DNA from: Acidobacteriota bacterium
Lineage (GTDB): Bacteria; Acidobacteriota; UBA890; WLXD01
NCBI GenBank assembly: GCA_963666215.2
Contig: CAXWPL010000002.1
Span: forward strand, 32,001 to 96,000
Length of the DNA: 64,000 bases
Direction of reading: 5' to 3'
The position numbers were made by a program, and so were the translations under genes. Of this stretch, positions 1 through 64,000 are shown one piece after another; within the stretch, counting starts at the first letter, position 1, and every line of letters starts with the position of its first letter. The notes beneath the pieces were generated by a model that was given only the letters and a program-made list of their open reading frames with translations, searched no databases and was not told the origin of the DNA.

Positions 1-6
1 GGGCGT

Positions 7-969
7 GTGCTGATGGTCGGTGGCCACTACGACAGCTCGGCGTTCGGTGGTGACCGCAGTCGGCCGATCGACGAGCACTCGATGCCCGGAGCCGATGACG
101 ACGGGTCGGGCACGGTGGTGGCCATGGAGCTGGCGCGCATCATGGCCGACTACCCCACCGAGGCGACCATCATCTTTGTCGGCTTCGCCGGTGAAGAGCT
201 CGGGCTGGTGGGCTCGACGCTGATGGCGCAGCGTATGGCAGGAGAGGGCGCCAACATCGAGGCGATGATCACCAACGACATTGTTGGCTCGCCACTCGGC
301 GGCGATGGCGAGCTCGACGCGACCCGCGTGCGTGTGTTCTCGGTCGGTCCGGCGGACTCCAAGCCGCGGGCCTGGGCGCGCTACATCCGCAGGACGGCCG
401 CGACCTACTCGCCGTCGTTCCACGTGGACACGATTTTCCGCTACGACCGGTTTGGTCGCGGCGGCGACCACACGCCGTTCGTTCAAGAGGGCTACGCCGG
501 CGTGCGGATAACCGAGAGCCACGAATTCTACGAGCGTCAGCACACAGCGGAAGATCTGCTCGAATACGTCGACTTCGACTACCTGGCGTCGGTGGCGCGG
601 GTCAACGCGGCAGCGCTGGCGTCGCTGGCCAACGCCCCCTCGCCACCGCGCGTCAGCGACGACAACGGCCGACCGACGCTCGGGCGCGGGGAGTCGCGCT
701 ACGACGCACACCTTCGCTGGGAGGCGAATCCGGAGCCCGACGTGGCTGGCTACACCGTGTGGATGCGGCGTACCACGTCGCCGTTCTGGGAGCGTTCGTG
801 GAACGTCGGCAACGTTACCGAGCATGTGATGCCGAAGGTGTCCATTGACGACTGGACGTTCGGTGTGCAGGCCGTCGACGCGGACGGTCACGCGAGCCTG
901 ATCAGCGCGTATGTCTATCCCGGTCGAGAGCGCAGGGTCTACGAGACCAGCCAGCCGAACGAGCGCTAG
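7..969 (+). CDS. M28-family metallopeptidase with C-terminal FN3-like domain (5' end outside window)
   Basis: Motifs GGHYDS, PGADDDGSG, FAGEELGL, TNDIVG, RGGDHTPF, QHTAEDL; C-terminal WEANPEPDVAGY...FGVQAVD FN3-like segment. Confidence 0.85.
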   Translation: MLMVGGHYDSSAFGGDRSRPIDEHSMPGADDDGSGTVVAMELARIMADYPTEATIIFVGFAGEELGLVGSTLMAQRMAGEGANIEAMITNDIVGSPLGGDGELDATRVRVFSVGPADSKPRAWARYIRRTAATYSPSFHVDTIFRYDRFGRGGDHTPFVQEGYAGVRITESHEFYERQHTAEDLLEYVDFDYLASVARVNAAALASLANAPSPPRVSDDNGRPTLGRGESRYDAHLRWEANPEPDVAGYTVWMRRTTSPFWERSWNVGNVTEHVMPKVSIDDWTFGVQAVDADGHASLISAYVYPGRERRVYETSQPNER

Positions 970-979
970 CCGACCCGAG

Positions 980-3191
980 GTGCCAGTGGAACGACTCGGA
1001 ATCGTGGGCCGGAGCTCCGAAAGCGCTGAGTTGCGCCAAGCGTCCCTGATTGCGGCCGAGAGCCTCACGGATCCGGGGCTCTACATCAACCGGGAACAGA
1101 GCTGGCTCGAGTTCAACAACCGCGTGCTCGACGAGGCCTGCGACCCGGCCTGGCCACTGCTCGAGCGGGTGAAGTTCTTGTCGATCTTCGCCAACAATCT
1201 CGACGAGTTCTTCATGATTCGGGTGTCGGGGCTGCGGCGGCAGCTCGAGGCGGGCGTTGTGGCGGCGCCACCCGACGCCATGACTCCGTCGGAGCAGCTG
1301 GCCGCGATCCGTCGCGACCTGCTGCCCATGCTCGAACGACACTCGGAATGCTGGCATGACCAGCTCCGCCCCGAGCTGCACCGGGCCGGCATTCGTGTGC
1401 GCTCCTATGACGAGCTCGAGAAGAAGCAGCGCCGTTTGTTGCGCCGCTACTTCTGCCGCGAGGTCTTCCCCACGCTCACACCGCTCGCGTTTGATCCAGG
1501 ACATCCCTTCCCGCACATCTCGAACCTGAGCCTGAATCTGCTCGTGCTCCTGGGAGGCGGAGCGGGCGGGGAGCGTGTCGCGCGGGTGGAGATCCCGGGC
1601 TTTCTTCCGCGATTGCTGGCGGTGCCGAGTGAGAAGGACGCCGCCGACGCAGTGTCACCGGGCCTGGTGGCGGCAGGGCGCTCGAATTTCGTCTGGATCG
1701 AAGACGTCGTTGCCGCCAACCTCGACCTGCTTTTCCCCGGGCTCGAGGTCCATGCGTCGTACCCGCTGCGCGTGACGCGAGACGCCGATCAGGACATCGA
1801 AGTCGACGAGGCCGGCGATCTTCTCACCGCCACACAGGAGAACCTGCGGCTGCGTCAGTTCGGCAGCGTGGTGAGGCTCGAGCTGGCGGAATCGGCGGTC
1901 GAGAGCGTACGGGAGCTGCTGGCCGAGAATCTAGGGTTGGCTCCCTACCTGGTCTACTCACTACGGCAACCGATCGGTGCAGCCGACCTCGCTCAGCTCG
2001 TTCAGCTCGACCGTCCCGACCTCAAGGACCCGCCGTTCAAGCCGGCCACGAGTGTCGCGGGCGGTCCCGACGACGACATCTTCGCCACAATCCGCTCGCG
2101 CGACCACCTCCTGTATCACCCCTACGACAGCTTCGCGCCCGTCATCGAGCTCATACGCGCTGCCTCGGAAGACCCCGACGTGTTGGCGATCAAGCAGACG
2201 CTCTATCGCGTGGACACCGACTCGCCGGTGATCGAAACCCTCGTCCGGGCGCGTGAGAACGGCAAGCAGGTTGCAGCGCTTGTTGAGCTCAAGGCGCGCT
2301 TCGACGAGCAGAAGAACATCGAGTGGGCGCGCACTCTCGAGGATGCGGGGGGTGCACGTCGTGTATGGCGTTCTGGGCCTCAAGACCCACGCCAAGATCT
2401 GTCTGATCGCGCGCCGCGAGGCCGACGGGATTCGGCACTATCTGCACCTCGGTACGGGCAACTACAACCCGCAGACCGCCCGGGTTTACACCGACATCAG
2501 CTACCTCACCGCCGATCGCACCCTGGGCTCTGAGGCCGCGCTGCTGTTCAACGCGCTCACTGGCTACGCCGCTCGCGCCGACGAAAACACCTACACACGC
2601 TTGCTGATGGCGCCCGGCGGGATGCGCGCCGGCCTCCTGGCGCTCATCGAGCGCGAGATCGAGGCGCACCGCGAGGCGGGTTCGAAGGGCCACGGGCGCC
2701 TCGTGTTCAAGATGAACTCACTGGTCGACTCGGACTGCATCGCCGCGCTGTACCGCGCGTCGCAGGCGGGGGTGCAGGTCGACCTGATCGTGCGCGGCAT
2801 CTGCTGCCTGCGCCCTGGTGTAGCCGGCCTGAGCGAGAACATCCGGGTTCGCTCCATCGTCGGGCGCTTTCTCGAGCACGCACGCATTTACTACTTCGCC
2901 GGGGGAGGGGAGCCGGGAAAGGAAAAGGCGCTGATTGGCAGCGCCGATCTGATGCCGGGCAACTTCGATCACCGGGTCGAGCTGCTCTTCCCCCTCGACA
3001 GTCCCGAGCTCATCAGTGCATTGCGTCGCAATGTTCTGGAGACGCAGCTCGAAGACACGGCCAATGCGCGCTCCCTGCGTGCCGACGGCGTCTACGAGGA
3101 TCTGGCTTCGCCGGGAGAGGGCTTCGACACGCATGCCTGGATGATCGAAAACCGCCATCGCTGGCTCGAGGCCGAGGGCGAGGGCGACTAG
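980..3191 (+). CDS. ppk1: Polyphosphate kinase 1, split by a +1 frameshift in the G6 run at 2347-2352
   Basis: YINREQSWLEFNNRVL, NLDEFFMIRV, HPFPHISN, YHPYDSF, VELKARFDE in the first ORF; GVHVVYG, KTHAK, GTGNYN, SIVGRFLEHARI, GSADLM in the second. Removing one G restores EDAGVHVVYG. Confidence 0.92.
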
Positions 3192-3192
3192 C

Positions 3193-4235
3193 TGTGTTTT
3201 CTAAGTAGGTTGTTCACATCGGGGCTCACTTCTGAGATCAATGGGGTTGTTCAAAAGACTCCACGACCTCAGAAGGAGCGCCCGATGCAGCTGCATGGTA
3301 ACGCCCGCACGATGCCGTATATACGCCGAGAGATGGTCCGCCGAGTCCGGGAGCGGGCGGAGCCCGTGACGGAAACGGCGGCGGCGCTCGGCGTGTCGGC
3401 TCGAACGGTTTACAAGTGGCTGGATAGATACGAGCGAGAAGGTGAGGCCGGGCTGCTCGATCGATCAAGCCGGCCGACGTGCTGTCCGCACGCAACAAGC
3501 GCTGGAGTTGTGAGGCAGATCGACAAGCTACGTCGGCGGCGACTGACGGCCTGGCAGATCAGCCGAAGGTTGGCTGTGCCGCGCTCGACCGTCTCGGCGT
3601 GGCTGAAGCGGCTCGGACTCGCCAAGCTTGATGCGCTCGAGCCCAAGCCCGAGATCGTTCGCTACGAGTACGAGCACCCCGGTGACCTACTGCACCTGGA
3701 TACGAAGAAACTGGCCCGTATCCGGCGACCTGGACACCGCATCCACGGCGACCGCTCCAAGCGGGCCTACGGCGTCGGCTGGGAGAACGCCCACGTCGCT
3801 ATCGACGATCACTCTCGGGTGGCGTACGTCGAAGTGCTGCCCGCCGAAGACCAACACACCTGCACAGCGTTCCTGCAGCGAGCCGTCGAGCACTTCGCTT
3901 CGATGGGAGTAGCGGTGCGCCGAGTGATGACAGACAACGGGCCTGGCTACGTCTCGAAGCGCTTCAATCGCCTATGCCATCAACTCGAGATCCGGCACAT
4001 TTACACCCGGCCCTACACCCCCAGAACCAACGGCAAAGCCGAACGCTTCATCCGCACACTCAAGGAGCAGTGGGCCTACGGCACCTGCTACCAGACCTCA
4101 GCTCGACGTACTCGAGCTCTACGGCCCTGGCTCAACCACTACAATCGTCACCGCCCCCACGCCGGCATCGGCATGACACCGCCGATCGCTCGGCTCTCAG
4201 GGGTGAGTTCGTGAACAACCTACCTAGAACTCACA
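3193..4235 (+). mobile_element. IS481-family insertion sequence, complete
   Basis: 25-bp terminal IRs TGTGTTTTCTAAGTAGGTTGTTCAC / rc TGTGAGTTCTAGGTAGGTTGTTCAC (22/25); 6-bp target duplication ACTAGC at 3187-3192 and 4236-4241. Confidence 0.95.
3285..4214 (+). CDS. IS481-family DDE transposase
   Basis: MQLHGNART start after AAGGAG; LHLDTKKL, VAIDDHSR, MTDNG, PRTNGKAERF, HYNRHRPH. Confidence 0.95.
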   Translation: MQLHGNARTMPYIRREMVRRVRERAEPVTETAAALGVSARTVYKWLDRYEREGEAGLLDRSSRPTCCPHATSAGVVRQIDKLRRRRLTAWQISRRLAVPRSTVSAWLKRLGLAKLDALEPKPEIVRYEYEHPGDLLHLDTKKLARIRRPGHRIHGDRSKRAYGVGWENAHVAIDDHSRVAYVEVLPAEDQHTCTAFLQRAVEHFASMGVAVRRVMTDNGPGYVSKRFNRLCHQLEIRHIYTRPYTPRTNGKAERFIRTLKEQWAYGTCYQTSARRTRALRPWLNHYNRHRPHAGIGMTPPIARLSGVSS

Positions 4236-4236
4236 A

Positions 4237-5058
4237 CTAGCGCTCCGGGTTTCCCGGACGGTGATCTTTTCCTTGCTCGTGGCTCGCCGGGTCGAAGAGC
4301 CTCGCGTCGATGCCGCCGTTGATCGTCACGTGTTGGATGACGTTGTACCCGGTCCGCTCGCCGCCCACCCAGTACTCCATTCGGAAAGGCAGCTGGATCG
4401 GGCCCGCCCGGCGATAGTCGCTGAAGCGGTAGACGATCTCGGTCATCTCCTTGCGCTCGGGCGCGCCGGCGAGACGTTCGTGTTGCGGCTGCCCGTGAAG
4501 CAGGCGCGCCTCGATCAAGAGATGCGTGGCGGTGTCGATCACGGCTGTCCAGACGTCGTCCGCGGCAACGCCGACGCCCCGGTCCGCGCGTAGCTCCACG
4601 CGGTAGGCTTGGCGCCCACGCACCTTCTCTTGTCCTGCGCTGCTCGAGATCATGCCCGGGTCGGCCCACTTGAACGGCAGCGCGCGCAGGTAGTACTCGC
4701 CGTGCGCCTGGTAGTAGGCTTCCGCTGCCGCTCCCGGGTCGTTCCGTAGGTTGCCGTCGAGGAGCGCGAAGCCGGCCTCGCCGTCGTGCAGGAAGGTCTG
4801 GATTCCGTCGGACCGTCGCTTGATGAGCAAGGTCTGGAGCCCGCCGCTGCGCTCATCGCGGCGCATGTGCTCCTCGTAGATTTCGTCCCCTGGACGGGCG
4901 GCGATGATCGTCCAGTCGGCGATCGACTGGAAGGCCGTCAGGCCGCCATGTGCCGCGAGGGATCGCGATAGTGGATCTTGTGCCGGCCTGCTCGTCGGAG
5001 CCACCGCGGTCAGGGCGGCTGCGATTGCAACACAGAGTTGGCGAACCCCGAGGGTCAT
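4237..5058 (-). CDS. Exported hypothetical protein (lipoprotein-sorting/LolA-like beta protein possible)
   Basis: Signal peptide, AAHGG motif near N-terminus, C-terminal FSDYRRAG..LPF...INGGIDARLF pattern. Confidence 0.55.
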   Translation of the reverse strand: MTLGVRQLCVAIAAALTAVAPTSRPAQDPLSRSLAAHGGLTAFQSIADWTIIAARPGDEIYEEHMRRDERSGGLQTLLIKRRSDGIQTFLHDGEAGFALLDGNLRNDPGAAAEAYYQAHGEYYLRALPFKWADPGMISSSAGQEKVRGRQAYRVELRADRGVGVAADDVWTAVIDTATHLLIEARLLHGQPQHERLAGAPERKEMTEIVYRFSDYRRAGPIQLPFRMEYWVGGERTGYNVIQHVTINGGIDARLFDPASHEQGKDHRPGNPER

Positions 5059-5295
5059 GGCGATGCCGGCTGTTTCTATGGCTTTCTTGGCTTTCGTGTT
5101 CCATTCGCGCGCTCACGCGCGCCGGGGCGAGACTAGCATCTGAGTTTTCGAGCGAAGTCGACGCGCGAGCGCTCCACCCAGGGTTCAAGGCCTATCCTCT
5201 CGCCAGCGTCTTTTTCGCCCAGGCCCGTCTCCCGGGGGAGGGGCGGGAGCAGGCCCGCGGCTCACCTCGTTTGCAGAACTCGAACGGAGCTTTCC

Positions 5296-5604
5296 ATGCG
5301 TCTCTACCGCGTTCCGTACTCCACCAATGTCCAGCGCGTCGACATCGCCTTGGCCTACAAGGGCCTCGAGGCGACGGCCGTCGAAGTTCCAGTGGACGAT
5401 CGGTCGGAGCTCGAGCGGGTCAGCGGACAACCGCTGGCTCCCGTGCTGGTCGATGGCGACAACGTTGTGCTGGACTCGTCGGAGATCCTTCGCTATCTCG
5501 AGACCAAGCAGCAAGATCCCGTGGCCGGCGCTACGCCCTCGGGCGCGTCTCCGGTTCGTTTCGATCAGCGTGCCTTTCGCCGAACCAGCGCAGTCCGACG
5601 ATAG
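5296..5604 (+). CDS. Glutathione S-transferase N-terminal (thioredoxin-fold) domain, probably truncated
   Basis: MRLYRVPYSTNVQRV...SGQPLAPVLVDG...DSSEILRYLE; no GST C-domain, tail overlaps the convergent DoxX gene. Confidence 0.65.
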   Translation: MRLYRVPYSTNVQRVDIALAYKGLEATAVEVPVDDRSELERVSGQPLAPVLVDGDNVVLDSSEILRYLETKQQDPVAGATPSGASPVRFDQRAFRRTSAVRR

Positions 5605-5923
5605 TGCCGAGGATCACGATCCCTCGGCTGGCGTGAAACGGCGAGCCGAGACCTGTCGACAGGTGCGTATAAATCGCGCCGACCATCAGCACGACGAGAG
5701 CAGTGGCCGCCCACCGCGCCGACCGTGGCCACAGAAGCAGGAACGCTCCAGTTGCTTCCCAGATACCGACGAACAGGTTGAAGATCGCGCTGTAACCGAA
5801 CGCTTCGAAGATGGCGATGGCTGAGGGTGCGCGCGTCAGCTTCGGCAGGGCCGACAGCAGGTAGCCCACGGACATCAGCAGGGTCAGGGTCCAGGCGACC
5901 ACACGAGCCGCCTTCGCCGCCAC
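5531..5923 (-). CDS. DoxX-family membrane protein
   Basis: Four hydrophobic segments; KL...FEAFGY...VGIWE..GA.LLL.P...MVGAIYTH. Confidence 0.8.
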   Translation of the reverse strand: MAAKAARVVAWTLTLLMSVGYLLSALPKLTRAPSAIAIFEAFGYSAIFNLFVGIWEATGAFLLLWPRSARWAATALVVLMVGAIYTHLSTGLGSPFHASRGIVILGTIVGLRWFGERHADRNEPETRPRA

Positions 5924-5976
5924 GGGATGCCACGTAGTGGGGCCGGACGCAGGAGGAGGTGCTTCGTCAGAAGAGC

Positions 5977-6687
5977 TCAGCGGAGCGGCATCTCGATTCG
6001 ACGAATGCGGGTGGGGGCGAGCAGCATGCCGTCGCTGGAGTTGTCGGCGATCTCGTTGACGTACAGGTAGCGGCCGTCTGGACTGAAGCCGAGATCGTTA
6101 GGATAGTTCAGCGTTGACTCGAGCGCGTCGCCGTCGCGGCCTCCCTGTTCGCCCGATCCGACCAGCAGGGTTGCATCGCCTGTCAACGTGACGGCATAGA
6201 TCTGATGCGCTCCCCGGGCGACGACGTAGAGCATGCCGTCGCGCTACACGAGGTGACCGTTGTTGTTGCCGGGCAGCGTCACCAAGCGGCTGGCCTCGGC
6301 TTCGGGCGTGACTCTGACGACGTCGCCGTTGTTGAAGTTGGCCACATAGAGGTTGCCGTCGTTGTCGATCTCGCTACCCGAGGCGCCCTCGAAGCCATCG
6401 GCGAAGACGCTCGTGGCGCCGTCGGGGGTGATGCGGAACACGCGTGTGCCCGCGGTCCCGCCACTGCCGAGCTTCGACCCGAAATCGGAGGAGTAGATGT
6501 TGCCGTCGGCGTCGATGGACATGCCGCCCGAGCCGCCGTCGACTTCGGCGAGCGTGTTGACCACGACGCCGTTCGACGTCTGGGGTACCTCCACCGGGCT
6601 CGGCGGCGGGCTACCGGGGCCGCAGGTCGCCACGACCATCGACGTGACGCACGTGGCGGTGCGGAAGAGGCGCGAACGAGCGGACAT
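5977..6687 (-). pseudogene. SMP-30/NHL-like beta-propeller protein interrupted by an in-frame TAG at 6244-6246
   Basis: ORFs 6244..6687 and 5977..6234 are in the same frame (GHLV*RDGMLYVV); propeller repeats DADGNIYSSD, DNDGNLYVAN, SPDGRYLYVNE. Confidence 0.7.
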
Positions 6688-6859
6688 GGCAATCGGTTCC
6701 GGGGAAGGATGCGGTCGCGCGAACGTCGCGGATCATAACAGTGAGAAGCTGGTTGGCTCGTGTCTCCGGTCTCTTCGCATCGCGACCGCGAAGTGTTCGT
6801 CAGAGCTTTGTTGCCCGAGGTTTTCGTCGGGCGCGGCGGCGTGCAACACTCGCCCGACC

Positions 6860-7162
6860 ATGGATACGGCAACTGGGCTCAACGTTCGTGCGTTCGCGAT
6901 CACCTCCGGCTTGTTCTTCAGCGGCACGGTGCTGTGCGTGAGCCTTCTCAGCGGCATCGCCCTGGGCTATGGCGACGCGGTGCTGGAGCTCTTTTCGTCG
7001 TTGTATCCGTTCTACGACGCTGACGGCAGCGTGCCCGATATCCTCATCGGGGCGGTATTGGCGCTGCTGGATGGCGTCGTCGGTGGGGCGATCTTCGCCT
7101 GGTTGTACAACCGCCTCGTCGCGGCTGTCGCACCGGTCGCCCCCGGGGGCGGCAAGGGTTGA
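6860..7162 (+). CDS. Small two-helix membrane protein
   Basis: LNVRAFAITSG...SSLYPFY...LLDGVVGGAIFAWLYN, a conserved-looking small membrane family. Confidence 0.6.
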   Translation: MDTATGLNVRAFAITSGLFFSGTVLCVSLLSGIALGYGDAVLELFSSLYPFYDADGSVPDILIGAVLALLDGVVGGAIFAWLYNRLVAAVAPVAPGGGKG

Positions 7163-7692
7163 GGGTCGGCACCGCGGGCTCGATCGCGTTGGTGGCCGCG
7201 GATGGCGATGAGGACCGCAACGGTCGCCGCAACTTCGACGAGATCAAGCTGTGGACCGAGTATCTCGACCGGGTGGGCGGCGACCCGGCCCTGTACGACG
7301 ACAACGGTCGGCTTGGAGGCTACGACTCCGATGAGCCGTTCATTATTGTGGGCGACCTCAACGCGCGCCCCGGCGCGGAGGAGCCGGCTTTCGACGGCAT
7401 CTCGGCTGTTGATCAGCTGCTCTCCCACCCGCGCCTGCAGGATACGGGCGGCTTCGCGACGAGCGGCGGTGGGCTCCTCGGCCGCGGGGCGGGGCCGCCG
7501 GAGTACGCCGAACGATCGACGGCAGCGTTCCTCGGCGGCGCCCGAGTCGACTATGTGCTGCCGAGCACCGGCCTGCGGGTCATCGGTGGCGGTGTGTACT
7601 GGCCAGATTCGCAAGACGATCCCGCCGGTGCCGAGCGGGCCTCGGATCACCATCTTGTGTGGATGCAGCTGGAGATCGATGGAGGTGGGTAG
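7159..7692 (+). pseudogene. C-terminal fragment of an endonuclease/exonuclease/phosphatase (EEP) protein
   Basis: DRNGRRNFDEI, IIVGDLNA, RVDYVLPS, ASDHHLVW present; N-terminal EEP motifs absent. Confidence 0.65.
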
Positions 7693-7765
7693 AAAGAGCC
7701 CGGCCGTTAACTCGAAAGAGCCTTTCAAGAGACCGGCCTCCTTCAACCGCAGAATGGAGCTCGCG

Positions 7766-8893
7766 ATGAACCGAAGAGACTTCGTGCGTGGCGCGGTTGC
7801 CACCGGCACCGTCAGCGCGGCGGCTGGCGTCGCACCAGCCGGCGCACTCGCAGGGGAGGGCGCCGGCGTTGCCCCTCAGGGCAGCTCGCGCCTGATCGTC
7901 GACGGGCTCGACACCTCGGTGCTCAACGAGGAGTTCCTTGGCATGCTGCAGCAGGCCGAGGTCGACTGCGTTCACTTCAGCGTCGGCGGCCTGCTGAGCT
8001 ACGGTGCTCGGCTCGAGTTCTTCGACCGCCACGCCGACGCCATCGGGCTGGCGCGCACGGTGGGCGAGATCCGCCAGATGAAGCGCGACGGCCGCATCGC
8101 GGTGATCTTCGGGGCGCAGTCGGCCAACTGGCTGGATCCACTGTTCGACAAGAGCGCGACCGGCACTGTGGCGCCGTTTGCGGCGGTGCGGGCGGCCTAC
8201 GAGACCGGATTGAGGGTCTGCGGTGTGTGCTACCAGGCCACCAACATCTTTGGCGGCGGCGCCACCGATCCGCATGTGCCGCTCACACGCACCGGGCGCA
8301 TGCTGGTGGAGAAGATCCACGAAACGGGCATCGTGCTCGACGTCGGTGGTCACACCGGCGAGCAGACGAGCCTCGACGCCATCGAGATGTCGCAGGGTGT
8401 GCCGGTGGTCTGCAGCCATACGAATGTGGCCGCGCTCAACGCCAACATCCGTGCTATCTCCGACGAGGTCATCGAGGCCATCGCCGCGACCGGCGGCGTG
8501 ATGGGCCTCACCGCGATCAGTGACTTCCAGATGCGCAATGCCTCCAACTACCGCGAGCACGGCCCCGTGAGCCCGCAGGCTACCCTCGACATCCATATGG
8601 ATCAGTACGAGTATGTTCGTGACCTGGTGGGGATCGATCACGTCGGGCTCGGTCCCGACTTCGTGTGGGGTTGGGGCGACACCTTCGTGCTCAACCCGGA
8701 GCAATCCATCACCTTCCCGCCCGAGGCACTGAGCGTGGCGCCGCCGGTGCTCACGGTGAAGGGCTTCGAGGACATCTCCGGGCTTCCCAACCTCATCGCC
8801 GGCCTGCGCGGGCGTGGCTGGTCGGAAACCGATCTCGACAAGCTGCTCGGCGCCAACTGGCTGCGGGTGTGGGAACAGGTCTGGGGCGGCTGA
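7766..8893 (+). CDS. Tat-exported M19-family (membrane dipeptidase-like) amidohydrolase
   Basis: MNRRDFVRG twin-arginine signal; VVCSHTN, GGVMG, GIDHVGLGPDF, KLLGANWLRV. Confidence 0.8.
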   Translation: MNRRDFVRGAVATGTVSAAAGVAPAGALAGEGAGVAPQGSSRLIVDGLDTSVLNEEFLGMLQQAEVDCVHFSVGGLLSYGARLEFFDRHADAIGLARTVGEIRQMKRDGRIAVIFGAQSANWLDPLFDKSATGTVAPFAAVRAAYETGLRVCGVCYQATNIFGGGATDPHVPLTRTGRMLVEKIHETGIVLDVGGHTGEQTSLDAIEMSQGVPVVCSHTNVAALNANIRAISDEVIEAIAATGGVMGLTAISDFQMRNASNYREHGPVSPQATLDIHMDQYEYVRDLVGIDHVGLGPDFVWGWGDTFVLNPEQSITFPPEALSVAPPVLTVKGFEDISGLPNLIAGLRGRGWSETDLDKLLGANWLRVWEQVWGG

Positions 8894-8898
8894 TCGAG

Positions 8899-10074
8899 AT
8901 GTCGAAGAACACGCGTCGCACACGTGGCCGCCGTCTTCGCCGCCGCTGGGAGGAGCTGCTCATCCAAACCCAGAAGGCGAGCGGCACGGCGATGGGATGG
9001 GCGGGTTCGGCCATGAGTCCCGACAGCATCGCGGCGCGGGTCGTTCGCGATTTACAGGAGGCCGACCTCGGCCGCAACGTCTGGCGCGACCTCGAGGACT
9101 CGTACGGTTTCTTCCTCGACGACGAAGAACGCGAGCAGCTCGCCGAGATGGGCGATCTCGAGCGCCATCTCGTTACGGTGATCTGGGTGCTCAAGCGGCT
9201 GGTCATGAGCCTGGCGCCGTCGCGCCGCTGGATCGTCCTGAGCTCGTTCGCCGGCTTTGTCTACGGCCTGGCGACCCTGCGCTGGGAGATGCTGGCGATC
9301 GCGTTCCTCGCATTGCTGTTTCTCTTCATGTTCGAGCTGCGCGACAAGCTACTGGCGCGGGACGAGCTCGAGGTCGGTCGTGCCGTGCAGTTGGCGCTGC
9401 TGCCGTCGGCCAACCCGGAGCTTGCGGGGTGGGATATTTGGCTCTACAGCCGCCCGGCCAACGACGTCGGCGGTGATCTGCTGGACTACATCGAGCGTCG
9501 CGATGGCCGCTTGGGCCTGGCGCTCGGCGATGTCGCCGGCAAGGGACTCGGCGCGGCGCTGCTCATGTCGAAGCTGCAGTCCACGCTGCGCGCCTATGCC
9601 TACGACACCGAATCACTCGTCGACCTCGGTAGCCGCACCAATCGCGTCTTCTGCCGCGATGGATTGTCGAACCGGTTCGCCACGATGGTCTTCGTGACGC
9701 TCGGCTCGAACGAGAGTCGGGTACGGGTGCTCAACGCCGGCCACCCGCCGCCGTTGTTGCTTTCAGGAGGAGCGGTGACCACTCTGCCGCCGGTGGCGCT
9801 GCCACTGGGCGTCATGCCCGACGCCAAGTTCCAGGAGCAAGCGCTCGAAACGAAGCCCGGCGACGTGGTGTTGATCTACTCGGACGGCCTTTCCGAGGCG
9901 ACCAACGCCGACGACGAGATGCTTGGCGACGACCAGGTGGTCGAACACCTCAGGCAGATCGGCAGCTTGTCGGCAACCGACGTCGGCGAGCGCATGCTCG
10001 AGGTTGTTCGCGACTTTGTTGGTGAGGCACGCGTCCACGACGATCTGTCGATTGCGGTGCTACGGCGGCGTTAG
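8899..10074 (+). CDS. Membrane-anchored PP2C/SpoIIE (RsbU-like) phosphatase
   Basis: VGGDLLD, GDVAGKG, NAGHPPP, YSDGLSE, HDDLSI; two TM helices before the catalytic domain. Confidence 0.88.
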   Translation: MSKNTRRTRGRRLRRRWEELLIQTQKASGTAMGWAGSAMSPDSIAARVVRDLQEADLGRNVWRDLEDSYGFFLDDEEREQLAEMGDLERHLVTVIWVLKRLVMSLAPSRRWIVLSSFAGFVYGLATLRWEMLAIAFLALLFLFMFELRDKLLARDELEVGRAVQLALLPSANPELAGWDIWLYSRPANDVGGDLLDYIERRDGRLGLALGDVAGKGLGAALLMSKLQSTLRAYAYDTESLVDLGSRTNRVFCRDGLSNRFATMVFVTLGSNESRVRVLNAGHPPPLLLSGGAVTTLPPVALPLGVMPDAKFQEQALETKPGDVVLIYSDGLSEATNADDEMLGDDQVVEHLRQIGSLSATDVGERMLEVVRDFVGEARVHDDLSIAVLRRR

Positions 10075-10119
10075 GGCGGATCCGATTCGACCGGTTCGAC
10101 CGCGCTGCGAGAACGGTAG

Positions 10120-11124
10120 CTAGACGTCTCCGGTTTCGAGCTCCATCGACACGTCGAGCACGGGCGCGCTGTGGGTGATCCAGCCAGTCGAGATCAGGTC
10201 GACACCGGCGGCGGCGATCTCGACGATGTTGTGTGGGCCGATGCCGCCCGAAGCCTCGAGGATCAGATCTGGTCGCGACTCGCGTGCCAGGTCAACGGAT
10301 CGACGGAGCATCGCCGGCGCCATGTTGTCGAGCAGCACGGCATCGGCACGCGTCTCGCGATCGTCGGCGAGCTCGAGCACGCGGCGTAGCTGCTCGACGG
10401 TCTCGACTTCGATCTCGATCTTGGCCATGTGGCCGCAGTTGCGGCGGGCGCGGCGAAGGGCGTTGGCAATTGCCGCCATCGCCGCAATCGAGTCCGGCGC
10501 GTCTCTCGAGACGGTCGCCGCCGGCGCGTCGATCAACCGCCTGGGGTCTTGTGAGGATCCGGTGCGGCTCGCGAGCGCGGCGAGATGGTTCTCCTTGATC
10601 AGAATCCCATCGTCGAGGCCGCTGCGGTGGTTGGCGCCGCCGCCGGCGCGCACCGCGTACTTCTCGAGCGCACGTAGCCCCGGCGTTGTCTTACGGGTGC
10701 AAACAACGCGCGCCGCGCTGCCGGTGATCGCGTGGCTAAGTTGCGCTGTGGCCGTTGCCACGCCGCTCAGATGCGCCAACAAGTTCAGTGCGGTGCGCTC
10801 CGCGGTGAGCAGAGAGCGCGCACGGCCCGTGATCTCGGCGAGTTGCTCGCCTGCGCGGACCTCGGCACCGTCGCTCGAGTGCAGGCGGATCGTGACATCG
10901 CTGTCCACCAGCGAGAAGGCCGCGCAGGCGATTTCCAGGCCCGCCACGCGGCCAACGGCGCGAGCCACGATCCGCGCAGTTCCACGTTGGTCCGTCGCGA
11001 TGAGCGCGTCGGTGGTGGTGTCGCCCGCGCGTCCCAGATCCTCGGCCAGTGCGCCGCGGACGATGGGTTCGTAGATCAGCCGCGAGAGGGGAGGAATCTG
11101 CTCCGCTCGCGTCCCTGGAGTCAT
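10120..11124 (-). CDS. nadC: Quinolinate phosphoribosyltransferase
   Basis: ALAEDLG, LTAERTALN, CTRKTTPG, NHR, LIKENH, EIEVE, LLDNM, EASGG. Confidence 0.95.
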   Translation of the reverse strand: MTPGTRAEQIPPLSRLIYEPIVRGALAEDLGRAGDTTTDALIATDQRGTARIVARAVGRVAGLEIACAAFSLVDSDVTIRLHSSDGAEVRAGEQLAEITGRARSLLTAERTALNLLAHLSGVATATAQLSHAITGSAARVVCTRKTTPGLRALEKYAVRAGGGANHRSGLDDGILIKENHLAALASRTGSSQDPRRLIDAPAATVSRDAPDSIAAMAAIANALRRARRNCGHMAKIEIEVETVEQLRRVLELADDRETRADAVLLDNMAPAMLRRSVDLARESRPDLILEASGGIGPHNIVEIAAAGVDLISTGWITHSAPVLDVSMELETGDV

Positions 11125-12164
11125 GACGATGCGGTCGCGCCAACGGCGAGCATGCGCTCAACGGCGCGCCGTGCTCCGGCGGCGACCGCCGCTTCGACGA
11201 CGACCTCGTGTTTCATCTCGGCAAGCGAACGACGGATCTTCTCGAGCGTGATCTTCTTCATGTGCGGGCACAGATTGCATGGCCGAACGAACTCGACCTC
11301 CGGGAACTCGATGGCCACGTTGTCGCTCATCGAGCATTCGGTGATCAAGGCAACGCGCTGCGGCCGGTTCTCGTCGACCCAGGCGATCATGCCGCTGGTA
11401 GAGCCGACGAAGTCCGCCTCAGCCAAAACATCCGGCGGGCATTCCGGATGGGCGACGATGCTGATGCCGGTCCCGTTACCGTTGCCGCTCCTGCCGCCGT
11501 TGCCGCTTCCGCTAGCGGAGAAACGTTTTCGCCAGCCACGCATCTGCTCGCCCGTGAAGCGCTCGTGCACCATACAGGCGCCTTCCCAGGTGATGACCTC
11601 GACGTCGGTCTGCGACGCTACCCAATCGGCGAGGTATTTGTCGGGGATAAAGATGACGCGATCGGTGTTCAGCGAGTTGACAACCTGGAGCGCGTTCGAG
11701 GAGGTGCAACAGATGTCCGATTCCGCCTTCACCGCCGACGACGTGTTGACGTACGTCACCACCGGAACTCCGGGATGCGCGCGCTTGAGGCGCCGCACGT
11801 CCTCGGCAGTAATGCTTTCCGCCAGCGAGCAGCCCGCGTCGAGGTCGGGGATGAGGACGATCTTGTTGGGGTTGGCGATCTTGGCGGTCTCCGCCATGAA
11901 GTGGACGCCCGCCAGCACGATCACCTCCGCGTCGGTCTCGGCCGCCTGCCGCGCCAGCTGCAGCGAGTCGCCGGTGAGGTCCGAGACGCCGTAGAAGATG
12001 TCGGGTGTCATGTAGTTGTGTCCCAGGACGATCGCGTTGCGCTTTTCCTTGAGGTCGCGAATCTCTTCTATCAGAGGGGTCAGAAGGGCCCATTCCATCG
12101 GCGGAATCGCCGAGGGCGATCGTTCCGGCGGCGTGATGAGTGAGCTTTGGGTTGCTGTGGTCAA
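11121..12164 (-). CDS. nadA: Quinolinate synthase
   Basis: LGHNYM, GVHFMAE, AGCSLA, YVNTS, CTSSNA, CMVHE, AHPEC, CPHMKKIT; TTG start at 12164 with GAGG upstream. Confidence 0.95.
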   Translation of the reverse strand: MTTATQSSLITPPERSPSAIPPMEWALLTPLIEEIRDLKEKRNAIVLGHNYMTPDIFYGVSDLTGDSLQLARQAAETDAEVIVLAGVHFMAETAKIANPNKIVLIPDLDAGCSLAESITAEDVRRLKRAHPGVPVVTYVNTSSAVKAESDICCTSSNALQVVNSLNTDRVIFIPDKYLADWVASQTDVEVITWEGACMVHERFTGEQMRGWRKRFSASGSGNGGRSGNGNGTGISIVAHPECPPDVLAEADFVGSTSGMIAWVDENRPQRVALITECSMSDNVAIEFPEVEFVRPCNLCPHMKKITLEKIRRSLAEMKHEVVVEAAVAAGARRAVERMLAVGATASS

Positions 12165-12243
12165 GATCGGCCTCGTCGGTTGGGGCTTTTGCCGAAGTCG
12201 GCAGCGCGTTCCAGGTTGAGTGGAGCTGTAGAGATCATAATAC

Positions 12244-12264
12244 TTATACTCATGATAAGTCTTA
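12244..12264. promoter_or_regulatory. Candidate NadQ operator upstream of nadA
   Basis: TTATACTCA-TGA-TAAGTCTTA resembles the NadQ palindrome ttATRCTCannntGAGYATAa; AT-rich patch in a GC-rich intergenic region. Confidence 0.65.
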
Positions 12265-12388
12265 TAGATCGAACCCGAGACGCGGGTACCGCGTGGCCCG
12301 GCGGGAACGCGGCCCTTCGGCCTGATCGGCGCAGCAAGGAGTTCGCCCGGTCGGCGGAGCAACGAGCTGGCGATCCCCGCGCGTGGGC

Positions 12389-12469
12389 CCCTGCGCAGCT
12401 GCTAGGGCGGTTTTGGCGGCAAACCGACCCTGCGCAGCTGCTAGGGCTGTTTCGGCGGCAAACCGACCC
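12389..12469. repeat. 39-bp tandem duplication covering the nadQ stop codon
   Basis: CCCTGCGCAGCTGCTAGGGC(G/T)GTTT(T/C)GGCGGCAAACCGA at 12389-12427 and 12428-12466, two mismatches. Confidence 0.9.
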
Positions 12470-13463
12470 CCGGCCGTGGCCGCTCGAGAAGGACCTCACG
12501 CCGGAACCGGTAGAGCCTGGCAGGGCGGCCAACGACGCCGCGCTCGTACTCACCAGTTCCTTCAACAAGGCCGCCTTGCTCTACCAGGCGGCGGAAGTTC
12601 GCCTTGTGAAGACGCACGCCGTTGAGAGCTTCGACGATCCTTTGAAGCTGCAGCAGCGTGAAGGCATCGGGCAGCAACTCGAAGACCACAGGCCGGTAGG
12701 TCAGCTTGCCGCGAAGGCGCCCGAGTGCCGTGGCGAGGATGCGGCGGTGATCCAGCGCCATCCGGGCCTGGTGAGTGCTACCAGGCGCCGCGGCATCGGC
12801 GGTGCTGAACGCTGGCGAGGTCTCAGTGGGTGCGGCTTCCGCCGCTTCTTCGACTGTGCCCAGCTCATACAGCAGCTCGTAGCGCTCCAGCACGCGAACC
12901 GGATCCCACGTCGTCTGCGCGAGCCCAAACGTTATACGAGCACGCTCTCGCCGTGCGTATCGTGAGCTGGGGCTCGAAGCCGCTCCGCCGGTGCCCGCGG
13001 CGATCCACTCAGCGAGAGCGGACTCAGTATCGGGATTGGCAAGGGCGACCTGTGGCCCCGATTCTCGTCGATCCTCCCAGGGAAGAAATCGGTAGACATC
13101 ACGCCAGGCCGAGCCGGAGCCAGGGAGCTGCTCTCGCGTAAGCGCCAGGTAGGCGATCGACAACACCCGGGGGCCACCGTCGCGCTCGCCAGGGTGCCGG
13201 TTGCGGTCGCCGAACGTATACAGCTGCTCCACGTAGCCGATCCCGAGCCCCGTGTGCTCGGTGACCCAGCGTCGCAGGCAACGATCGAGCGTCAGGTCGT
13301 TGACGGTATCGAGCGTTCCCGTCGGCAGTGCGGCAGCTCCGCGATCGGCGGCGACCGTCAGTACGCGCGGTGTTTCCTCGCTGACCGCGAAGATGACGGC
13401 GTTGAGCTCGACTTCGATATCCAACATGCCTCCCGAGTACCACGGCGAGGCCGTCAGCGCCAT
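12441..13463 (-). CDS. nadQ: NadQ/NrtR-type Nudix-related NAD regulator (COG4111-like)
   Basis: GYVEQLYTFGDRNR, FLPWEDRR, LERYELLYE, DHRRILATALGRLRGKL.YRPVVFEL, HKANFRRLV, GRPARLYRF; adjacent to nadAC. Confidence 0.8.
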   Translation of the reverse strand: MALTASPWYSGGMLDIEVELNAVIFAVSEETPRVLTVAADRGAAALPTGTLDTVNDLTLDRCLRRWVTEHTGLGIGYVEQLYTFGDRNRHPGERDGGPRVLSIAYLALTREQLPGSGSAWRDVYRFLPWEDRRESGPQVALANPDTESALAEWIAAGTGGAASSPSSRYARRERARITFGLAQTTWDPVRVLERYELLYELGTVEEAAEAAPTETSPAFSTADAAAPGSTHQARMALDHRRILATALGRLRGKLTYRPVVFELLPDAFTLLQLQRIVEALNGVRLHKANFRRLVEQGGLVEGTGEYERGVVGRPARLYRFRREVLLERPRPGVGLPPKQP

Positions 13464-13631
13464 TCAGTCGACCAGAGCGAGGGCAGGGCGTAGACCCGCT
13501 GATTGGGCTCGAAGACCAGCTTCCGCCGCTGTGCTTCGGCTCCCAGCGCCGCCGCGCGAGTCATGGTCCCGAGCTCCCGGCTTGGCGGAGGGAATCGCTG
13601 CCCCTTTCCCTTCTTGTCGGACCCGAGCTCG

Positions 13632-15263
13632 TTACTCGGCGTCCATGTGCGGGTAGCGGTAGTCGGTTGGCGGCACGAAGTTCTCTTTGACGGTGCGCTG
13701 AGAGACCCAACGCACCAGATTCAGTAGCGAGCCGGCCTTGTCGTTGGTGCCCGAGGCGCGGGCGCCGCCGAACGGTTGCTGGCCCACGACGGCGCCGGTG
13801 GGCTTGTCGTTGATGTAGAAGTTGCCCGCCGAGTGGCGCAGAGCTTTTGACATCGCGACGATGGCCTGGCGGTCCTGCGCGAACACGGCGCCGGTGAGCG
13901 CGAATGGGCTCGTCGTGTCGCCGAGCTCGAGCGTCTCGGTGAGCGCGTTGTCGTCGTAAACGAACACCGTCAGCGCCGGGCCGAAGATTTCCTCCGACAT
14001 CAGCTTCGACTTCGGGTCGTCGCTGACGACAACGGTCGGCTCGATGAAGTAGCCGGTCGACTTGTCCACGCCACCGCCGGCGATGATCTCGTGGTCGGTG
14101 GCGTCGCGGGCGTAGTCGATGTAGCCGCTGTGGTCGTTGAAAGCGGCCTCGTCGATGACGGCACACATGAAATTGCGGAAGTCGGTGGGCGAGCCCATCG
14201 TCAGCGAGCTGACCTGGTCGACGAGGGCTTCCTTGATGCCGCTGTCCCAAAGGGACCTCGGCACATAGGCGCGCGATGCGGCCGAGCACTTCTGGCCCTG
14301 GTACTCGAAGGCACCACGCACGAGCGCCGTCACCACCGCCGTAGCGTCAGCCGAAGGATGCGCGAACACGAAGTCCTTACCGCCGGTCTCGCCGACGATG
14401 CGTGGGTAGCGACCGTAGTGGTCGAGGTTGTCGACGATCGTTCGCCACATGAACTGGAAGGTTGGCGTCGAGCCCGTGAAGTGCAGGCCGGCGAAGTCGC
14501 GGCTGGTGAACACGGGGTTGCCCACCGACGAGCCGCGACCGGGGGCGAAATTGATGACGCCGTCGGGCAGCCCGGCCTCTTGCAGCAACTTGAAGACGTA
14601 GTAGTTCGACAGCAGCGAGGTGGAGGACGGCTTCCAGAGAACGGTGTTGCCCATCAGCGCCGGCGAGGTCGGCAGGTTGCCACCGATCGACGTGAAGTTG
14701 AACGGCGTGACGGCGAAGACGAAACCCTCGAGGGGTCGGTACTCGACGTAGTCCCAGATCCCACGCGCCGAACCGGGCTGCTGCGTGTAGAGCTCCTGCA
14801 TGTAGTGGGGGTTGTAGCGCCAGAAGTCGATGAGCTCTCGGAATGCGTCGATCTCGGCCTGGATGGCGGTTTTCGACTGGCCCAGCATGGTCGATGCGTT
14901 GAGCGTGTCGCGCCACGGGCCGGCAAGCAGCTCGGCGGCCTTCAGAAAGATTGCAGTGCGGGCTTCCCAGGGCATTTCCGACCAGTCGTGCCATGCGTCG
15001 CTTGCTGCCTTGACGGCCTGTTGCACCTCGGCTTCGCCAACCTGATGGCAGACGCCGAGGTGGTGACCGTGATCGTGCGGGCAGACCACCGGAAGGGTGG
15101 TTCCGGTGCGAATCTCCTTGCCGCCAATGATGGCGGGGATATCGACCTGCTCGTCGAGTATCTCGTCGAGCCGCGACTTCAGACTGGCGCGCTCAGGGGA
15201 GCCCGGCGCGAAGTCTTGGAAGGGCTCATTGACCGGGTTTGGGATGCGAACGATTCCGTTCAC
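13632..15263 (-). CDS. pruA: L-glutamate gamma-semialdehyde (P5C) dehydrogenase
   Basis: PFNFTSI, HFTGST, GETGGKDF, FEYQGQKCSA, EEIFGP, NDKPTGAVVGQQPFGGARASGTNDK; GTG start with AGGAG. Confidence 0.93.
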   Translation of the reverse strand: MNGIVRIPNPVNEPFQDFAPGSPERASLKSRLDEILDEQVDIPAIIGGKEIRTGTTLPVVCPHDHGHHLGVCHQVGEAEVQQAVKAASDAWHDWSEMPWEARTAIFLKAAELLAGPWRDTLNASTMLGQSKTAIQAEIDAFRELIDFWRYNPHYMQELYTQQPGSARGIWDYVEYRPLEGFVFAVTPFNFTSIGGNLPTSPALMGNTVLWKPSSTSLLSNYYVFKLLQEAGLPDGVINFAPGRGSSVGNPVFTSRDFAGLHFTGSTPTFQFMWRTIVDNLDHYGRYPRIVGETGGKDFVFAHPSADATAVVTALVRGAFEYQGQKCSAASRAYVPRSLWDSGIKEALVDQVSSLTMGSPTDFRNFMCAVIDEAAFNDHSGYIDYARDATDHEIIAGGGVDKSTGYFIEPTVVVSDDPKSKLMSEEIFGPALTVFVYDDNALTETLELGDTTSPFALTGAVFAQDRQAIVAMSKALRHSAGNFYINDKPTGAVVGQQPFGGARASGTNDKAGSLLNLVRWVSQRTVKENFVPPTDYRYPHMDAE

Positions 15264-15587
15264 GATGCAACTCCTGGGACGGACGGGCGGCCAGCGCCGG
15301 TGGCTCGGCCGCGGACGGGACGGAAGCGGGATCCGACGCGCGAGGCCGGCGGGCACGCCTGGCGTCGCGACGTTGGAGGTCGATCGCCGCTCATGAGATC
15401 GACGCAACGCGGGCAAGAATAACAGGGCGCTGAGGGAGCGGTGGGTCCGGTCCTCGTAGGCGGAGTCGAGGCTCAGCGACGTCGGCGAACGAATGTTTCC
15501 TATGCACAACGGCCGGCTTGGTGGATCATGTTCGGGTGAGTCGCTCCGGCTCACCTTCCACTCTTGCCCCGCAAACGTCGAGTCACG

Positions 15588-18518
15588 ATGAAGCTACGCA
15601 TGTCGATCGCCGGCAGTCTGTTGACGCTCCTTGTTAGTGCTGCACTTGGCCTGCCGCCGAGCGCACTGGCGCAAACCAGCCCCGGTCCGCAGCCGCAACC
15701 GCGTGCCTGGGAGATCCCGGCCGACGCCGCGAATGCAGCGACCGCCGGCCTCGACGAGGTCATGCCGGTCGATCCGACCGTCATGATCGGGCGTCTCGAC
15801 AACGGCCTGCGCTACTTCATTCGCGAGAATCAGGAGCCGGCCGACCACGCTGTTTTGCGTTTGGTTGTCAACACGGGCTCGCTCCTCGAGGACGATGACC
15901 AGCTCGGACTGGCCCACTTTCTCGAACACATGGCCTTCAACGGCACGCGCAACTTCAGCCAGAACAAGCTGATCTCGACTCTCGAGTCGTTCGGGGCCCG
16001 CTTCGGCGCCGACATCAACGCTTCGACGAGCTTCGACGAGACCGCCTATATCCTGCGCGTTCCCACCGATCAGCCGGAGATTCTCGGAACCGCATTCCAG
16101 ATCCTCGAGGACTGGACGCAGGGGATCACGCTCGACAGCGCCGAAATCGACAAGGAGCGTGGCGTCGTCATCGAGGAGTGGAGACGCGGCCTCGGCGTCG
16201 GCTCGCGATTGCGCGACAAGCAGCTGCCGGTGCTGTTTGCAGGGTCGCGCTACGTCGATCGGCTGCCCATCGGCACTCTCGAGAGCCTGGAAAACTTCGA
16301 TCACGACGCACTGCGCCGCTTCTACCGCGACTGGTACCGCCCCGACCTCATGGCGGTCATTGCCGTTGGCGACTTCGACGGCAGCGAAGTACGGGAGTAT
16401 GTCGACCGCCATTTCTCGGGTCTGGTCAATCCTCCCGACCCGCGGCCGAGGGATTACTACGGACTGCCACCACACGCCGACACCCTCTTCGCCATCGTTT
16501 CCGACCCTGAAGCTACCTATTCGAGCGTTAGCCTTTACCACAAGCTGCCGCTGCGGCGGCAAGGCACGCACGGAACGTATCGTCGCAGTCTCGTCGAGAA
16601 TTTCTACAACAGCATGGTCAATCGGCGGCTTCGCGAAGCTGCACAGCAGCCCAACCCGCCTTTCCTCGGTGCAGGTGCCAGCCAGGGGATCATGCTGCCG
16701 ACTCGGGAGGTCTACGTTCTCGAGGCCGGCGTGCCGGATGGCGGCATTGAGCGCGGGCTCGAGGCGTTGCTGCGCGAGTCGAGTCGAGTCGCTCGATTCG
16801 GTTTTACCGAGTCGGAGCTCGAGCGCGAGAAGCTCGTGGCGCTGCGCGGCTTCGAGCGCCTCTATACGGAGAGGCAAACTCACCCGTCGGACAACTATGC
16901 CGAAGAGTTCCGTCGCGCCTTTCTGGAAGGCGAGTCGGTGCCTGGCATCGACTACGAGTGGGCGCTGTACCAGCGCTTCGTGCCCGAGATCACCATCGAT
17001 GAGGTCAATGCAGCAGGCGCTCAGTGGCTCAACGACACCGATCGCGTGGTCGTGGTGACGGCTCCGGAAAAGGATGGCGTTCGACTTCCCACCGAAGCTG
17101 AGCTGACGGCGATTCTCGATCGCGTGGACGACCGGCCGATGCGACGCTACGTCGACACGACGGTTGACGTTCCCCTCCTGGCCGACGTCCCTGAGCCCGG
17201 TAGTGTGGTCGAAGAAACGCGTAACGAAGAGCTCGACATCACCGAGTGGCGGCTGTCGAACGGCGTCCGCGTGGTGCTCAAGCCCACGGATTTTCGCCAG
17301 GACGAGGTTCTGATGCGTGCCATCAGCCCCGGTGGAACGTCGCTAGCGAGCGACGAGGACTGGGTTGCGGCGAGCAGCGCGACGCAGGTGGTCGTCGCCA
17401 GCGGAGCGGGTGACTTCAGTGCTCGTCAGATCACGAACTCGCTCACCGGCAAGGTGGTGAGCGTGACGCCGACGATCAACGTGCTCGAGGAAGGCTTCGT
17501 GGGCAGCGCGTCGCCGCGCGACCTCGAAGATCTGTTCCAGATCGTCTACCTGCACTTTACGCAGCCGCGCGCCGACCCTGGTGTTTTCCGTATCATCCAG
17601 GATCAGTTCCGGGCGTCGCTGGCCAACCGCGACATGAGTCCCGAGGTGGCGTTCAGAGAGAAGCTGCAAACGACGCTGACGCAGAATCACCCGCGGCGGC
17701 GGCCGATCACCAGCGACCTCGTCGAAGAGATGGACCTGGACAAGTCGTTCGCCTTCTACCGCGACCGATTCGCCGATGCCAGCGACTTCACGTTTCTGTT
17801 CGTGGGCAACATCGACTTCGACGAGCTACGCGCGCTGTCGGAGCGTTACCTCGCGACACTGCCCTCGATCGGCCGCGAAGAAAGCTGGCGCGACGAGGAT
17901 GTCGATCCGCCAACGGGGGTAGTGAAGGAGGCGGTCTACCGCGGCCTCGAGCCCAAGAGCCTCACCAGCATCGTGTTCACCGGCGATTACGATCACGAAG
18001 AGGGCGAGCGCTTCGCGATGGGGGCTCTGGCCAACGTCCTGCAAATGAGGTTGCGCGACCGGCTGCGAGAAGAGCTAGGCAGCACCTACAGCGTGTCGGT
18101 GCAAGGTAGCGCGGAGCGCATTCCAGATCCGGAGTACTCGGTGTCGATCAGCTTTGGCTGTGATCCGGATCGAGTCGATGAGCTGGTGCAGGAAGTTTTC
18201 GACGAGATTGGCAAGCTCAAGGGGTCGGGGCCGACGGTTGAAGAGATCTTCGCTGTCCAGGAACAGTCGCGTCGGATCTTTCAGCGCAACAGCCGGCAGA
18301 ACGGCTTCTGGCTCGGGCGGCTAGCAGCGGCCTATCGCGGTGAGGACGATCCTCGCGAGTCCCTTCAGGACGTGCTCAACTACGAGGCGGCGCTGCTCGA
18401 GCTGACCGCCCAGCAGGTGCAGGAGGCCGCCTCGACGTATCTCAATGTCGACAACTACGTGCAGGTTTCGTTGTTGCCGGAGGCCAAGGCGGGCGACGAG
18501 GGAAGCTCGACTCGCTGA
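15588..18518 (+). CDS. Exported M16-family zinc protease (PqqL-like)
   Basis: Signal peptide; GLAHFLEHMAFNGT (HxxEH), NASTSFDET, KERGVVIEEWR; second half LSNGVRVVLKPTDF. Confidence 0.92.
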   Translation: MKLRMSIAGSLLTLLVSAALGLPPSALAQTSPGPQPQPRAWEIPADAANAATAGLDEVMPVDPTVMIGRLDNGLRYFIRENQEPADHAVLRLVVNTGSLLEDDDQLGLAHFLEHMAFNGTRNFSQNKLISTLESFGARFGADINASTSFDETAYILRVPTDQPEILGTAFQILEDWTQGITLDSAEIDKERGVVIEEWRRGLGVGSRLRDKQLPVLFAGSRYVDRLPIGTLESLENFDHDALRRFYRDWYRPDLMAVIAVGDFDGSEVREYVDRHFSGLVNPPDPRPRDYYGLPPHADTLFAIVSDPEATYSSVSLYHKLPLRRQGTHGTYRRSLVENFYNSMVNRRLREAAQQPNPPFLGAGASQGIMLPTREVYVLEAGVPDGGIERGLEALLRESSRVARFGFTESELEREKLVALRGFERLYTERQTHPSDNYAEEFRRAFLEGESVPGIDYEWALYQRFVPEITIDEVNAAGAQWLNDTDRVVVVTAPEKDGVRLPTEAELTAILDRVDDRPMRRYVDTTVDVPLLADVPEPGSVVEETRNEELDITEWRLSNGVRVVLKPTDFRQDEVLMRAISPGGTSLASDEDWVAASSATQVVVASGAGDFSARQITNSLTGKVVSVTPTINVLEEGFVGSASPRDLEDLFQIVYLHFTQPRADPGVFRIIQDQFRASLANRDMSPEVAFREKLQTTLTQNHPRRRPITSDLVEEMDLDKSFAFYRDRFADASDFTFLFVGNIDFDELRALSERYLATLPSIGREESWRDEDVDPPTGVVKEAVYRGLEPKSLTSIVFTGDYDHEEGERFAMGALANVLQMRLRDRLREELGSTYSVSVQGSAERIPDPEYSVSISFGCDPDRVDELVQEVFDEIGKLKGSGPTVEEIFAVQEQSRRIFQRNSRQNGFWLGRLAAAYRGEDDPRESLQDVLNYEAALLELTAQQVQEAASTYLNVDNYVQVSLLPEAKAGDEGSSTR

Positions 18519-18542
18519 CCGCCGGCGGCGTTGCGTGGTCGG

Positions 18543-19757
18543 CTAGGTCGGACTTCCGCTCGCGGCATTCGGGGGTGCTTCTCGCCGCCGCGTGAACCGC
18601 AGCGCGCCGTCGCGGGCGCGTTCGCGTCGATAGCCGAGCAGGTGGAAGAGCTCGACGGTGAGCCAGCGCGCGATCCTCGGTTCGACGACCAGAGTCCGTG
18701 CCCGCTGACGGGCGCGACGCACGCCGGGCAGCCAGTGGACGATGCGGTCGAGCTGTAGGCGTCGCAGCCAGCCCGACAGACGAAGCCAGAACGGAGCCAC
18801 TCGGCGCACCAGAAAGAACCCGTCGTTGCCGAGTCCCTGGTAGAGCGGCAGTAGCACGCGCCCAGTCGCGAGGGCCGGGATCTCGCCGTTGACGTCGTCC
18901 GCCAGCAGCGTGCCTTCGTCGACACGCTGGAAGTTGTCGAAGCCGGGCTGCATGACGAAGCAGGCGTCCGGCCTGATTGCGTGACGGTAGCGAACCTCCA
19001 TGATCGGCGGCAGGCCGGCAGAAGCGTCCGCCAGTTGGGCGCGCAATTCGGCTCTCCTCGGTAGGTCCATCTCCTCGAGGCAGCCAGCGCCGAGCAACCC
19101 CAGCAGGAGCGCTGCGGTGTGGTGCTCGATCGACGCTGAGTCGTCGTGCTGGCCGGCCTCAACGCCGACGGTGACATGTCCGAGGTCGTTGACGTACTCC
19201 AGAAGTGAGCCGTCGACCTGCTCCTCGAGGCCGAGGATCACTGGAACCGCGAAGGTGCCGGCGAACTCTCGGTTGCGCAGTGTGTCGCCGATACACACGA
19301 AGGGCTGGCCGGGCGCAGAGCTGGTGTGGAGATCGAGAAGATGTACGGGTCCGGTCGCTTCGGCGAACACCTGTTCCAGGGCAGCGAGCAACTCGGCCTG
19401 CTCGCGGTGCTCGGTGGTGTCTCCGCCGGCGCGACTCTGTGCGACGTGCTGGCTCGACCAAACGCGATTGAAGTCCGAATCGACGAAGCGTTGGCCGATC
19501 TTCAGGGCCGATCGGTTGCCACTCAGGGCGACGAACCGACCTCTGCGAGGCATGTCCTTGCTGGCCAACCAGGCGGAAACCCGGCGTACCGCCGCTATGC
19601 CAGACGGTTCGTTGCCGTGAACACCTGCTACTGCCACCACGGTGGGGCCTGACTGCTGCGAACGGTGGTCGACGAGGACGCGCTCAATCGCCGTGTCCGT
19701 GGCCACCGAGTTGTCTTCCGCTCTCGACAGCACACCGTCTCTCCGCGCAGGAATCAC
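18543..19757 (-). CDS. Succinylglutamate desuccinylase/aspartoacylase (M14-like) protein; start uncertain
   Basis: AGVHGNEPSG, DFNR, LDLHT, VEAGQH. Confidence 0.85.
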   Translation of the reverse strand: MIPARRDGVLSRAEDNSVATDTAIERVLVDHRSQQSGPTVVAVAGVHGNEPSGIAAVRRVSAWLASKDMPRRGRFVALSGNRSALKIGQRFVDSDFNRVWSSQHVAQSRAGGDTTEHREQAELLAALEQVFAEATGPVHLLDLHTSSAPGQPFVCIGDTLRNREFAGTFAVPVILGLEEQVDGSLLEYVNDLGHVTVGVEAGQHDDSASIEHHTAALLLGLLGAGCLEEMDLPRRAELRAQLADASAGLPPIMEVRYRHAIRPDACFVMQPGFDNFQRVDEGTLLADDVNGEIPALATGRVLLPLYQGLGNDGFFLVRRVAPFWLRLSGWLRRLQLDRIVHWLPGVRRARQRARTLVVEPRIARWLTVELFHLLGYRRERARDGALRFTRRREAPPNAASGSPT

Positions 19758-19965
19758 CCAGATGTTGGACCGGGCGCGAGTCTACATCGCGCCTGCGAGA
19801 GTGGTCGTCTCGATTCGCACGACGAAGATGGTTGGGCGCTGGAGCAAGGATTGATTATTATTAGTTAGCAAAATTGCTTTGTAGTTCCAATTGACCATCG
19901 TATTATTGCGTAGGTCTAGAGAACTCTCACAGAGTCAACCGAGCCTCATCGGTCCGGAGAATGTC

Positions 19966-20373
19966 ATGTCGCGCCGTCGCAGACGGAAAGAGTGCTTCCC
20001 GTGGGCGCGAGCCGGCCTGCTTGTCTTCGCGGTTTGGCTATCGCTCTGGGCCGCCGGATTGGCGGGCGCACGCGTGGGCGAGAAGATCTACAACGAGCGT
20101 TACGCCGAAGCTGCTCCGTACACCGCTGAAGAGCTCGAGTCGCTCGATAACATGGCAGCCGCAGCGGCAGCCGCGGAACGCGAGATGCACATCTGGCGCG
20201 AGAGCGTGAAGCTCGGTGGATCGGTCGCTTCAGTCGAGGGCGCCATGTTCGGCACGATCCTGCTGCTGGCGATTTGGGTGACTGGCGGGATGATCTGGTT
20301 ATGGATGCGCGAGCGTCAGCGTCAGATCGAGGCTCAGTGGGAAGAGTTCGGCTACGAGTACGAGGGCGCGTAG
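19966..20373 (+). CDS. Hypothetical two-TM membrane protein
   Basis: GGAG RBS before ATG 19966; two hydrophobic helices; AT-rich upstream region. Confidence 0.55.
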   Translation: MSRRRRRKECFPWARAGLLVFAVWLSLWAAGLAGARVGEKIYNERYAEAAPYTAEELESLDNMAAAAAAAEREMHIWRESVKLGGSVASVEGAMFGTILLLAIWVTGGMIWLWMRERQRQIEAQWEEFGYEYEGA

Positions 20374-20377
20374 GCGC

Positions 20378-22015
20378 CTAACCGCCTCGAAGACTGCGTT
20401 CGAGCGCCGCCGCCGCCGACAGCACGCTCTCGTCCTCGTTAACCCGACCGACAATCTGCAGCCCGACCGGCAGTCCGTTGTCGAGGCCGCAGCGCAGGCT
20501 CAGAGCCGGCTGCCCCGTGAGATTGAACGGGCGCGTGAACAGCGTGAGCGCGGCGCGCACGTCCATCTGTCGATCTCCAATTTCGACGATCTCCGCGTCG
20601 ACCCGCGGCGCAACCGTCGGTAGCGTGGGCAGCACGAGCAAGTCGACGTTGGCCATACCGCGCGTAAAGTCGCGCGCCAGTCGACCGCGTGCCCGTTGCG
20701 CTGCGAGATAATCAGCACCCGTCACCGCCGCCCCACGGGCGAGAAATTCGCGTGTCGCCGCTTGATACCGATCGCCGTGCTCGGCAAGGGTACGGGAGTG
20801 CACCGCGTTGCCCTCCGCCAGGAGCAGCGCCAGCGCGATTCTCGGAGCGTCGTCGACGGCAGGTGGCCACGCGAATGCCACTCTTACGGCGCCCAGCCCT
20901 TCGAGTCGCGCCGCGGCGCTCTCGACCTGATCCCGGACCGCGGCCTCGGAGAGCGCCAACGGATTCTGCGGTAGTGCGAACCTCAGGCCGGCCAGAGGTC
21001 GTGACTCTGGGTCGGTCGAGGGCTCGTGGTCGCGTCGGTTCCACTGCGGCGACGCGTGGGTTGCGACGGGTGAGCCCGACGGCGTGCGATCGAAGCGGTC
21101 GAGCACGTGGAAGACCGCTGCGACGTCGTCAACGCAACGGGCCATCGGGCCGACATGATCGAGGCTCCATGCGAACGGGATGACGCCGGCGCTGCTCACC
21201 CTACCGTAGGTCGGCTTGAGTCCGACGACGCCACAGCAGGCCGCTGGAATCCGGATCGAGCCGCCGGTGTCTGTCCCCGTTGCGGCCACCACCAGGCCCG
21301 CTGCCAGTGCGGCTGCCGATCCGCAGCTCGAGCCTCCTGCAACGTGCTCGCGATTCCAGGGGTTTCGTGTGGGGCCGTGAATGGAGACGGTGCCGGTTAC
21401 TCCGGTAGCAAACTCGTGTGTGTTGAGCTTGCCGAGGCTTATGGCGCCCGCTTTGCGTAGCCGGGTCACGACGTCGGCCTCGACGTCGGGTGTGTAGCCC
21501 AGCAGGATGTCCGACCCTGCCGTGGTAGGGCAATCGGAGGTAGCGATGATGTCTTTGTGGGCGATCGGTACGCCTGCGAGCGGCGGCAGCACGTTGCCTC
21601 CAGGGTCGTCGGCGTGCGCCGCGACTTCGATAGCAGCGGCTCGAGCGCTTTCGACCGTGACGTTGACGAAGGCACCCAAGCGGTGTTCGGCTGCCGCTCT
21701 CTGGGCGACAGGTGAAGCTCCATCGGGGGGTGGCGCGGTGTCCTGGTTGGCGATCCGCCGAAGGGCGAGCTCGACGATGCTCGCGGGGCTGGTGTGGCCG
21801 CTTGAGATGGAGGTCAGGAGCTCCGCAATCGACGGAAGGTCGCCCCGGCGCGGCTGGATTCCGTGTGCAGACGTGCCGCGGGATCCGGGCTCGAATCCCG
21901 CGACGCCCTTGGACGACTCTCTTTGACCGGCGGCACTCGCGACCATGCCGGGGAGGTCGGTGAGCGGGTCCGACGCGTACGCGGTCTCACCCGTTTCGAG
22001 CACGACCTTCAGCAC
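20378..22015 (-). CDS. Amidase-signature (GatA-like) amidase; start uncertain
   Basis: GVPIAHKD, GKLNTHEFA, GGSSCGS, GTDTGGSIRIPA, GLKPTYGRVS, FNLTGQP. Confidence 0.9.
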   Translation of the reverse strand: MLKVVLETGETAYASDPLTDLPGMVASAAGQRESSKGVAGFEPGSRGTSAHGIQPRRGDLPSIAELLTSISSGHTSPASIVELALRRIANQDTAPPPDGASPVAQRAAAEHRLGAFVNVTVESARAAAIEVAAHADDPGGNVLPPLAGVPIAHKDIIATSDCPTTAGSDILLGYTPDVEADVVTRLRKAGAISLGKLNTHEFATGVTGTVSIHGPTRNPWNREHVAGGSSCGSAAALAAGLVVAATGTDTGGSIRIPAACCGVVGLKPTYGRVSSAGVIPFAWSLDHVGPMARCVDDVAAVFHVLDRFDRTPSGSPVATHASPQWNRRDHEPSTDPESRPLAGLRFALPQNPLALSEAAVRDQVESAAARLEGLGAVRVAFAWPPAVDDAPRIALALLLAEGNAVHSRTLAEHGDRYQAATREFLARGAAVTGADYLAAQRARGRLARDFTRGMANVDLLVLPTLPTVAPRVDAEIVEIGDRQMDVRAALTLFTRPFNLTGQPALSLRCGLDNGLPVGLQIVGRVNEDESVLSAAAALERSLRGG

Positions 22016-22126
22016 GGTGGAGGGCCTGTTCTCTCGCCCCTCCGACGAGGGTGGTTGCGCACAGAGCCGGATGGGACCACCCTTCTCGGCGGCAGCGACG
22101 ATCGATACGACCCACCCGAGTGCTCA

Positions 22127-23350
22127 TTGCGCGAAACCCTGCACGTACGTGAAGCCGCAGAGCTGGCACGACTTGTGGACCGTCTCGCGGCGAGCGCTGA
22201 TGAGACGCTCGCGCTCGACACGGAATTCCTGAGAGAGCGCACATTCTACCCCAAGTTGTGTCTCGTGCAGATTGCGACGGCCGATGTGGAGGCGATTATC
22301 GATCCGCTCGCCTGTGGGGACATTGCCTCGCTGCTCGAGCTGATCGTCGATCGTTTCACGCTCCTGCTGCACGCGGGCTCGCAGGATCTCGAGATCCTAC
22401 TGCACTCCATTGGCCGGCTCCCGAGGCGAGTGTTCGACACACAGGTCGCCGCTGCTTTCGTGGGCTACGGCGACTCACTCAGCCATGCCCGCATGGTCGA
22501 GCGGTGCCTGGGACGGCGCGTGTCGCGGTCGGAGGCGTACACCGATTGGGCGCGGCGCCCTTTGAGCTCCGAGCAACTCGAGTATGCACTCGACGATGTT
22601 CGCCATCTGCACGAGTGCCATGACCACCTTCAGAGCGAGCTCGAGGCCCGCGGTCGGCTCACCTGGGTCGAGGAAGAGTTGGTGAAGCTGGTCGCCCGCG
22701 TTGAGCAGCTGGTACAGCCGAACGATCGGTGGCGCAAGGTCGCCGGTGCGCGGTCCCTCAAGGGCGGCGAGCTGGCGGTTCTGCGTGAGATCACAACGTG
22801 GAGAGAGCGTGAAGCGATGTCCCGAGACACCCCGCGTCAGCGCGTGGTGCCCGACCGCGTTCTCGTGCAGATCGCCCGCCGCGCTCCAAAATCGCAGGAG
22901 CAACTCGATCAGCTGCGAGGACTCCACCCACGCGAAGCGCAGCGCTCGGGTCGCCGGATTCTCGAGGTCGTGAGCACCGGGTTGAGCACTGCCGAGAACG
23001 ACTACCCGCGCTGGCTTTCCCCTCCGAGCAAGCGCGATGAGGAGGGGGTTTACGCGATCGCGTCGCTGCTCGACGCCTATCTGCGATCCAGGTCGCAGGA
23101 GTTGCAATTGTCGTCGCGCCTGCTGGCGAGCCGCAACGATCTCGTCAGCCTGGCGGGGCGCACGTCGCGCGGCGAGCAAACGGACGCGAGCCGGAGCGGT
23201 GACAAACCGCAACTGGCGATCCTCGAGGGCTGGCGCCGGGAGGTCGTTGGCGAGGATCTGCTGCGCTTACTCGAAGGAAAAATCGCACTGCGCCTGGAGC
23301 GCGCCGATGATGGGTCCGCGGGACTGCGGCTTGTGGCGAGCGACAGTTGA
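22127..23350 (+). CDS. rnd: Ribonuclease D
   Basis: ALDTEF.RERTFYPKLCLVQ, HAGSQD, FDTQVAA, TDW.RRPLS, YALDDV, HRDC region, GWRREVVG. Confidence 0.92.
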   Translation: MRETLHVREAAELARLVDRLAASADETLALDTEFLRERTFYPKLCLVQIATADVEAIIDPLACGDIASLLELIVDRFTLLLHAGSQDLEILLHSIGRLPRRVFDTQVAAAFVGYGDSLSHARMVERCLGRRVSRSEAYTDWARRPLSSEQLEYALDDVRHLHECHDHLQSELEARGRLTWVEEELVKLVARVEQLVQPNDRWRKVAGARSLKGGELAVLREITTWREREAMSRDTPRQRVVPDRVLVQIARRAPKSQEQLDQLRGLHPREAQRSGRRILEVVSTGLSTAENDYPRWLSPPSKRDEEGVYAIASLLDAYLRSRSQELQLSSRLLASRNDLVSLAGRTSRGEQTDASRSGDKPQLAILEGWRREVVGEDLLRLLEGKIALRLERADDGSAGLRLVASDS

Positions 23351-23588
23351 GTCCCTCGCCACGACCGAGTCGATCCCGCCGACGGGAGCCAGACGCTTCG
23401 GTTCAGCGCTTCACCCTGAGCAACAGGGGCAGTCGCTCTTCGCCCGCGCCGAGCGCCGGCGAGGGGTGAAGAGCAAGAGCGCGGGCTCTCCGAGGTTCAG
23501 CCCCGGCGCTCCGGTTGCTTCGCCCGGCATCTCTTGGCCGCGGCCGCGATCTTTCAGCTTCCGGATCGCGTCCGCTCCTGGTGCAGGG

Positions 23589-24788
23589 CTACTGGCCTCG
23601 CGGCTTGGCCTTCCGTGTTTTTCCGCCGCCGGTCGACGACGAGCCTCCGCCTGTGTAGCTCCCGCGGCCCACCGAACCGCCGTTCGTGACACCGCCGCCG
23701 CGCTGGCCTCCGCCGCTGAGCAAGCGACTGAACCCGCTCGGGGCATCGTCGCGCACACCAACCCGTGTGTAGCCCTTGCCTTTCACAACGCGGCCACCGA
23801 GTTGACTGTCGGGTCGTCCGAAGAACGGCCCGATCGGGTTGAATCTGCCGCCGTAGCCGAAGGGCGTGAACGCCGGGCTGTAGTAGCCGTAGGCGTAGGG
23901 CTGGTATCCCCACCAACCGTAGCGCCCGTAGCCGCCGTAGCCGCCCACCACCCCGCCGCCGCCGCCGCCGCCGTAGTAGTCGCGCCCGTCGTCGACCACG
24001 AAGTAATCAGGGTAGGAGAGGGCGACCATCAGGTCGATGATTTCAGCGGGCACCTCGGCGTCTGCTAGTCGCAGGAGCAGATCCGCGTTCATGTTGAAAC
24101 TGGAATCGGTTTCCAGGATCGCCGCCTCAACCACCGCCGGGTCGACCCGCGCCAGCGCCTCGATCACGTCGCTGGCGTCGAGGGGGCTGGCGGCGGCCAT
24201 GCGAGCGGTCGACACGGAGAGTGATTCTTCGAGCTCGAGCGCGGGTGCGCCGGCAGCGGCGGCCATGTCGGCGCCAGCGAGCCGGAACTTGCGCGCCAAG
24301 AGCTCTCGCTGACCTGCGACGCTAACGACCTGAATATCGATCCATGTCGAACGATTCGCGATGAGGCCGATACTCGTCTGCGTACGCCTGAGTCCGCCTT
24401 CACAGACTAAGTCAGAGCGTGTGAAAAGTCGCTGTCCGTCGCCCGACCAGGTCGCCGCCGTCGTGCCTTCGCAGTCGCTATCGCTGACGGGGTGCTCGCG
24501 GCCGTCCGTGATGATTGTCTGCTCGAGAACAGCCTCGCCGTCGACGAAGCTCGTGAGCTTCGCGCCGGCGCCGACTTCGGTTCGCTGCAGGCAGACCATC
24601 CGATCGCCCTCGATCGGCTCTTCCACGTCTCCGACTCGATCATTCAACAGCTCCCAGCAGCCGAGCCAAGGCAACCATCCATCCCCACGCGCCGATTGCG
24701 GGCCACTCGGCAGCGCCTCGGCAACGGGGGCCGTGGCCAGCAAGGCGATCATGCCGACTGCCAGAATCAGAATCCGCTTCGATCTCAC
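23589..24788 (-). CDS. Exported hypothetical protein with Cys pairs and Gly/Tyr-rich tail
   Basis: Signal peptide; WLPWLGCW; C-terminal GGYGGYGRYGWWG low-complexity region. Confidence 0.65.
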   Translation of the reverse strand: MRSKRILILAVGMIALLATAPVAEALPSGPQSARGDGWLPWLGCWELLNDRVGDVEEPIEGDRMVCLQRTEVGAGAKLTSFVDGEAVLEQTIITDGREHPVSDSDCEGTTAATWSGDGQRLFTRSDLVCEGGLRRTQTSIGLIANRSTWIDIQVVSVAGQRELLARKFRLAGADMAAAAGAPALELEESLSVSTARMAAASPLDASDVIEALARVDPAVVEAAILETDSSFNMNADLLLRLADAEVPAEIIDLMVALSYPDYFVVDDGRDYYGGGGGGGVVGGYGGYGRYGWWGYQPYAYGYYSPAFTPFGYGGRFNPIGPFFGRPDSQLGGRVVKGKGYTRVGVRDDAPSGFSRLLSGGGQRGGGVTNGGSVGRGSYTGGGSSSTGGGKTRKAKPRGQ

Positions 24789-24889
24789 TTCGTTCTACCT
24801 CCTCCAGGGGGCTCTCATTGTAACCCAGGAGAGCCGGCGACCGGGCGGTGACTTGCCGTTGATGAAGCGTCGCTCGGCACACTCGAGTC

Positions 24890-25792
24890 TCAGAACTTGA
24901 ACGCCACTCCCGCCGTGGCCCGCAATCCGCCGAGATCGATGGCGTCGAAGCCCACGAAGCCACCGTTCATTTCGACGTCGGCCCACTGATAGCGGGCCTC
25001 GAGTTGCAGCGCCAGGCTGGGGTTGAGCAGGATGTCCGCCCCGCCGAACACGTGGAAGGTCGCGCCCCATCCGTCGGAGATGAAGTGGTCGGTGAAGATC
25101 CCCAGATCTTCGAAGTCGACGAAGTCTCCCACCTGCTCGAACTGATGCCACACGAAGCCCGCTGCTCCTCCCACGTACGGCACGAAGGAGCTCGGCACCC
25201 ACGCGTACTGGCCGACGCTACGACCGCGGTCGGTGAGGTAGAGCTTCAGGCCAGCTGTGACCGGTACCTGCGTGAAGTGCGTTTCCTGGACGATCGGAAG
25301 GTCGTCGTCCTCCACGAACTCGCGAAATTCCGACGTAGCAGACGCCCGCGAGTACTCCACTCCGAACACGGCGTCGACCCGATCGTTGATGCGCCATGAG
25401 AGATCCGCGGCGATCGTGGGAGCGTTGAAGTCTGACTTTTCGACGGTCAGCTGGTCGGTGACGAACTCGAAGATCTCGCTCTGGGCGCGCGCGAACGTGA
25501 GTCCGGCACGGACCGCGAAGGAGCCCTTCGGTGCGCCGAAAAGGAAATCCGGGCTCTGAACGCCATTCGCGGCGCCGGCAATTCCGTTCGCGGCGAGCTC
25601 CTTAGACTTGGCCTTCTTGTCTTCAGATCCGGGGCCGGGGTCGGCGTTGGCAGGGCCGATTGCCACGAGCAAGATCCCCGCTAGCAGCGTCAGCTGGCGA
25701 ACCGCGTGAGCGCCCCAGCGCCTCGGGTCGGCTTCGGCTTTGGATTCCCATCTCGAGGGCCTCATTACTGCGATACGACGCTGGGTGTTCAT
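24890..25792 (-). CDS. Outer-membrane beta-barrel protein
   Basis: Alternating beta strands, VPYVGGAAG, EARYQW, C-terminal GVAFKF; GGAGG RBS before ATG 25792. Confidence 0.8.
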   Translation of the reverse strand: MNTQRRIAVMRPSRWESKAEADPRRWGAHAVRQLTLLAGILLVAIGPANADPGPGSEDKKAKSKELAANGIAGAANGVQSPDFLFGAPKGSFAVRAGLTFARAQSEIFEFVTDQLTVEKSDFNAPTIAADLSWRINDRVDAVFGVEYSRASATSEFREFVEDDDLPIVQETHFTQVPVTAGLKLYLTDRGRSVGQYAWVPSSFVPYVGGAAGFVWHQFEQVGDFVDFEDLGIFTDHFISDGWGATFHVFGGADILLNPSLALQLEARYQWADVEMNGGFVGFDAIDLGGLRATAGVAFKF

Positions 25793-25942
25793 GAAAATCC
25801 TCCGGGGGGGGGGAATCAAGCTGTCGGGCGGTGTGGGGCCGTGGAGCCGACGGTCCGGGCCTTCAAGCTGTTCTTGTGGTTGCGTGAGGCGAGTGGCAAG
25901 GCGTTTGTGTTTGCCGCTCTGTGTACAACATCACTGCATCAT

Positions 25943-25958
25943 TGCAACGTGCGTGCCG
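25943..25958 (-). promoter_or_regulatory. Sigma-54 (-24/-12) promoter for the beta-barrel operon
   Basis: Minus strand CGGCACG-CACG-TTGCA matches YGGCACG-N4-TTGCW, ~150 nt upstream of the OMP start. Confidence 0.65.
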
Positions 25959-26331
25959 GGATACTCTCTGTCGCCGGTTGGCCGCACGCAGCTGCTCCTG
26001 CCCGATCGGCGCAGGACGGCCTCGAGAAGGCAGGCCGAGCGGGAATCCGACTGTGTCCGTATATCGACGGCTGACGGAACGGTCGACCGCCACGGGTCAG
26101 TCGCTGCCTCGATCGACGCTCGTCACGCCATCACGCCGTTAACCGGGAACGCGAGGCCAGCTGTGGCCAGTGTCCTTTGACGCTGGCTGCCATCGACTCC
26201 TATCCTGCGCAAATGCTAATTCTGCCAGCCGCTCACAGGGTCGATAGACGGTCAGCGTGCGGCTGCTCGGCCTGATCATGACGATTAGTGCGCGCTCGAT
26301 GCGACTGCTCCTATTCAATGGTGGACGTCGA

Positions 26332-27150
26332 ATGCCCCATCGCCACCCTCTCGCCGCGCGCCAAACGGGCCTTGCCGCGTTGCTGGTCGCCCTGCTGACG
26401 TTGCCACCGTTGAGCAGCGCCTCCGCGCTGGCCGCCACCGCCGTCTCGGGCTCGGTGGCGATGCGCGGCTTCTTCGCGATGCGCTCGGCTTCGGCGCTCG
26501 ACGCCGAAGCACGTCTTCTCGACGTTCTCGACCGCGGTCGCATTGCCGATTGGGCGCGCCGGCTTGCTCAGCAGCCGCGCATTGCGGGAACCGATCGCAT
26601 GAAGGAAACAGCCGATTGGGTTGCCGAACGCTTCGGCCAATGGGGCCTCGAGGTCGAGATCGACACGCACGACGTGTATCTGCCGCACGCCCTATCGGTG
26701 GCGGTGGAGCGCCTCAACCCGGACCCGAGTCCGTTGTCGTTACGCGAGGACGCAGTCAGCGAGGATCCGGACTCAGCCGCCCCGCTCTACCCAGCCGCAA
26801 ACGGTTACTCTGCGGCCGGCGATGTTCGCGGCTCGGTGATCTACGCCAACTACGGCCGCGCCGAGGATTTCGACGCCCTGAGCGCCTCTGGCGTTTCGGT
26901 CGACGGCAAGGTGGTGCTGATGCGCTACGGACGGGTGTTTCGTGGCGTCAAGGCACGCAACGCTGAGGCCGCCGGTGCTGTCGCGGTGCTGCTCTACTCG
27001 GATCCCCTCGACGACGGGTTCTTTCGTGGTGACGTCTATCCGAATGGCCCTTTCCGGCCGTGGAGCGGACTGCAGCGGGGCTCCGTCCGCTGGGGAGCGC
27101 CGGGCGACCCGGCCCCCCAGCACGGTGGGTCTGCCGCCGGTCGGCCGTGA
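26332..27150 (+). pseudogene. N-terminal/PA-domain fragment of a glutamate carboxypeptidase II-like M28 peptidase
   Basis: PRIAGT, VIYANYGRAEDF, RYGRVFRGVK, LYSDP, QRGSV..GDP then ends; catalytic M28 domain missing. Confidence 0.7.
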
Positions 27151-27304
27151 GATCAACCATCTCGCCTGGAGCTCGCGTCGCTGGCCGCGGCCATCGATTC
27201 GGCGGCTGTTGAGCTCGAGTCGGCCGTTCATCTGTTGACCGACCGGACCCTACGTCGGCGAGGCGTCGATACGCCCTAGGTGCGACCCTGGCCTTGGTGC
27301 GGGC

Positions 27305-27596
27305 AAAAAAAGAACAGGCGATCCCCGTGAACGGCCTCCCCGAATGCAGCCGGTCCCGGGAACTGCCTCTGCTCCGAACGAGGTCTGCCCCTAACGGCCA
27401 CGTTCTACGCCTGCTTCGCGCGAGGCCTCGGGAATCCCGACCGACAAGCCTCCCACCGATGCGCGGTCGGGGCTGTGCCGGCGCATCGGAGTTGTCGACG
27501 TCCCGAAGGACGAGCTTCGTGTTCAGCAGACAGCAAAGACGTTGTTGAACCCGGGGCGCGCGGCTGACCCGTGCGGCCTGGAGGATCGCCTGAACG
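27305..27596 (-). ncRNA. Structured ~290-nt non-coding RNA (6S-like or undescribed)
   Basis: Ends pair (CAGGCGATCC 27315-27324 with 27583-27592); nested helices; C(UUCG)G hairpin at 27499-27512; own promoter and 3' U-tract. Confidence 0.75.
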
Positions 27597-27601
27597 CGCA
27601 G

Positions 27602-27630
27602 ATCATTTTTCCTGGGCGCGGGTTTGTCAA
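27602..27630 (-). promoter_or_regulatory. Sigma-70 promoter of the ncRNA
   Basis: TTGACA (27630-27625), 17-nt spacer, AATGAT (27607-27602). Confidence 0.75.
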
Positions 27631-27726
27631 CCAGCCGCCGCGAGGATCCCCCTGTGGACGTCCTCGCCGAGACGCCAAAGCACTCATGACAAAGGATTTC
27701 GGCCCGTAACGGCGAATCCGGCTTCG

Positions 27727-27755
27727 TTGTGGAAAAGTCCGACGCGCTGTACAAT
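27727..27755 (+). promoter_or_regulatory. Candidate sigma-70 promoter of carD
   Basis: TTGTGG-N17-TACAAT about 75 nt before the carD start. Confidence 0.5.
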
Positions 27756-27828
27756 CCCACCTTGTGGGCGCGGCGAGAGCTGTTTCTCGCGAGCTGCAAG
27801 TAACGAAGCTAACGAACGGGGGGTCGCA

Positions 27829-28350
27829 TTGCGTTTTGAGGTCGGCGACAAGGTCGTCTATCCGAACCACGGCGTGGGCGTCATCGAGGACATCAAGCGT
27901 CGGGCGATCGCGGACACAGATCAAAATTTCTATCATCTTCGGATCCTGGCCAACGACACCATCGTCATGGTGCCGGTTGGGAATTCGAAGGCGGTCGGGT
28001 TGCGCAAGATCTTCCGCAAAGCCGAGGTCAAGAAGCTCTACATCCACCTCCGCGATCCCGATTTCGAGACCCACAAGAACTGGAAGGGTCGCTACAAGGA
28101 AAACGCCGAAAAGATGCGCTCCGGGCACCTCGTCGAGATGGGCGACGTGCTCAAGAATCTGATGCACCTGTCGCAGCGCAAGGCGCTTTCCTACAGAGAA
28201 AAGCGGATGTACGAGAAGGCCAAGACGCTCACCCTCTCTGAGGTGGCGATCGTCGAGGGCGACTCGGAGAACGATGTCCGCAAGAAGATCGAGGAGGCGC
28301 TCGCCGACTGCATGGTGGCGCGCGAAGCTCGCAAGTCGAAAGCGTCCTGA
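27829..28350 (+). CDS. carD: CarD/CdnL-family RNA polymerase-binding regulator
   Basis: FEVGDKVVYPNHGVGVI, VPV.....VGLRK, NWKGRYK (conserved Trp), LSYREKRMYEKA. Confidence 0.92.
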   Translation: MRFEVGDKVVYPNHGVGVIEDIKRRAIADTDQNFYHLRILANDTIVMVPVGNSKAVGLRKIFRKAEVKKLYIHLRDPDFETHKNWKGRYKENAEKMRSGHLVEMGDVLKNLMHLSQRKALSYREKRMYEKAKTLTLSEVAIVEGDSENDVRKKIEEALADCMVAREARKSKAS

Positions 28351-28422
28351 TTCGGTGCGATAGCCGGCCGACTCGGCTTCACGCGCACGCTTCCGCCACG
28401 CCCCGCTAAGGATCTCCGCCTC

Positions 28423-29700
28423 ATGGACGCGCTCAAGCGACTCTCCCTGCCCACGTGGATCGCCATCGGCATGCTGATGGGCATCCTGGTGGGAGTCTTG
28501 TTCGGCGAGTCGGCGACGATGATCAAGCCGCTGGGCGACCTTTTTCTGCGGCTGATCCGCATGGTTGTGGTGCCGCTGGTCTTCTCCTCGCTGCTCGTCG
28601 GCACGGCGATGCTCGGAGACCCCAAGCGTCTCGGGCGCATTGGTGGGAAGACGCTCGCGTACTACATGTGCACCACGGCAATCGCGATCGTCATCGGCCT
28701 GGTGATCGCCAACGTGGTGGAGCCGGGATCGTGGATCGACACCGAAACGCAGCAGCAGCTTCTCGCCAACTTCGCCGGCGACGCCGACGGTGCCGCGGGT
28801 CGTCTACGCGAGCGTCCGAGCGTCACCGATACCTTGTTGAACATCGTGCCCACCAATCCGGTGGCGGCCATGGCCGAGGGCTCGATGTTGCAGATTATCT
28901 TCTTCGCGCTGCTCTTCGGCGTGGCCCTGACGCTGATTCCGAAAAAGACTCATCGCGAGCAGGTCTTGGTGTTTTTCGACGGCATCAACGAGGCGATGAT
29001 CCAGATCGTCCACATGGTGATGAAGCTGGCGCCGATTGGAGTGCTGGCGCTGATGGCGGCGGCGATTGGGCAGTTCGGACTGGACATCCTGGGCGTGCTT
29101 GTTGCTTATGCCGCATGCGTGGTGGTTGGCCTGTTGCTCCACATGACGATCGTTTACGGAGGTGTCGTCAAGCTGTTCGCCGGCATGTCGCCGATGCGCT
29201 TCTTTCGTGGCATCCGGCCGGCGCAGCTGATCGCTTTCTCGACCTCGTCGAGCAGCGCCACTCTGCCGGTCACCATGCACCACGCAACGCACGATCTGGG
29301 AGTTTCGGAGCAGATCTCGGCCTTTGTACTGCCGCTCGGTGCCACCGTGAACATGGACGGCACGGCTCTCTACCAGGGAGTCGCCGCCGTCTTCATCTCA
29401 CAGGTCTACGGGATCGACCTTGGCCTGAGCGGTCAGGTGACGATCGTACTGATGGCGACACTGGCCTCGGTCGGAGCCGCTGGAGTGCCGGGCATCGGCG
29501 TGATCACACTGGCGATGGTGCTCGAGCAGCTCGGCCTGCCGCTCGAGGGAATCGCGCTCATCCTTGGTGTCGATCGCGTTCTCGACATGCTGCGCACGGC
29601 GACCAACGTCACCGGCGACGCCTCGGCCGCGGTGATCGTTGCGGCGAGCGAGGACCAGCTCTGGAAGGCGCCGCCGAAGGACGCGACCGCGAGCGCCTAG
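28423..29700 (+). CDS. Dicarboxylate/amino acid:cation symporter (GltP/GltT-like)
   Basis: FLRLIRMVVVPLVF, AFSTSSSSATLP, GATVNMDGTA, GAAGVPG, DRVLDMLRT. Confidence 0.92.
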   Translation: MDALKRLSLPTWIAIGMLMGILVGVLFGESATMIKPLGDLFLRLIRMVVVPLVFSSLLVGTAMLGDPKRLGRIGGKTLAYYMCTTAIAIVIGLVIANVVEPGSWIDTETQQQLLANFAGDADGAAGRLRERPSVTDTLLNIVPTNPVAAMAEGSMLQIIFFALLFGVALTLIPKKTHREQVLVFFDGINEAMIQIVHMVMKLAPIGVLALMAAAIGQFGLDILGVLVAYAACVVVGLLLHMTIVYGGVVKLFAGMSPMRFFRGIRPAQLIAFSTSSSSATLPVTMHHATHDLGVSEQISAFVLPLGATVNMDGTALYQGVAAVFISQVYGIDLGLSGQVTIVLMATLASVGAAGVPGIGVITLAMVLEQLGLPLEGIALILGVDRVLDMLRTATNVTGDASAAVIVAASEDQLWKAPPKDATASA

Positions 29701-29783
29701 CGAGTCGAGCCTTGGCACCGACCGCTGGCGGGCGAGTGGTGTCCGCAGCCTGGGTGTGACGTCCGCTATCTGGGCTCTTTGAG

Positions 29784-30311
29784 CTAGAAGTCCGTCGTCT
29801 GCCGGATCACCGGCCTCAGCACCCATTCGCCGTTCGCCTTCAGTCGTACCGAGGCGTCAACGTCGAAGTCCAGCGCTACCTCGATCGACTGATTCTCGAC
29901 CACCGGAAACAGTACCGGTACGACGATCTCGGGCGTCTCGATGCGCAGATCCTTACGGCGACCCTCGAGGTTGATTACGGAGCTGTTGGCCTCGGAGAAT
30001 CGAATGCGGATCTGCGTGTAGTCGCCCTCCTCGAGCTCGTTGCCGAGCGCCAGTAGCGCCCCGCCGAGCTGCAGGCCGAGCAGCTCGTGTACGACGCTGC
30101 CCGAGAAGAGCGTGACGAACTGGCCCGAACGAGCGTCGAGCACATCCACCTGAGTGACCTCGACGGCCACCTGCTGCGCCGCAGCGGTGGTGGCCTGTAG
30201 CCCCGCGCTGTCGGTGAAGAAGATCGCCAGCTGTCCCCGGTGCTGTACACAGCCGGCCGCGAAGATCGTGAGAGCGCCGATCAGGCCGATCGTGGTCCCG
30301 AGTTTGCGCAT
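29784..30311 (-). CDS. DUF4382-like lipoprotein
   Basis: Lipobox FAAGC; FTDSA, G.YTQIR, LDFDVDASV, LRPVI. Confidence 0.7.
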   Translation of the reverse strand: MRKLGTTIGLIGALTIFAAGCVQHRGQLAIFFTDSAGLQATTAAAQQVAVEVTQVDVLDARSGQFVTLFSGSVVHELLGLQLGGALLALGNELEEGDYTQIRIRFSEANSSVINLEGRRKDLRIETPEIVVPVLFPVVENQSIEVALDFDVDASVRLKANGEWVLRPVIRQTTDF

Positions 30312-30528
30312 CGGTGTTGCTCCTGAAGATTGCGACGAACGTTGAGCCGATTCGGTGATTCTGCGGGTGTCAGAGGTCGCAGTGTGGCAGTAGCAAAATC
30401 GAGCGTGCAATCCGAAAGTGACCACGAACCGGACAGAACTGGCCGCAGGCGACCGACGGGTTTCACCATTGCGAGGGGGTCGTCGACAATGCCGTGGCCG
30501 CCTCCGTGCCGACAGACGCAGAAGGTCT

Positions 30529-30557
30529 TTGACTTCCGTAGTACCCCCGCCTACATT
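30529..30557 (+). promoter_or_regulatory. Sigma-70 promoter upstream of tRNA-Met/tilS
   Basis: TTGACT-N17-TACATT. Confidence 0.6.
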
Positions 30558-30662
30558 GTCCGCTCGTTTCTGCCCGTTGCAGACTCCGTGACGATCGCGA
30601 CGCGCGGGGCTGGGGCAGAGGACCCGAACGACATCTCGCTGCTTGCAGCGAGCGGCGAACCT

Positions 30663-30735
30663 GGCGGTGTAGCTCAGCTGGCAGAGCAGGCGGCTCATAT
30701 CCGCCGAGTCGGGGGTTCAAGTCCCTCCACCGCCA
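30663..30735 (+). tRNA. tRNA with CAT anticodon, most likely elongator tRNA-Met; CCA not encoded
   Basis: Acceptor GGCGGTG/CACCGCC, anticodon arm GGCGG-CTCATAT-CCGCC, T-loop GTTCAAG. Confidence 0.92.
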
Positions 30736-30750
30736 TTCACTCTCGACGAT

Positions 30751-31764
30751 ATGCTGGCAACCTTCGCCAGTGCGTTACTCCAGCGCGACCTGTTGGGTGG
30801 TGTCGAGCGCCTGCTCGTGGGGTGCAGCGGCGGAGGCGACTCGACTGCGCTGCTCGATCTCCTGAGCCGACACCTGGAATCACAGCCCGTGGTGCTGGCG
30901 GCGATCGTGGTCGATCACGGGGTCCGGTCAGACTCTGACAGCCGTGCCGATTTCGAGCTCGTGCGCAGCCAGGCCGAGTCGCGCGGGCATGAGTGTCTGA
31001 TCGAGCGGGCCCCGAGCGTTGAGCGCTGGAACGAGGCCATCGGGCGGCAGCAGCGCCTTACCGCTTTCCGGCGCGCGGCTGGTCGCTGGCAAGCCGACGC
31101 GGTTGCTGTTGGGCATACCCTGGACGACCAGGCCGAGACCGTGCTGCTGCAGCTCGCTCGCGGCGCCGGCCCTGGCGGGCTTGCCGGAATTCGTCCGCGC
31201 CGGCGCTTGGACGGGCTTCTGATGCTGCGGCCACTGCTTTCGTTCCGTCGCGGCGACCTACGCGACTACCTGCGCGCTCGCGGCCTTCTGTGGCGTGAGG
31301 ATCCAACCAACGAAGACCTTTCGATTGCCCGCAACCGTGTACGCCGCGAAGTCCTTCCGAGCCTGCTAGAGGCAGTGCCCGGGGCGGTTGCCGCTATCGC
31401 CCGTACGGCCAACTTGCTGCGTGACGACGAGACGTGGCTCAACACGATCGTCGAGCAGACGACTCGAGCGCTCACGGTACCGGAGCCCCACGAGGGGGGC
31501 TCCGCACTCGATCTCGCGGGACTGACCGCGCTGCCCGTCGCACTCCAACGCCGCGTGCTTCGCGGCGCGCTACGTGAGCTTCGCGGCGACCTGAGCGGTA
31601 TCAGCGCGGCCCACGTCGAAGCCGCGTTGGCCGTGGCTGATGCCGCAGCCGGCGGCCCGTCCGCCCAGGATCTTCCGGGAGTCCGCGTGATTCGAGGGAA
31701 CGGGAGCTTGCGGCTACTGCCGCTCGAGGCGCGCCGCCTGCGAGCGACGGATGGCGTCTCCTGA
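30751..31764 (+). CDS. tilS: tRNA(Ile)-lysidine synthetase
   Basis: PP-loop CSGGGDS, VDHG, GHTLDDQAET, RPLL, EDPTN, RNRVR. Confidence 0.92.
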   Translation: MLATFASALLQRDLLGGVERLLVGCSGGGDSTALLDLLSRHLESQPVVLAAIVVDHGVRSDSDSRADFELVRSQAESRGHECLIERAPSVERWNEAIGRQQRLTAFRRAAGRWQADAVAVGHTLDDQAETVLLQLARGAGPGGLAGIRPRRRLDGLLMLRPLLSFRRGDLRDYLRARGLLWREDPTNEDLSIARNRVRREVLPSLLEAVPGAVAAIARTANLLRDDETWLNTIVEQTTRALTVPEPHEGGSALDLAGLTALPVALQRRVLRGALRELRGDLSGISAAHVEAALAVADAAAGGPSAQDLPGVRVIRGNGSLRLLPLEARRLRATDGVS

Positions 31765-31880
31765 GCCCGGGCGGCGCCGAACAGGGTTTCCGAGGAGTGG
31801 TAGGCCACAGTGTCACGAGCGCGGCCATGCAGCCGGTTTCGCGGTAGTTGGCCCGCGACGAGGTGGTGTATTCTGGTGCG

Positions 31881-33815
31881 ATGAGCTCAGGAATCAAGCA
31901 GGTCGCATTGTGGCTGGTGGTGATCACGATCGCCATCGTCGTGTACAACGTCTTCAGGGAGTCGGCGGCGCCTCCCCAGGAGATCATCTTCTCCGACTTT
32001 CTCAGCAAGGTCGAAGGCGGAGATATCGCCCACGTCACGATTGCCGGCACCAAGATCGAGGGCGAGCTCACCGATGGCAGCGGCAGTTTCGTCACCATCG
32101 CGCCGCCGAGCTACGACGGCCTCGTAGCCCTGCTGCGCGAGAACGACATCGGGTTCGAGGCGCAAGACGCCAACCAGAATCCCTACATCACGGCGCTGAT
32201 CACCTGGGCGCCGATGCTGCTTTTGATCGCGGTCTGGATCTTCTTCATGCGGCAGATGCAGAGCGGCGGCAATCGTGCCCTCGCATTTGGCAAGAGCCGC
32301 GCTCGGCTATCGTCGAACCAGCAGAAGAAGGTCACATTCAAGGACGTCGCCGGCGCCGACGAAGCCAAGGAAGAGCTCGCCGAGATCATCGAGTTCCTGC
32401 GCGAGCCGCAGAAGTTCCAGCGCCTCGGCGGTCGTATCCCCAAGGGAGTGCTGCTCATGGGGCCCCCCGGCACCGGCAAGACGCTGCTGGCGCGGGCAGT
32501 GTCCGGCGAGGCCAGTGTTCCGTTCTTCTCGATCTCGGGGTCCGACTTCGTCGAGATGTTCGTGGGTGTCGGCGCCTCGCGAGTGCGCGATCTCTTCGAT
32601 CAGGGCAAGAAGAACGCCCCATGCATCATCTTCATCGATGAGATCGACGCCGTTGGGCGCCATCGCGGCGCCGGCCTCGGCGGAGGCCACGACGAGCGCG
32701 AACAGACACTCAACCAGCTTCTAGTGGAGATGGACGGTTTCGTCAGCAACGAGGGCGTCATCCTCATGTCGGCGACGAACCGCCCCGACGTGCTCGATCC
32801 GGCGCTCCTACGCCCGGGTCGGTTCGACCGGCGTATCGTTATCGATCGCCCGGATGTTCGCGGTCGCGAGGGCATCCTCAAGGTGCACAGCCGCCACATT
32901 CCGCTCGATCCCGATGTCAATTTGTCGTTGGTGGCGCGCAGCACTCCTGGGTTCTGCGGCGCCGATCTCGAGAATCTCGTCAACGAAGCCGCGCTCCTGG
33001 CCGCTCGCCACGACCACGACAAAGTGACGATGGACGACTTCGAGTACGCCAAAGACAAAGTGCTGATGGGCGCCGAGCGCAAGAGCATGATCATCTCCGA
33101 TGAGGAGAAGAAGATCACCGCGTACCACGAGTCTGGCCACGCGCTGGTTGCACACCTGTCCGAGGGCGCCGATCCGCTGCACAAGGTGACGATCATCCCG
33201 CGCGGTCGTGCGCTCGGCGTGACGATGCAGATGCCGCTCGACGACCGGCACAACTACAGCCGCAACTACCTCGAGACTCAGATCGCCGTCCTCCTCGGCG
33301 GCCGCATTGCGGAGGAGCTCATTCTCGGAGAGCAGACCACCGGTGCTGGCAACGACCTGGAGCGGGTCACCGATATCGCCCGACGGATGGTGACCGAGTG
33401 GGGGATGAGCGCTCGCTTCGGACCGCTGAACTTTTCTAGCGGCCCCGGCGAGATTTTCCTCGGGCGCGATTTTGCCAAACAGAACGAGTACTCCGAGAGC
33501 ACAGCGAACATGATCGACAGCGAGGTCAAGGGCCTCATCGATCGCGGGTACGAGAAGACGACCGCGCTGCTGTCGGCCCACACCGAGGTCTTGCATGCGA
33601 TCGCCAAGGCGCTCTTGTCTCGAGAGGTGCTCGACGGCGCCGACATCGCGGCACTGGCCGCCGGACAGCCGCTTCCGGATTCTGATTCTGAGACGAGCCC
33701 GACATCATCGGTGTCGCAACCGGACGCGTCGGAGCATGCCTCGAGTGACGAGGATCGGTCCGTGAAGCTTCCCGGAATCGCCGACGGCCACCCGGCGGAG
33801 GGCTATACCGGTTGA
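31881..33815 (+). CDS. ftsH: ATP-dependent zinc metalloprotease FtsH
   Basis: Two TMs, [38 protein letters not shown]. Confidence 0.98.
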
Positions 33816-33906
33816 GCCGGCGGGCCGTCCGGCCCGCGCGCTCGGCCGAGGAGTCGTGCTTGGGGCCATTCTTGCGTTCACGCCGGCCCCCAACCCGGCT
33901 GATTAA

Positions 33907-35205
33907 ATGAGCGGCGAGTCGGCACACAGAAGCGTCGGCGTCGGCTCCGAGGGCACGTCTCGGCGCATTTCTCAGCGACCTTCGTCGATCCCGATGCTGG
34001 CTCACAACGCCTATGTGCTGCGCGGTTACGACCCGCAGCCACCGTCGCCGGGATACCCCGCGGGCACGGGGGCTCCGGAAGCGGACGAGGCCGGAGCGTC
34101 GCACGGAACGTACATCGTTCGCCTGGAGGGTGTGGCGACCGAACTCGCCGACGGCTTTGTCGACGCGGTGTCAACGGCCGGTGCCGCGGCCGTCGTCCAG
34201 CCTCGTGGAGACTCCGGTGCGCGCCTCGATCTGTTCGCCAGCTTGCCGCAGGTGGAGGTGCTGCGCAGTCAGTTGCTGGCGGCCGCTCCCGGCCTTTCGC
34301 GCCTGGCCGAGGAGGTTGTCGCCGCGTTGCAGGCATATCACAGGCTCGAATTTCGTCTGCGTTGCGGCGCTCGGACGCTCGAGTGTGGTCGCCGGCCGCT
34401 GGTCATGGGGGTGATCAATTGCACCCCCGATTCGTTCTACGGCGGCAGCATTGCCCTCGGCGACGCGGCTCTTCGGCGCGCCGAGCGGATGGTGGCTCGA
34501 GGCGTTGACATCGTTGATGTGGGCGGAGAGTCGACACGGCCAGGGAGTCAATCGATCGACGCGGCAGAAGAGATGCGCCGCGTCGTCCCGGTTGTCCGGC
34601 TGCTGAATCGGCGGCTACGAGTGCCGATTTCCATCGATACGACGAAGTCGGTGGTCGCGCGAGCTGCCATCGACGCCGGGGCGACGATCGTCAACGACAC
34701 GAGCGGCTTCAGCGCCGACGAGCGACTCGGCTCGGTCCTTGCCGCCGCGGGCGTTCCCGTTACTTTGATCCTGATGCATACGCGGGGGCCATCGCAGCGC
34801 ATGTACGCGCAGGCCGAGTACGGCGATGTGGTCGGTGAGGTGATCGCCGAGCTGCGTGCCGCCGTAGGTCGCGCGACTCAGGCGGGCATTCCGCTCGATT
34901 CAATTGTTGTCGACCCGGGCATCGGCTTCGCCAAGAGGGCCGAGCACAGTCTCGTGATTCTGCACAATCTCGCGGCGTTCCGCTCGCTCGGACGCCCCCT
35001 TCTGGTGGGTGTTTCGCGAAAGTCGTTCATCGGTGCCGTGCTAGATTTGCCAGCAGAGGAACGTTTGGATGGAACTGCGGCGGCTGTCGCTGCGGCGGTG
35101 CTACAGGGCGCTCATATTCTGCGCGTGCACGATGTCGGCGCGATGCGGCGGGCCGCCGACATGGCCGCGGCGATCCGTTGTGAGGGACGCGGATGGATTT
35201 GCTGA
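33907..35205 (+). CDS. folP: Dihydropteroate synthase with long N-terminal extension
   Basis: MGVINCTPDSF, DVGGESTRPG, SIDT, DPGIGFAK, GVSRKSF, RVHDV. Confidence 0.93.
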   Translation: MSGESAHRSVGVGSEGTSRRISQRPSSIPMLAHNAYVLRGYDPQPPSPGYPAGTGAPEADEAGASHGTYIVRLEGVATELADGFVDAVSTAGAAAVVQPRGDSGARLDLFASLPQVEVLRSQLLAAAPGLSRLAEEVVAALQAYHRLEFRLRCGARTLECGRRPLVMGVINCTPDSFYGGSIALGDAALRRAERMVARGVDIVDVGGESTRPGSQSIDAAEEMRRVVPVVRLLNRRLRVPISIDTTKSVVARAAIDAGATIVNDTSGFSADERLGSVLAAAGVPVTLILMHTRGPSQRMYAQAEYGDVVGEVIAELRAAVGRATQAGIPLDSIVVDPGIGFAKRAEHSLVILHNLAAFRSLGRPLLVGVSRKSFIGAVLDLPAEERLDGTAAAVAAAVLQGAHILRVHDVGAMRRAADMAAAIRCEGRGWIC

Positions 35206-36062
35206 GCCGAATCGGTTTGATGGGTCCGTTCGGGCTGCGTGACGTTGTCGACGTGCTCATCGTTGCGGTGATCTTTTATCAGATCCTGCTGCGCATCCAG
35301 GGGACGCGAGCGGTGCGTATCGCCGTCGGCCTGGGCGTTGTTTTCGTCTTCTATCTGTTGGCCCGTCTGACCGGCCTACGGACCGTCGACTGGCTCTTTG
35401 CGAACGTCTTCACGTACATCGTTCTTGCCATCCTCGTGCTGTTCCAGCGCGAGCTCCGACAGGTGCTGGCGAGCATCGGCCACACGCCGTTCTTCCGCTC
35501 GCTCAGCAACCCGGTCGCCGAGGAGCCGCTCGACCACGTGATCAGCGCCGCCACCGCGATGGCGCAACAGCGTCGCGGCGCCCTTATCGTGTTCGAGCGC
35601 AGTGTGGGGTTACGCAACTACGTGGCGCAGGGGATCGGCCTCGACGCACAGATCTCGTATGACCTGTTGCTGTCGATCTTCCACACGGAAACACCGCTGC
35701 ACGATGGCGCGGTGATCGTCCAGGGTGACCGTATTGCGGCGGCGTCGAGCTTCTTGCCGCTCACAACGAACCCGCGATTGGCTCGCGATCTGGGCTCACG
35801 GCACCGCGCGGCCATCGGTGTCTCGGAGGAAACCGACGCCGTGGCAGTGGTGGTGTCCGAGGAAACCGGGACGATCTCGATCGTCGTTGACGGGCGTATC
35901 ACCCGGCGGGTCGACGCGGCCAGCTTGCGCGTTCGACTGCGGGAGCTTTTCCACCCTGAGTCGTCGGACGACGATCAGAGTGCCGACAAGCAGGCGTCCG
36001 GGACCGCAGAGGCGTCGGCTGCCGCCGAAGCCGACGCCGAGGTCGCGAAGGTGGGTCCGTGA
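35193..36062 (+). CDS. cdaA: Diadenylate cyclase CdaA
   Basis: Three N-terminal TMs, FQRELR, PLHDGA, GSRHRAA, VSEETG. Confidence 0.93.
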   Translation: MDLLSRIGLMGPFGLRDVVDVLIVAVIFYQILLRIQGTRAVRIAVGLGVVFVFYLLARLTGLRTVDWLFANVFTYIVLAILVLFQRELRQVLASIGHTPFFRSLSNPVAEEPLDHVISAATAMAQQRRGALIVFERSVGLRNYVAQGIGLDAQISYDLLLSIFHTETPLHDGAVIVQGDRIAAASSFLPLTTNPRLARDLGSRHRAAIGVSEETDAVAVVVSEETGTISIVVDGRITRRVDAASLRVRLRELFHPESSDDDQSADKQASGTAEASAAAEADAEVAKVGP

Positions 36063-37036
36063 GCGGCCTCGCAGCGGTCCGAGTGCTGCGCTTCCGGCCA
36101 TTTGGCAACCTGAACTTGAAGCTCACGGCGATCGCACTCGCTTCTGGGTTGTGGGCGTTGGTCAGCATCGACGTATCGGTTCCGCACATCGTTTCTGGCG
36201 TCCCGGTTCGAGTGGAGTCCATCCCCGACGACTTGGCCCTCGCGGAGCCCTTCACGCAAACCATCAGTATTCAGGTGCGCGGTGCCACGGCGCGGACCCG
36301 CGAGCTCGTGGCTGGAGAGCTGTCGCCACGCATTGATCTCTTTGGAGCCTTCGCTGGCGAGCAGGTTATCCGTCTGGTGGCCGACGACATTCCGGCGCCA
36401 CTCGGTGTGACGGTTGAGCGCATCGTGCCAGAGACGGTTTCGATTCAACTCGAGGAGCGTGTGCGGCGACAGGTGCCGATCAGCGTTGTCGTCGAAGGCA
36501 GTCCGCGCAGCGGGTTCGAGATTGCCGACAAGCAGATTGATGTCGCAACCGCCGAGGTGAGCGGGCCACGCAGCCGCGTCGAGGCGCTGGCGTCGATCCC
36601 TACCGAAACCATCAACGTCACCGGCAGAAGCGAGTCGGTGGAGCGACGCGTTACCGTACTGAGTCCCGACCCGTTGCTGCGCATCGAATCGGCGCCGATC
36701 GTGCAGATGACGATTGTGATTGTCGAGTCGACGGCGCGCGCCGAGATCGCTGGTGTCGGCCTGGAAGTGGTTAGAGCGCGCACGCGCGTCGACCTCAACC
36801 CCAACGAGATCGGGGTGTACGTGAGTGGCCCGGCGTCGGTAGTGGCGTCGCTGATGGCTGTGGACTTCCGCGCCGAGATCGACGTGGAAGGCCTCGACCC
36901 GCGCGCCGAGGACTATCGTCTGGAGCCAAGCATCGAGTTCACGCGCGACGGACTCGCCGAGGTGATTACCGTCGAATGGGTGACCCCACAGCGGCTCATC
37001 AACGTTCACGTTTACGACCTGCCGGTTGAACGCTGA
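36059..37036 (+). CDS. cdaR: CdaR/YbbR-like regulator
   Basis: N-terminal TM (NLKLTAIALASGLW) followed by YbbR-like beta repeats; lies between cdaA and glmM. Confidence 0.82.
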   Translation: MSGLAAVRVLRFRPFGNLNLKLTAIALASGLWALVSIDVSVPHIVSGVPVRVESIPDDLALAEPFTQTISIQVRGATARTRELVAGELSPRIDLFGAFAGEQVIRLVADDIPAPLGVTVERIVPETVSIQLEERVRRQVPISVVVEGSPRSGFEIADKQIDVATAEVSGPRSRVEALASIPTETINVTGRSESVERRVTVLSPDPLLRIESAPIVQMTIVIVESTARAEIAGVGLEVVRARTRVDLNPNEIGVYVSGPASVVASLMAVDFRAEIDVEGLDPRAEDYRLEPSIEFTRDGLAEVITVEWVTPQRLINVHVYDLPVER

Positions 37037-37156
37037 CGGTTCGCGGACAGGTGCGCTCCCGAACCCGATTTGCGCTCGCTTCGATCCGCGAAAGTGCTTT
37101 GCCGCACTGGCAGGAGTTCGCTACCGTAAGGTGCTGCTAGCCGCCTGGGAACCACG

Positions 37157-38536
37157 ATGACACCCGCTACTCGACCGCAGAAAAATCGCCTCTTTGGCAC
37201 CGATGGCGTGCGAGGCATTGCCAACGTCGAGCCGATGACGGTGGAGACGGCGGTGAGCCTGGGACGTTCGGCGGCTCACGTCTTCAAGGATGGCACACAC
37301 CGCCACAAGATCCTGATCGGCAAAGACACGCGCCTGTCGGGCTACATGATCGAAAGCGCGTTGATCGCCGGCGTGTGCTCGATGGGCGTCGACGCGATCG
37401 TGGTGGGGCCGCTGCCGAGTCCGGGAATCGCCTTCGCCACGCGCTCGTTGCGGGCCGATGCCGGAATCATGATCTCGGCCTCCCACAACCCGTACGTCGA
37501 CAATGGCATCAAATTCTTCTCACGCGAGGGCTTCAAGCTCGACGTGGGCTTGGAGCAGCAGATCGAGGACCTCACGTTCACCGGTCGTATTGACGATATC
37601 CGGCCCACCGCCGGGGAAGTCGGCAAGGCCTTTCGAATCGACGATGTTGGTGGGCGCTACGTGGAGTTCCTCAAGCGCTCGGTGCCGCGCGACTTCAGCC
37701 TGGAGGGGATGCGCATTGTCGTGGATGGTGCCAACGGTGCCGCGTACAAGGTTGGGCCCGCGTTGTTCGCCGAGCTCGGCGCCAGTGTGATTCCGATCGG
37801 CGTGCAGCCGAACGGCACGAACATCAACGACGGCGTGGGCTCCCTGCATCTGGAGAACGCGGCCGAGCAGGTGCTGATGCACGGTGCCGACCTGGCGATC
37901 TGTCTCGACGGTGACGCCGACCGCTGTCTTTTTGCCGACGGCGAGGGCCGTGCCATCGACGGCGACCGCGTGCTGGCGATTTCCGGCCGCTGGTTGAAGG
38001 ATCGCGGAGAGCTGGCCAACAACACCGCCGTGGCCACCGTGATGAGCAATCTGGCGCTCGATCTGTCGCTGCGCGAGGTCGGCGTGCACGTTGAGCGCAC
38101 CCAAGTGGGTGACCGCTTCGTTGTCGAATGCATGCGCGCCAACGGCCATCGACTGGGTGGCGAACAATCGGGGCACATGGTCTACCTCGACCACAACACG
38201 ACGGGCGACGGACTGTTGACGGCACTGCAGCTGCTCCGAGTCATCGCCGACACGGGCAAGTCTCTCGCCGAGCTGTCGCGCTGTATGGACCCGATGCCAC
38301 AGGTGTTGCTCAATGTCGAGATCGCGGACCGCCGCTCGTTCGACGAGCTGCCCACCGTGACGAGCGCAATCGCCAGCGCCGAGGACGAGCTCGGTGACCG
38401 CGGCCGCGTCCTGGTACGCTACTCGGGTACGCAGCCGATGGTTCGTGTCATGGTCGAGGGCGAGAATCTCGATCGCATCGAGGGCTTGGCTGGCGACATC
38501 GCCGGAGCCTTGAAGGCGACGATCGGGGCTGCTTGA
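37157..38536 (+). CDS. glmM: Phosphoglucosamine mutase
   Basis: FGTDGVRG, ISASHNP, DGDADR, GGEQSGH, RYSGT. Confidence 0.96.
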   Translation: MTPATRPQKNRLFGTDGVRGIANVEPMTVETAVSLGRSAAHVFKDGTHRHKILIGKDTRLSGYMIESALIAGVCSMGVDAIVVGPLPSPGIAFATRSLRADAGIMISASHNPYVDNGIKFFSREGFKLDVGLEQQIEDLTFTGRIDDIRPTAGEVGKAFRIDDVGGRYVEFLKRSVPRDFSLEGMRIVVDGANGAAYKVGPALFAELGASVIPIGVQPNGTNINDGVGSLHLENAAEQVLMHGADLAICLDGDADRCLFADGEGRAIDGDRVLAISGRWLKDRGELANNTAVATVMSNLALDLSLREVGVHVERTQVGDRFVVECMRANGHRLGGEQSGHMVYLDHNTTGDGLLTALQLLRVIADTGKSLAELSRCMDPMPQVLLNVEIADRRSFDELPTVTSAIASAEDELGDRGRVLVRYSGTQPMVRVMVEGENLDRIEGLAGDIAGALKATIGAA

Positions 38537-38581
38537 GCGCCAGTCGACCACGAGCTTTTTGGTGCAGACCAGGAGGTACGC

Positions 38582-39334
38582 TTGGCCGTAGCGGCTGCCG
38601 GCGGCGAGTCGGTTTTTCTCGGAGTCAACGTCGACCACGTCGCCACTCTCCGCCAGGCGCGTCGCGCGCCCGAGCCCGACCCGGTGCACGCCGCGGTGCT
38701 CGCCGAGCTCGGTGGAGCGGATGGCATCACCGTTCATCTGCGCAGCGATCGGCGGCACATCCAGGACCGTGATGTGGAGCTGCTCTCGGCAACCGTCAAG
38801 ACGCATCTGAACGTCGAGATGGCGGCCACCGAAGCCATGCTTGCGGTCGCTCGTCGCCTCCGTCCCGACGCCGTCTCGTTGGTGCCCGAGCGGCCCGAGG
38901 AGCTCACTACAGAAGGCGGACTGGATTTGGGCGCGGATACCGAGCACCTGCGAACACACATCGCCGCCTTGCGTGGCGCCGGAATCTCGGTGGCTGTTTT
39001 TCTCGATCCGGACGAGCGGCAGATCGAAACCGCCGCCTCGCTCGGGTTGCAGCAAATCGAGATCAATACGGCCGCCTACGCCGACTGCAGTGAGGCCCGT
39101 CGGGTCGAACAGACCACCATCGAGTTGGAGACGCTGACTCGTGCCGCCCAGCTCGGACACGCAGCTGGTTTGAGGGTCGCGGCGGGGCACGGCTTGACCT
39201 ATCGAAACGTTGCCGCCGTGGTGGCGATTCCGGAGATTGTCGAGCTCAACATCGGCCACAACATCGTGGCGCGCGCGGCGCTGGTCGGGATGGAACGCGC
39301 GGTCTCCGAAATGAAGGTGTTGCTCCGACGCTAG
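38582..39334 (+). CDS. pdxJ: Pyridoxine 5'-phosphate synthase
   Basis: [40 protein letters not shown]. Confidence 0.96.
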
Positions 39335-39343
39335 TGGTAAAAT
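39335..39343 (+). promoter_or_regulatory. Extended -10 element for the tRNA-Val/tRNA-Asp pair
   Basis: TG-G-TAAAAT 11 nt before tRNA-Val. Confidence 0.5.
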
Positions 39344-39354
39344 CCCGGCCCCGT

Positions 39355-39430
<76 letters not shown>

Positions 39431-39518
39431 AAAATTGCGAGTTCGAGCGTCGCGCGTGACCAGCCACGGCGGCAAGTCGCCGGCCGACTGCGCCGGACAG
39501 CATCAGTAGTTTGAATGC

Positions 39519-39596
39519 GGGGCCGTGGTGTAGCCTGGTTAACACGCCGGCCTGTCAAGCCGGAGATCGCGGGTTCAAATCCCGTCGGCCCCGCCA
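39519..39596 (+). tRNA. tRNA-Asp(GTC)
   Basis: GGGGCCG acceptor, CCGGC-CTGTCAA-GCCGG anticodon arm, GTTCAAAT, terminal GCCA. Confidence 0.97.
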
Positions 39597-39723
39597 TTCT
39601 TTCGCGCCTCTTCCCGCCGAATTCGGCACTCCACCTGCCCATTGGGCAGGTCCTACGGCACCTGCGGTTTTCGGGGTGCATGAAGCGTGTGCTACTGTCC
39701 GGCGGTCGAAAACCATCCCGAAT

Positions 39724-39744
39724 TCCTACATGGCTCCTACATGG
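39724..39744 (+). repeat. Tandem TCCTACATGG x2, candidate integrase arm-binding sites
   Basis: Direct 10-mers at 39724-39733 and 39735-39744 between tRNA-Asp and the integrase. Confidence 0.5.
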
Positions 39745-39801
39745 GCGAAGTTACCGGCCCCAGTTCAGGCCGTGAAAATGGGGCCGGGAGAGGAGGCAGG
39801 T

Positions 39802-40197
39802 ATGGAAGTCGTCGAAGCTGACCGCGAGCTGTTCGTCAACACCATCTTCAAGGAACTCACGAGCGTTGCCCGCAAGCACCTTGAGGCCATCCAACAGATT
39901 TGGGACAGCGGGCGCGTCGCCGTCGTCATCGTGAACCCGGCCCCCGAGGCCGAGAAGCATTTGCGCCGCCTAGGCTGGCCGAAGCGCGTCGTGCTGTCCT
40001 TGCCCGAGGCCATGCGTCGGGATCTGACCGACGAGACCTCGATAACGTCCGACCCGGCAACCCGACGTTGGATCGAGTGCCCCCGCGACGGCATCGGCCG
40101 TGTGCTGCTCTTCCACGGATACAGTTCGTTGCTGTTCAACTTTGGTGAGGAAGGTTGGTGGATCGAGCCCGGAAGTACCGACGGACCCATCAACTGA
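39802..40197 (+). CDS. Hypothetical protein
   Basis: ATG after AGGAGG; 131-aa ORF directly upstream of the integrase. Confidence 0.55.
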   Translation: MEVVEADRELFVNTIFKELTSVARKHLEAIQQIWDSGRVAVVIVNPAPEAEKHLRRLGWPKRVVLSLPEAMRRDLTDETSITSDPATRRWIECPRDGIGRVLLFHGYSSLLFNFGEEGWWIEPGSTDGPIN

Positions 40198-40213
40198 ACG
40201 GAAGGGTGCGGCG

Positions 40214-41545
40214 GTGGCAGAGCGGGTCAAGCTGACCAAGAGCGTGGTCGACAAGGCGGTGCATGAGGGGGCAGGGAATCAGAGCTTCCTCCGGGACAGC
40301 GAGTTGGCGGGGTTTTGTTTACGGATCACTGCCGGGCGCGTCAAGAGCTACTGCGTCGAGTACACCGTGGCCGGGCGCAACCGTCGCGTCACTCTCGGCG
40401 GACACGGGCGGATCACCGTTGATCAGGCGAGGACCTTGGCGCTCAACGAGCTGAACGCCGCCGCGATGGCGGACAAGGGAATGGGCGTCGACCCGGCGGA
40501 GAAGCGGAAGCGGGAGAAGGAAGGCGACACCCTCCAGGACGTCGCCACCCGCTACCTCGATGACCTCAAGGGGCGGGCGAAAGCGGGTGCGGCCAAAGGC
40601 CGGCTGAGCGGCTGGGAAAGCGCGAAGGGACTGTGGGGCCGGCACGTTCCCCCGTCACTCAAGAGCCGGAAGGTGGCCGACATCACGACGGCCGATGTCA
40701 GTAAGGTGCACAAGAAGCTCGGCAACGCGGGCATGGCTCCGACGGCCGATCACGTCAGGACGGTCCTGCATAGCGTGCTTGAGCTGGCGCTTGCCGAGGG
40801 GCTGATCGACCGCAACCCGGCGACGGCCGTCAAGCGCTACTCGAAGCCCTCGAAGAGGCGCCGGGCGCTGACGCTGGAGGAGTTGGCGAGCATGGGGGAG
40901 GCGCTCTCCGAGGCGGAGCGGACCGGGAAGCTCGACGGCCAGCCGGTGGACCCGGCGGGGGTGCTGGCAATGAGGTTGCTTGCGCTTACAGGCATGAGGA
41001 AAAGCGAGCTTCTGGGGCATCACACCAGCGCAAGACGGGGGCCGAGAGAGGGGTTGCGGTGGGCCGACATGGACCTCGACGGTCGCAGCTACAGGCTGCA
41101 ATCGCATGGTGGAGGCAGCGGGGGCAAGGGGGGTGAGCCGAGGGTGTTGCCGTTGGGGCAGGCGGTGGTGGATTTGTTGCGGGGGGTGAAGCCCGAGGAC
41201 GTCGACGAAGAGCGACCGGTGTGCCCGTCGCCACGCGATGCGTCGCAGCCGTTCCAATACATCAACCCCGTGCGGGGCGCCGTCTACGAGGCGGCGGAGA
41301 TCGAGGGCGCCGACCTGCATTCCTTGCGTCATTCGTTTGAGAGCATCGCCTTCAGCATGGGGCCGGCGTACGGGGGATGTTTGACCGGTCGGACCATCGT
41401 GAAGGGGAGCTTGCGCGCCTATGTACACATCGACGCCGACGTGTTGCATGAGCTGGCGGACAAGGTTGCTGGCAGGATTGGCGATGCGATGGCCGGCAGG
41501 CTGGCGGACGTGGTGCCGATTGAGCGCAAGCGAGGGCAGCGGTGA
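40214..41545 (+). CDS. Tyrosine integrase with N-terminal arm-DNA-binding domain
   Basis: KLTKSVVD...RDSELAGFCLRIT...RVTLG.HG.ITVDQAR; TGMRKSE, HSLRHSF, RAYVH. Confidence 0.9.
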   Translation: MAERVKLTKSVVDKAVHEGAGNQSFLRDSELAGFCLRITAGRVKSYCVEYTVAGRNRRVTLGGHGRITVDQARTLALNELNAAAMADKGMGVDPAEKRKREKEGDTLQDVATRYLDDLKGRAKAGAAKGRLSGWESAKGLWGRHVPPSLKSRKVADITTADVSKVHKKLGNAGMAPTADHVRTVLHSVLELALAEGLIDRNPATAVKRYSKPSKRRRALTLEELASMGEALSEAERTGKLDGQPVDPAGVLAMRLLALTGMRKSELLGHHTSARRGPREGLRWADMDLDGRSYRLQSHGGGSGGKGGEPRVLPLGQAVVDLLRGVKPEDVDEERPVCPSPRDASQPFQYINPVRGAVYEAAEIEGADLHSLRHSFESIAFSMGPAYGGCLTGRTIVKGSLRAYVHIDADVLHELADKVAGRIGDAMAGRLADVVPIERKRGQR

Positions 41546-42072
41546 CGAAGGCGCGGCGGGTACCGACGCACGACCGGGGCGGGCGGCCGGTCGAGGGCGC
41601 TCAGGAGCTGCTGGACTGGATCGGACGGACGAACGAAGAGCGGTATGCGCGGGACCGGGTGCTGGGGATGATCCGGCGGGAGGATGACCCCAGCGACCAG
41701 GACTTGATCGAGTACCTTGAGCGGCCCGAGGGGCACGACCCGTACGGCATCAGTGCGAGAGACCTCGTGCCGGCGGTGGTGCGCGAGTACCTGGAGCGTC
41801 GACGCCGGGAAGGGGTGAAGATCGGCGCCAAGAAGGGGCGGCGGCTGACGCCTGGGGATGAAGCGTTCATCGTGTCATGCGTGCTCGATGAGCTGGCACG
41901 GCTGCGGCACCTGAAAAGCGACGGGGAGAGCGTCAGGGGTGGCGTGCTGACCACGGCCTACCAGAACGTCGCCGAGGAGCTGGACGTCGGGTGGCGCCGG
42001 GTCCAGCAGCTGGTGCGCGACGCGGACAAGCCGCGACGCCATCTATCAGCGCGAGCTCGAAGGGGTCGGTGA
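41542..42072 (+). CDS. Hypothetical island protein with possible C-terminal HTH
   Basis: Start overlaps integrase stop (GTGA); AYQNVAEELDVGWRRVQQLV looks like an HTH. Confidence 0.5.
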   Translation: MTKARRVPTHDRGGRPVEGAQELLDWIGRTNEERYARDRVLGMIRREDDPSDQDLIEYLERPEGHDPYGISARDLVPAVVREYLERRRREGVKIGAKKGRRLTPGDEAFIVSCVLDELARLRHLKSDGESVRGGVLTTAYQNVAEELDVGWRRVQQLVRDADKPRRHLSARARRGR

Positions 42073-42166
42073 AGCAACCAAGCTCGTTGGCCTACGTGCG
42101 ATCGCTGCACGAAGGAATCCGGAGAGATTCCTCACGGACGACACCGATCCGCTGTTCGGACCGACC

Positions 42167-42387
42167 GTGTTCGACAGCATTGTGATCAAGATCCAGGAAG
42201 CCGAGGAAGTTGACTACTGGGCCGCCGTTGAACGGACGGTCGCGTACCTCGAAAGCGATCATGTTCGGCAGATTCCGACCAGCCGGATCCGCGCCGAGCT
42301 ATTCGCTGAAGTCGCGGTGGCCATGCGAGGGCCCCATGCGCGGGTGCTCCGCGCGAGCGATGTCCGCGATATCGATCACCTGGCGAC
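42167..42387 (+). pseudogene. Hypothetical gene fragment cut by IS3
   Basis: ORF 42167..42430 runs into the IS3 left IR at 42388. Confidence 0.35.
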
Positions 42388-43759
42388 TGGGCCTGCCCCG
42401 ATTTCACGGACACTTCAAGAGGCCAGATAATGGTCTCGGAGGTGACCGATGGGAAGAAGGCGGCATTTCAGTCGAGAGTTCAAGATCGAAGCGGTGCGGA
42501 TGACTCGGGAGGGCGATCATACGCTTGCCGAAGTCGCGCTGGATCTGGGTATCGGCGCGGGGCTATTAGGTCGGTGGCGAAGGCAGCTCGAGCAGCAGGG
42601 GCCATCCGCGTTCGCCGATGTGGGCAGCAGGCCGGTGCCCGATGAGCAGATCCGCGAGTTGCAGCGCGAGCTGCAGCGAGTACGGCAAGAACGCGACATT
42701 CTAAAAAAAGCGTTGGCGATCTTCTCGGACCGCCGGCGATGAGATATCCCGTTGTCGAACAGCTCAGCGGCCGGTACCCGGTGCGGCGGATCTGCGAGAC
42801 GCTGGAAGTCTCTCGCAGCGGTTACTACGACTGGCTCGGACGGACGCCGAGCCCAAGGGCACGAGAAGATCGCCGGCTCAGGGTCCGGATACGAGCCACG
42901 TTTCGAGAGAGCCGCTGCCACTACGGCAGTCCGCGGATCTACAAGGAACTGCGGCAGGCCGGCATCCGGTGCTCGCGCAAGCGGGTGGCACGACTGATAC
43001 GGCAGGACGGCCTGCGAGCTCGCCAGCGTCGACGGTTCAGAGTCACGACGAGATCAACACCCGGTAGGCCAGCAGCGCCCAACCTGTTGGGACGGCGCTT
43101 CACCGCCAAGGCTCTGGACGAGGTGTGGCTGGGCGACGTCACGTATGTGTGGACGAATGAGGGATGGCTGTATCTTGCAGCGCTGATGGACCTGTGCTCG
43201 CGGAGGATCATCGGCTGGTCGGCGAACGAGCGCATGACGGGCAACCTGACCCTGACGGTGCTGGAGAAAGCGATCCGCCAACGTCGGCCCTGCGCAGGCG
43301 CGATGCATCACACGGATCGCGGCAGCCAATACACGAGCAAGGAGTACCAGGAGAGGCTCAAGACACTCGGGTTCGAGGTCTCGATGAGCCGGAAGGGAGA
43401 CTGCTGGGACAACGCGCCGATGGAGAGTTTCTTCTCAACCCTAAAGATGGAGCTCGGGGATCGGTTCACGTCACGGGCGGCGGCGCGAGCGGCGCTGTTC
43501 GAATACATCGAGGTTTTCTACAATCGGGCTCGGATGCATACCTCGATCGGAGACCAGAGCCCCGCGCAGTTCGAGCAGGCACTACGCTCGCTCGAGAACG
43601 GTCGGCGGCCAAACGTGGAAGCTGATGTGTCCATGGAAATCGCTGCGCGTTTCCCACAGCCACGTGGAGAACGCTCCGCGTTCCCCACGGCTCCCACGGC
43701 TGCTACTACAACTGTCTAAACAACCTTAACTTTGTGTCCGTGAAAACGGGGCAACCCTA
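42388..43759 (+). mobile_element. IS3-family insertion sequence
   Basis: 26-bp IRs TGGGCCTGCCCCGATTTCACGGACAC / rc TAGGGTTGCCCCGTTTTCACGGACAC (22/26); orfA/orfB; no target duplication seen. Confidence 0.92.
42449..43719 (+). CDS. IS3 transposase OrfA (42449-42742) / OrfB (42739-43719) with -1 frameshift signal
   Basis: FSREFKIEAV HTH and ERDILKKA; slippery A_AAA_AAG at 42704-42710; WLGDVTY, HTDRGSQY, DNAPMESFF. Confidence 0.93.
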
Positions 43760-44308
43760 CTCGTCCCGAATAAGGCCATGGCCCTCGATCGTATAGGTCT
43801 GTGCCCGCTTCGGCAGAAGCGTGGCCTGGACGGCAAGGCGCAGGGAGGAGAGCATCTCGTCCAAGCGCACGAAAAAGCCGTCATGGCCCATGCGCTCGTC
43901 TGCGCCTTCTAGGATCCGCCTCCGCTGCTCCGTCCAGAACTGCAGGTCGTCGTTCTGAGGGAGCAGGAGCACGTCCTCTCCCAGAAGGGAGTCAACTTTA
44001 AGGCACTCAGCGACGCGGTTGATACCGGCGGGGTCGTAGGCCAGGGCCCCGGCCCAAGGGCCCGAAATCACGTCTGACCAATTGTGCCGGAAGAGCAGGA
44101 GGAAACGAGAGGCAGGGGAGACAATCCCCAACCCGACGAATGCTAAACCAAGCGTGTGCTGTTGGATCGCGAGCCCGGGCCTCTCCAGGGTGAAGGCGGA
44201 GCCGTCGAGAGCGACGACGTCAAAGAGAAGAGCAAGCCCCAACAGTTCAAGGACAAGGAACTGCATCCAGGGCCGCGATTTGACGAAGAACTGAGCGACC
44301 CACTCCAT
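43757..44308 (-). pseudogene. Hypothetical membrane protein fragment between IS3 and IS256
   Basis: Its stop codon is supplied by the IS3 right end; two hydrophobic segments. Confidence 0.4.
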
Positions 44309-44363
44309 TCTTAGGAGATCCTTTGACTTCTACCGGTTCTTAGCCCTGTAACGGCTCTGCGCT

Positions 44364-45770
44364 GGGATGTCACAGGCTCCGTTGAAAAAGGGTGACGGTG
44401 ATCCGACCTCGATAGTGTGTCGGGGTCAATCCACTGGCATGGAGGATCACCGTCATGAGCAAGAGTCGCAGAACAGAGACAAGTAGGAAAGCGGAGCGCC
44501 AAGAGAACCCGCTCCTGGAGGCAGTGGTAGCGGCGCGATCGGATCTACGAGCGCTGGTCATGGACGCGGGCTTCGGGGTGTTGGGTTCGCTGCTGGAAGA
44601 AGACCGGGCGGAGCTCTGCGGAGAGCGCTACGCGCGGTCACAGCAGCGGCGGGCGTACCGACACGGCTACGACGAGGGCTCGCTGGTGATGGGCGGCCGG
44701 CGGGTCAAGGTACGCAAGCCGCGGGCTCGGAGCGTCGATGGCCAAGAGCTGCCGCTGCCGCACTGGGAGAGGTTCAAGGCAACAGATCCGCTCGAAGAGC
44801 GCGCCGTAGAGCAGATCCTGTGCGGCGTCACGACGCGCAAGTACGAGCGCTCGTTAGAGCGGCTCGACGACGGGCGAGCTTCGTCGGGAACGAGTCGCTC
44901 GAGTGTGTCGCGGCGGTTCGTAGCGCGTACAGCCAAGCAGGTGCAGCAGTACCTGGCCCAACCGCTCAATGAAGTGGACCTGCCGGTGCTGGTGATCGAC
45001 GGCACGCACATGGGCAAGCACTTGTTGGTGATCGCCATGGGCATCGACGCGGACGGCGTCAAGCATGTGCTGGGTGTCGTAGAGGGCACCACGGAGAGCT
45101 CCCACGTGTGCCGGTCGCTGCTGCGGCAGTTGATCGAGCGCGGCATGCCCGTCGAACGGGCGCGGTTGGTGGTAATCGATGGCTCCAAGGGCCTCCGTAA
45201 AGCAGTGCGCGACACGTTCGGCGAGTGGGCCCTGATCCAGCGCTGCCGTGTCCACAAGATCAAGAATGTATTGGAGCATCTGCCAGGGCATATCCGGCCC
45301 TGGTTCGCAGCCAAGATCCGCAAGGCGTGGAAGGCGGAGACGGCCACGGCAGCGACCAAGCAGCTCGACGCCGTGGTCAAGGAGCTGGAGACCGATCACC
45401 CCGGTGCAGCGGCCTCGCTCAGAGAAGGAATGCAAGAGACGCTCACCGTCACTCGGCTCCGAGTTCAGGGGCCGCTGCTTCGGACGTTACGTTCAACGAA
45501 TACGATCGAGAACCTGAACGGGACGATCAAACACGTCAGCCGCAACGTAAAGCGGTGGCGCTCCGGGAGCATGATCGTTCGATGGGCGGTTACTGCACTC
45601 ATCGAGGCCGAGAGCAAGTTCCGGAGGGTTCGTGGCTACCGCGACATCGCCAAGCTCGATGCCGCACTCAACACCGCCGTCGACGTTCCCCTTGAGCAGG
45701 AGCGCCGTACTGCGTAACAATCCCCAACCACTTCACCGTCGCCTTAGTTCAACGGACGGTGGGACATCCC
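44364..45770 (+). mobile_element. IS256-family insertion sequence, full length
   Basis: IRs GGGATGTCACAGGCTCCGTTGAA / rc GGGATGTCCCACCGTCCGTTGAA; no target duplication seen. Confidence 0.92.
44455..45717 (+). CDS. IS256-family DDE transposase
   Basis: SRSSVSRR, LVIDG, GXKHVLG, VIDGSKGL, QRCRVHK, STNTIENLN. Confidence 0.93.
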   Translation: MSKSRRTETSRKAERQENPLLEAVVAARSDLRALVMDAGFGVLGSLLEEDRAELCGERYARSQQRRAYRHGYDEGSLVMGGRRVKVRKPRARSVDGQELPLPHWERFKATDPLEERAVEQILCGVTTRKYERSLERLDDGRASSGTSRSSVSRRFVARTAKQVQQYLAQPLNEVDLPVLVIDGTHMGKHLLVIAMGIDADGVKHVLGVVEGTTESSHVCRSLLRQLIERGMPVERARLVVIDGSKGLRKAVRDTFGEWALIQRCRVHKIKNVLEHLPGHIRPWFAAKIRKAWKAETATAATKQLDAVVKELETDHPGAAASLREGMQETLTVTRLRVQGPLLRTLRSTNTIENLNGTIKHVSRNVKRWRSGSMIVRWAVTALIEAESKFRRVRGYRDIAKLDAALNTAVDVPLEQERRTA

Positions 45771-46155
45771 CCCCGTGGGAGGGTCCCGGTAACCCACTGA
45801 AACAGCAGGAGTTACCCATTTACCCCTAGATCCCGCTGCCGGCGTTAGGGGTATAAGGCGAGCCAGGCTCGAGCGGATCCGCCTGGCATTCGCTGCCCGC
45901 CGCCGACAAATTCGACGCGCCATTTGGGCTCCTGCGCTGGCCCGCAACTTTCCTCCCGCCCCTCTCTCCGTTGGATCTCGCACGCTTTGGCGGTAGGCTT
46001 CAGGCGTTCGCCCCCTACCCCGCTGGGCACGCGGCTCGGCTGGCCGAGGAAGTTAAATTGACAATGCCCTTTCGTTCGGTGCGTCGCGCAACATCACGCC
46101 CCCGGCGCCGGCCGGAGCGAGCTCGGGGACATTCGACAGCCGCTCGATTTCGAGC

Positions 46156-47190
46156 CTACGAGTCGTACCGAACGATTACCCCCTCGGAGAATCGCTCCAT
46201 CTCCTCGTACTGCGGGCTGAACTGGAGTAACACCAGGTCGACCCCGGCGGCCTCGAAGGCGCGGAGGCGCTCGACGAGCTGCTCGGGAGTTCCCACCAAG
46301 CCGCTCTTCAGGCCCCGGTTGGAGACCGAGTAGTCCTGCACCTGCAGCTCCTGCTCCAGCTCCGTGCCGGCGAGCCACTGCTGGAAGTTTTCGAAGCCAG
46401 CGTCTCCCTCCCCCAGGTTGGTGACACGCTCGTACTCGCGTCGAACCTCTTCCTCGGTATCCCGGCAGATCGCGTAGCCCGACACACCGTACACGAGGTC
46501 GGGGAGGTCGAGGCTCGCGCGCCGGGCGCGCATGTCGGCGATCTTGTCGGCCACCGTGGCGGGAGGATCGCCGTGCATGAGGTAGGCGTCGCAATGGCTC
46601 GAGATCATCTCCTTAGCCCTCGGAGACTCGCCGCCCGCGTAGACGATCGGTCGCGGTTTCTGCACCGGCTTGGGCTCGAGGATCGCGTCCGCGACGTTGT
46701 AGTAGTCGCCGGAGAAGCTGAACCTCTTCTCGGACCACATCCCCGAAACCACCTCCAGCCACTCCGAAGAGCGCGCGTAGCGATTATCGTGGTGATCGAA
46801 TCCGACACCGTACTGGCGCGCCTCATCCTCCCACCACGACGACACCAGGTTGATGGTCAGACGCCCTCCGCTGATCTGATCGATATTCGCCGCTTGCTTG
46901 GCTAGCAGGGCCGGTTCGTGAAAGGTGGGACGCACCGCAACCATCAGTTCGAGGCTCTCGGTGACCGCCGCAAGCGCCGACGTCGTGGTCCAGGCGTCAA
47001 GAGAAGGAGCCTCGACGCCCTTGATGTCGTTAAGGTTGAGCTCGGCGATCAGCGTGAGGTCGAAGCCGATTTGCTCGCTGCGACGAGCCAAGCGAGACAC
47101 GTAGTCCCAGGAAGGCTCCATCCCTTCCTGCTCGACGTTGCGCAGCCATCCTCCGAAAACCGGCAGCCAGAAGCCGAAACGCATGTTCAC
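46156..47190 (-). CDS. LLM-class flavin-dependent monooxygenase (SsuD/SfnG-like)
   Basis: FGFWLPVFGGW, AELNLND, LMVAVRP, ISGGRLTINLVS, YAGGES, GLVGTPEQ. Confidence 0.9.
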   Translation of the reverse strand: MNMRFGFWLPVFGGWLRNVEQEGMEPSWDYVSRLARRSEQIGFDLTLIAELNLNDIKGVEAPSLDAWTTTSALAAVTESLELMVAVRPTFHEPALLAKQAANIDQISGGRLTINLVSSWWEDEARQYGVGFDHHDNRYARSSEWLEVVSGMWSEKRFSFSGDYYNVADAILEPKPVQKPRPIVYAGGESPRAKEMISSHCDAYLMHGDPPATVADKIADMRARRASLDLPDLVYGVSGYAICRDTEEEVRREYERVTNLGEGDAGFENFQQWLAGTELEQELQVQDYSVSNRGLKSGLVGTPEQLVERLRAFEAAGVDLVLLQFSPQYEEMERFSEGVIVRYDS

Positions 47191-47193
47191 ACC

Positions 47194-48198
47194 CTATCCG
47201 GCGCCGTTTCCGTTCGACGCCCGATCGGCCTCTTCAACCAGGTAGTCGACCAGACGGCTGAAGGGATCGAAGCCGATGACGTTGGGGGCGTCGGCCACGA
47301 AGTTCGATAGAGCGTTGAGGTCGTAGAAGTAGTGCTGGCCGTCGCGTGCGTCGACGATGTACTCGATGCCCCCTACATCGACGTGGGCTGCGGCCATGAT
47401 GCGCTCGACTTGATTGACAATCTCCTCCGGCGGCTCGTAGCCCTCGACGTACAGGTCGTTTTTCGGCGCGTCCTCGGGGTAGGCGGCGCGCTCCAGCTTG
47501 TCGCCCCCGACGCACATGGAAATGCTGCCGGGACAAAGGTTGAAGCCGCCGTCGCCCTGCATGTAGATCCGGATGGCGTACAGGTGCCGCCCCCCCACCA
47601 CCTCCACCCGAACGATCCTGCTCTCCGACGCCGGAATGAACTCCTGGAGGAGCGCGGTGCCGTCCAATCCGAAATCCAGATCGTTCTCCTCGGCGGCCTG
47701 TCGGAGGTCAGCGGCGCTCTCGAACTTCCGGATCCCGGCGCCGCTGCCGCCGATGTTGGGCTTGAAGATGACCGGGAAGCTCAGGCCCTCGGCGAGTTGC
47801 GCGGCAGCGGACGCGTTGTGGATGAGACGGGACGGGGGCGCCGGCAAACCCTCCTGTGCGAACAGCGCTAGCTGCCGCGCCTTGGAGATCTCCGTGGCGA
47901 AACACTCGTACCCGTTGATCACTTTCACGCCCAGCTTCTCAAGGTGTGCCAGGTATTGCAGCGTGTAGAAGATCGCGCCCGAATGACCGCGGGTGAACGC
48001 GGAGGGACTGACGCGGTTGAACAGGAGGGAATACGGAGGGCGGGGGTCCGCGATGTCGTAGGAATGATTTTCGACATGCAGCCGGTCGTGCGCGATGCCG
48101 CGCAGCTCCAGCTCGTCGAAGAGGGGGCCGAACCAGCTCGGATGCTCGTAATAGATGGCGATGGGTGTCGTCGCCGGTTCCGTCGATCGAGTGGACAT
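47194..48198 (-). CDS. RimK/glutathione-synthetase-like ATP-grasp ligase
   Basis: FNRVSPS, KPNIGGSGAGI, LLQEFIP, GGIEY, YDLNALSNF; AGGAG RBS. Confidence 0.85.
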   Translation of the reverse strand: MSTRSTEPATTPIAIYYEHPSWFGPLFDELELRGIAHDRLHVENHSYDIADPRPPYSLLFNRVSPSAFTRGHSGAIFYTLQYLAHLEKLGVKVINGYECFATEISKARQLALFAQEGLPAPPSRLIHNASAAAQLAEGLSFPVIFKPNIGGSGAGIRKFESAADLRQAAEENDLDFGLDGTALLQEFIPASESRIVRVEVVGGRHLYAIRIYMQGDGGFNLCPGSISMCVGGDKLERAAYPEDAPKNDLYVEGYEPPEEIVNQVERIMAAAHVDVGGIEYIVDARDGQHYFYDLNALSNFVADAPNVIGFDPFSRLVDYLVEEADRASNGNGAG

Positions 48199-48340
48199 GT
48201 GGAAACTCCTCGCGTTTCTCCGCGGCCTACATCCGAACCAAGGGGCCACGCGACCCAAGGGCCCACCAGACTCCCACTCGACTGCGCACAGTAATTCTGA
48301 GTGAATCCGTCAGAATTTGCGATTGTAGGCTGCGCCGCCC

Positions 48341-48355
48341 GCGACAACGGTGCCA
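48341..48355 (-). promoter_or_regulatory. Possible sigma-54 promoter for the ATP-grasp/LLM operon
   Basis: Minus strand TGGCACC-GTTG-TCGC, imperfect -12 element. Confidence 0.3.
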
Positions 48356-48518
48356 TGACGTCGTGATTCATCTGGTTCTGCATCGGTTCGCATAGCGACT
48401 ACGACAGAATGCTTCGCGAGCTGTGCCCCGGATCTCGGACCGGCGAAGTTAACTTGAGAGCGTCCCCAGAACACCCAAGAAAGTATGAGTTACGCAGAGG
48501 AGTGTCTCATGTTCCGGG

Positions 48519-49571
48519 GGGATGTCACAGGCGTCCGTTGAACTAAGGCGACGGTGAAGTGGTTGGGATTGTTACGCAGTACGGCGCTCCTGCTCAAGGT
48601 GAGCGTCGACGGCGGCGTTCAGTGCGGCATCGAGCTTGGCGATGTCGCGGTAGCCACGGACCCTCCGGAAGTGGCTCTCGGCCTCGATGAGCGCGGTAAC
48701 CGCCCATCGAACGATCATGCTCCCGGAGCGCCATCTCTTTACGTTGCGGCTGACGTGTTTGATCGTGCCGTTGAGATTCTCGATCGTGTTCGTTGAACGC
48801 AACGTTCGAAGCAGCGGCCCCTGCACTCCGAGCCGGGTGACGGTGAGCGTCTCTTGCATTCCTTCTCTGAGCGAGGCCGCGGCACCCGGGTGATCCGTCT
48901 CCAGCTCTTTGGCCACGGCGTCGAGCTGCTTGGTCGCTGCCGCTGCCGTCTCCGCCTTCCAGGCCTTGCGGATCTTCGCCGCGAACCAGGGCCGGATATG
49001 CCCTGGCAGATGTTCCAAGACGTTCTTGATCTTGTGGACACGGCAGCGCTGGATCAGGGTCCACTCGCCGAACGTGTCGCGCACTGCTTTACGGAGGCCC
49101 TTGGAGCCATCGATTACCACCAACCGCGCCCGTTCGACGGGCATGCCGCGTTCAATCAACTGCCGCAGCAGCGATCGGCACACACGTGAACTCTCGGTGG
49201 TGCCTTCTACGACGCCCAGAACATGCTTGCCGCCGTCCGTATCGATGCCCATGGCGATCACCAACAGGTACTTGCCCATGTGCGTACCGTCGATCACCAG
49301 CACCGGCAAGTCCACCTCGTTGAGTGGTTGGGCCAGATACTGCTGCACCTGCCGGGCGGTACGCGCTACGAACCGCCGCGACACACTCGAGCGACTCGTC
49401 CCGGATGAAGTTCGGCCTTCGGACAGCACGTCTCGAGAGCTCAGGCAAAACCGATGGTAGAGCCAGACGGCGTGGCTGATGATCTCGACCGCAAAACGGT
49501 GTCTGCGGTAGCGGACGGATGCGGTGGCCACGGCTGCACTCTGCCAGCATCTCGGTTGGGTTGACAACGCC
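48519..49571 (-). mobile_element. Chimeric IS: IS6-type left end and N-terminus fused to the 3' two-thirds of a second IS256 copy
   Basis: IS256 right IR at 48519; ORF 49531->48572 reads VATASVRYRRHRFAVEIISHAVWLYHRFCLSSRDV then LSEGRTSSGTSRSSVSRR...; GGCGTTGTCAA end at 49571. Confidence 0.8.
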
Positions 49572-49636
49572 CTGAAGAGCCTCCTTCCTATCCATGTGCT
49601 GTACGATCGCGCCGCTCCAATCCTGAGGACCAGACC

Positions 49637-51055
49637 ATGACAGACAATCCACTCGCCGACCTCAAGACGAGCCTCCGCGGAGAGTTGATCACCCGCGACG
49701 ACCAAGAAGCGTTCACCGCCGCGCGCTTTCGCGGATGGAACCGCGACCTGAACACGCGCTCGAATCCACTGGGCTTCGTCATCGCTTCGGGTGTGCGGGA
49801 CATCGCGACGACGGTGACCTACTGTCGGTCGGACAACATTCCGATCACCGTGCGAGGAAAGGGCTGCCATTCGCCGTATGGAATGGCGAACGACGCCGTC
49901 GCGATCGACCTCTCCAAGATGACCGCGGTCCGGGTCGACCCTGAGAAGAAGCTGGTTGCTATCCAAGCGGGTGCCGATGGAGGCGACGTCGATCACGAGA
50001 CGGCCCTCCACAACCTCATTTGCCTCACCGGTACGGTTTCGCACACCGGATTTGCCGGTGTCGCACTTGGAGGTGGCATGGGCCATCTGAGCCGTTGGCT
50101 GGGCGCCGTCGTCGACAGCATCGTCAGCTACGAGATGGTCACGGCAATCGGAGACGTCGTTCGCGTTGACGAAGCCAAGGACCCTGAGCTCTTCTGGGGC
50201 ATGCGCGGGAACGGGGCCAGCTTTGGAATCGTCACCGAGTTCGTCCTCGAGCTCCGCGACATGCCCAACAACGGGATCATCCGAAGCGCCCCGATCCTAT
50301 GGGGCGCGGACAAGGCAAAGGAAGTGATGACGCCCTGGATGGGTCGCATCACCGGTCCAGAGCGCAAGGAAACCGAAACCCTTCAGTTTGCGTTCCTGCA
50401 CTCGCCGGATGGTCACCCAGTCTGCGGTGTGATCCCCCTGATCGTCGGTGAAACGGAGCCCGCGGCCAAGGCCACATGTGACGAGCTGGCGGCGTACGGG
50501 GGTGGGGCATTGGTCCGGCAAGACACCCAGTTGCCGTACACGGCCCTCCAGGCGGCACTGGGCGACTGCTTCCCTTTCAACAGGAACTACTGGGACAAGG
50601 GAGTGTTCATCAACTGGGACCCCAGCGATACGAACGCTGCGAACAGCATCGTCGACATCGCCGTGAAGCACTGGAGCGAGAAGCCAGACTTCGCCACGAA
50701 GCTGTCCACGTTCCTGCTCTTCTTGGAGGTCAACGGAGCGGTGGGTAGGCCAGATCCCGCCTCCACCTCGTTCTCCGCTCGTACCGGACGCCTGTGGTGC
50801 ACAGCCCTCATCGGTTGGCCCGACGAAGACGACTCACAACGCGCGGCCAGCAAGAAGTGGTGCGGCGATTTCGTCGAGAAGCTGCGCCCGTTTCATGTGA
50901 CCAGGTATCTGAACAACGCCATGCCCGAGAGCGATGCGGAAATGCTGGGCGTATTCCCCGAGGACACCATGAAGCGCCTGCGGGCTCTCAAGGGAAAGCA
51001 CGACCCCGGCAACCTGTTCAAGATGGGCGCCTGGCAGTATCAGGCCAACATGTAG
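49637..51055 (+). CDS. FAD-linked oxidoreductase (VAO/BBE family)
   Basis: VRGKGCHS FAD-attachment motif, GFAGVALGGGMG, LFWGMRGNG.SFGIVT, YLNN, LRALKGKHDPGNLF. Confidence 0.88.
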   Translation: MTDNPLADLKTSLRGELITRDDQEAFTAARFRGWNRDLNTRSNPLGFVIASGVRDIATTVTYCRSDNIPITVRGKGCHSPYGMANDAVAIDLSKMTAVRVDPEKKLVAIQAGADGGDVDHETALHNLICLTGTVSHTGFAGVALGGGMGHLSRWLGAVVDSIVSYEMVTAIGDVVRVDEAKDPELFWGMRGNGASFGIVTEFVLELRDMPNNGIIRSAPILWGADKAKEVMTPWMGRITGPERKETETLQFAFLHSPDGHPVCGVIPLIVGETEPAAKATCDELAAYGGGALVRQDTQLPYTALQAALGDCFPFNRNYWDKGVFINWDPSDTNAANSIVDIAVKHWSEKPDFATKLSTFLLFLEVNGAVGRPDPASTSFSARTGRLWCTALIGWPDEDDSQRAASKKWCGDFVEKLRPFHVTRYLNNAMPESDAEMLGVFPEDTMKRLRALKGKHDPGNLFKMGAWQYQANM

Positions 51056-51167
51056 CTGGCACTCGAAGCCGTCGGGCTCACGGGGTGGGATTCGACTTGC
51101 TCGGTTGCCGGGCGGTCCGCGAGCGATGAAGTGTCGCTCAGGCGGCTTCGTCGCCGTCGCGTCCAGC

Positions 51168-51230
51168 CGCATCCGGTATTGGTGTACGAAGTTCGGGCCC
51201 GAGTACGCAGCCAAGCTCCGGCAGCGGCAA
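51168..51230 (+). pseudogene. Short IS6-family transposase remnant
   Basis: RIRYWCTKFGPEYAAKLRQRQ resembles IS6 IRRWxxKFGPxYA motif. Confidence 0.5.
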
Positions 51231-51614
51231 GACGAAACGCCGGAAACCATGATGACGTCGCCGTTGGCCGCCGAGGAATCCACCTATCGCAGGCCGCCCG
51301 CCGGTAGGCCTCAGCCAAGACGCGAGGGCACGGAGGGCGGAACAACCTCGAGCGGTGACGGTTGCGTCGCGCCGGGATATCCGCTCCGCCTGCCTTCAGA
51401 CCGAGGTGGCCGGAAGTAAGGAGTAGCCCTACTCACCCCGAGTCCGAACCGGATCACTGCGTGGTCGGACGCGTTTGTCGCCGCGGTCAACAAGCGGTGA
51501 CGTGCGGTTCCCTGCACCTAGTCGCTATGTCCGCCATTCTGTTTGAACGTTGGTGGGACTTGTCTTGACTCGGGTTGTTGGTGATCTAGACCTGAACGCA
51601 TACGCTTCTGGCCC

Positions 51615-51923
51615 ATGGAAACGGGAACCCGACTCGGACCTTACGAGATCCTCGAGCAGTTCGGTGCGGGCGGCATGGGCGAGGTGTGGCTGGCGACCGA
51701 CACGCGCCTGGGCCGCAAGGTGGCGATCAAGGTGCTGCCCGAGCAGTTCGCGTCAAAAGTGCTCGACTTCGGCCTGGCCAAGACCCAGGAAGGCGCGTCG
51801 TATTCATCCGGGAGGACGCCCGACCAGACCCAATCGCCCACCATGCTGCAGGCTACGGGCGCCGGCATGATCATGGGCACGGCGGCTTACATGAGCCCCG
51901 AGCAAGCCAAGGGGAAGGTCGTC
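51615..51923 (+). pseudogene. Hanks-type Ser/Thr kinase remnant with internal deletion
   Basis: GAGGMGEVW and VAIKVL join directly to KVLDFGLAK and [10 protein letters not shown]; no HRD loop; truncated afterwards. Confidence 0.8.
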
Positions 51924-51931
51924 GAGCTCCA

Positions 51932-53299
51932 TCACGCGGCCCCACTGACCCCTCTCGGGATTCTCGTCGTCGCGGCCAGGACGGCGGCGGCGGCCAGCGC
52001 CATGACCGCGCCGAGCACGAACGGTGCGTGCGGCCCGAGCGTCGACCATAGCCAGCCGGCGAGTAGGCTCGCGGCCAGCAACAGCGCACCGTTGATGGTC
52101 TGGTAGAGCCCCATGGCGGTGGCGCGCCGTGCGCCGGTGGACAGGTCGGCGACGTAGGCTCGCGCCACGCCCGACGTGGCGGCCGCGTACAGGCCGTACA
52201 GGCACATGAGCGGCCACGTCCATACCGGGGTTCGGATGAGGCCGAAGGCGCCGTAGACGAAGGCGAAAGCCACAAAGCCGGCAACAAGCACGCGGTGGCG
52301 GCCGATGCGGTCCGAGAGCGCCCCGAGGGGAGTGGCCGCGATAGCGTAGATCAGGTTGTAGAGTACGTAGAGCCAAAGCACGTCCATGTCGTCGAGGCCG
52401 AGCTGGCGTGCCCGCAGCAGCAGGAACACGTTGCTGCTGTTGCCGAGCGCGAAAAGCGCGCTCACCCAGAGGAAGCTGCGCAGCTCCGGAGAGGCAGCGA
52501 AGATCGCTGCCGGGGGCGTGGACTCCGCTGGTGGCGACTCTGACGATTGCGATGATGGGGCGGGAGACGGAGTGGACTCGGATCGGGACTGGGAGATCGA
52601 GTCGGCGCCCGCTCGAACGGCCTGGCTACTTTCGCCCTCGCCCTCGGACGCGGCCCTGGCTGCCGCGAACCCGCGCGTTGGCCTCAGCAGCCCCAACGAC
52701 GCAACAGCCATAACGCTCGGCACGGCGGCAACAAGAAAGATCGCTCGATACGAGAGCCCCAGCGTGTTCAGCAACAGGATGCCCAGAAGCGGGCCGGCGA
52801 CGGCGCCGGTGGTGTCCATGGCCCGATGCAGCCCGAAGGCCATGCCGCGCCGCTCGGGGCTCACGGAGGCCGCCAGCATCGCGTCTCGCGGTGGTCCGCG
52901 CAGTCCCTTGCCGGCGCGATCGAGCAGGCGAGCGGCGAGCAGCATCGGCCAGGTGCCCGCGAGCGCCAGCAAGGGTCGCGACAGTGTCGACAGGCCGTAG
53001 CCGGTGTACAGCCATGGCAGGCGACGTCGGTAGCGGTCGGAAAGCACTCCGGACACCAGCTTGAGCAGGCTGGCGGTACTCTCGGCGAGGCCTTCGATCA
53101 GCCCCACCACGCTCATGGGAGCCCCCAGAACGCTCGTCAGGTACAGCGGGATGATCGGGTAGAGCATCTCGCTGCTGACGTCGGTCAGCAGGCTGACGAG
53201 GCCAAGGACCACGACGTTGCGTCCGAAGCGGGCCCGCGACGGCGGCTTGATGCGAGCCTTGGAGCGCGACGTGGAGCCGGATCGAGGGTCCGACGTCAC
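51932..53299 (-). CDS. MFS transporter
   Basis: [47 protein letters not shown]. Confidence 0.9.
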
Positions 53300-55314
53300 T
53301 CTTCGCGGCTGGCGACGGACAACAACCAGGCCGACAGCGCCAGCAGCAGTACCAGCCCCGGCCAGCCCTGCAGAGGCGCTTGCGCGACGGTGAACATCTC
53401 GGCACCGAAGAAGCTCGACCAGTTGGCGAGCACGATCGGCAGCGCCAGCAGGATACCTACGAGCGCCTCGCCGGTGATCATGCCCGACGCCAGCAGCAGG
53501 GCGCTGATCGCCTGCTTACGTTCCTTGCCGTGGGCCTTGACGCGCCGCTCCGCGAGCCACCAGATCACACCACCAAGAAAGATTGCCGTGTCGAGCTCGA
53601 GCGGCAGGTAAATGCCCACGGCAACAGCGAGGATCGGAGCCCGGAACTCGGAGCCCCGTGCCTCGAGGGCGCGATCCCAGAGGATGATCGCGACGCCGAT
53701 GGCCGCGCCGAGCGCCACCATGCCCCACGGCAGTCCACCGCGGAACACACCCTCGGCGACGCTCGCCATCAGCGTCGCCTGGGGGGCTGTCAACGAGTCG
53801 GGGTTGGCCGCCGTAGCCGGGCCGATGCCGTAGCGCGCCTGCAACAGGTAGAGCACCGGCATCATCACGAACGCCGCCGACACGACGCCGATGAGCTCCA
53901 TCGTTTGCTGCTTCCACGGTGTGGCCCCGAGGATGTGGCCGGCTTTGAGATCCTGCATGGTGTCGCCGGAGATGGCGGCGGCGCAGGCGACAACCGCGGC
54001 CACGAAAATGGCGGCTGCGGGCCCGGCCGGGCTATCGGCGCCGAGCAGCAGCAACAGCAGCAGCGATGTGAAGAGCAGTGTAGCGATGGTTACCCCGGAG
54101 ATCGGGTTGTTGGACGATCCAACGAGCCCCGCCATGTACCCGGCAACGGCTGCGAAGAAGAACCCGGCGATCAGCATGATGACCGCCATGAGCGCCGAGA
54201 CCCCGATCTGTCCGACGATGGTCTGATAAAGGAAGAAGATCGGCACAACGCAGGCCACGGTTGCGACGATTACCCAGTTCATCGGAGCGTCGTGTGCGGT
54301 GCGCTCGATCGCGCCGGCTCGCCCAGAGCGTGCGTTCCGATAAGCCTGCAGCCCGGAGGCGACTCCGCGTTGGACGGGCTCGGCGAGCTTGATCAGGGCC
54401 CACAGGCCGCCCACAACCATGGCGCCAACGCCGAGGTAGCGGATCTGGCTGCTCCAGATTCCGTCGGCCGCCGCCACCACGTCACCTGCCGGCATGCCGT
54501 TCTGCCAGACGTAAATCGGGATGCCGACGAACCAGGCGATGGCACCGCCGACGAAGATCAACGTCGCGATGTTGAGCCCGACGATGTAGCCAACGGCCAC
54601 CAGGGCGGGGGAGAGGTTGATTCCGAAAACCCAGATCGTGCCCAGGGCGCGCGCGCCAACCGCCTGGGTCCCCGTCCAAAGCCCCATCCCGGTCTCGCCG
54701 AACTTCATGGCCGCGCCGGCCAGCGAGGCCGCGGCAAGGACGCGAATGCTGCGCCGTTGGCTGCCCTCGTCGGCCGACATCGCCGCGATCTCGGCAGGCA
54801 GATCGGGTGCGTCGCCGCGTGTCACGCCGCCTGTTTTGAGAACCTCGGCGGTGGCGACCCCTTCGGGGAAGCGCAGCTGCTGCTCCACGACAAGCGCGCG
54901 CCGCAATGGAATCGAGAACAGCACCCCGAGCACGCCGCCAACCCCGGCGAGCGCGGTGACCTGCCAGTAGTCGAACGTGTCCCAGTGGCCCATCAGCACC
55001 AGTGCCGGGATCGTGAAGATGACGCCGGCGGCGAGCGACTCACCCGCGGAGGCCGCCGTTTGCACGAGGTTGTTCTCGAGGATGTTCGACGTGCGGAAGG
55101 CGCGCAGCACCGCCATCGAGACCACGGCCGCGGGAATCGACGCCGACACGGTCATCCCGGCGAACAGCCCCAGGTAGGCGTTCGCTCCGCCCAGCACCAC
55201 CGACAGCAGAATCCCTAGGATCACCGCCTTGAAGGTGATCTCCGGCAGGGTGACCGTAGCCGGGATCAGCGGCTCGGTTGGCGAGTTGGGCGCGGGCCTA
55301 GGGTCGGACGTCAC
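53296..55314 (-). CDS. OPT-family oligopeptide transporter
   Basis: NAYLGLFAG, LENNLVQTAASAGES, FPEGVATAEVL, GSSNNPISG, QDLKAGH, APQA.LM. Confidence 0.92.
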   Translation of the reverse strand: MTSDPRPAPNSPTEPLIPATVTLPEITFKAVILGILLSVVLGGANAYLGLFAGMTVSASIPAAVVSMAVLRAFRTSNILENNLVQTAASAGESLAAGVIFTIPALVLMGHWDTFDYWQVTALAGVGGVLGVLFSIPLRRALVVEQQLRFPEGVATAEVLKTGGVTRGDAPDLPAEIAAMSADEGSQRRSIRVLAAASLAGAAMKFGETGMGLWTGTQAVGARALGTIWVFGINLSPALVAVGYIVGLNIATLIFVGGAIAWFVGIPIYVWQNGMPAGDVVAAADGIWSSQIRYLGVGAMVVGGLWALIKLAEPVQRGVASGLQAYRNARSGRAGAIERTAHDAPMNWVIVATVACVVPIFFLYQTIVGQIGVSALMAVIMLIAGFFFAAVAGYMAGLVGSSNNPISGVTIATLLFTSLLLLLLLGADSPAGPAAAIFVAAVVACAAAISGDTMQDLKAGHILGATPWKQQTMELIGVVSAAFVMMPVLYLLQARYGIGPATAANPDSLTAPQATLMASVAEGVFRGGLPWGMVALGAAIGVAIILWDRALEARGSEFRAPILAVAVGIYLPLELDTAIFLGGVIWWLAERRVKAHGKERKQAISALLLASGMITGEALVGILLALPIVLANWSSFFGAEMFTVAQAPLQGWPGLVLLLALSAWLLSVASREE

Positions 55315-55411
55315 CGGGGCATCCTAACTGTTCTAGTGGGCTGTTGTGGAAGTGGGTACGACTGACTGCAAGCGCCTGCGAGGCGCCTGCAAGCACGTCC
55401 ACGATAGCCCG

Positions 55412-57292
55412 CTAGCGCTGGATGGCGGCGAGCAGGTCGGCGGCAGCCTCTTTGAGGCTCGCGCGCACCTCGTACACACCGCTGAGATGCGCCGGGCGGA
55501 CGTACACTCCGTCGGTGGCGAATTCGTCGGCATCGGCGGCTCGCGGAGCTTCGCTGCCGATCGCCAGGTCAGCCACGACTTCGCCGTCGATCAGAGCCCG
55601 CACCTGATACGTCGGTGCGGCGAGGCCCCACGGCCGCAGATCCGGCGCGGCGCCGTTCCATTCGCTGGCGACAGCTTCCATGCGGAGATAGTTGACGTCC
55701 CAGAGCAAGTCGGTGACCGCCTCGCCGTTCTCGAGCGAGGCCCCGGCGGGGGAGCCGAGGCTCCACTCCTCGCCCGATTGGTTGAAGACGTACTTCGTGC
55801 CGTCGCTGTCGTCGACTTCGATCGTTGTCAGGTCCGACTGGCTGAACTGCACGATGGTCTTGCTGCGCAGATCGAACAGGTTGGTGCGCAGGACTTCGAG
55901 ATCCTCGGCCGTAACCAAATAAACGGTGTCGTCGCCCGACACGCTCACGTAGTTCGCGTCGATCGTCTCGGGCTCTTCGTCCGGCGGGGCATCATCACTG
56001 GCCGCTACGGTTGTTGCGGAGCCGATGTGGATTTGGATCGGCGCACTCGGCGTTGCGGCGTCGGCGCCGGTCATCTCGACACTCAGTGTGAGCTCAGGGT
56101 TGGCAAGGCCGGTGCTCGTTGCCGCCATCCCGAAGCTGTGGGCCCGGAGGTCGACGAGAGCGCGGAGCAATCGGGAGGCGGCCGAGGCGTCGGCGTCGAT
56201 GGGTCGAGGCGAGGTGACGCGCCAATCGCTACCATCGCGCTCGATGCGCACCGACTCGGCGGCGTCCGACGTTGACGAGATGGAGATCGCGGAGACGAGA
56301 TCGCGCTCGAGAGCCAGCACCGACTTGTTGCGCAGGTCGGTAGCGCTGGCAGGGAGCGAGTCGAGCAGGTCGCCGGCAACGACGAAGATCGAAGGGCTGC
56401 CCTCACGCATCGCGAAATAGCCCTCGTGCTCTTCCGAAGAAGACCCGATCAACAGCGTGTGCGAGGCATCGGTTCGGGTGCGCAGCGTCAAGCGCACGGC
56501 CGGCTGGTCGAGGCCATGCTCGGCGAGTTGCTCCGCGCTGGGCGCATCGTCGAGCACGAACGCCTCGGCTTCCTCGCCGTGCAGCGCCGAGAGAAGATCG
56601 TCAAGGGTCTCGTTGTCGGCTCGACCACTGAAAGGCGCCGACGCAACCCACTGTGGCTCGGCGCTATTGCCTGGCACGTTTTCGCGGTGTAGCGCCGCCG
56701 TCAGGCCGTCGCGGGTGATCTCGACGTCGCGGATCTCCGACTCCTCGAAGCGCAGCACAGTTCGGTCACGCAGATCGAGCATGCTGGAGCCCACCGACGC
56801 CCGAACCGAGCGGCCGGCGCTGTAGACCTTGTTGTTACCCGTGGTGACATACAGATTGTAGCCAACGGGGGTGTCCTTACCCACCGCGAGGGTCAGCTCG
56901 GATCCATCCTCGAGCTGCAGCGTGACCGCGGCCTGCGGACCACTGTCCCCGCCGAGCTCAAATGGCGCCATGTCGTCGGCCGCTTCGACGACGAGGCTTT
57001 CTTGGGTGAAGCCACCGATGCGCTCAACCAGCGAGTCGATCTCGGTGCCGTCGGCCGGTACGCGCCGTGGCTCTACGATCGTCCAGCCGTCTTCTTCTTT
57101 GGCCGCCGCGAAAGCGCCGGACTCGCCCTCGAACGAGATGCGCGTGACCTGCTCGGCGTCGAACGACAGCAGCAGCTCCGATTGGCGCTCAGCCTCTTCG
57201 CGCCCTTCGCGTCCCCGGACCTCGTAGAAATAAACGAAACCGCCCAAGGCAACCAGCAGCACCGCCATGAATATCGTGTTGCGTGTCTGCAT
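55412..57292 (-). CDS. DUF4340-domain exported protein (three repeats)
   Basis: N-terminal TM; repeated L.VG...DLRDR/DLRNK/DLRSK units; downstream of GldG-like gene. Confidence 0.8.
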   Translation of the reverse strand: MQTRNTIFMAVLLVALGGFVYFYEVRGREGREEAERQSELLLSFDAEQVTRISFEGESGAFAAAKEEDGWTIVEPRRVPADGTEIDSLVERIGGFTQESLVVEAADDMAPFELGGDSGPQAAVTLQLEDGSELTLAVGKDTPVGYNLYVTTGNNKVYSAGRSVRASVGSSMLDLRDRTVLRFEESEIRDVEITRDGLTAALHRENVPGNSAEPQWVASAPFSGRADNETLDDLLSALHGEEAEAFVLDDAPSAEQLAEHGLDQPAVRLTLRTRTDASHTLLIGSSSEEHEGYFAMREGSPSIFVVAGDLLDSLPASATDLRNKSVLALERDLVSAISISSTSDAAESVRIERDGSDWRVTSPRPIDADASAASRLLRALVDLRAHSFGMAATSTGLANPELTLSVEMTGADAATPSAPIQIHIGSATTVAASDDAPPDEEPETIDANYVSVSGDDTVYLVTAEDLEVLRTNLFDLRSKTIVQFSQSDLTTIEVDDSDGTKYVFNQSGEEWSLGSPAGASLENGEAVTDLLWDVNYLRMEAVASEWNGAAPDLRPWGLAAPTYQVRALIDGEVVADLAIGSEAPRAADADEFATDGVYVRPAHLSGVYEVRASLKEAAADLLAAIQR

Positions 57293-57297
57293 GGCCC

Positions 57298-58911
57298 CTA
57301 CCTCCGGCCGCGCCGGAGCCAAAGCATCATCCCGGAGAACAGAATCAGCTCCGGCAGGAGTAGCACGGTCGTATAGAAGACGGCCGTGCTTTGACCTTGG
57401 GTCAACATGACGCGCGAGGCGCGCGTGTTGCGCGGCCGGATCGAGATCAACTCCTCTTCGCCACCCAGCCAACCGACGGCGTTGAGCAGCAAGTCCTCGT
57501 TGAAGTATCGCCCCAGCAGTCCGTTCGTTGTCCAGTCGGAATCGCCAAAGACAACGACGCGTCCCTCGAGATCGGCCGGTGCCGAGTCGCTGGCCTCACC
57601 GCCACCTTCCGCACCGTCGCTGGCAGACGCGATTCGAGGTGCCGTCCAGTTGAGGGCGTTCCCCGTCAACGTCATCGCAACGCCGAGCGATACGGGGCCG
57701 GCCCTGTCGTCATCCGTCTGCTCGACCTCACCGGTGTCGAGCAGGCGTGCGACGTCACTCTCGGCCCAAGAGGCGTCGGACGTCATCGCCAGCTCGGTCA
57801 CGCTGACGCCGTCGGCGGCGCTTTCGTCATTCGCCTTGCTGACGGTGCGGACCATCCGAAAGTTGGTGTACTCGCTGAAGCCGGCGGTGATCGCGTGCGG
57901 GCCGTAGCTACCCACCACCGGATCGACTCCGAGCGTGGCGCCGGCGAACAGCTGCAGCCGCTGCTCGACCACGACATCGTTGCCCACGGTAACGCCTCGG
58001 CGCGCCAGCAACGGCACGAGTTGATCGCCAGCCTGCGGGTCGAGCAGCAGCAGGGCCTTGCCGCCGCGGTCGATGTAGCGCTCGATCAGCTCGAGCTCGA
58101 GGTCGAAGAACGGCCGCTTCGGTCCCGCCACAACGAGCAAACCGCAGTCCGCCGGAACGTCGGGAACCGAGCCGAGCACCAGCGACTCCATGTCGTAGCC
58201 CTCATTCGCGAGAGCCGCCTTCGCCAGGCCCCAGCCGTTGGGGGTGCTGGCGTCATCGAGGTCGGGCTCGGCATGCCCGCTGACAAAGTACGCAACCTCG
58301 CGCGCAGCTGCCGTGAGCCGGATGAGCGTGTTGGTCAGCGATTCTTCACTGACATCGTTGATCCGGCTGCTCTCTTCTCCGACGGTCAGATGGAGCGTGT
58401 TGTAAGCGGTGATCTCGTAACGCTCCGCCAGCTCGGGACGCTTGTCCGGGTCGATGATCTCGTAGGTGAACAGATCCGACTCGGCAGCGTAGCTCGCCAG
58501 CAGGTCGCGGACTGCGGGATCTTCGCCCTCTCGGAAGAAGGCACGCGCTTCCACCGGCGAGTCCAGATTGCCGGCCAACTGAGCGCTCTGCGGTGCTAGC
58601 GAGAACATGCTTTGTTCGGTGACGTCGTAACGCGTTGGATGCTGGACCGCGAGGTAGTTGACGACAGCCACCACAGCCAGCGTGACCACCGTGTAGACGA
58701 TGGAATTGGTGCCGTGCTTGGCCTTGCGGCTGCCAACCGACTCCTTGAGCGAGTCCACCTGGGTGAACAGGTAGAGCGCCAGCATCATCGAGCCGAGGAT
58801 CACGTGTACCAGAACGTACAGGGAGGTCCAGTCGCCTGTAATGAAGCCCGCAATAACGCCGAACACCAAGACAATCAGGCCGAGTGGGCCAAACATGCGA
58901 TAGCTACCCAT
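57298..58911 (-). CDS. GldG-like ABC auxiliary component
   Basis: RYDVTE...FSL, IDPDKRP, YFVSGHAE, LVVAGP, VVVFGDSD, NAVGWL. Confidence 0.85.
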   Translation of the reverse strand: MGSYRMFGPLGLIVLVFGVIAGFITGDWTSLYVLVHVILGSMMLALYLFTQVDSLKESVGSRKAKHGTNSIVYTVVTLAVVAVVNYLAVQHPTRYDVTEQSMFSLAPQSAQLAGNLDSPVEARAFFREGEDPAVRDLLASYAAESDLFTYEIIDPDKRPELAERYEITAYNTLHLTVGEESSRINDVSEESLTNTLIRLTAAAREVAYFVSGHAEPDLDDASTPNGWGLAKAALANEGYDMESLVLGSVPDVPADCGLLVVAGPKRPFFDLELELIERYIDRGGKALLLLDPQAGDQLVPLLARRGVTVGNDVVVEQRLQLFAGATLGVDPVVGSYGPHAITAGFSEYTNFRMVRTVSKANDESAADGVSVTELAMTSDASWAESDVARLLDTGEVEQTDDDRAGPVSLGVAMTLTGNALNWTAPRIASASDGAEGGGEASDSAPADLEGRVVVFGDSDWTTNGLLGRYFNEDLLLNAVGWLGGEEELISIRPRNTRASRVMLTQGQSTAVFYTTVLLLPELILFSGMMLWLRRGRR

Positions 58912-58916
58912 TCGAT

Positions 58917-59690
58917 CTATCTCCAGCGCAGCGATTCGAGTGATCGCTGCGACAGAAAGAGCCCCACGGTCACCACGCTGAGGTAGTAGATGACGTCGTC
59001 GCTCTTGACCAGCCCGCGCATCATGTCTTGCGAGTGGTCGGTCAGAGAGAGGTGGCGCAACACGGCGCCCATACTTTCGCCTACCGCGTCGGCCGGCCAG
59101 CTGATCAACAGCAACAGGAGCAGCGTGCCACCGGCGAGCACTCCGGCGACGATTTGATTGTCGGTAAGTGTCGACGTGAACAAGCCGATGGAGATCGCCG
59201 ACATGCCGATCAGCAGGAGGGCGAGGTAGCCGGTCAGGATCCGCGGTACCTCCGGGTCACCGAAGTACATCAGAACGGCGGGGTACACGAACGCGCACGC
59301 AAGCATCGCCACGAGAAACAGCGTCGCGCCAGAGAACTTGCCGAGAGTGATCTCGAGAGTGCTGACGGGCGATGTGAGCAGCAGCTCGTCGGTGCCGTTG
59401 GCGCGCTCCTCGGCGAACAGCCTCATCGTCAGCAACGGGATGATCATGATGAAGACGATGATCATGTTGCCGAGCAGAGGGCTCAGAACCCAGTCGTTGA
59501 GGTTCATCTGTTCCATCTGCCCGGGCTGTTGCATCGACGAGTAGATCGCCACGTAGCGCGAGAACTGCGCCAGCATGTTCCAGAACATGAAGCCGGAGAT
59601 GAGCAGAAAGCCGGCCATCACGACGTACGCCACGGGCGAATAGAAGTAGGAGCGCAACTCCTTGTAGGCGATTGCCCAGATGTTGGTCAT
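58917..59690 (-). CDS. GldF-like ABC-2 permease
   Basis: KELRSYFYSPVAY, TMRLFAEERANGTDELLLTSP, LGKF, STLTDNQIVA. Confidence 0.9.
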   Translation of the reverse strand: MTNIWAIAYKELRSYFYSPVAYVVMAGFLLISGFMFWNMLAQFSRYVAIYSSMQQPGQMEQMNLNDWVLSPLLGNMIIVFIMIIPLLTMRLFAEERANGTDELLLTSPVSTLEITLGKFSGATLFLVAMLACAFVYPAVLMYFGDPEVPRILTGYLALLLIGMSAISIGLFTSTLTDNQIVAGVLAGGTLLLLLLISWPADAVGESMGAVLRHLSLTDHSQDMMRGLVKSDDVIYYLSVVTVGLFLSQRSLESLRWR

Positions 59691-60550
59691 CGATCGTCTC
59701 CTTCGCCCTCGGTCACGCCAGTGATCTCGTGCACCGCGGTGTGGTTGTAGTCATCGAGTGTGGTGTCGTCCGCGGCCTCGGGCTCCAGGTCTTGTTCCGC
59801 TTCGCCGACCTCTTCCTCCTCAACCTCTTCCTCGACTACCGGCTCGTCGCCGGTCGTCACGCGTAAGAACACTGTCTCGAGGTCTTCACTCGCGGTCAAG
59901 GAGTCGGTCGTGTCATCCGCGACGATACGGCCGCGAGAGATGATCACGACGCGGTCGCAGATCTGGTTGACCTCGGGGAGGATGTGGGTTGACAGAATCA
60001 CTGTGCGGTCTTCGGCGAGAGTTCTGATGAGCTTTCGGATGCCAATGATCTGCTGAGGGTCGAGGCCGATGGTGGGCTCGTCGAGCACAATCACCTCGGG
60101 GCTGTGGACGATGGCCTGAGCGATCGCTACACGCTGCTTGTAGCCGCGCGACAACGTGCCGATTGGCTGCCGTGCCACTTCCTCGGTCGCGGTCGCCTCG
60201 AGCGCGCGTCCCACCGCGGAGGCTCGATCGGGGCGCGGCACGCCCTTGATGCGCGCCACGAAGTCGAGGTAGGAGGTCGGTGTCATGTCGCGGTACAGCG
60301 GCGGATTCTCAGGCAGGTAGCCGACGCGGCGTCGCACTTCGCGCGACTGCTCGAAGACGTCGAATCCAGCCACCCTTGCGGTGCCACTGCTCGCCGGCAT
60401 GTAGCCGGTGATGATCCGCATGGTGGTGGTCTTGCCGGCGCCGTTCGGACCCAGAAATCCGAGGATTTGGCCGGGCTCAGCGGTAAACGAGACATCGGCA
60501 ACCGCGGCGTGGTTACCGTAGTACTTGGTGAGGTGATCGACTTCGATCAT
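59687..60550 (-). CDS. GldA-like ABC ATP-binding protein
   Basis: GPNGAGKTT, LSRGYKQR, LDEPT, STH. Confidence 0.93.
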   Translation of the reverse strand: MIEVDHLTKYYGNHAAVADVSFTAEPGQILGFLGPNGAGKTTTMRIITGYMPASSGTARVAGFDVFEQSREVRRRVGYLPENPPLYRDMTPTSYLDFVARIKGVPRPDRASAVGRALEATATEEVARQPIGTLSRGYKQRVAIAQAIVHSPEVIVLDEPTIGLDPQQIIGIRKLIRTLAEDRTVILSTHILPEVNQICDRVVIISRGRIVADDTTDSLTASEDLETVFLRVTTGDEPVVEEEVEEEEVGEAEQDLEPEAADDTTLDDYNHTAVHEITGVTEGEGDDR

Positions 60551-60821
60551 GAGGCAAGCTTCACGCAGGTTAGAGAGTCAAGGTGGTCTGACGTCGAGCC
60601 CGTCTTTTTCACGGACCGGCCCCATTTTCGATCAAGGCTGATCTGCGGTCCAACGGATTCTGTTCGGCGCGGGAAGAAATCGCATCCGGCGAGAACGTCA
60701 GGGCGGCTGGGGGGAGCCAGCCGACGGTCAATTCTAGCAAAGCGCGGATTCCCGCGACGGCGATTCGGCAAATGGAGTCGAATGGACGCGGCAGGGACAC
60801 TGGCCTTACTACACTGCGCCG

Positions 60822-62874
60822 GTGATCGACCCCGGCTTTTCGCTGCGCCGCTGGCTGCCGCCGTGGGCCCTTGGCGCAGGGCTCGTAGCGCTGAGCGCTC
60901 TTCCCAGCCTCGAGCTGGCCGAGAACCTCAGTCCGTTCACCAGCACCTTCCTGTTGGTGGTGGCGTTGAGCTGGTATTGGAGCCTCGAAACCCGCGTCCA
61001 GCCGGAGGCGCTCCCGAAGCTGCGGGTGGCGGGCTTCGCCACTCTGGCGCTCTTGATGGCGCTCATGTACGGCGTCCTGGCCAACGCCCTTTCGCTGCCC
61101 GACAGCGTGGCGGCGATGGTTAATGCCCTGCTGTTGGCAACAGCGGCGGCGTCGATTTGTGTGGTGCTCGCGGCGCTCGTGGATCTCACGCTTCTTGGCG
61201 GCCAGCGCTGGGGTCGGTACCTCGTGGTTGTCATCGGCGTGGTGTTTGCAGCCATTCTGGTGGTTTCCGTGTTGCGCGCCCATATCGATCTGCCGGCCGG
61301 ACTCTGGGAGCAACTCACCGATCCGGTGCGTGCCCCGTACCCGCTGATCGCCCTGGTGTTGCTCGCTGCATTCACCGCCCCACTCGAGTGGCTGATCACG
61401 CTAGATCGATGGCCTCGGCTGGCGACTCTCGCCGGCTGCGTGGCCGCGATGCTGCCGCTCGGTGGCTCTGTGTATGTTGACCAGCTCTTCTCTCCACCGC
61501 ATCAGCACTTGCTGCAGGCCGCGGTGAGAGTCGGGTCGATGGCGGCGCTCACGTTCCTCGGCGTTATTGTGGCTCGCGCGGCGCTGGCGCTGCCGGGCGT
61601 GCGGGCCTACGAACGCAAGGCGCGCGAGCTCGACGCGGTTTACGACTTTGGTCTGGCTGCTGGCACACCGTTCAACCCGGACGAGCTGCAGACAAGGATT
61701 CTCCAGTCGTTGCTGCTGGTGGCGGCACCGGATGTGGCGGTGGTTGTGGAGCCGGCTCTGCCGGGTACCGGGTGTCGCTGCGTGCTGTTGCGTGCCGACG
61801 CCGAGGGGCAACACGTCTACCGTTTCCGTAGCCGCGCCCGGTGGGCCGGTCTGGCGGAGAGGTTCGGTGATCGTCGCCCTGTCGCCATCGTGGACCATCG
61901 CAAGGCCCCGCCCGGAGTTCTCGAGCGCATCTGGGAGCCGGCTTCGGGTAGCTCGGTCATCGTTCCGGTGCTCTCTCACGAGGGGGCGGCGCGCGCGCTG
62001 CTGATCGCCGGGCGGTTCGTCCACCACGGCTTCAACGCTGCTGAGGTCCGGTCGCTCGCGGGCTTTGCGAGCCAGGCGGGGCTAGCGCTCGAGCACGCGG
62101 ATCTGGTGCGAGAGCTGGTGGAGGCGGAGCGCCGCAAGCGCGAGCTCGAGATCGCTCGCGAGCTGCAGGTGAACCTGCTGCCGAAGTCGCCTCCCTGCGT
62201 CGCCGGCCTCGAGATCGCCGATCGCTCGGAACCCGCCACCGAGGTTGGCGGCGACTACTTCGACTACCTGCCACTCGACAACGACCGTCTGGGTATCGTC
62301 GTGGGCGACGTCTCGGGGCACGGTATGGCTTCGGGGTTGTTGATGGCGATCGCCAAGAGTGCGATCCACACGCACGTTCAGAGCGGCGGGACTCCAGCGG
62401 TGCTGATGGAACATCTCGGCGAGACGCTGCTGAAGATGTCGGCCGACAACCACTTCATGACGCTGGTGTTCGCCGAGCTCGATGTCGCCTCGGGTCGATT
62501 CAGCTACGCCAATGCGGGCCACCACTACCCGCTCCACTATCGCGCCGCCACGGACACGTTCGAGGAGCTCGAGTCGACCGGCCTGCCCTTGGGGCTGCTG
62601 CCGATCCCCCCCCGGCCCGTTCCGGGAGGGCACAATGGACCCCGGCGACATCCTGATCTTCTACAGCGACGGCATCGTCGAGGCTAGCGACGCCAGCGAG
62701 GAGCAGTTCGACATCTCACGCTTGCGCGACGTCGTCCTTGCAAGCCGCGACCGGCCAGCCAAGACTATCGTCGAGGATGTGTACCAGGCGGTCCGTGAGT
62801 TCTGTGACGGCGTGCCTTTCGACGACGATGCCACGCTGGTGATTGTCAAGGTGCTGTCCAACGGCGAGACGTGA
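60822..62874 (+). CDS. Multi-TM GAF + PP2C/SpoIIE phosphatase, split by a +1 frameshift in the C8 run at 62606-62613
   Basis: VGGDYFD, GDVSGHG, NAGHH in the first frame; YSDGIVE and DDDAT in the second; removing one C joins them. Confidence 0.85.
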
Positions 62875-62923
62875 GTCAGCGATCGGGTTCCCTTTCCCGC
62901 AACGAGCACAGGAGAGAAGCAGG

Positions 62924-64000
62924 ATGCAAACTGACATCGGCAAGATGATGCGGGGCGAACGCTCGAGTGAGGCGAGGCTCGGGACGGTCGGAGCCTTCCT
63001 TTGCGTGATGGCGGTCGCCGTGGGTGCGATGGTGCTGGCGATTTCTTCGGGCCCTGCAGTCGCGGCCCTCGGGAACGCCGCCAGCCAGATCGACGGGCTG
63101 GCGGGGCCAGAGGAAGACGAGTCGCTATCCGATTGGACCGACCGGTGGCTAGAAGGACCTACCGGACTGATCGCCACCAAAGAGGAGGCGCGGATCTACG
63201 ACGAGCTCGACTCTGTTCAGGAGCGGCTGCAGTTCATTCGCCTGTTCTGGAACCGCCGCGATCCGCAGGTGCGCGGCGGCCGCAACGAGTTCCTCGACGA
63301 GTTTGCCGAGCGCTTGGCCTACGCCGACGAGCACTTCAGCGAAGGCGACAAGGCCGGTTGGCAGACCCTGTTCGGACGCGTCGTCATGGTCTACGGACCA
63401 CCCAGCCGGACTCGTCGCGACATGACAAGCTTCCCAGCCGGATTCTCGAATCGCCCGGCCGTTCTATGGACCTACGACAAGCGGCTGCCCCAAATACCGC
63501 CGAACGAGAATTTACTGTTCGCCTTCCGGCGCGGGCGCTGGCGGCTGATGCCTCCGTCTCCTATAGGTGACACCGGGGTGGCGGCGCAGGCACGGGCTCT
63601 CGAGCGAGCCTCCGATCTTGTGGTGATCGCCGGCGATTACCAACGGTCGTTTCACGAGACCATCGACGAAACTCTCGTCAATCCGGTTGACTACACGGAG
63701 GCGATCGACCGAGTGCGATCGCGATTCGTGGTGCCCGAGGCGCAGATCCCCTTCTCCTGGACAGCACGCAGCAGCGCGGCTGCTGCCGCCGACGGTGCGA
63801 AGGTCGACATCGATCTGACGTGGCGAATGGACACGCTTGTCTTTCATCTGGTCGGCACCAACTTCGAAACCGACATGACCATCGACGTGCAACTCCTGCG
63901 CGACGGCGTGCCGGTAGCCACGACCTCCGAGCGTGTCACCGTAGAAGTTCCCGAGTCGGAGATGGAAGGGCGTCGCGATGAGATCGTCCGGCGCTCGGTG
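62924..64000 (+). CDS. GWxTD-domain exported protein (runs off window; absent from the ORF track)
   Basis: Manual translation from ATG 62924: WLEGPTGLIATKEE...FIRLFWNRRDP...NEF...RLAYADEHF...GWQTLFGRVVMVYGPP. Confidence 0.8.
   Translation, partial: MQTDIGKMMRGERSSEARLGTVGAFLCVMAVAVGAMVLAISSGPAVAALGNAASQIDGLAGPEEDESLSDWTDRWLEGPTGLIATKEEARIYDELDSVQERLQFIRLFWNRRDPQVRGGRNEFLDEFAERLAYADEHFSEGDKAGWQTLFGRVVMVYGPPSRTRRDMTSFPAGFSNRPAVLWTYDKRLPQIPPNENLLFAFRRGRWRLMPPSPIGDTGVAAQARALERASDLVVIAGDYQRSFHETIDETLVNPVDYTEAIDRVRSRFVVPEAQIPFSWTARSSAAAAADGAKVDIDLTWRMDTLVFHLVGTNFETDMTIDVQLLRDGVPVATTSERVTVEVPESEMEGRRDEIVRRSV

Follow-up and report, generated by a model that had tools for sequence, protein, structure and literature searches.

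We report an independent gene for a structured RNA of ~292 nt in an uncultured member of the Acidobacteriota, represented by a metagenome assembly whose genome is 92% complete. The gene lies on the minus strand of the window, the 64-kb stretch of DNA that was analysed and whose positions are used throughout. It extends over 27596-27305 (~290-295 nt; ~292 nt in the source genome): promoter position suggests a 5' end at ~27596-27594, and the U-run would place the 3' end at 27305. An earlier note on this DNA had proposed an unannotated minus-strand structured RNA gene of ~290 nt, and promoter, conservation and covariation all support that proposal. No Rfam 15 family (6S, Ms1, SRP or other) matches the locus, so the novelty suggested in the note stands, and the titles and abstracts listed for 6S RNA in Acidobacteria/Acidobacteriota describe no such RNA. 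We therefore treat the long RNA, as it is called below, as a new RNA family; should a 6S-like role hold, it would be a new form of a known kind of RNA.

Gene context, promoter and RNA ends

The long RNA gene occupies a 680-nt intergenic gap. On one side is a convergent ORF (26257-27150, plus strand), in which a Pfam domain search identified a PA domain; relatives carry a complete PA-M28-TFR_dimer peptidase gene at the same position. On the other side is carD (27829-28350, plus strand; CarD_TRCF_RID and CarD_C domains), which is divergent from the RNA gene. Translation of carD probably begins at a TTG at 27829, giving the protein N-terminus MRFEVGDKVVYP, and this start is ~232 nt from that of the RNA. 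The arrangement is constant: in 10/10 long-RNA loci carD is the divergent neighbour and the peptidase gene forms the other flank. As no gene on the same strand lies downstream of the RNA gene, the RNA is not a leader. The earlier description of the locus as 'upstream of carD' is correct for the adjacency and fails for a same-strand upstream position, carD being divergent.

The gene is preceded by a near-consensus, sigma-70-type minus-strand promoter, TTGACA-N17-AATGAT, which the earlier note had described and which lies at 27602-27630, with the -35 element at 27630-27625, a 17-nt spacer and the -10 element at 27607-27602 (10/12 consensus matches). This is the sole promoter-like site within 26700-28500 (1.8 kb), where shuffled sequence gives 0.3 +/- 0.6, and both GGTTGAC and the T-A-AT of the -10 element are invariant in 9/9 aligned homologues. 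The paired ends and trailing U-run described in the note are likewise present: the 5' strand of the closing stem P1, CAGGCGAUCCUC (27581-27592, minus strand), pairs with GGGGAUCGCCUG (27315-27326), directly 3' of which is the UUCUUUUUUU tail (27305-27314), scored as a terminator-like site. P1 comprises 12 bp, with 100% of alignment cells paired and two compensatory pairs (A-U/G-C; C-G/U-G/U-A), and in sequence P1 and the UUCUUUUUUU tail look like an intrinsic terminator. Five or more U residues follow P1 in 5/10 homologues and the run is degenerate in the remaining 5/10, so that termination or 3' processing may vary among genera. In the 9-sequence alignment both ends of the RNA and several internal blocks are invariant, and the intervening rod is variable.

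Predicted architecture of the long RNA

The RNA folds as an extended rod interrupted by bulges, from which a 3'-side hairpin branches at a three-way junction and which ends in a four-way apical head; this agrees with the bulged rod and branched head envisaged in the earlier note. Most of the helices named there, GGCC/GGCC, CAGCCG/CGGCUG, CCCGGG/CCCGGG, GUCUUUGCU/AGCAGAGGC, CGUCC-UUCG-GGACG and UCGGG/CCCGA, occur in the minimum-energy fold. The helix CCGAUGCGC/GCGCAUCGG is absent from that fold, in which other pairing is found at this place; it equals the hairpin B obtained by comparison and in that form is kept in relatives. The proposed GUCUGC/GCAGAC pairing is wrong: the partner of GUCUGC is AGCAGGC (27415-27409), and GCAGAC sits in the loop of the conserved 3'-side hairpin.

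Above P1, and separated from it by an internal loop, is P2 (GGCC/GGCC). The 3' strand of P2 (partner 27578-27575) is the GGCC within GGGGAGGCC (27333-27341, minus strand), an invariant segment that holds the first copy of the GGGAGGC module and in which GGGGA lines the 3' side of a conserved internal loop. Five short helices, CGGGU, CAGCCG, CCCGGG, AAC and GUCUUUGCU, follow in the lower rod, whose 5' strand (27532-27571) is interrupted by a one-sided A/C-rich bulge, UUCAACAAC (27549-27541); its 3' strand (27341-27373) is supported by the fold and by partner-swap duplex energies. In the rod helix 64-72/236-245, 7/9 pairs show compensatory change. The 3'-side hairpin, GAACG-UGGCCGUUAGGGGCAGACCU-CGUUC (27376-27405), branches from the rod at the three-way junction; its outer stem is 90% paired and its loop, which includes AGGGGCAGACC, is nearly invariant in sequence. 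A short upper rod joins this junction to the apical junction, from which hairpin A, stem D and hairpin C emerge. Hairpin A, CGUCC-UUCG-GGACG (27499-27512), is 100% paired, with 2/3 pairs compensatory. Stem D (27442-27497) is formed by CGACAA (27497-27492) and UUGUCG (27447-27442), the corresponding strands in other genera being CGGUAA/UUACUG, CGGUGA/UUGCCG and CGGCGA/UCGCCG; it has seven pairs, 100% paired and four of them compensatory, and encloses hairpin B (27489-27456; 93% paired) together with an unpaired, invariant GGGAGGC (27454-27448). Hairpin C, CGGG-AUU-CCCG (27429-27439), is paired in 80% of cells, with compensatory change in 3/5 pairs.

The GGGAGGC copies are the most conserved unpaired residues of the molecule: 12/12 distinct long RNAs contain GGAGGC twice, and both copies form the 3' side of an internal loop that adjoins a helix. 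A large two-sided central bubble is not evident in the predicted structure, the largest conserved unpaired stretch of the rod being the one-sided bulge of 5-9 nt.

Conservation, covariation and strand

Folding of the single sequence gives -139 kcal/mol and z = -2.17 for the minus strand and z = -3.10 for the plus strand. These z-scores are weak and fail to discriminate the strand, and it is the comparison with relatives that leads us to judge the RNA to be more than chance. A BLASTN search of 40 relatives recovered homologues in 8/10 other genomes of the family and in 0/30 outside it; since its reach stops at the family, a covariance model was needed to go further. The model R1, built from 10 sequences of the long RNA, gave full-length matches of 289-302 nt in 10/11 family genomes, the one miss being a genome that is 71% complete; these relatives are closely related genomes, all uncultured metagenome assemblies, and the counts are non-independent. 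Pattern scans of public genomes and metagenomes yielded three extra sequences, bringing the set to 12 distinct long RNAs. Two of the nine public-genome matches were discarded as lying inside coding sequence, and two of the seven metagenome matches because they did not fit the covariance model.

The carD-adjacent homologues of relatives, the place to which the earlier note had pointed for covariation, conserve the structure. A 66-pair RNAalifold structure is paired in 93.6% of cells vs 35-45% when the partners are slid by 1-3 columns, 23/66 pairs are changed on both sides vs 3-8 when slid, and 0/500 column shuffles reached the observed pairing values. A 91-pair structure derived from one genus is 65-72% paired in the variable rod helices of other lineages when a sequence-based alignment is used. 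As this kind of alignment misaligns the most variable rod helices, we turned to an alignment-free, partner-swap test of duplex energy. Strands of the lower rod paired with partners from their own lineage give -42.9 +/- 4.9 kcal/mol (n = 54) vs -31.3 +/- 4.4 kcal/mol with partners from another lineage (n = 90); the corresponding values for the upper rod are -14.1 and -9.6. Finally, G-U cells outnumber A-C cells by 87 to 13, an excess that marks the minus strand as the RNA strand, in line with the argument from G-U pairs made in the note.

Metatranscriptome contigs

RNA libraries provide a view of the locus in the environment, with 7-24% of the sampled words from 26900-28400 contained in 17 of them. 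Four RNA runs from four studies (sponge, seawater and one coded organism) were mapped as Logan contigs. The contigs span 27339-27584 in run X1 (word depth 6.2), 27350-27515 in X2 (182), 27328-27586 in X3 (64.8) and 27366-27588 in X7 (86.9), so that the RNA-region contigs of all four runs are confined to 27328-27588. A second, low-depth contig covers carD in X1 and X2 only (depth 2.8 and 3.4). The flanks 26900-27327 and 27589-27778 have no contig cover in the four runs, a coverage gap that alone is not probative. At 27366, X2 and X3 differ naturally from the window (G to A on the RNA strand), so that U-G pairing in the rod becomes U-A. The RNA-only contigs are consistent with a discrete, possibly abundant transcript; this reading falls short of proof, because the contigs lack strand, exact ends and true abundance and because RNA libraries can contain DNA.

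Shorter relatives with the same closing module

The model R1 also matches RNAs of ~183 nt over its full length, with a large internal deletion (E ~1e-6 to 1e-13). By R1 this class is present in 10/15 sister-family genomes, and the source genome has one copy (G000:C3:156580-156762), where the RNA lies behind a TTGACC-N17-TTTATT promoter. A second covariance model, R2, which describes the 183-nt class, detects it in 15/15 sister-family genomes, often with two or three copies each; within the long-RNA family R2 finds it in the source genome only and in 0/10 others. The 183-nt RNAs are covarying rods (34 pairs, 12 compensatory) of two subtypes. Subtype one adjoins an SNF symporter gene, and subtype two lies upstream of a gene for an HtrA-like protease (4/4 loci) and downstream of the citrate synthase gene gltA (3/4); carD is absent from the scanned neighbours of the 183-nt RNAs. 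R2 reaches further to a class of ~118 nt in the sister family (E ~1e-4 to 1e-10). In 6/6 loci examined this element is directly upstream of hom (homoserine dehydrogenase) on the same strand, with the hom start codon ~5 nt past its U-run.

A closing module is common to the ~295-, 183- and 118-nt RNAs. It consists of P1 (YCRGGYGA/UCRCCYGR), P2 (GGCC/GGCC) and the U-run, with a 3' motif GGGAGGCC-GxUCGYGG, which can also be written GGGAGGCC-G(A)UCGYGG. Copies related to GGGAGGC are UGGGAGGCC and CUGGAGGAG in the 183-nt class and CGGGAGGCG and UCGGAGGCC in the 118-nt class. Compared with the long RNA, the 183- and 118-nt RNAs are shorter, have neither the four-way head at the apex nor the 3'-side hairpin and occur in other gene contexts. 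Rfam scans of four 183-nt loci and three 118-nt loci returned chance-level matches only. The long RNA appears to be an enlarged paralogue of the 183-nt rod RNA. Several RNA paralogues in one genome recall 6S-1 and 6S-2 of Bacillus.

When R1 was run over 151 Acidobacteriota genomes, only the source class was matched, bar one marginal 46-nt partial match among the 139 outside genomes. The class and the order of the source organism correspond to the same 26 genomes in the collection, and 25 of these carry the long RNA or its 183-nt, rod-shaped relative.

Apparent absence of canonical 6S RNA from the source class

In 6S RNA (~180-200 nt) a large bubble in the middle of the rod, between the closing and the terminal stem, imitates an open promoter; the RNA is bound by the sigma-70 holoenzyme and serves as template for short product RNAs. 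The Rfam model of 6S RNA, RF00013 (gathering threshold 46.4 bits), has no match at that threshold in the window, none at E <= 10 in 27150-27800 and none genome-wide. It gave no match at E <= 10 on the 183-nt class either, and the new RNAs have no likeness to the sequences of canonical acidobacterial 6S RNAs. The only Rfam matches at the locus at E <= 10, CC3664 (15.9 bits, cut-off 60) and mir-8521, are at chance level.

RF00013 is found in 11/15 other acidobacterial families sampled and in 0/26 genomes of the source class. Canonical acidobacterial 6S loci have a recognisable setting, with pheT adjacent in 7/8, rny (RNase Y) in 7/8 and zapA or zapB in 3/8. The source genome keeps pheT, zapA and rny together, and in its zapA-rny gap (265 nt) there is neither an Rfam match at E <= 10 nor a sign of folding (z = -0.02). 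In five other genomes of the class, too, the rny locus lacks a 6S match at E <= 1. With 6S found neither by the model nor at the rny site, canonical 6S RNA appears to have been lost from the source class or to be unrecognisable there.

Other known identities were considered. SRP RNA is rejected because the SRP RNA of the genome lies elsewhere (G000:C4:809330-809429, 69.1 bits); there is no SRP match at the locus. For RNAs with several motif copies or paired ends, CsrA and Ro are the known proteins that first come into question as partners. A Csr/Rsm-type sponge RNA is weakened as a candidate by the failure to find CsrA (PF02599) in the 92%-complete genome, and a bacterial Y RNA by the failure to find Ro/TROVE (PF05731) in the same genome and by the lack of an Rfam match at the locus.

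Proposed function and alternative explanations

What might such an RNA do? We tentatively propose, as a possibility that we hold with less than even confidence, that the long RNA is a 6S/Ms1-like RNA peculiar to this lineage, with RNA polymerase as its partner. According to this model an abundant, stable and trans-acting structured RNA would be made from an independent gene and would dock as a protein-binding decoy on RNA polymerase, either holoenzyme or core, thereby tuning the quantity of free polymerase. The rod would imitate duplex DNA, and specific contacts might be provided by the conserved unpaired parts, namely both internal loops with GGGAGGC, the A/C-rich bulge on the 5' side and the loop AGGGGCAGACC of the 3'-side hairpin. 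A polymerase role is plausible and has precedent in the larger, lineage-specific polymerase-binding RNAs of 6S-less lineages, Ms1 (PMC9130861) and CoRP (PMC11077062). Several traits of the long RNA are decoy-like: an end-paired rod predicted to resist nucleases, a near-consensus promoter and RNA-only contigs, as well as its occurrence where 6S is missing, a rod relative of 6S size and the constant pairing with carD, the gene of a polymerase-binding factor (10/10 loci). All of this speaks for a 6S-like role in a circumstantial way. Counting against the polymerase reading are the missing RF00013 match, the lack of sequence likeness to 6S RNA, the absence of an evident two-sided bubble and the non-6S locus. 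The absence of 6S and the presence of the long RNA are a mere correlation across related genomes.

The closing module is also found in the 118-nt hom element, which points to a more general role, for example as a terminator or as the binding site of another factor. A leader-like element at hom that bears the module fits a polymerase-directed module and the main rival explanation equally well. This rival, which we regard as somewhat unlikely, sees in the long RNA a scaffold or sponge whose repeated GGGAGG(C) internal loop is recognised by a partner other than polymerase; an RNA-binding protein could be titrated, or, on the 30S subunit, the end of 16S rRNA that carries the anti-Shine-Dalgarno sequence. 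In its favour, every member of the superfamily has two purine-rich, Shine-Dalgarno-like elements, the doubled GGAGGC of the 12 long RNAs occupies the same helix-flanking loop position throughout and supplies the best conserved unpaired residues, and the module is common to RNAs of three sizes in three gene contexts. However, neither of the candidate partners, CsrA and Ro/TROVE, was found in the source genome at its 92% completeness, and each GGGAGGC is partly base-paired or helix-adjacent and hence may be a structural motif rather than a free Shine-Dalgarno mimic. The size of the RNA, its complex junctions, its invariant loop nucleotides and its absence from Rfam would also suit a large structured RNA with a catalytic or other role unrelated to transcription, comparable to the orphan classes OLE, ROOL and raiA. 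We consider this improbable, as no ribozyme-like core is recognised and a range limited to one class argues against a fundamental housekeeping role.

An ordinary base-pairing sRNA, acting on mRNAs through a conserved single-stranded stretch, is an explanation to which we give little weight: the gene stands alone between a promoter and a terminator, and the RNA has conserved unpaired segments such as AGGGGCAGACC and GGGAGGC, which would suit it, but ~290 nt, 66-91 conserved pairs and branching represent far more structure than seed-pairing sRNAs retain. It is very improbable that the RNA is a by-product, in cis, of how carD is controlled, with divergent transcription counting for more than the RNA itself. 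The divergent arrangement in 10/10 loci, with starts ~232 nt apart, is what such a by-product would give, but selection acts on secondary structure along the whole RNA, and the 183-nt relatives occur in other contexts, carD not being among their scanned neighbours. That there is no RNA gene at all, and that the signal stems from a chance fold in a GC-rich spacer or from a protein-coding region, is barely credible. The minus-strand z-score of only -2.17 against -3.10 on the plus strand and the long ORFs that overlap the region speak for it, and covariation, the conserved promoter and the RNA-only contigs speak against it; a coding region is excluded by indels of 1, 2 and 4 nt among homologues together with the lack of a Pfam match for the overlapping ORFs.

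Implications of a possible modular RNA superfamily

Returning to the polymerase-binding proposal, we suggest a broader scenario that we regard as conceivable and decidedly uncertain: the class may have dropped canonical 6S RNA for a modular superfamily, with members of ~118, 183 and 295 nt that all combine the common closing stem with a repeated GGGAGGC loop, in which the 295-nt form would be either a fourth type of polymerase-binding RNA after 6S, Ms1 and CoRP or the RNA half of an undescribed ribonucleoprotein. It is rare for a large bacterial RNA with strong covariation to belong to no database family, and past cases tended to expose new biology. The phyletic pattern here is clear, with 6S in other acidobacterial families and not in the source class, and there are size-variant relatives too. 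If polymerase binding is true, at least three lineages would independently have exchanged 6S for larger RNAs unrelated to one another, and decoy control of polymerase would be near-indispensable. If the partner is another one, the repeated GGGAGGC loop would constitute a new module by which RNA and protein recognise each other. In both cases, a group without cultured members now offers a definite candidate RNA of 292 nt that can be synthesised.

Comparison with 6S, Ms1 and CoRP RNAs

The long RNA resembles 6S RNA in being a stand-alone, end-paired, long bulged rod, and its 183-nt relative is of typical 6S size. It differs in length (~292 nt; 289-302 nt in homologues), in its branched head and 3'-side hairpin and in its carD-side context. 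A closing stem and a rod, both covarying, are present as in 6S; a large two-sided central bubble is not evident, the rod showing the one-sided, 5-9 nt A/C-rich bulge and the 3'-side hairpin junction. The gene neighbourhood is also different, acidobacterial 6S being found in a pheT-zapA/zapB-rny context and the long RNA between a peptidase gene and carD.

Ms1, which is found in Actinobacteria that lack 6S, is an RNA of ~300 nt with a 6S-related shape and extra hairpins; it is confined to Actinobacteria, is flanked by oxidoreductase and HAD-IB hydrolase genes and has a model in Rfam (PMC9130861). The long RNA is like Ms1 in its size of ~300 nt and in its occurrence in a lineage without 6S. It differs in belonging to the Acidobacteriota, in being flanked by a peptidase gene and carD and in matching no Rfam family. 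As the 6S and Ms1 families are defined, the long RNA certainly belongs to neither, since it departs from them in score, in size or phylum and in gene context. CoRP of Corynebacterium is a 516-nt RNA that is cut into two pieces, has tRNA genes on its flanks and binds polymerase in a group where computation found neither 6S nor Ms1 (PMC11077062). Both Ms1 and CoRP were discovered only through experiment (PMC9130861, PMC11077062). Compared with CoRP by description only, the long RNA shares with it the character of a large, lineage-specific RNA in a 6S-less group.

RNAs of three sizes sharing one closing module

The long RNA closes with a module (the P1 and P2 stems, the 3' motif and the U-run) that is not confined to the locus beside carD. 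The same genome encodes, outside the window, a 183-nt rod RNA that is a paralogue of the long RNA (contig C3 of G000, 156580-156762, equivalent to L051:1497-1683; minus strand), which shares the closing module and has a U-run and its own promoter, TTGACC-N17-TTTATT. This 183-nt class was found in all 15 sister-family genomes, many of which carry two or three copies, and it has no match in Rfam. The module recurs in a strongly conserved element of ~118 nt bearing two GGAGG-type loops (locus L088:1501-1618, minus strand; further copies in L072, L073, L082, L083 and L087), for which Rfam likewise gave no match. At 6/6 loci a homoserine dehydrogenase gene lies immediately 3' on the same strand, and the U-run ends ~5 nt before its start codon. 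The element is possibly a new attenuator or riboswitch-like leader.

Is there a canonical 6S RNA elsewhere in this genome? In other Acidobacteriota the 6S RNA gene has pheT, zapA/zapB and rny as neighbours; the equivalent site in G000 is a 265-nt zapA-rny spacer (contig C2, L058:1654-1918, minus strand), in which neither an Rfam match nor a fold signal was detected (z = -0.02). Canonical 6S seems to have been lost from the class. Across the 64-kb window, gathering-level Rfam matches were limited to three plus-strand tRNA genes (30663-30735, 39355-39427 and 39519-39593).

Variation and neighbourhood of the long RNA

Position 27366 is C in the window and T in RNA runs X2 and X3, which come from different studies. 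At the RNA level the change is G to A; it replaces a U-G pair in the rod with U-A, and is therefore a natural variant that preserves the structure. The plus-strand ORF converging on the long RNA (26257-27150) has a PA domain, its sole domain, close to the C-terminus; the gene at this position in nine relatives encodes ~500 aa or more with an M28 peptidase domain, mostly accompanied by TFR_dimer. The ORF may be truncated in the window's genome, or else the assembly may differ. On the other side, carD is followed by a sodium:dicarboxylate symporter gene (28423-29700, plus strand), a pair kept in 10/10 loci. In Actinobacteria carD is arranged with ispD, whereas here its partner is the symporter gene.
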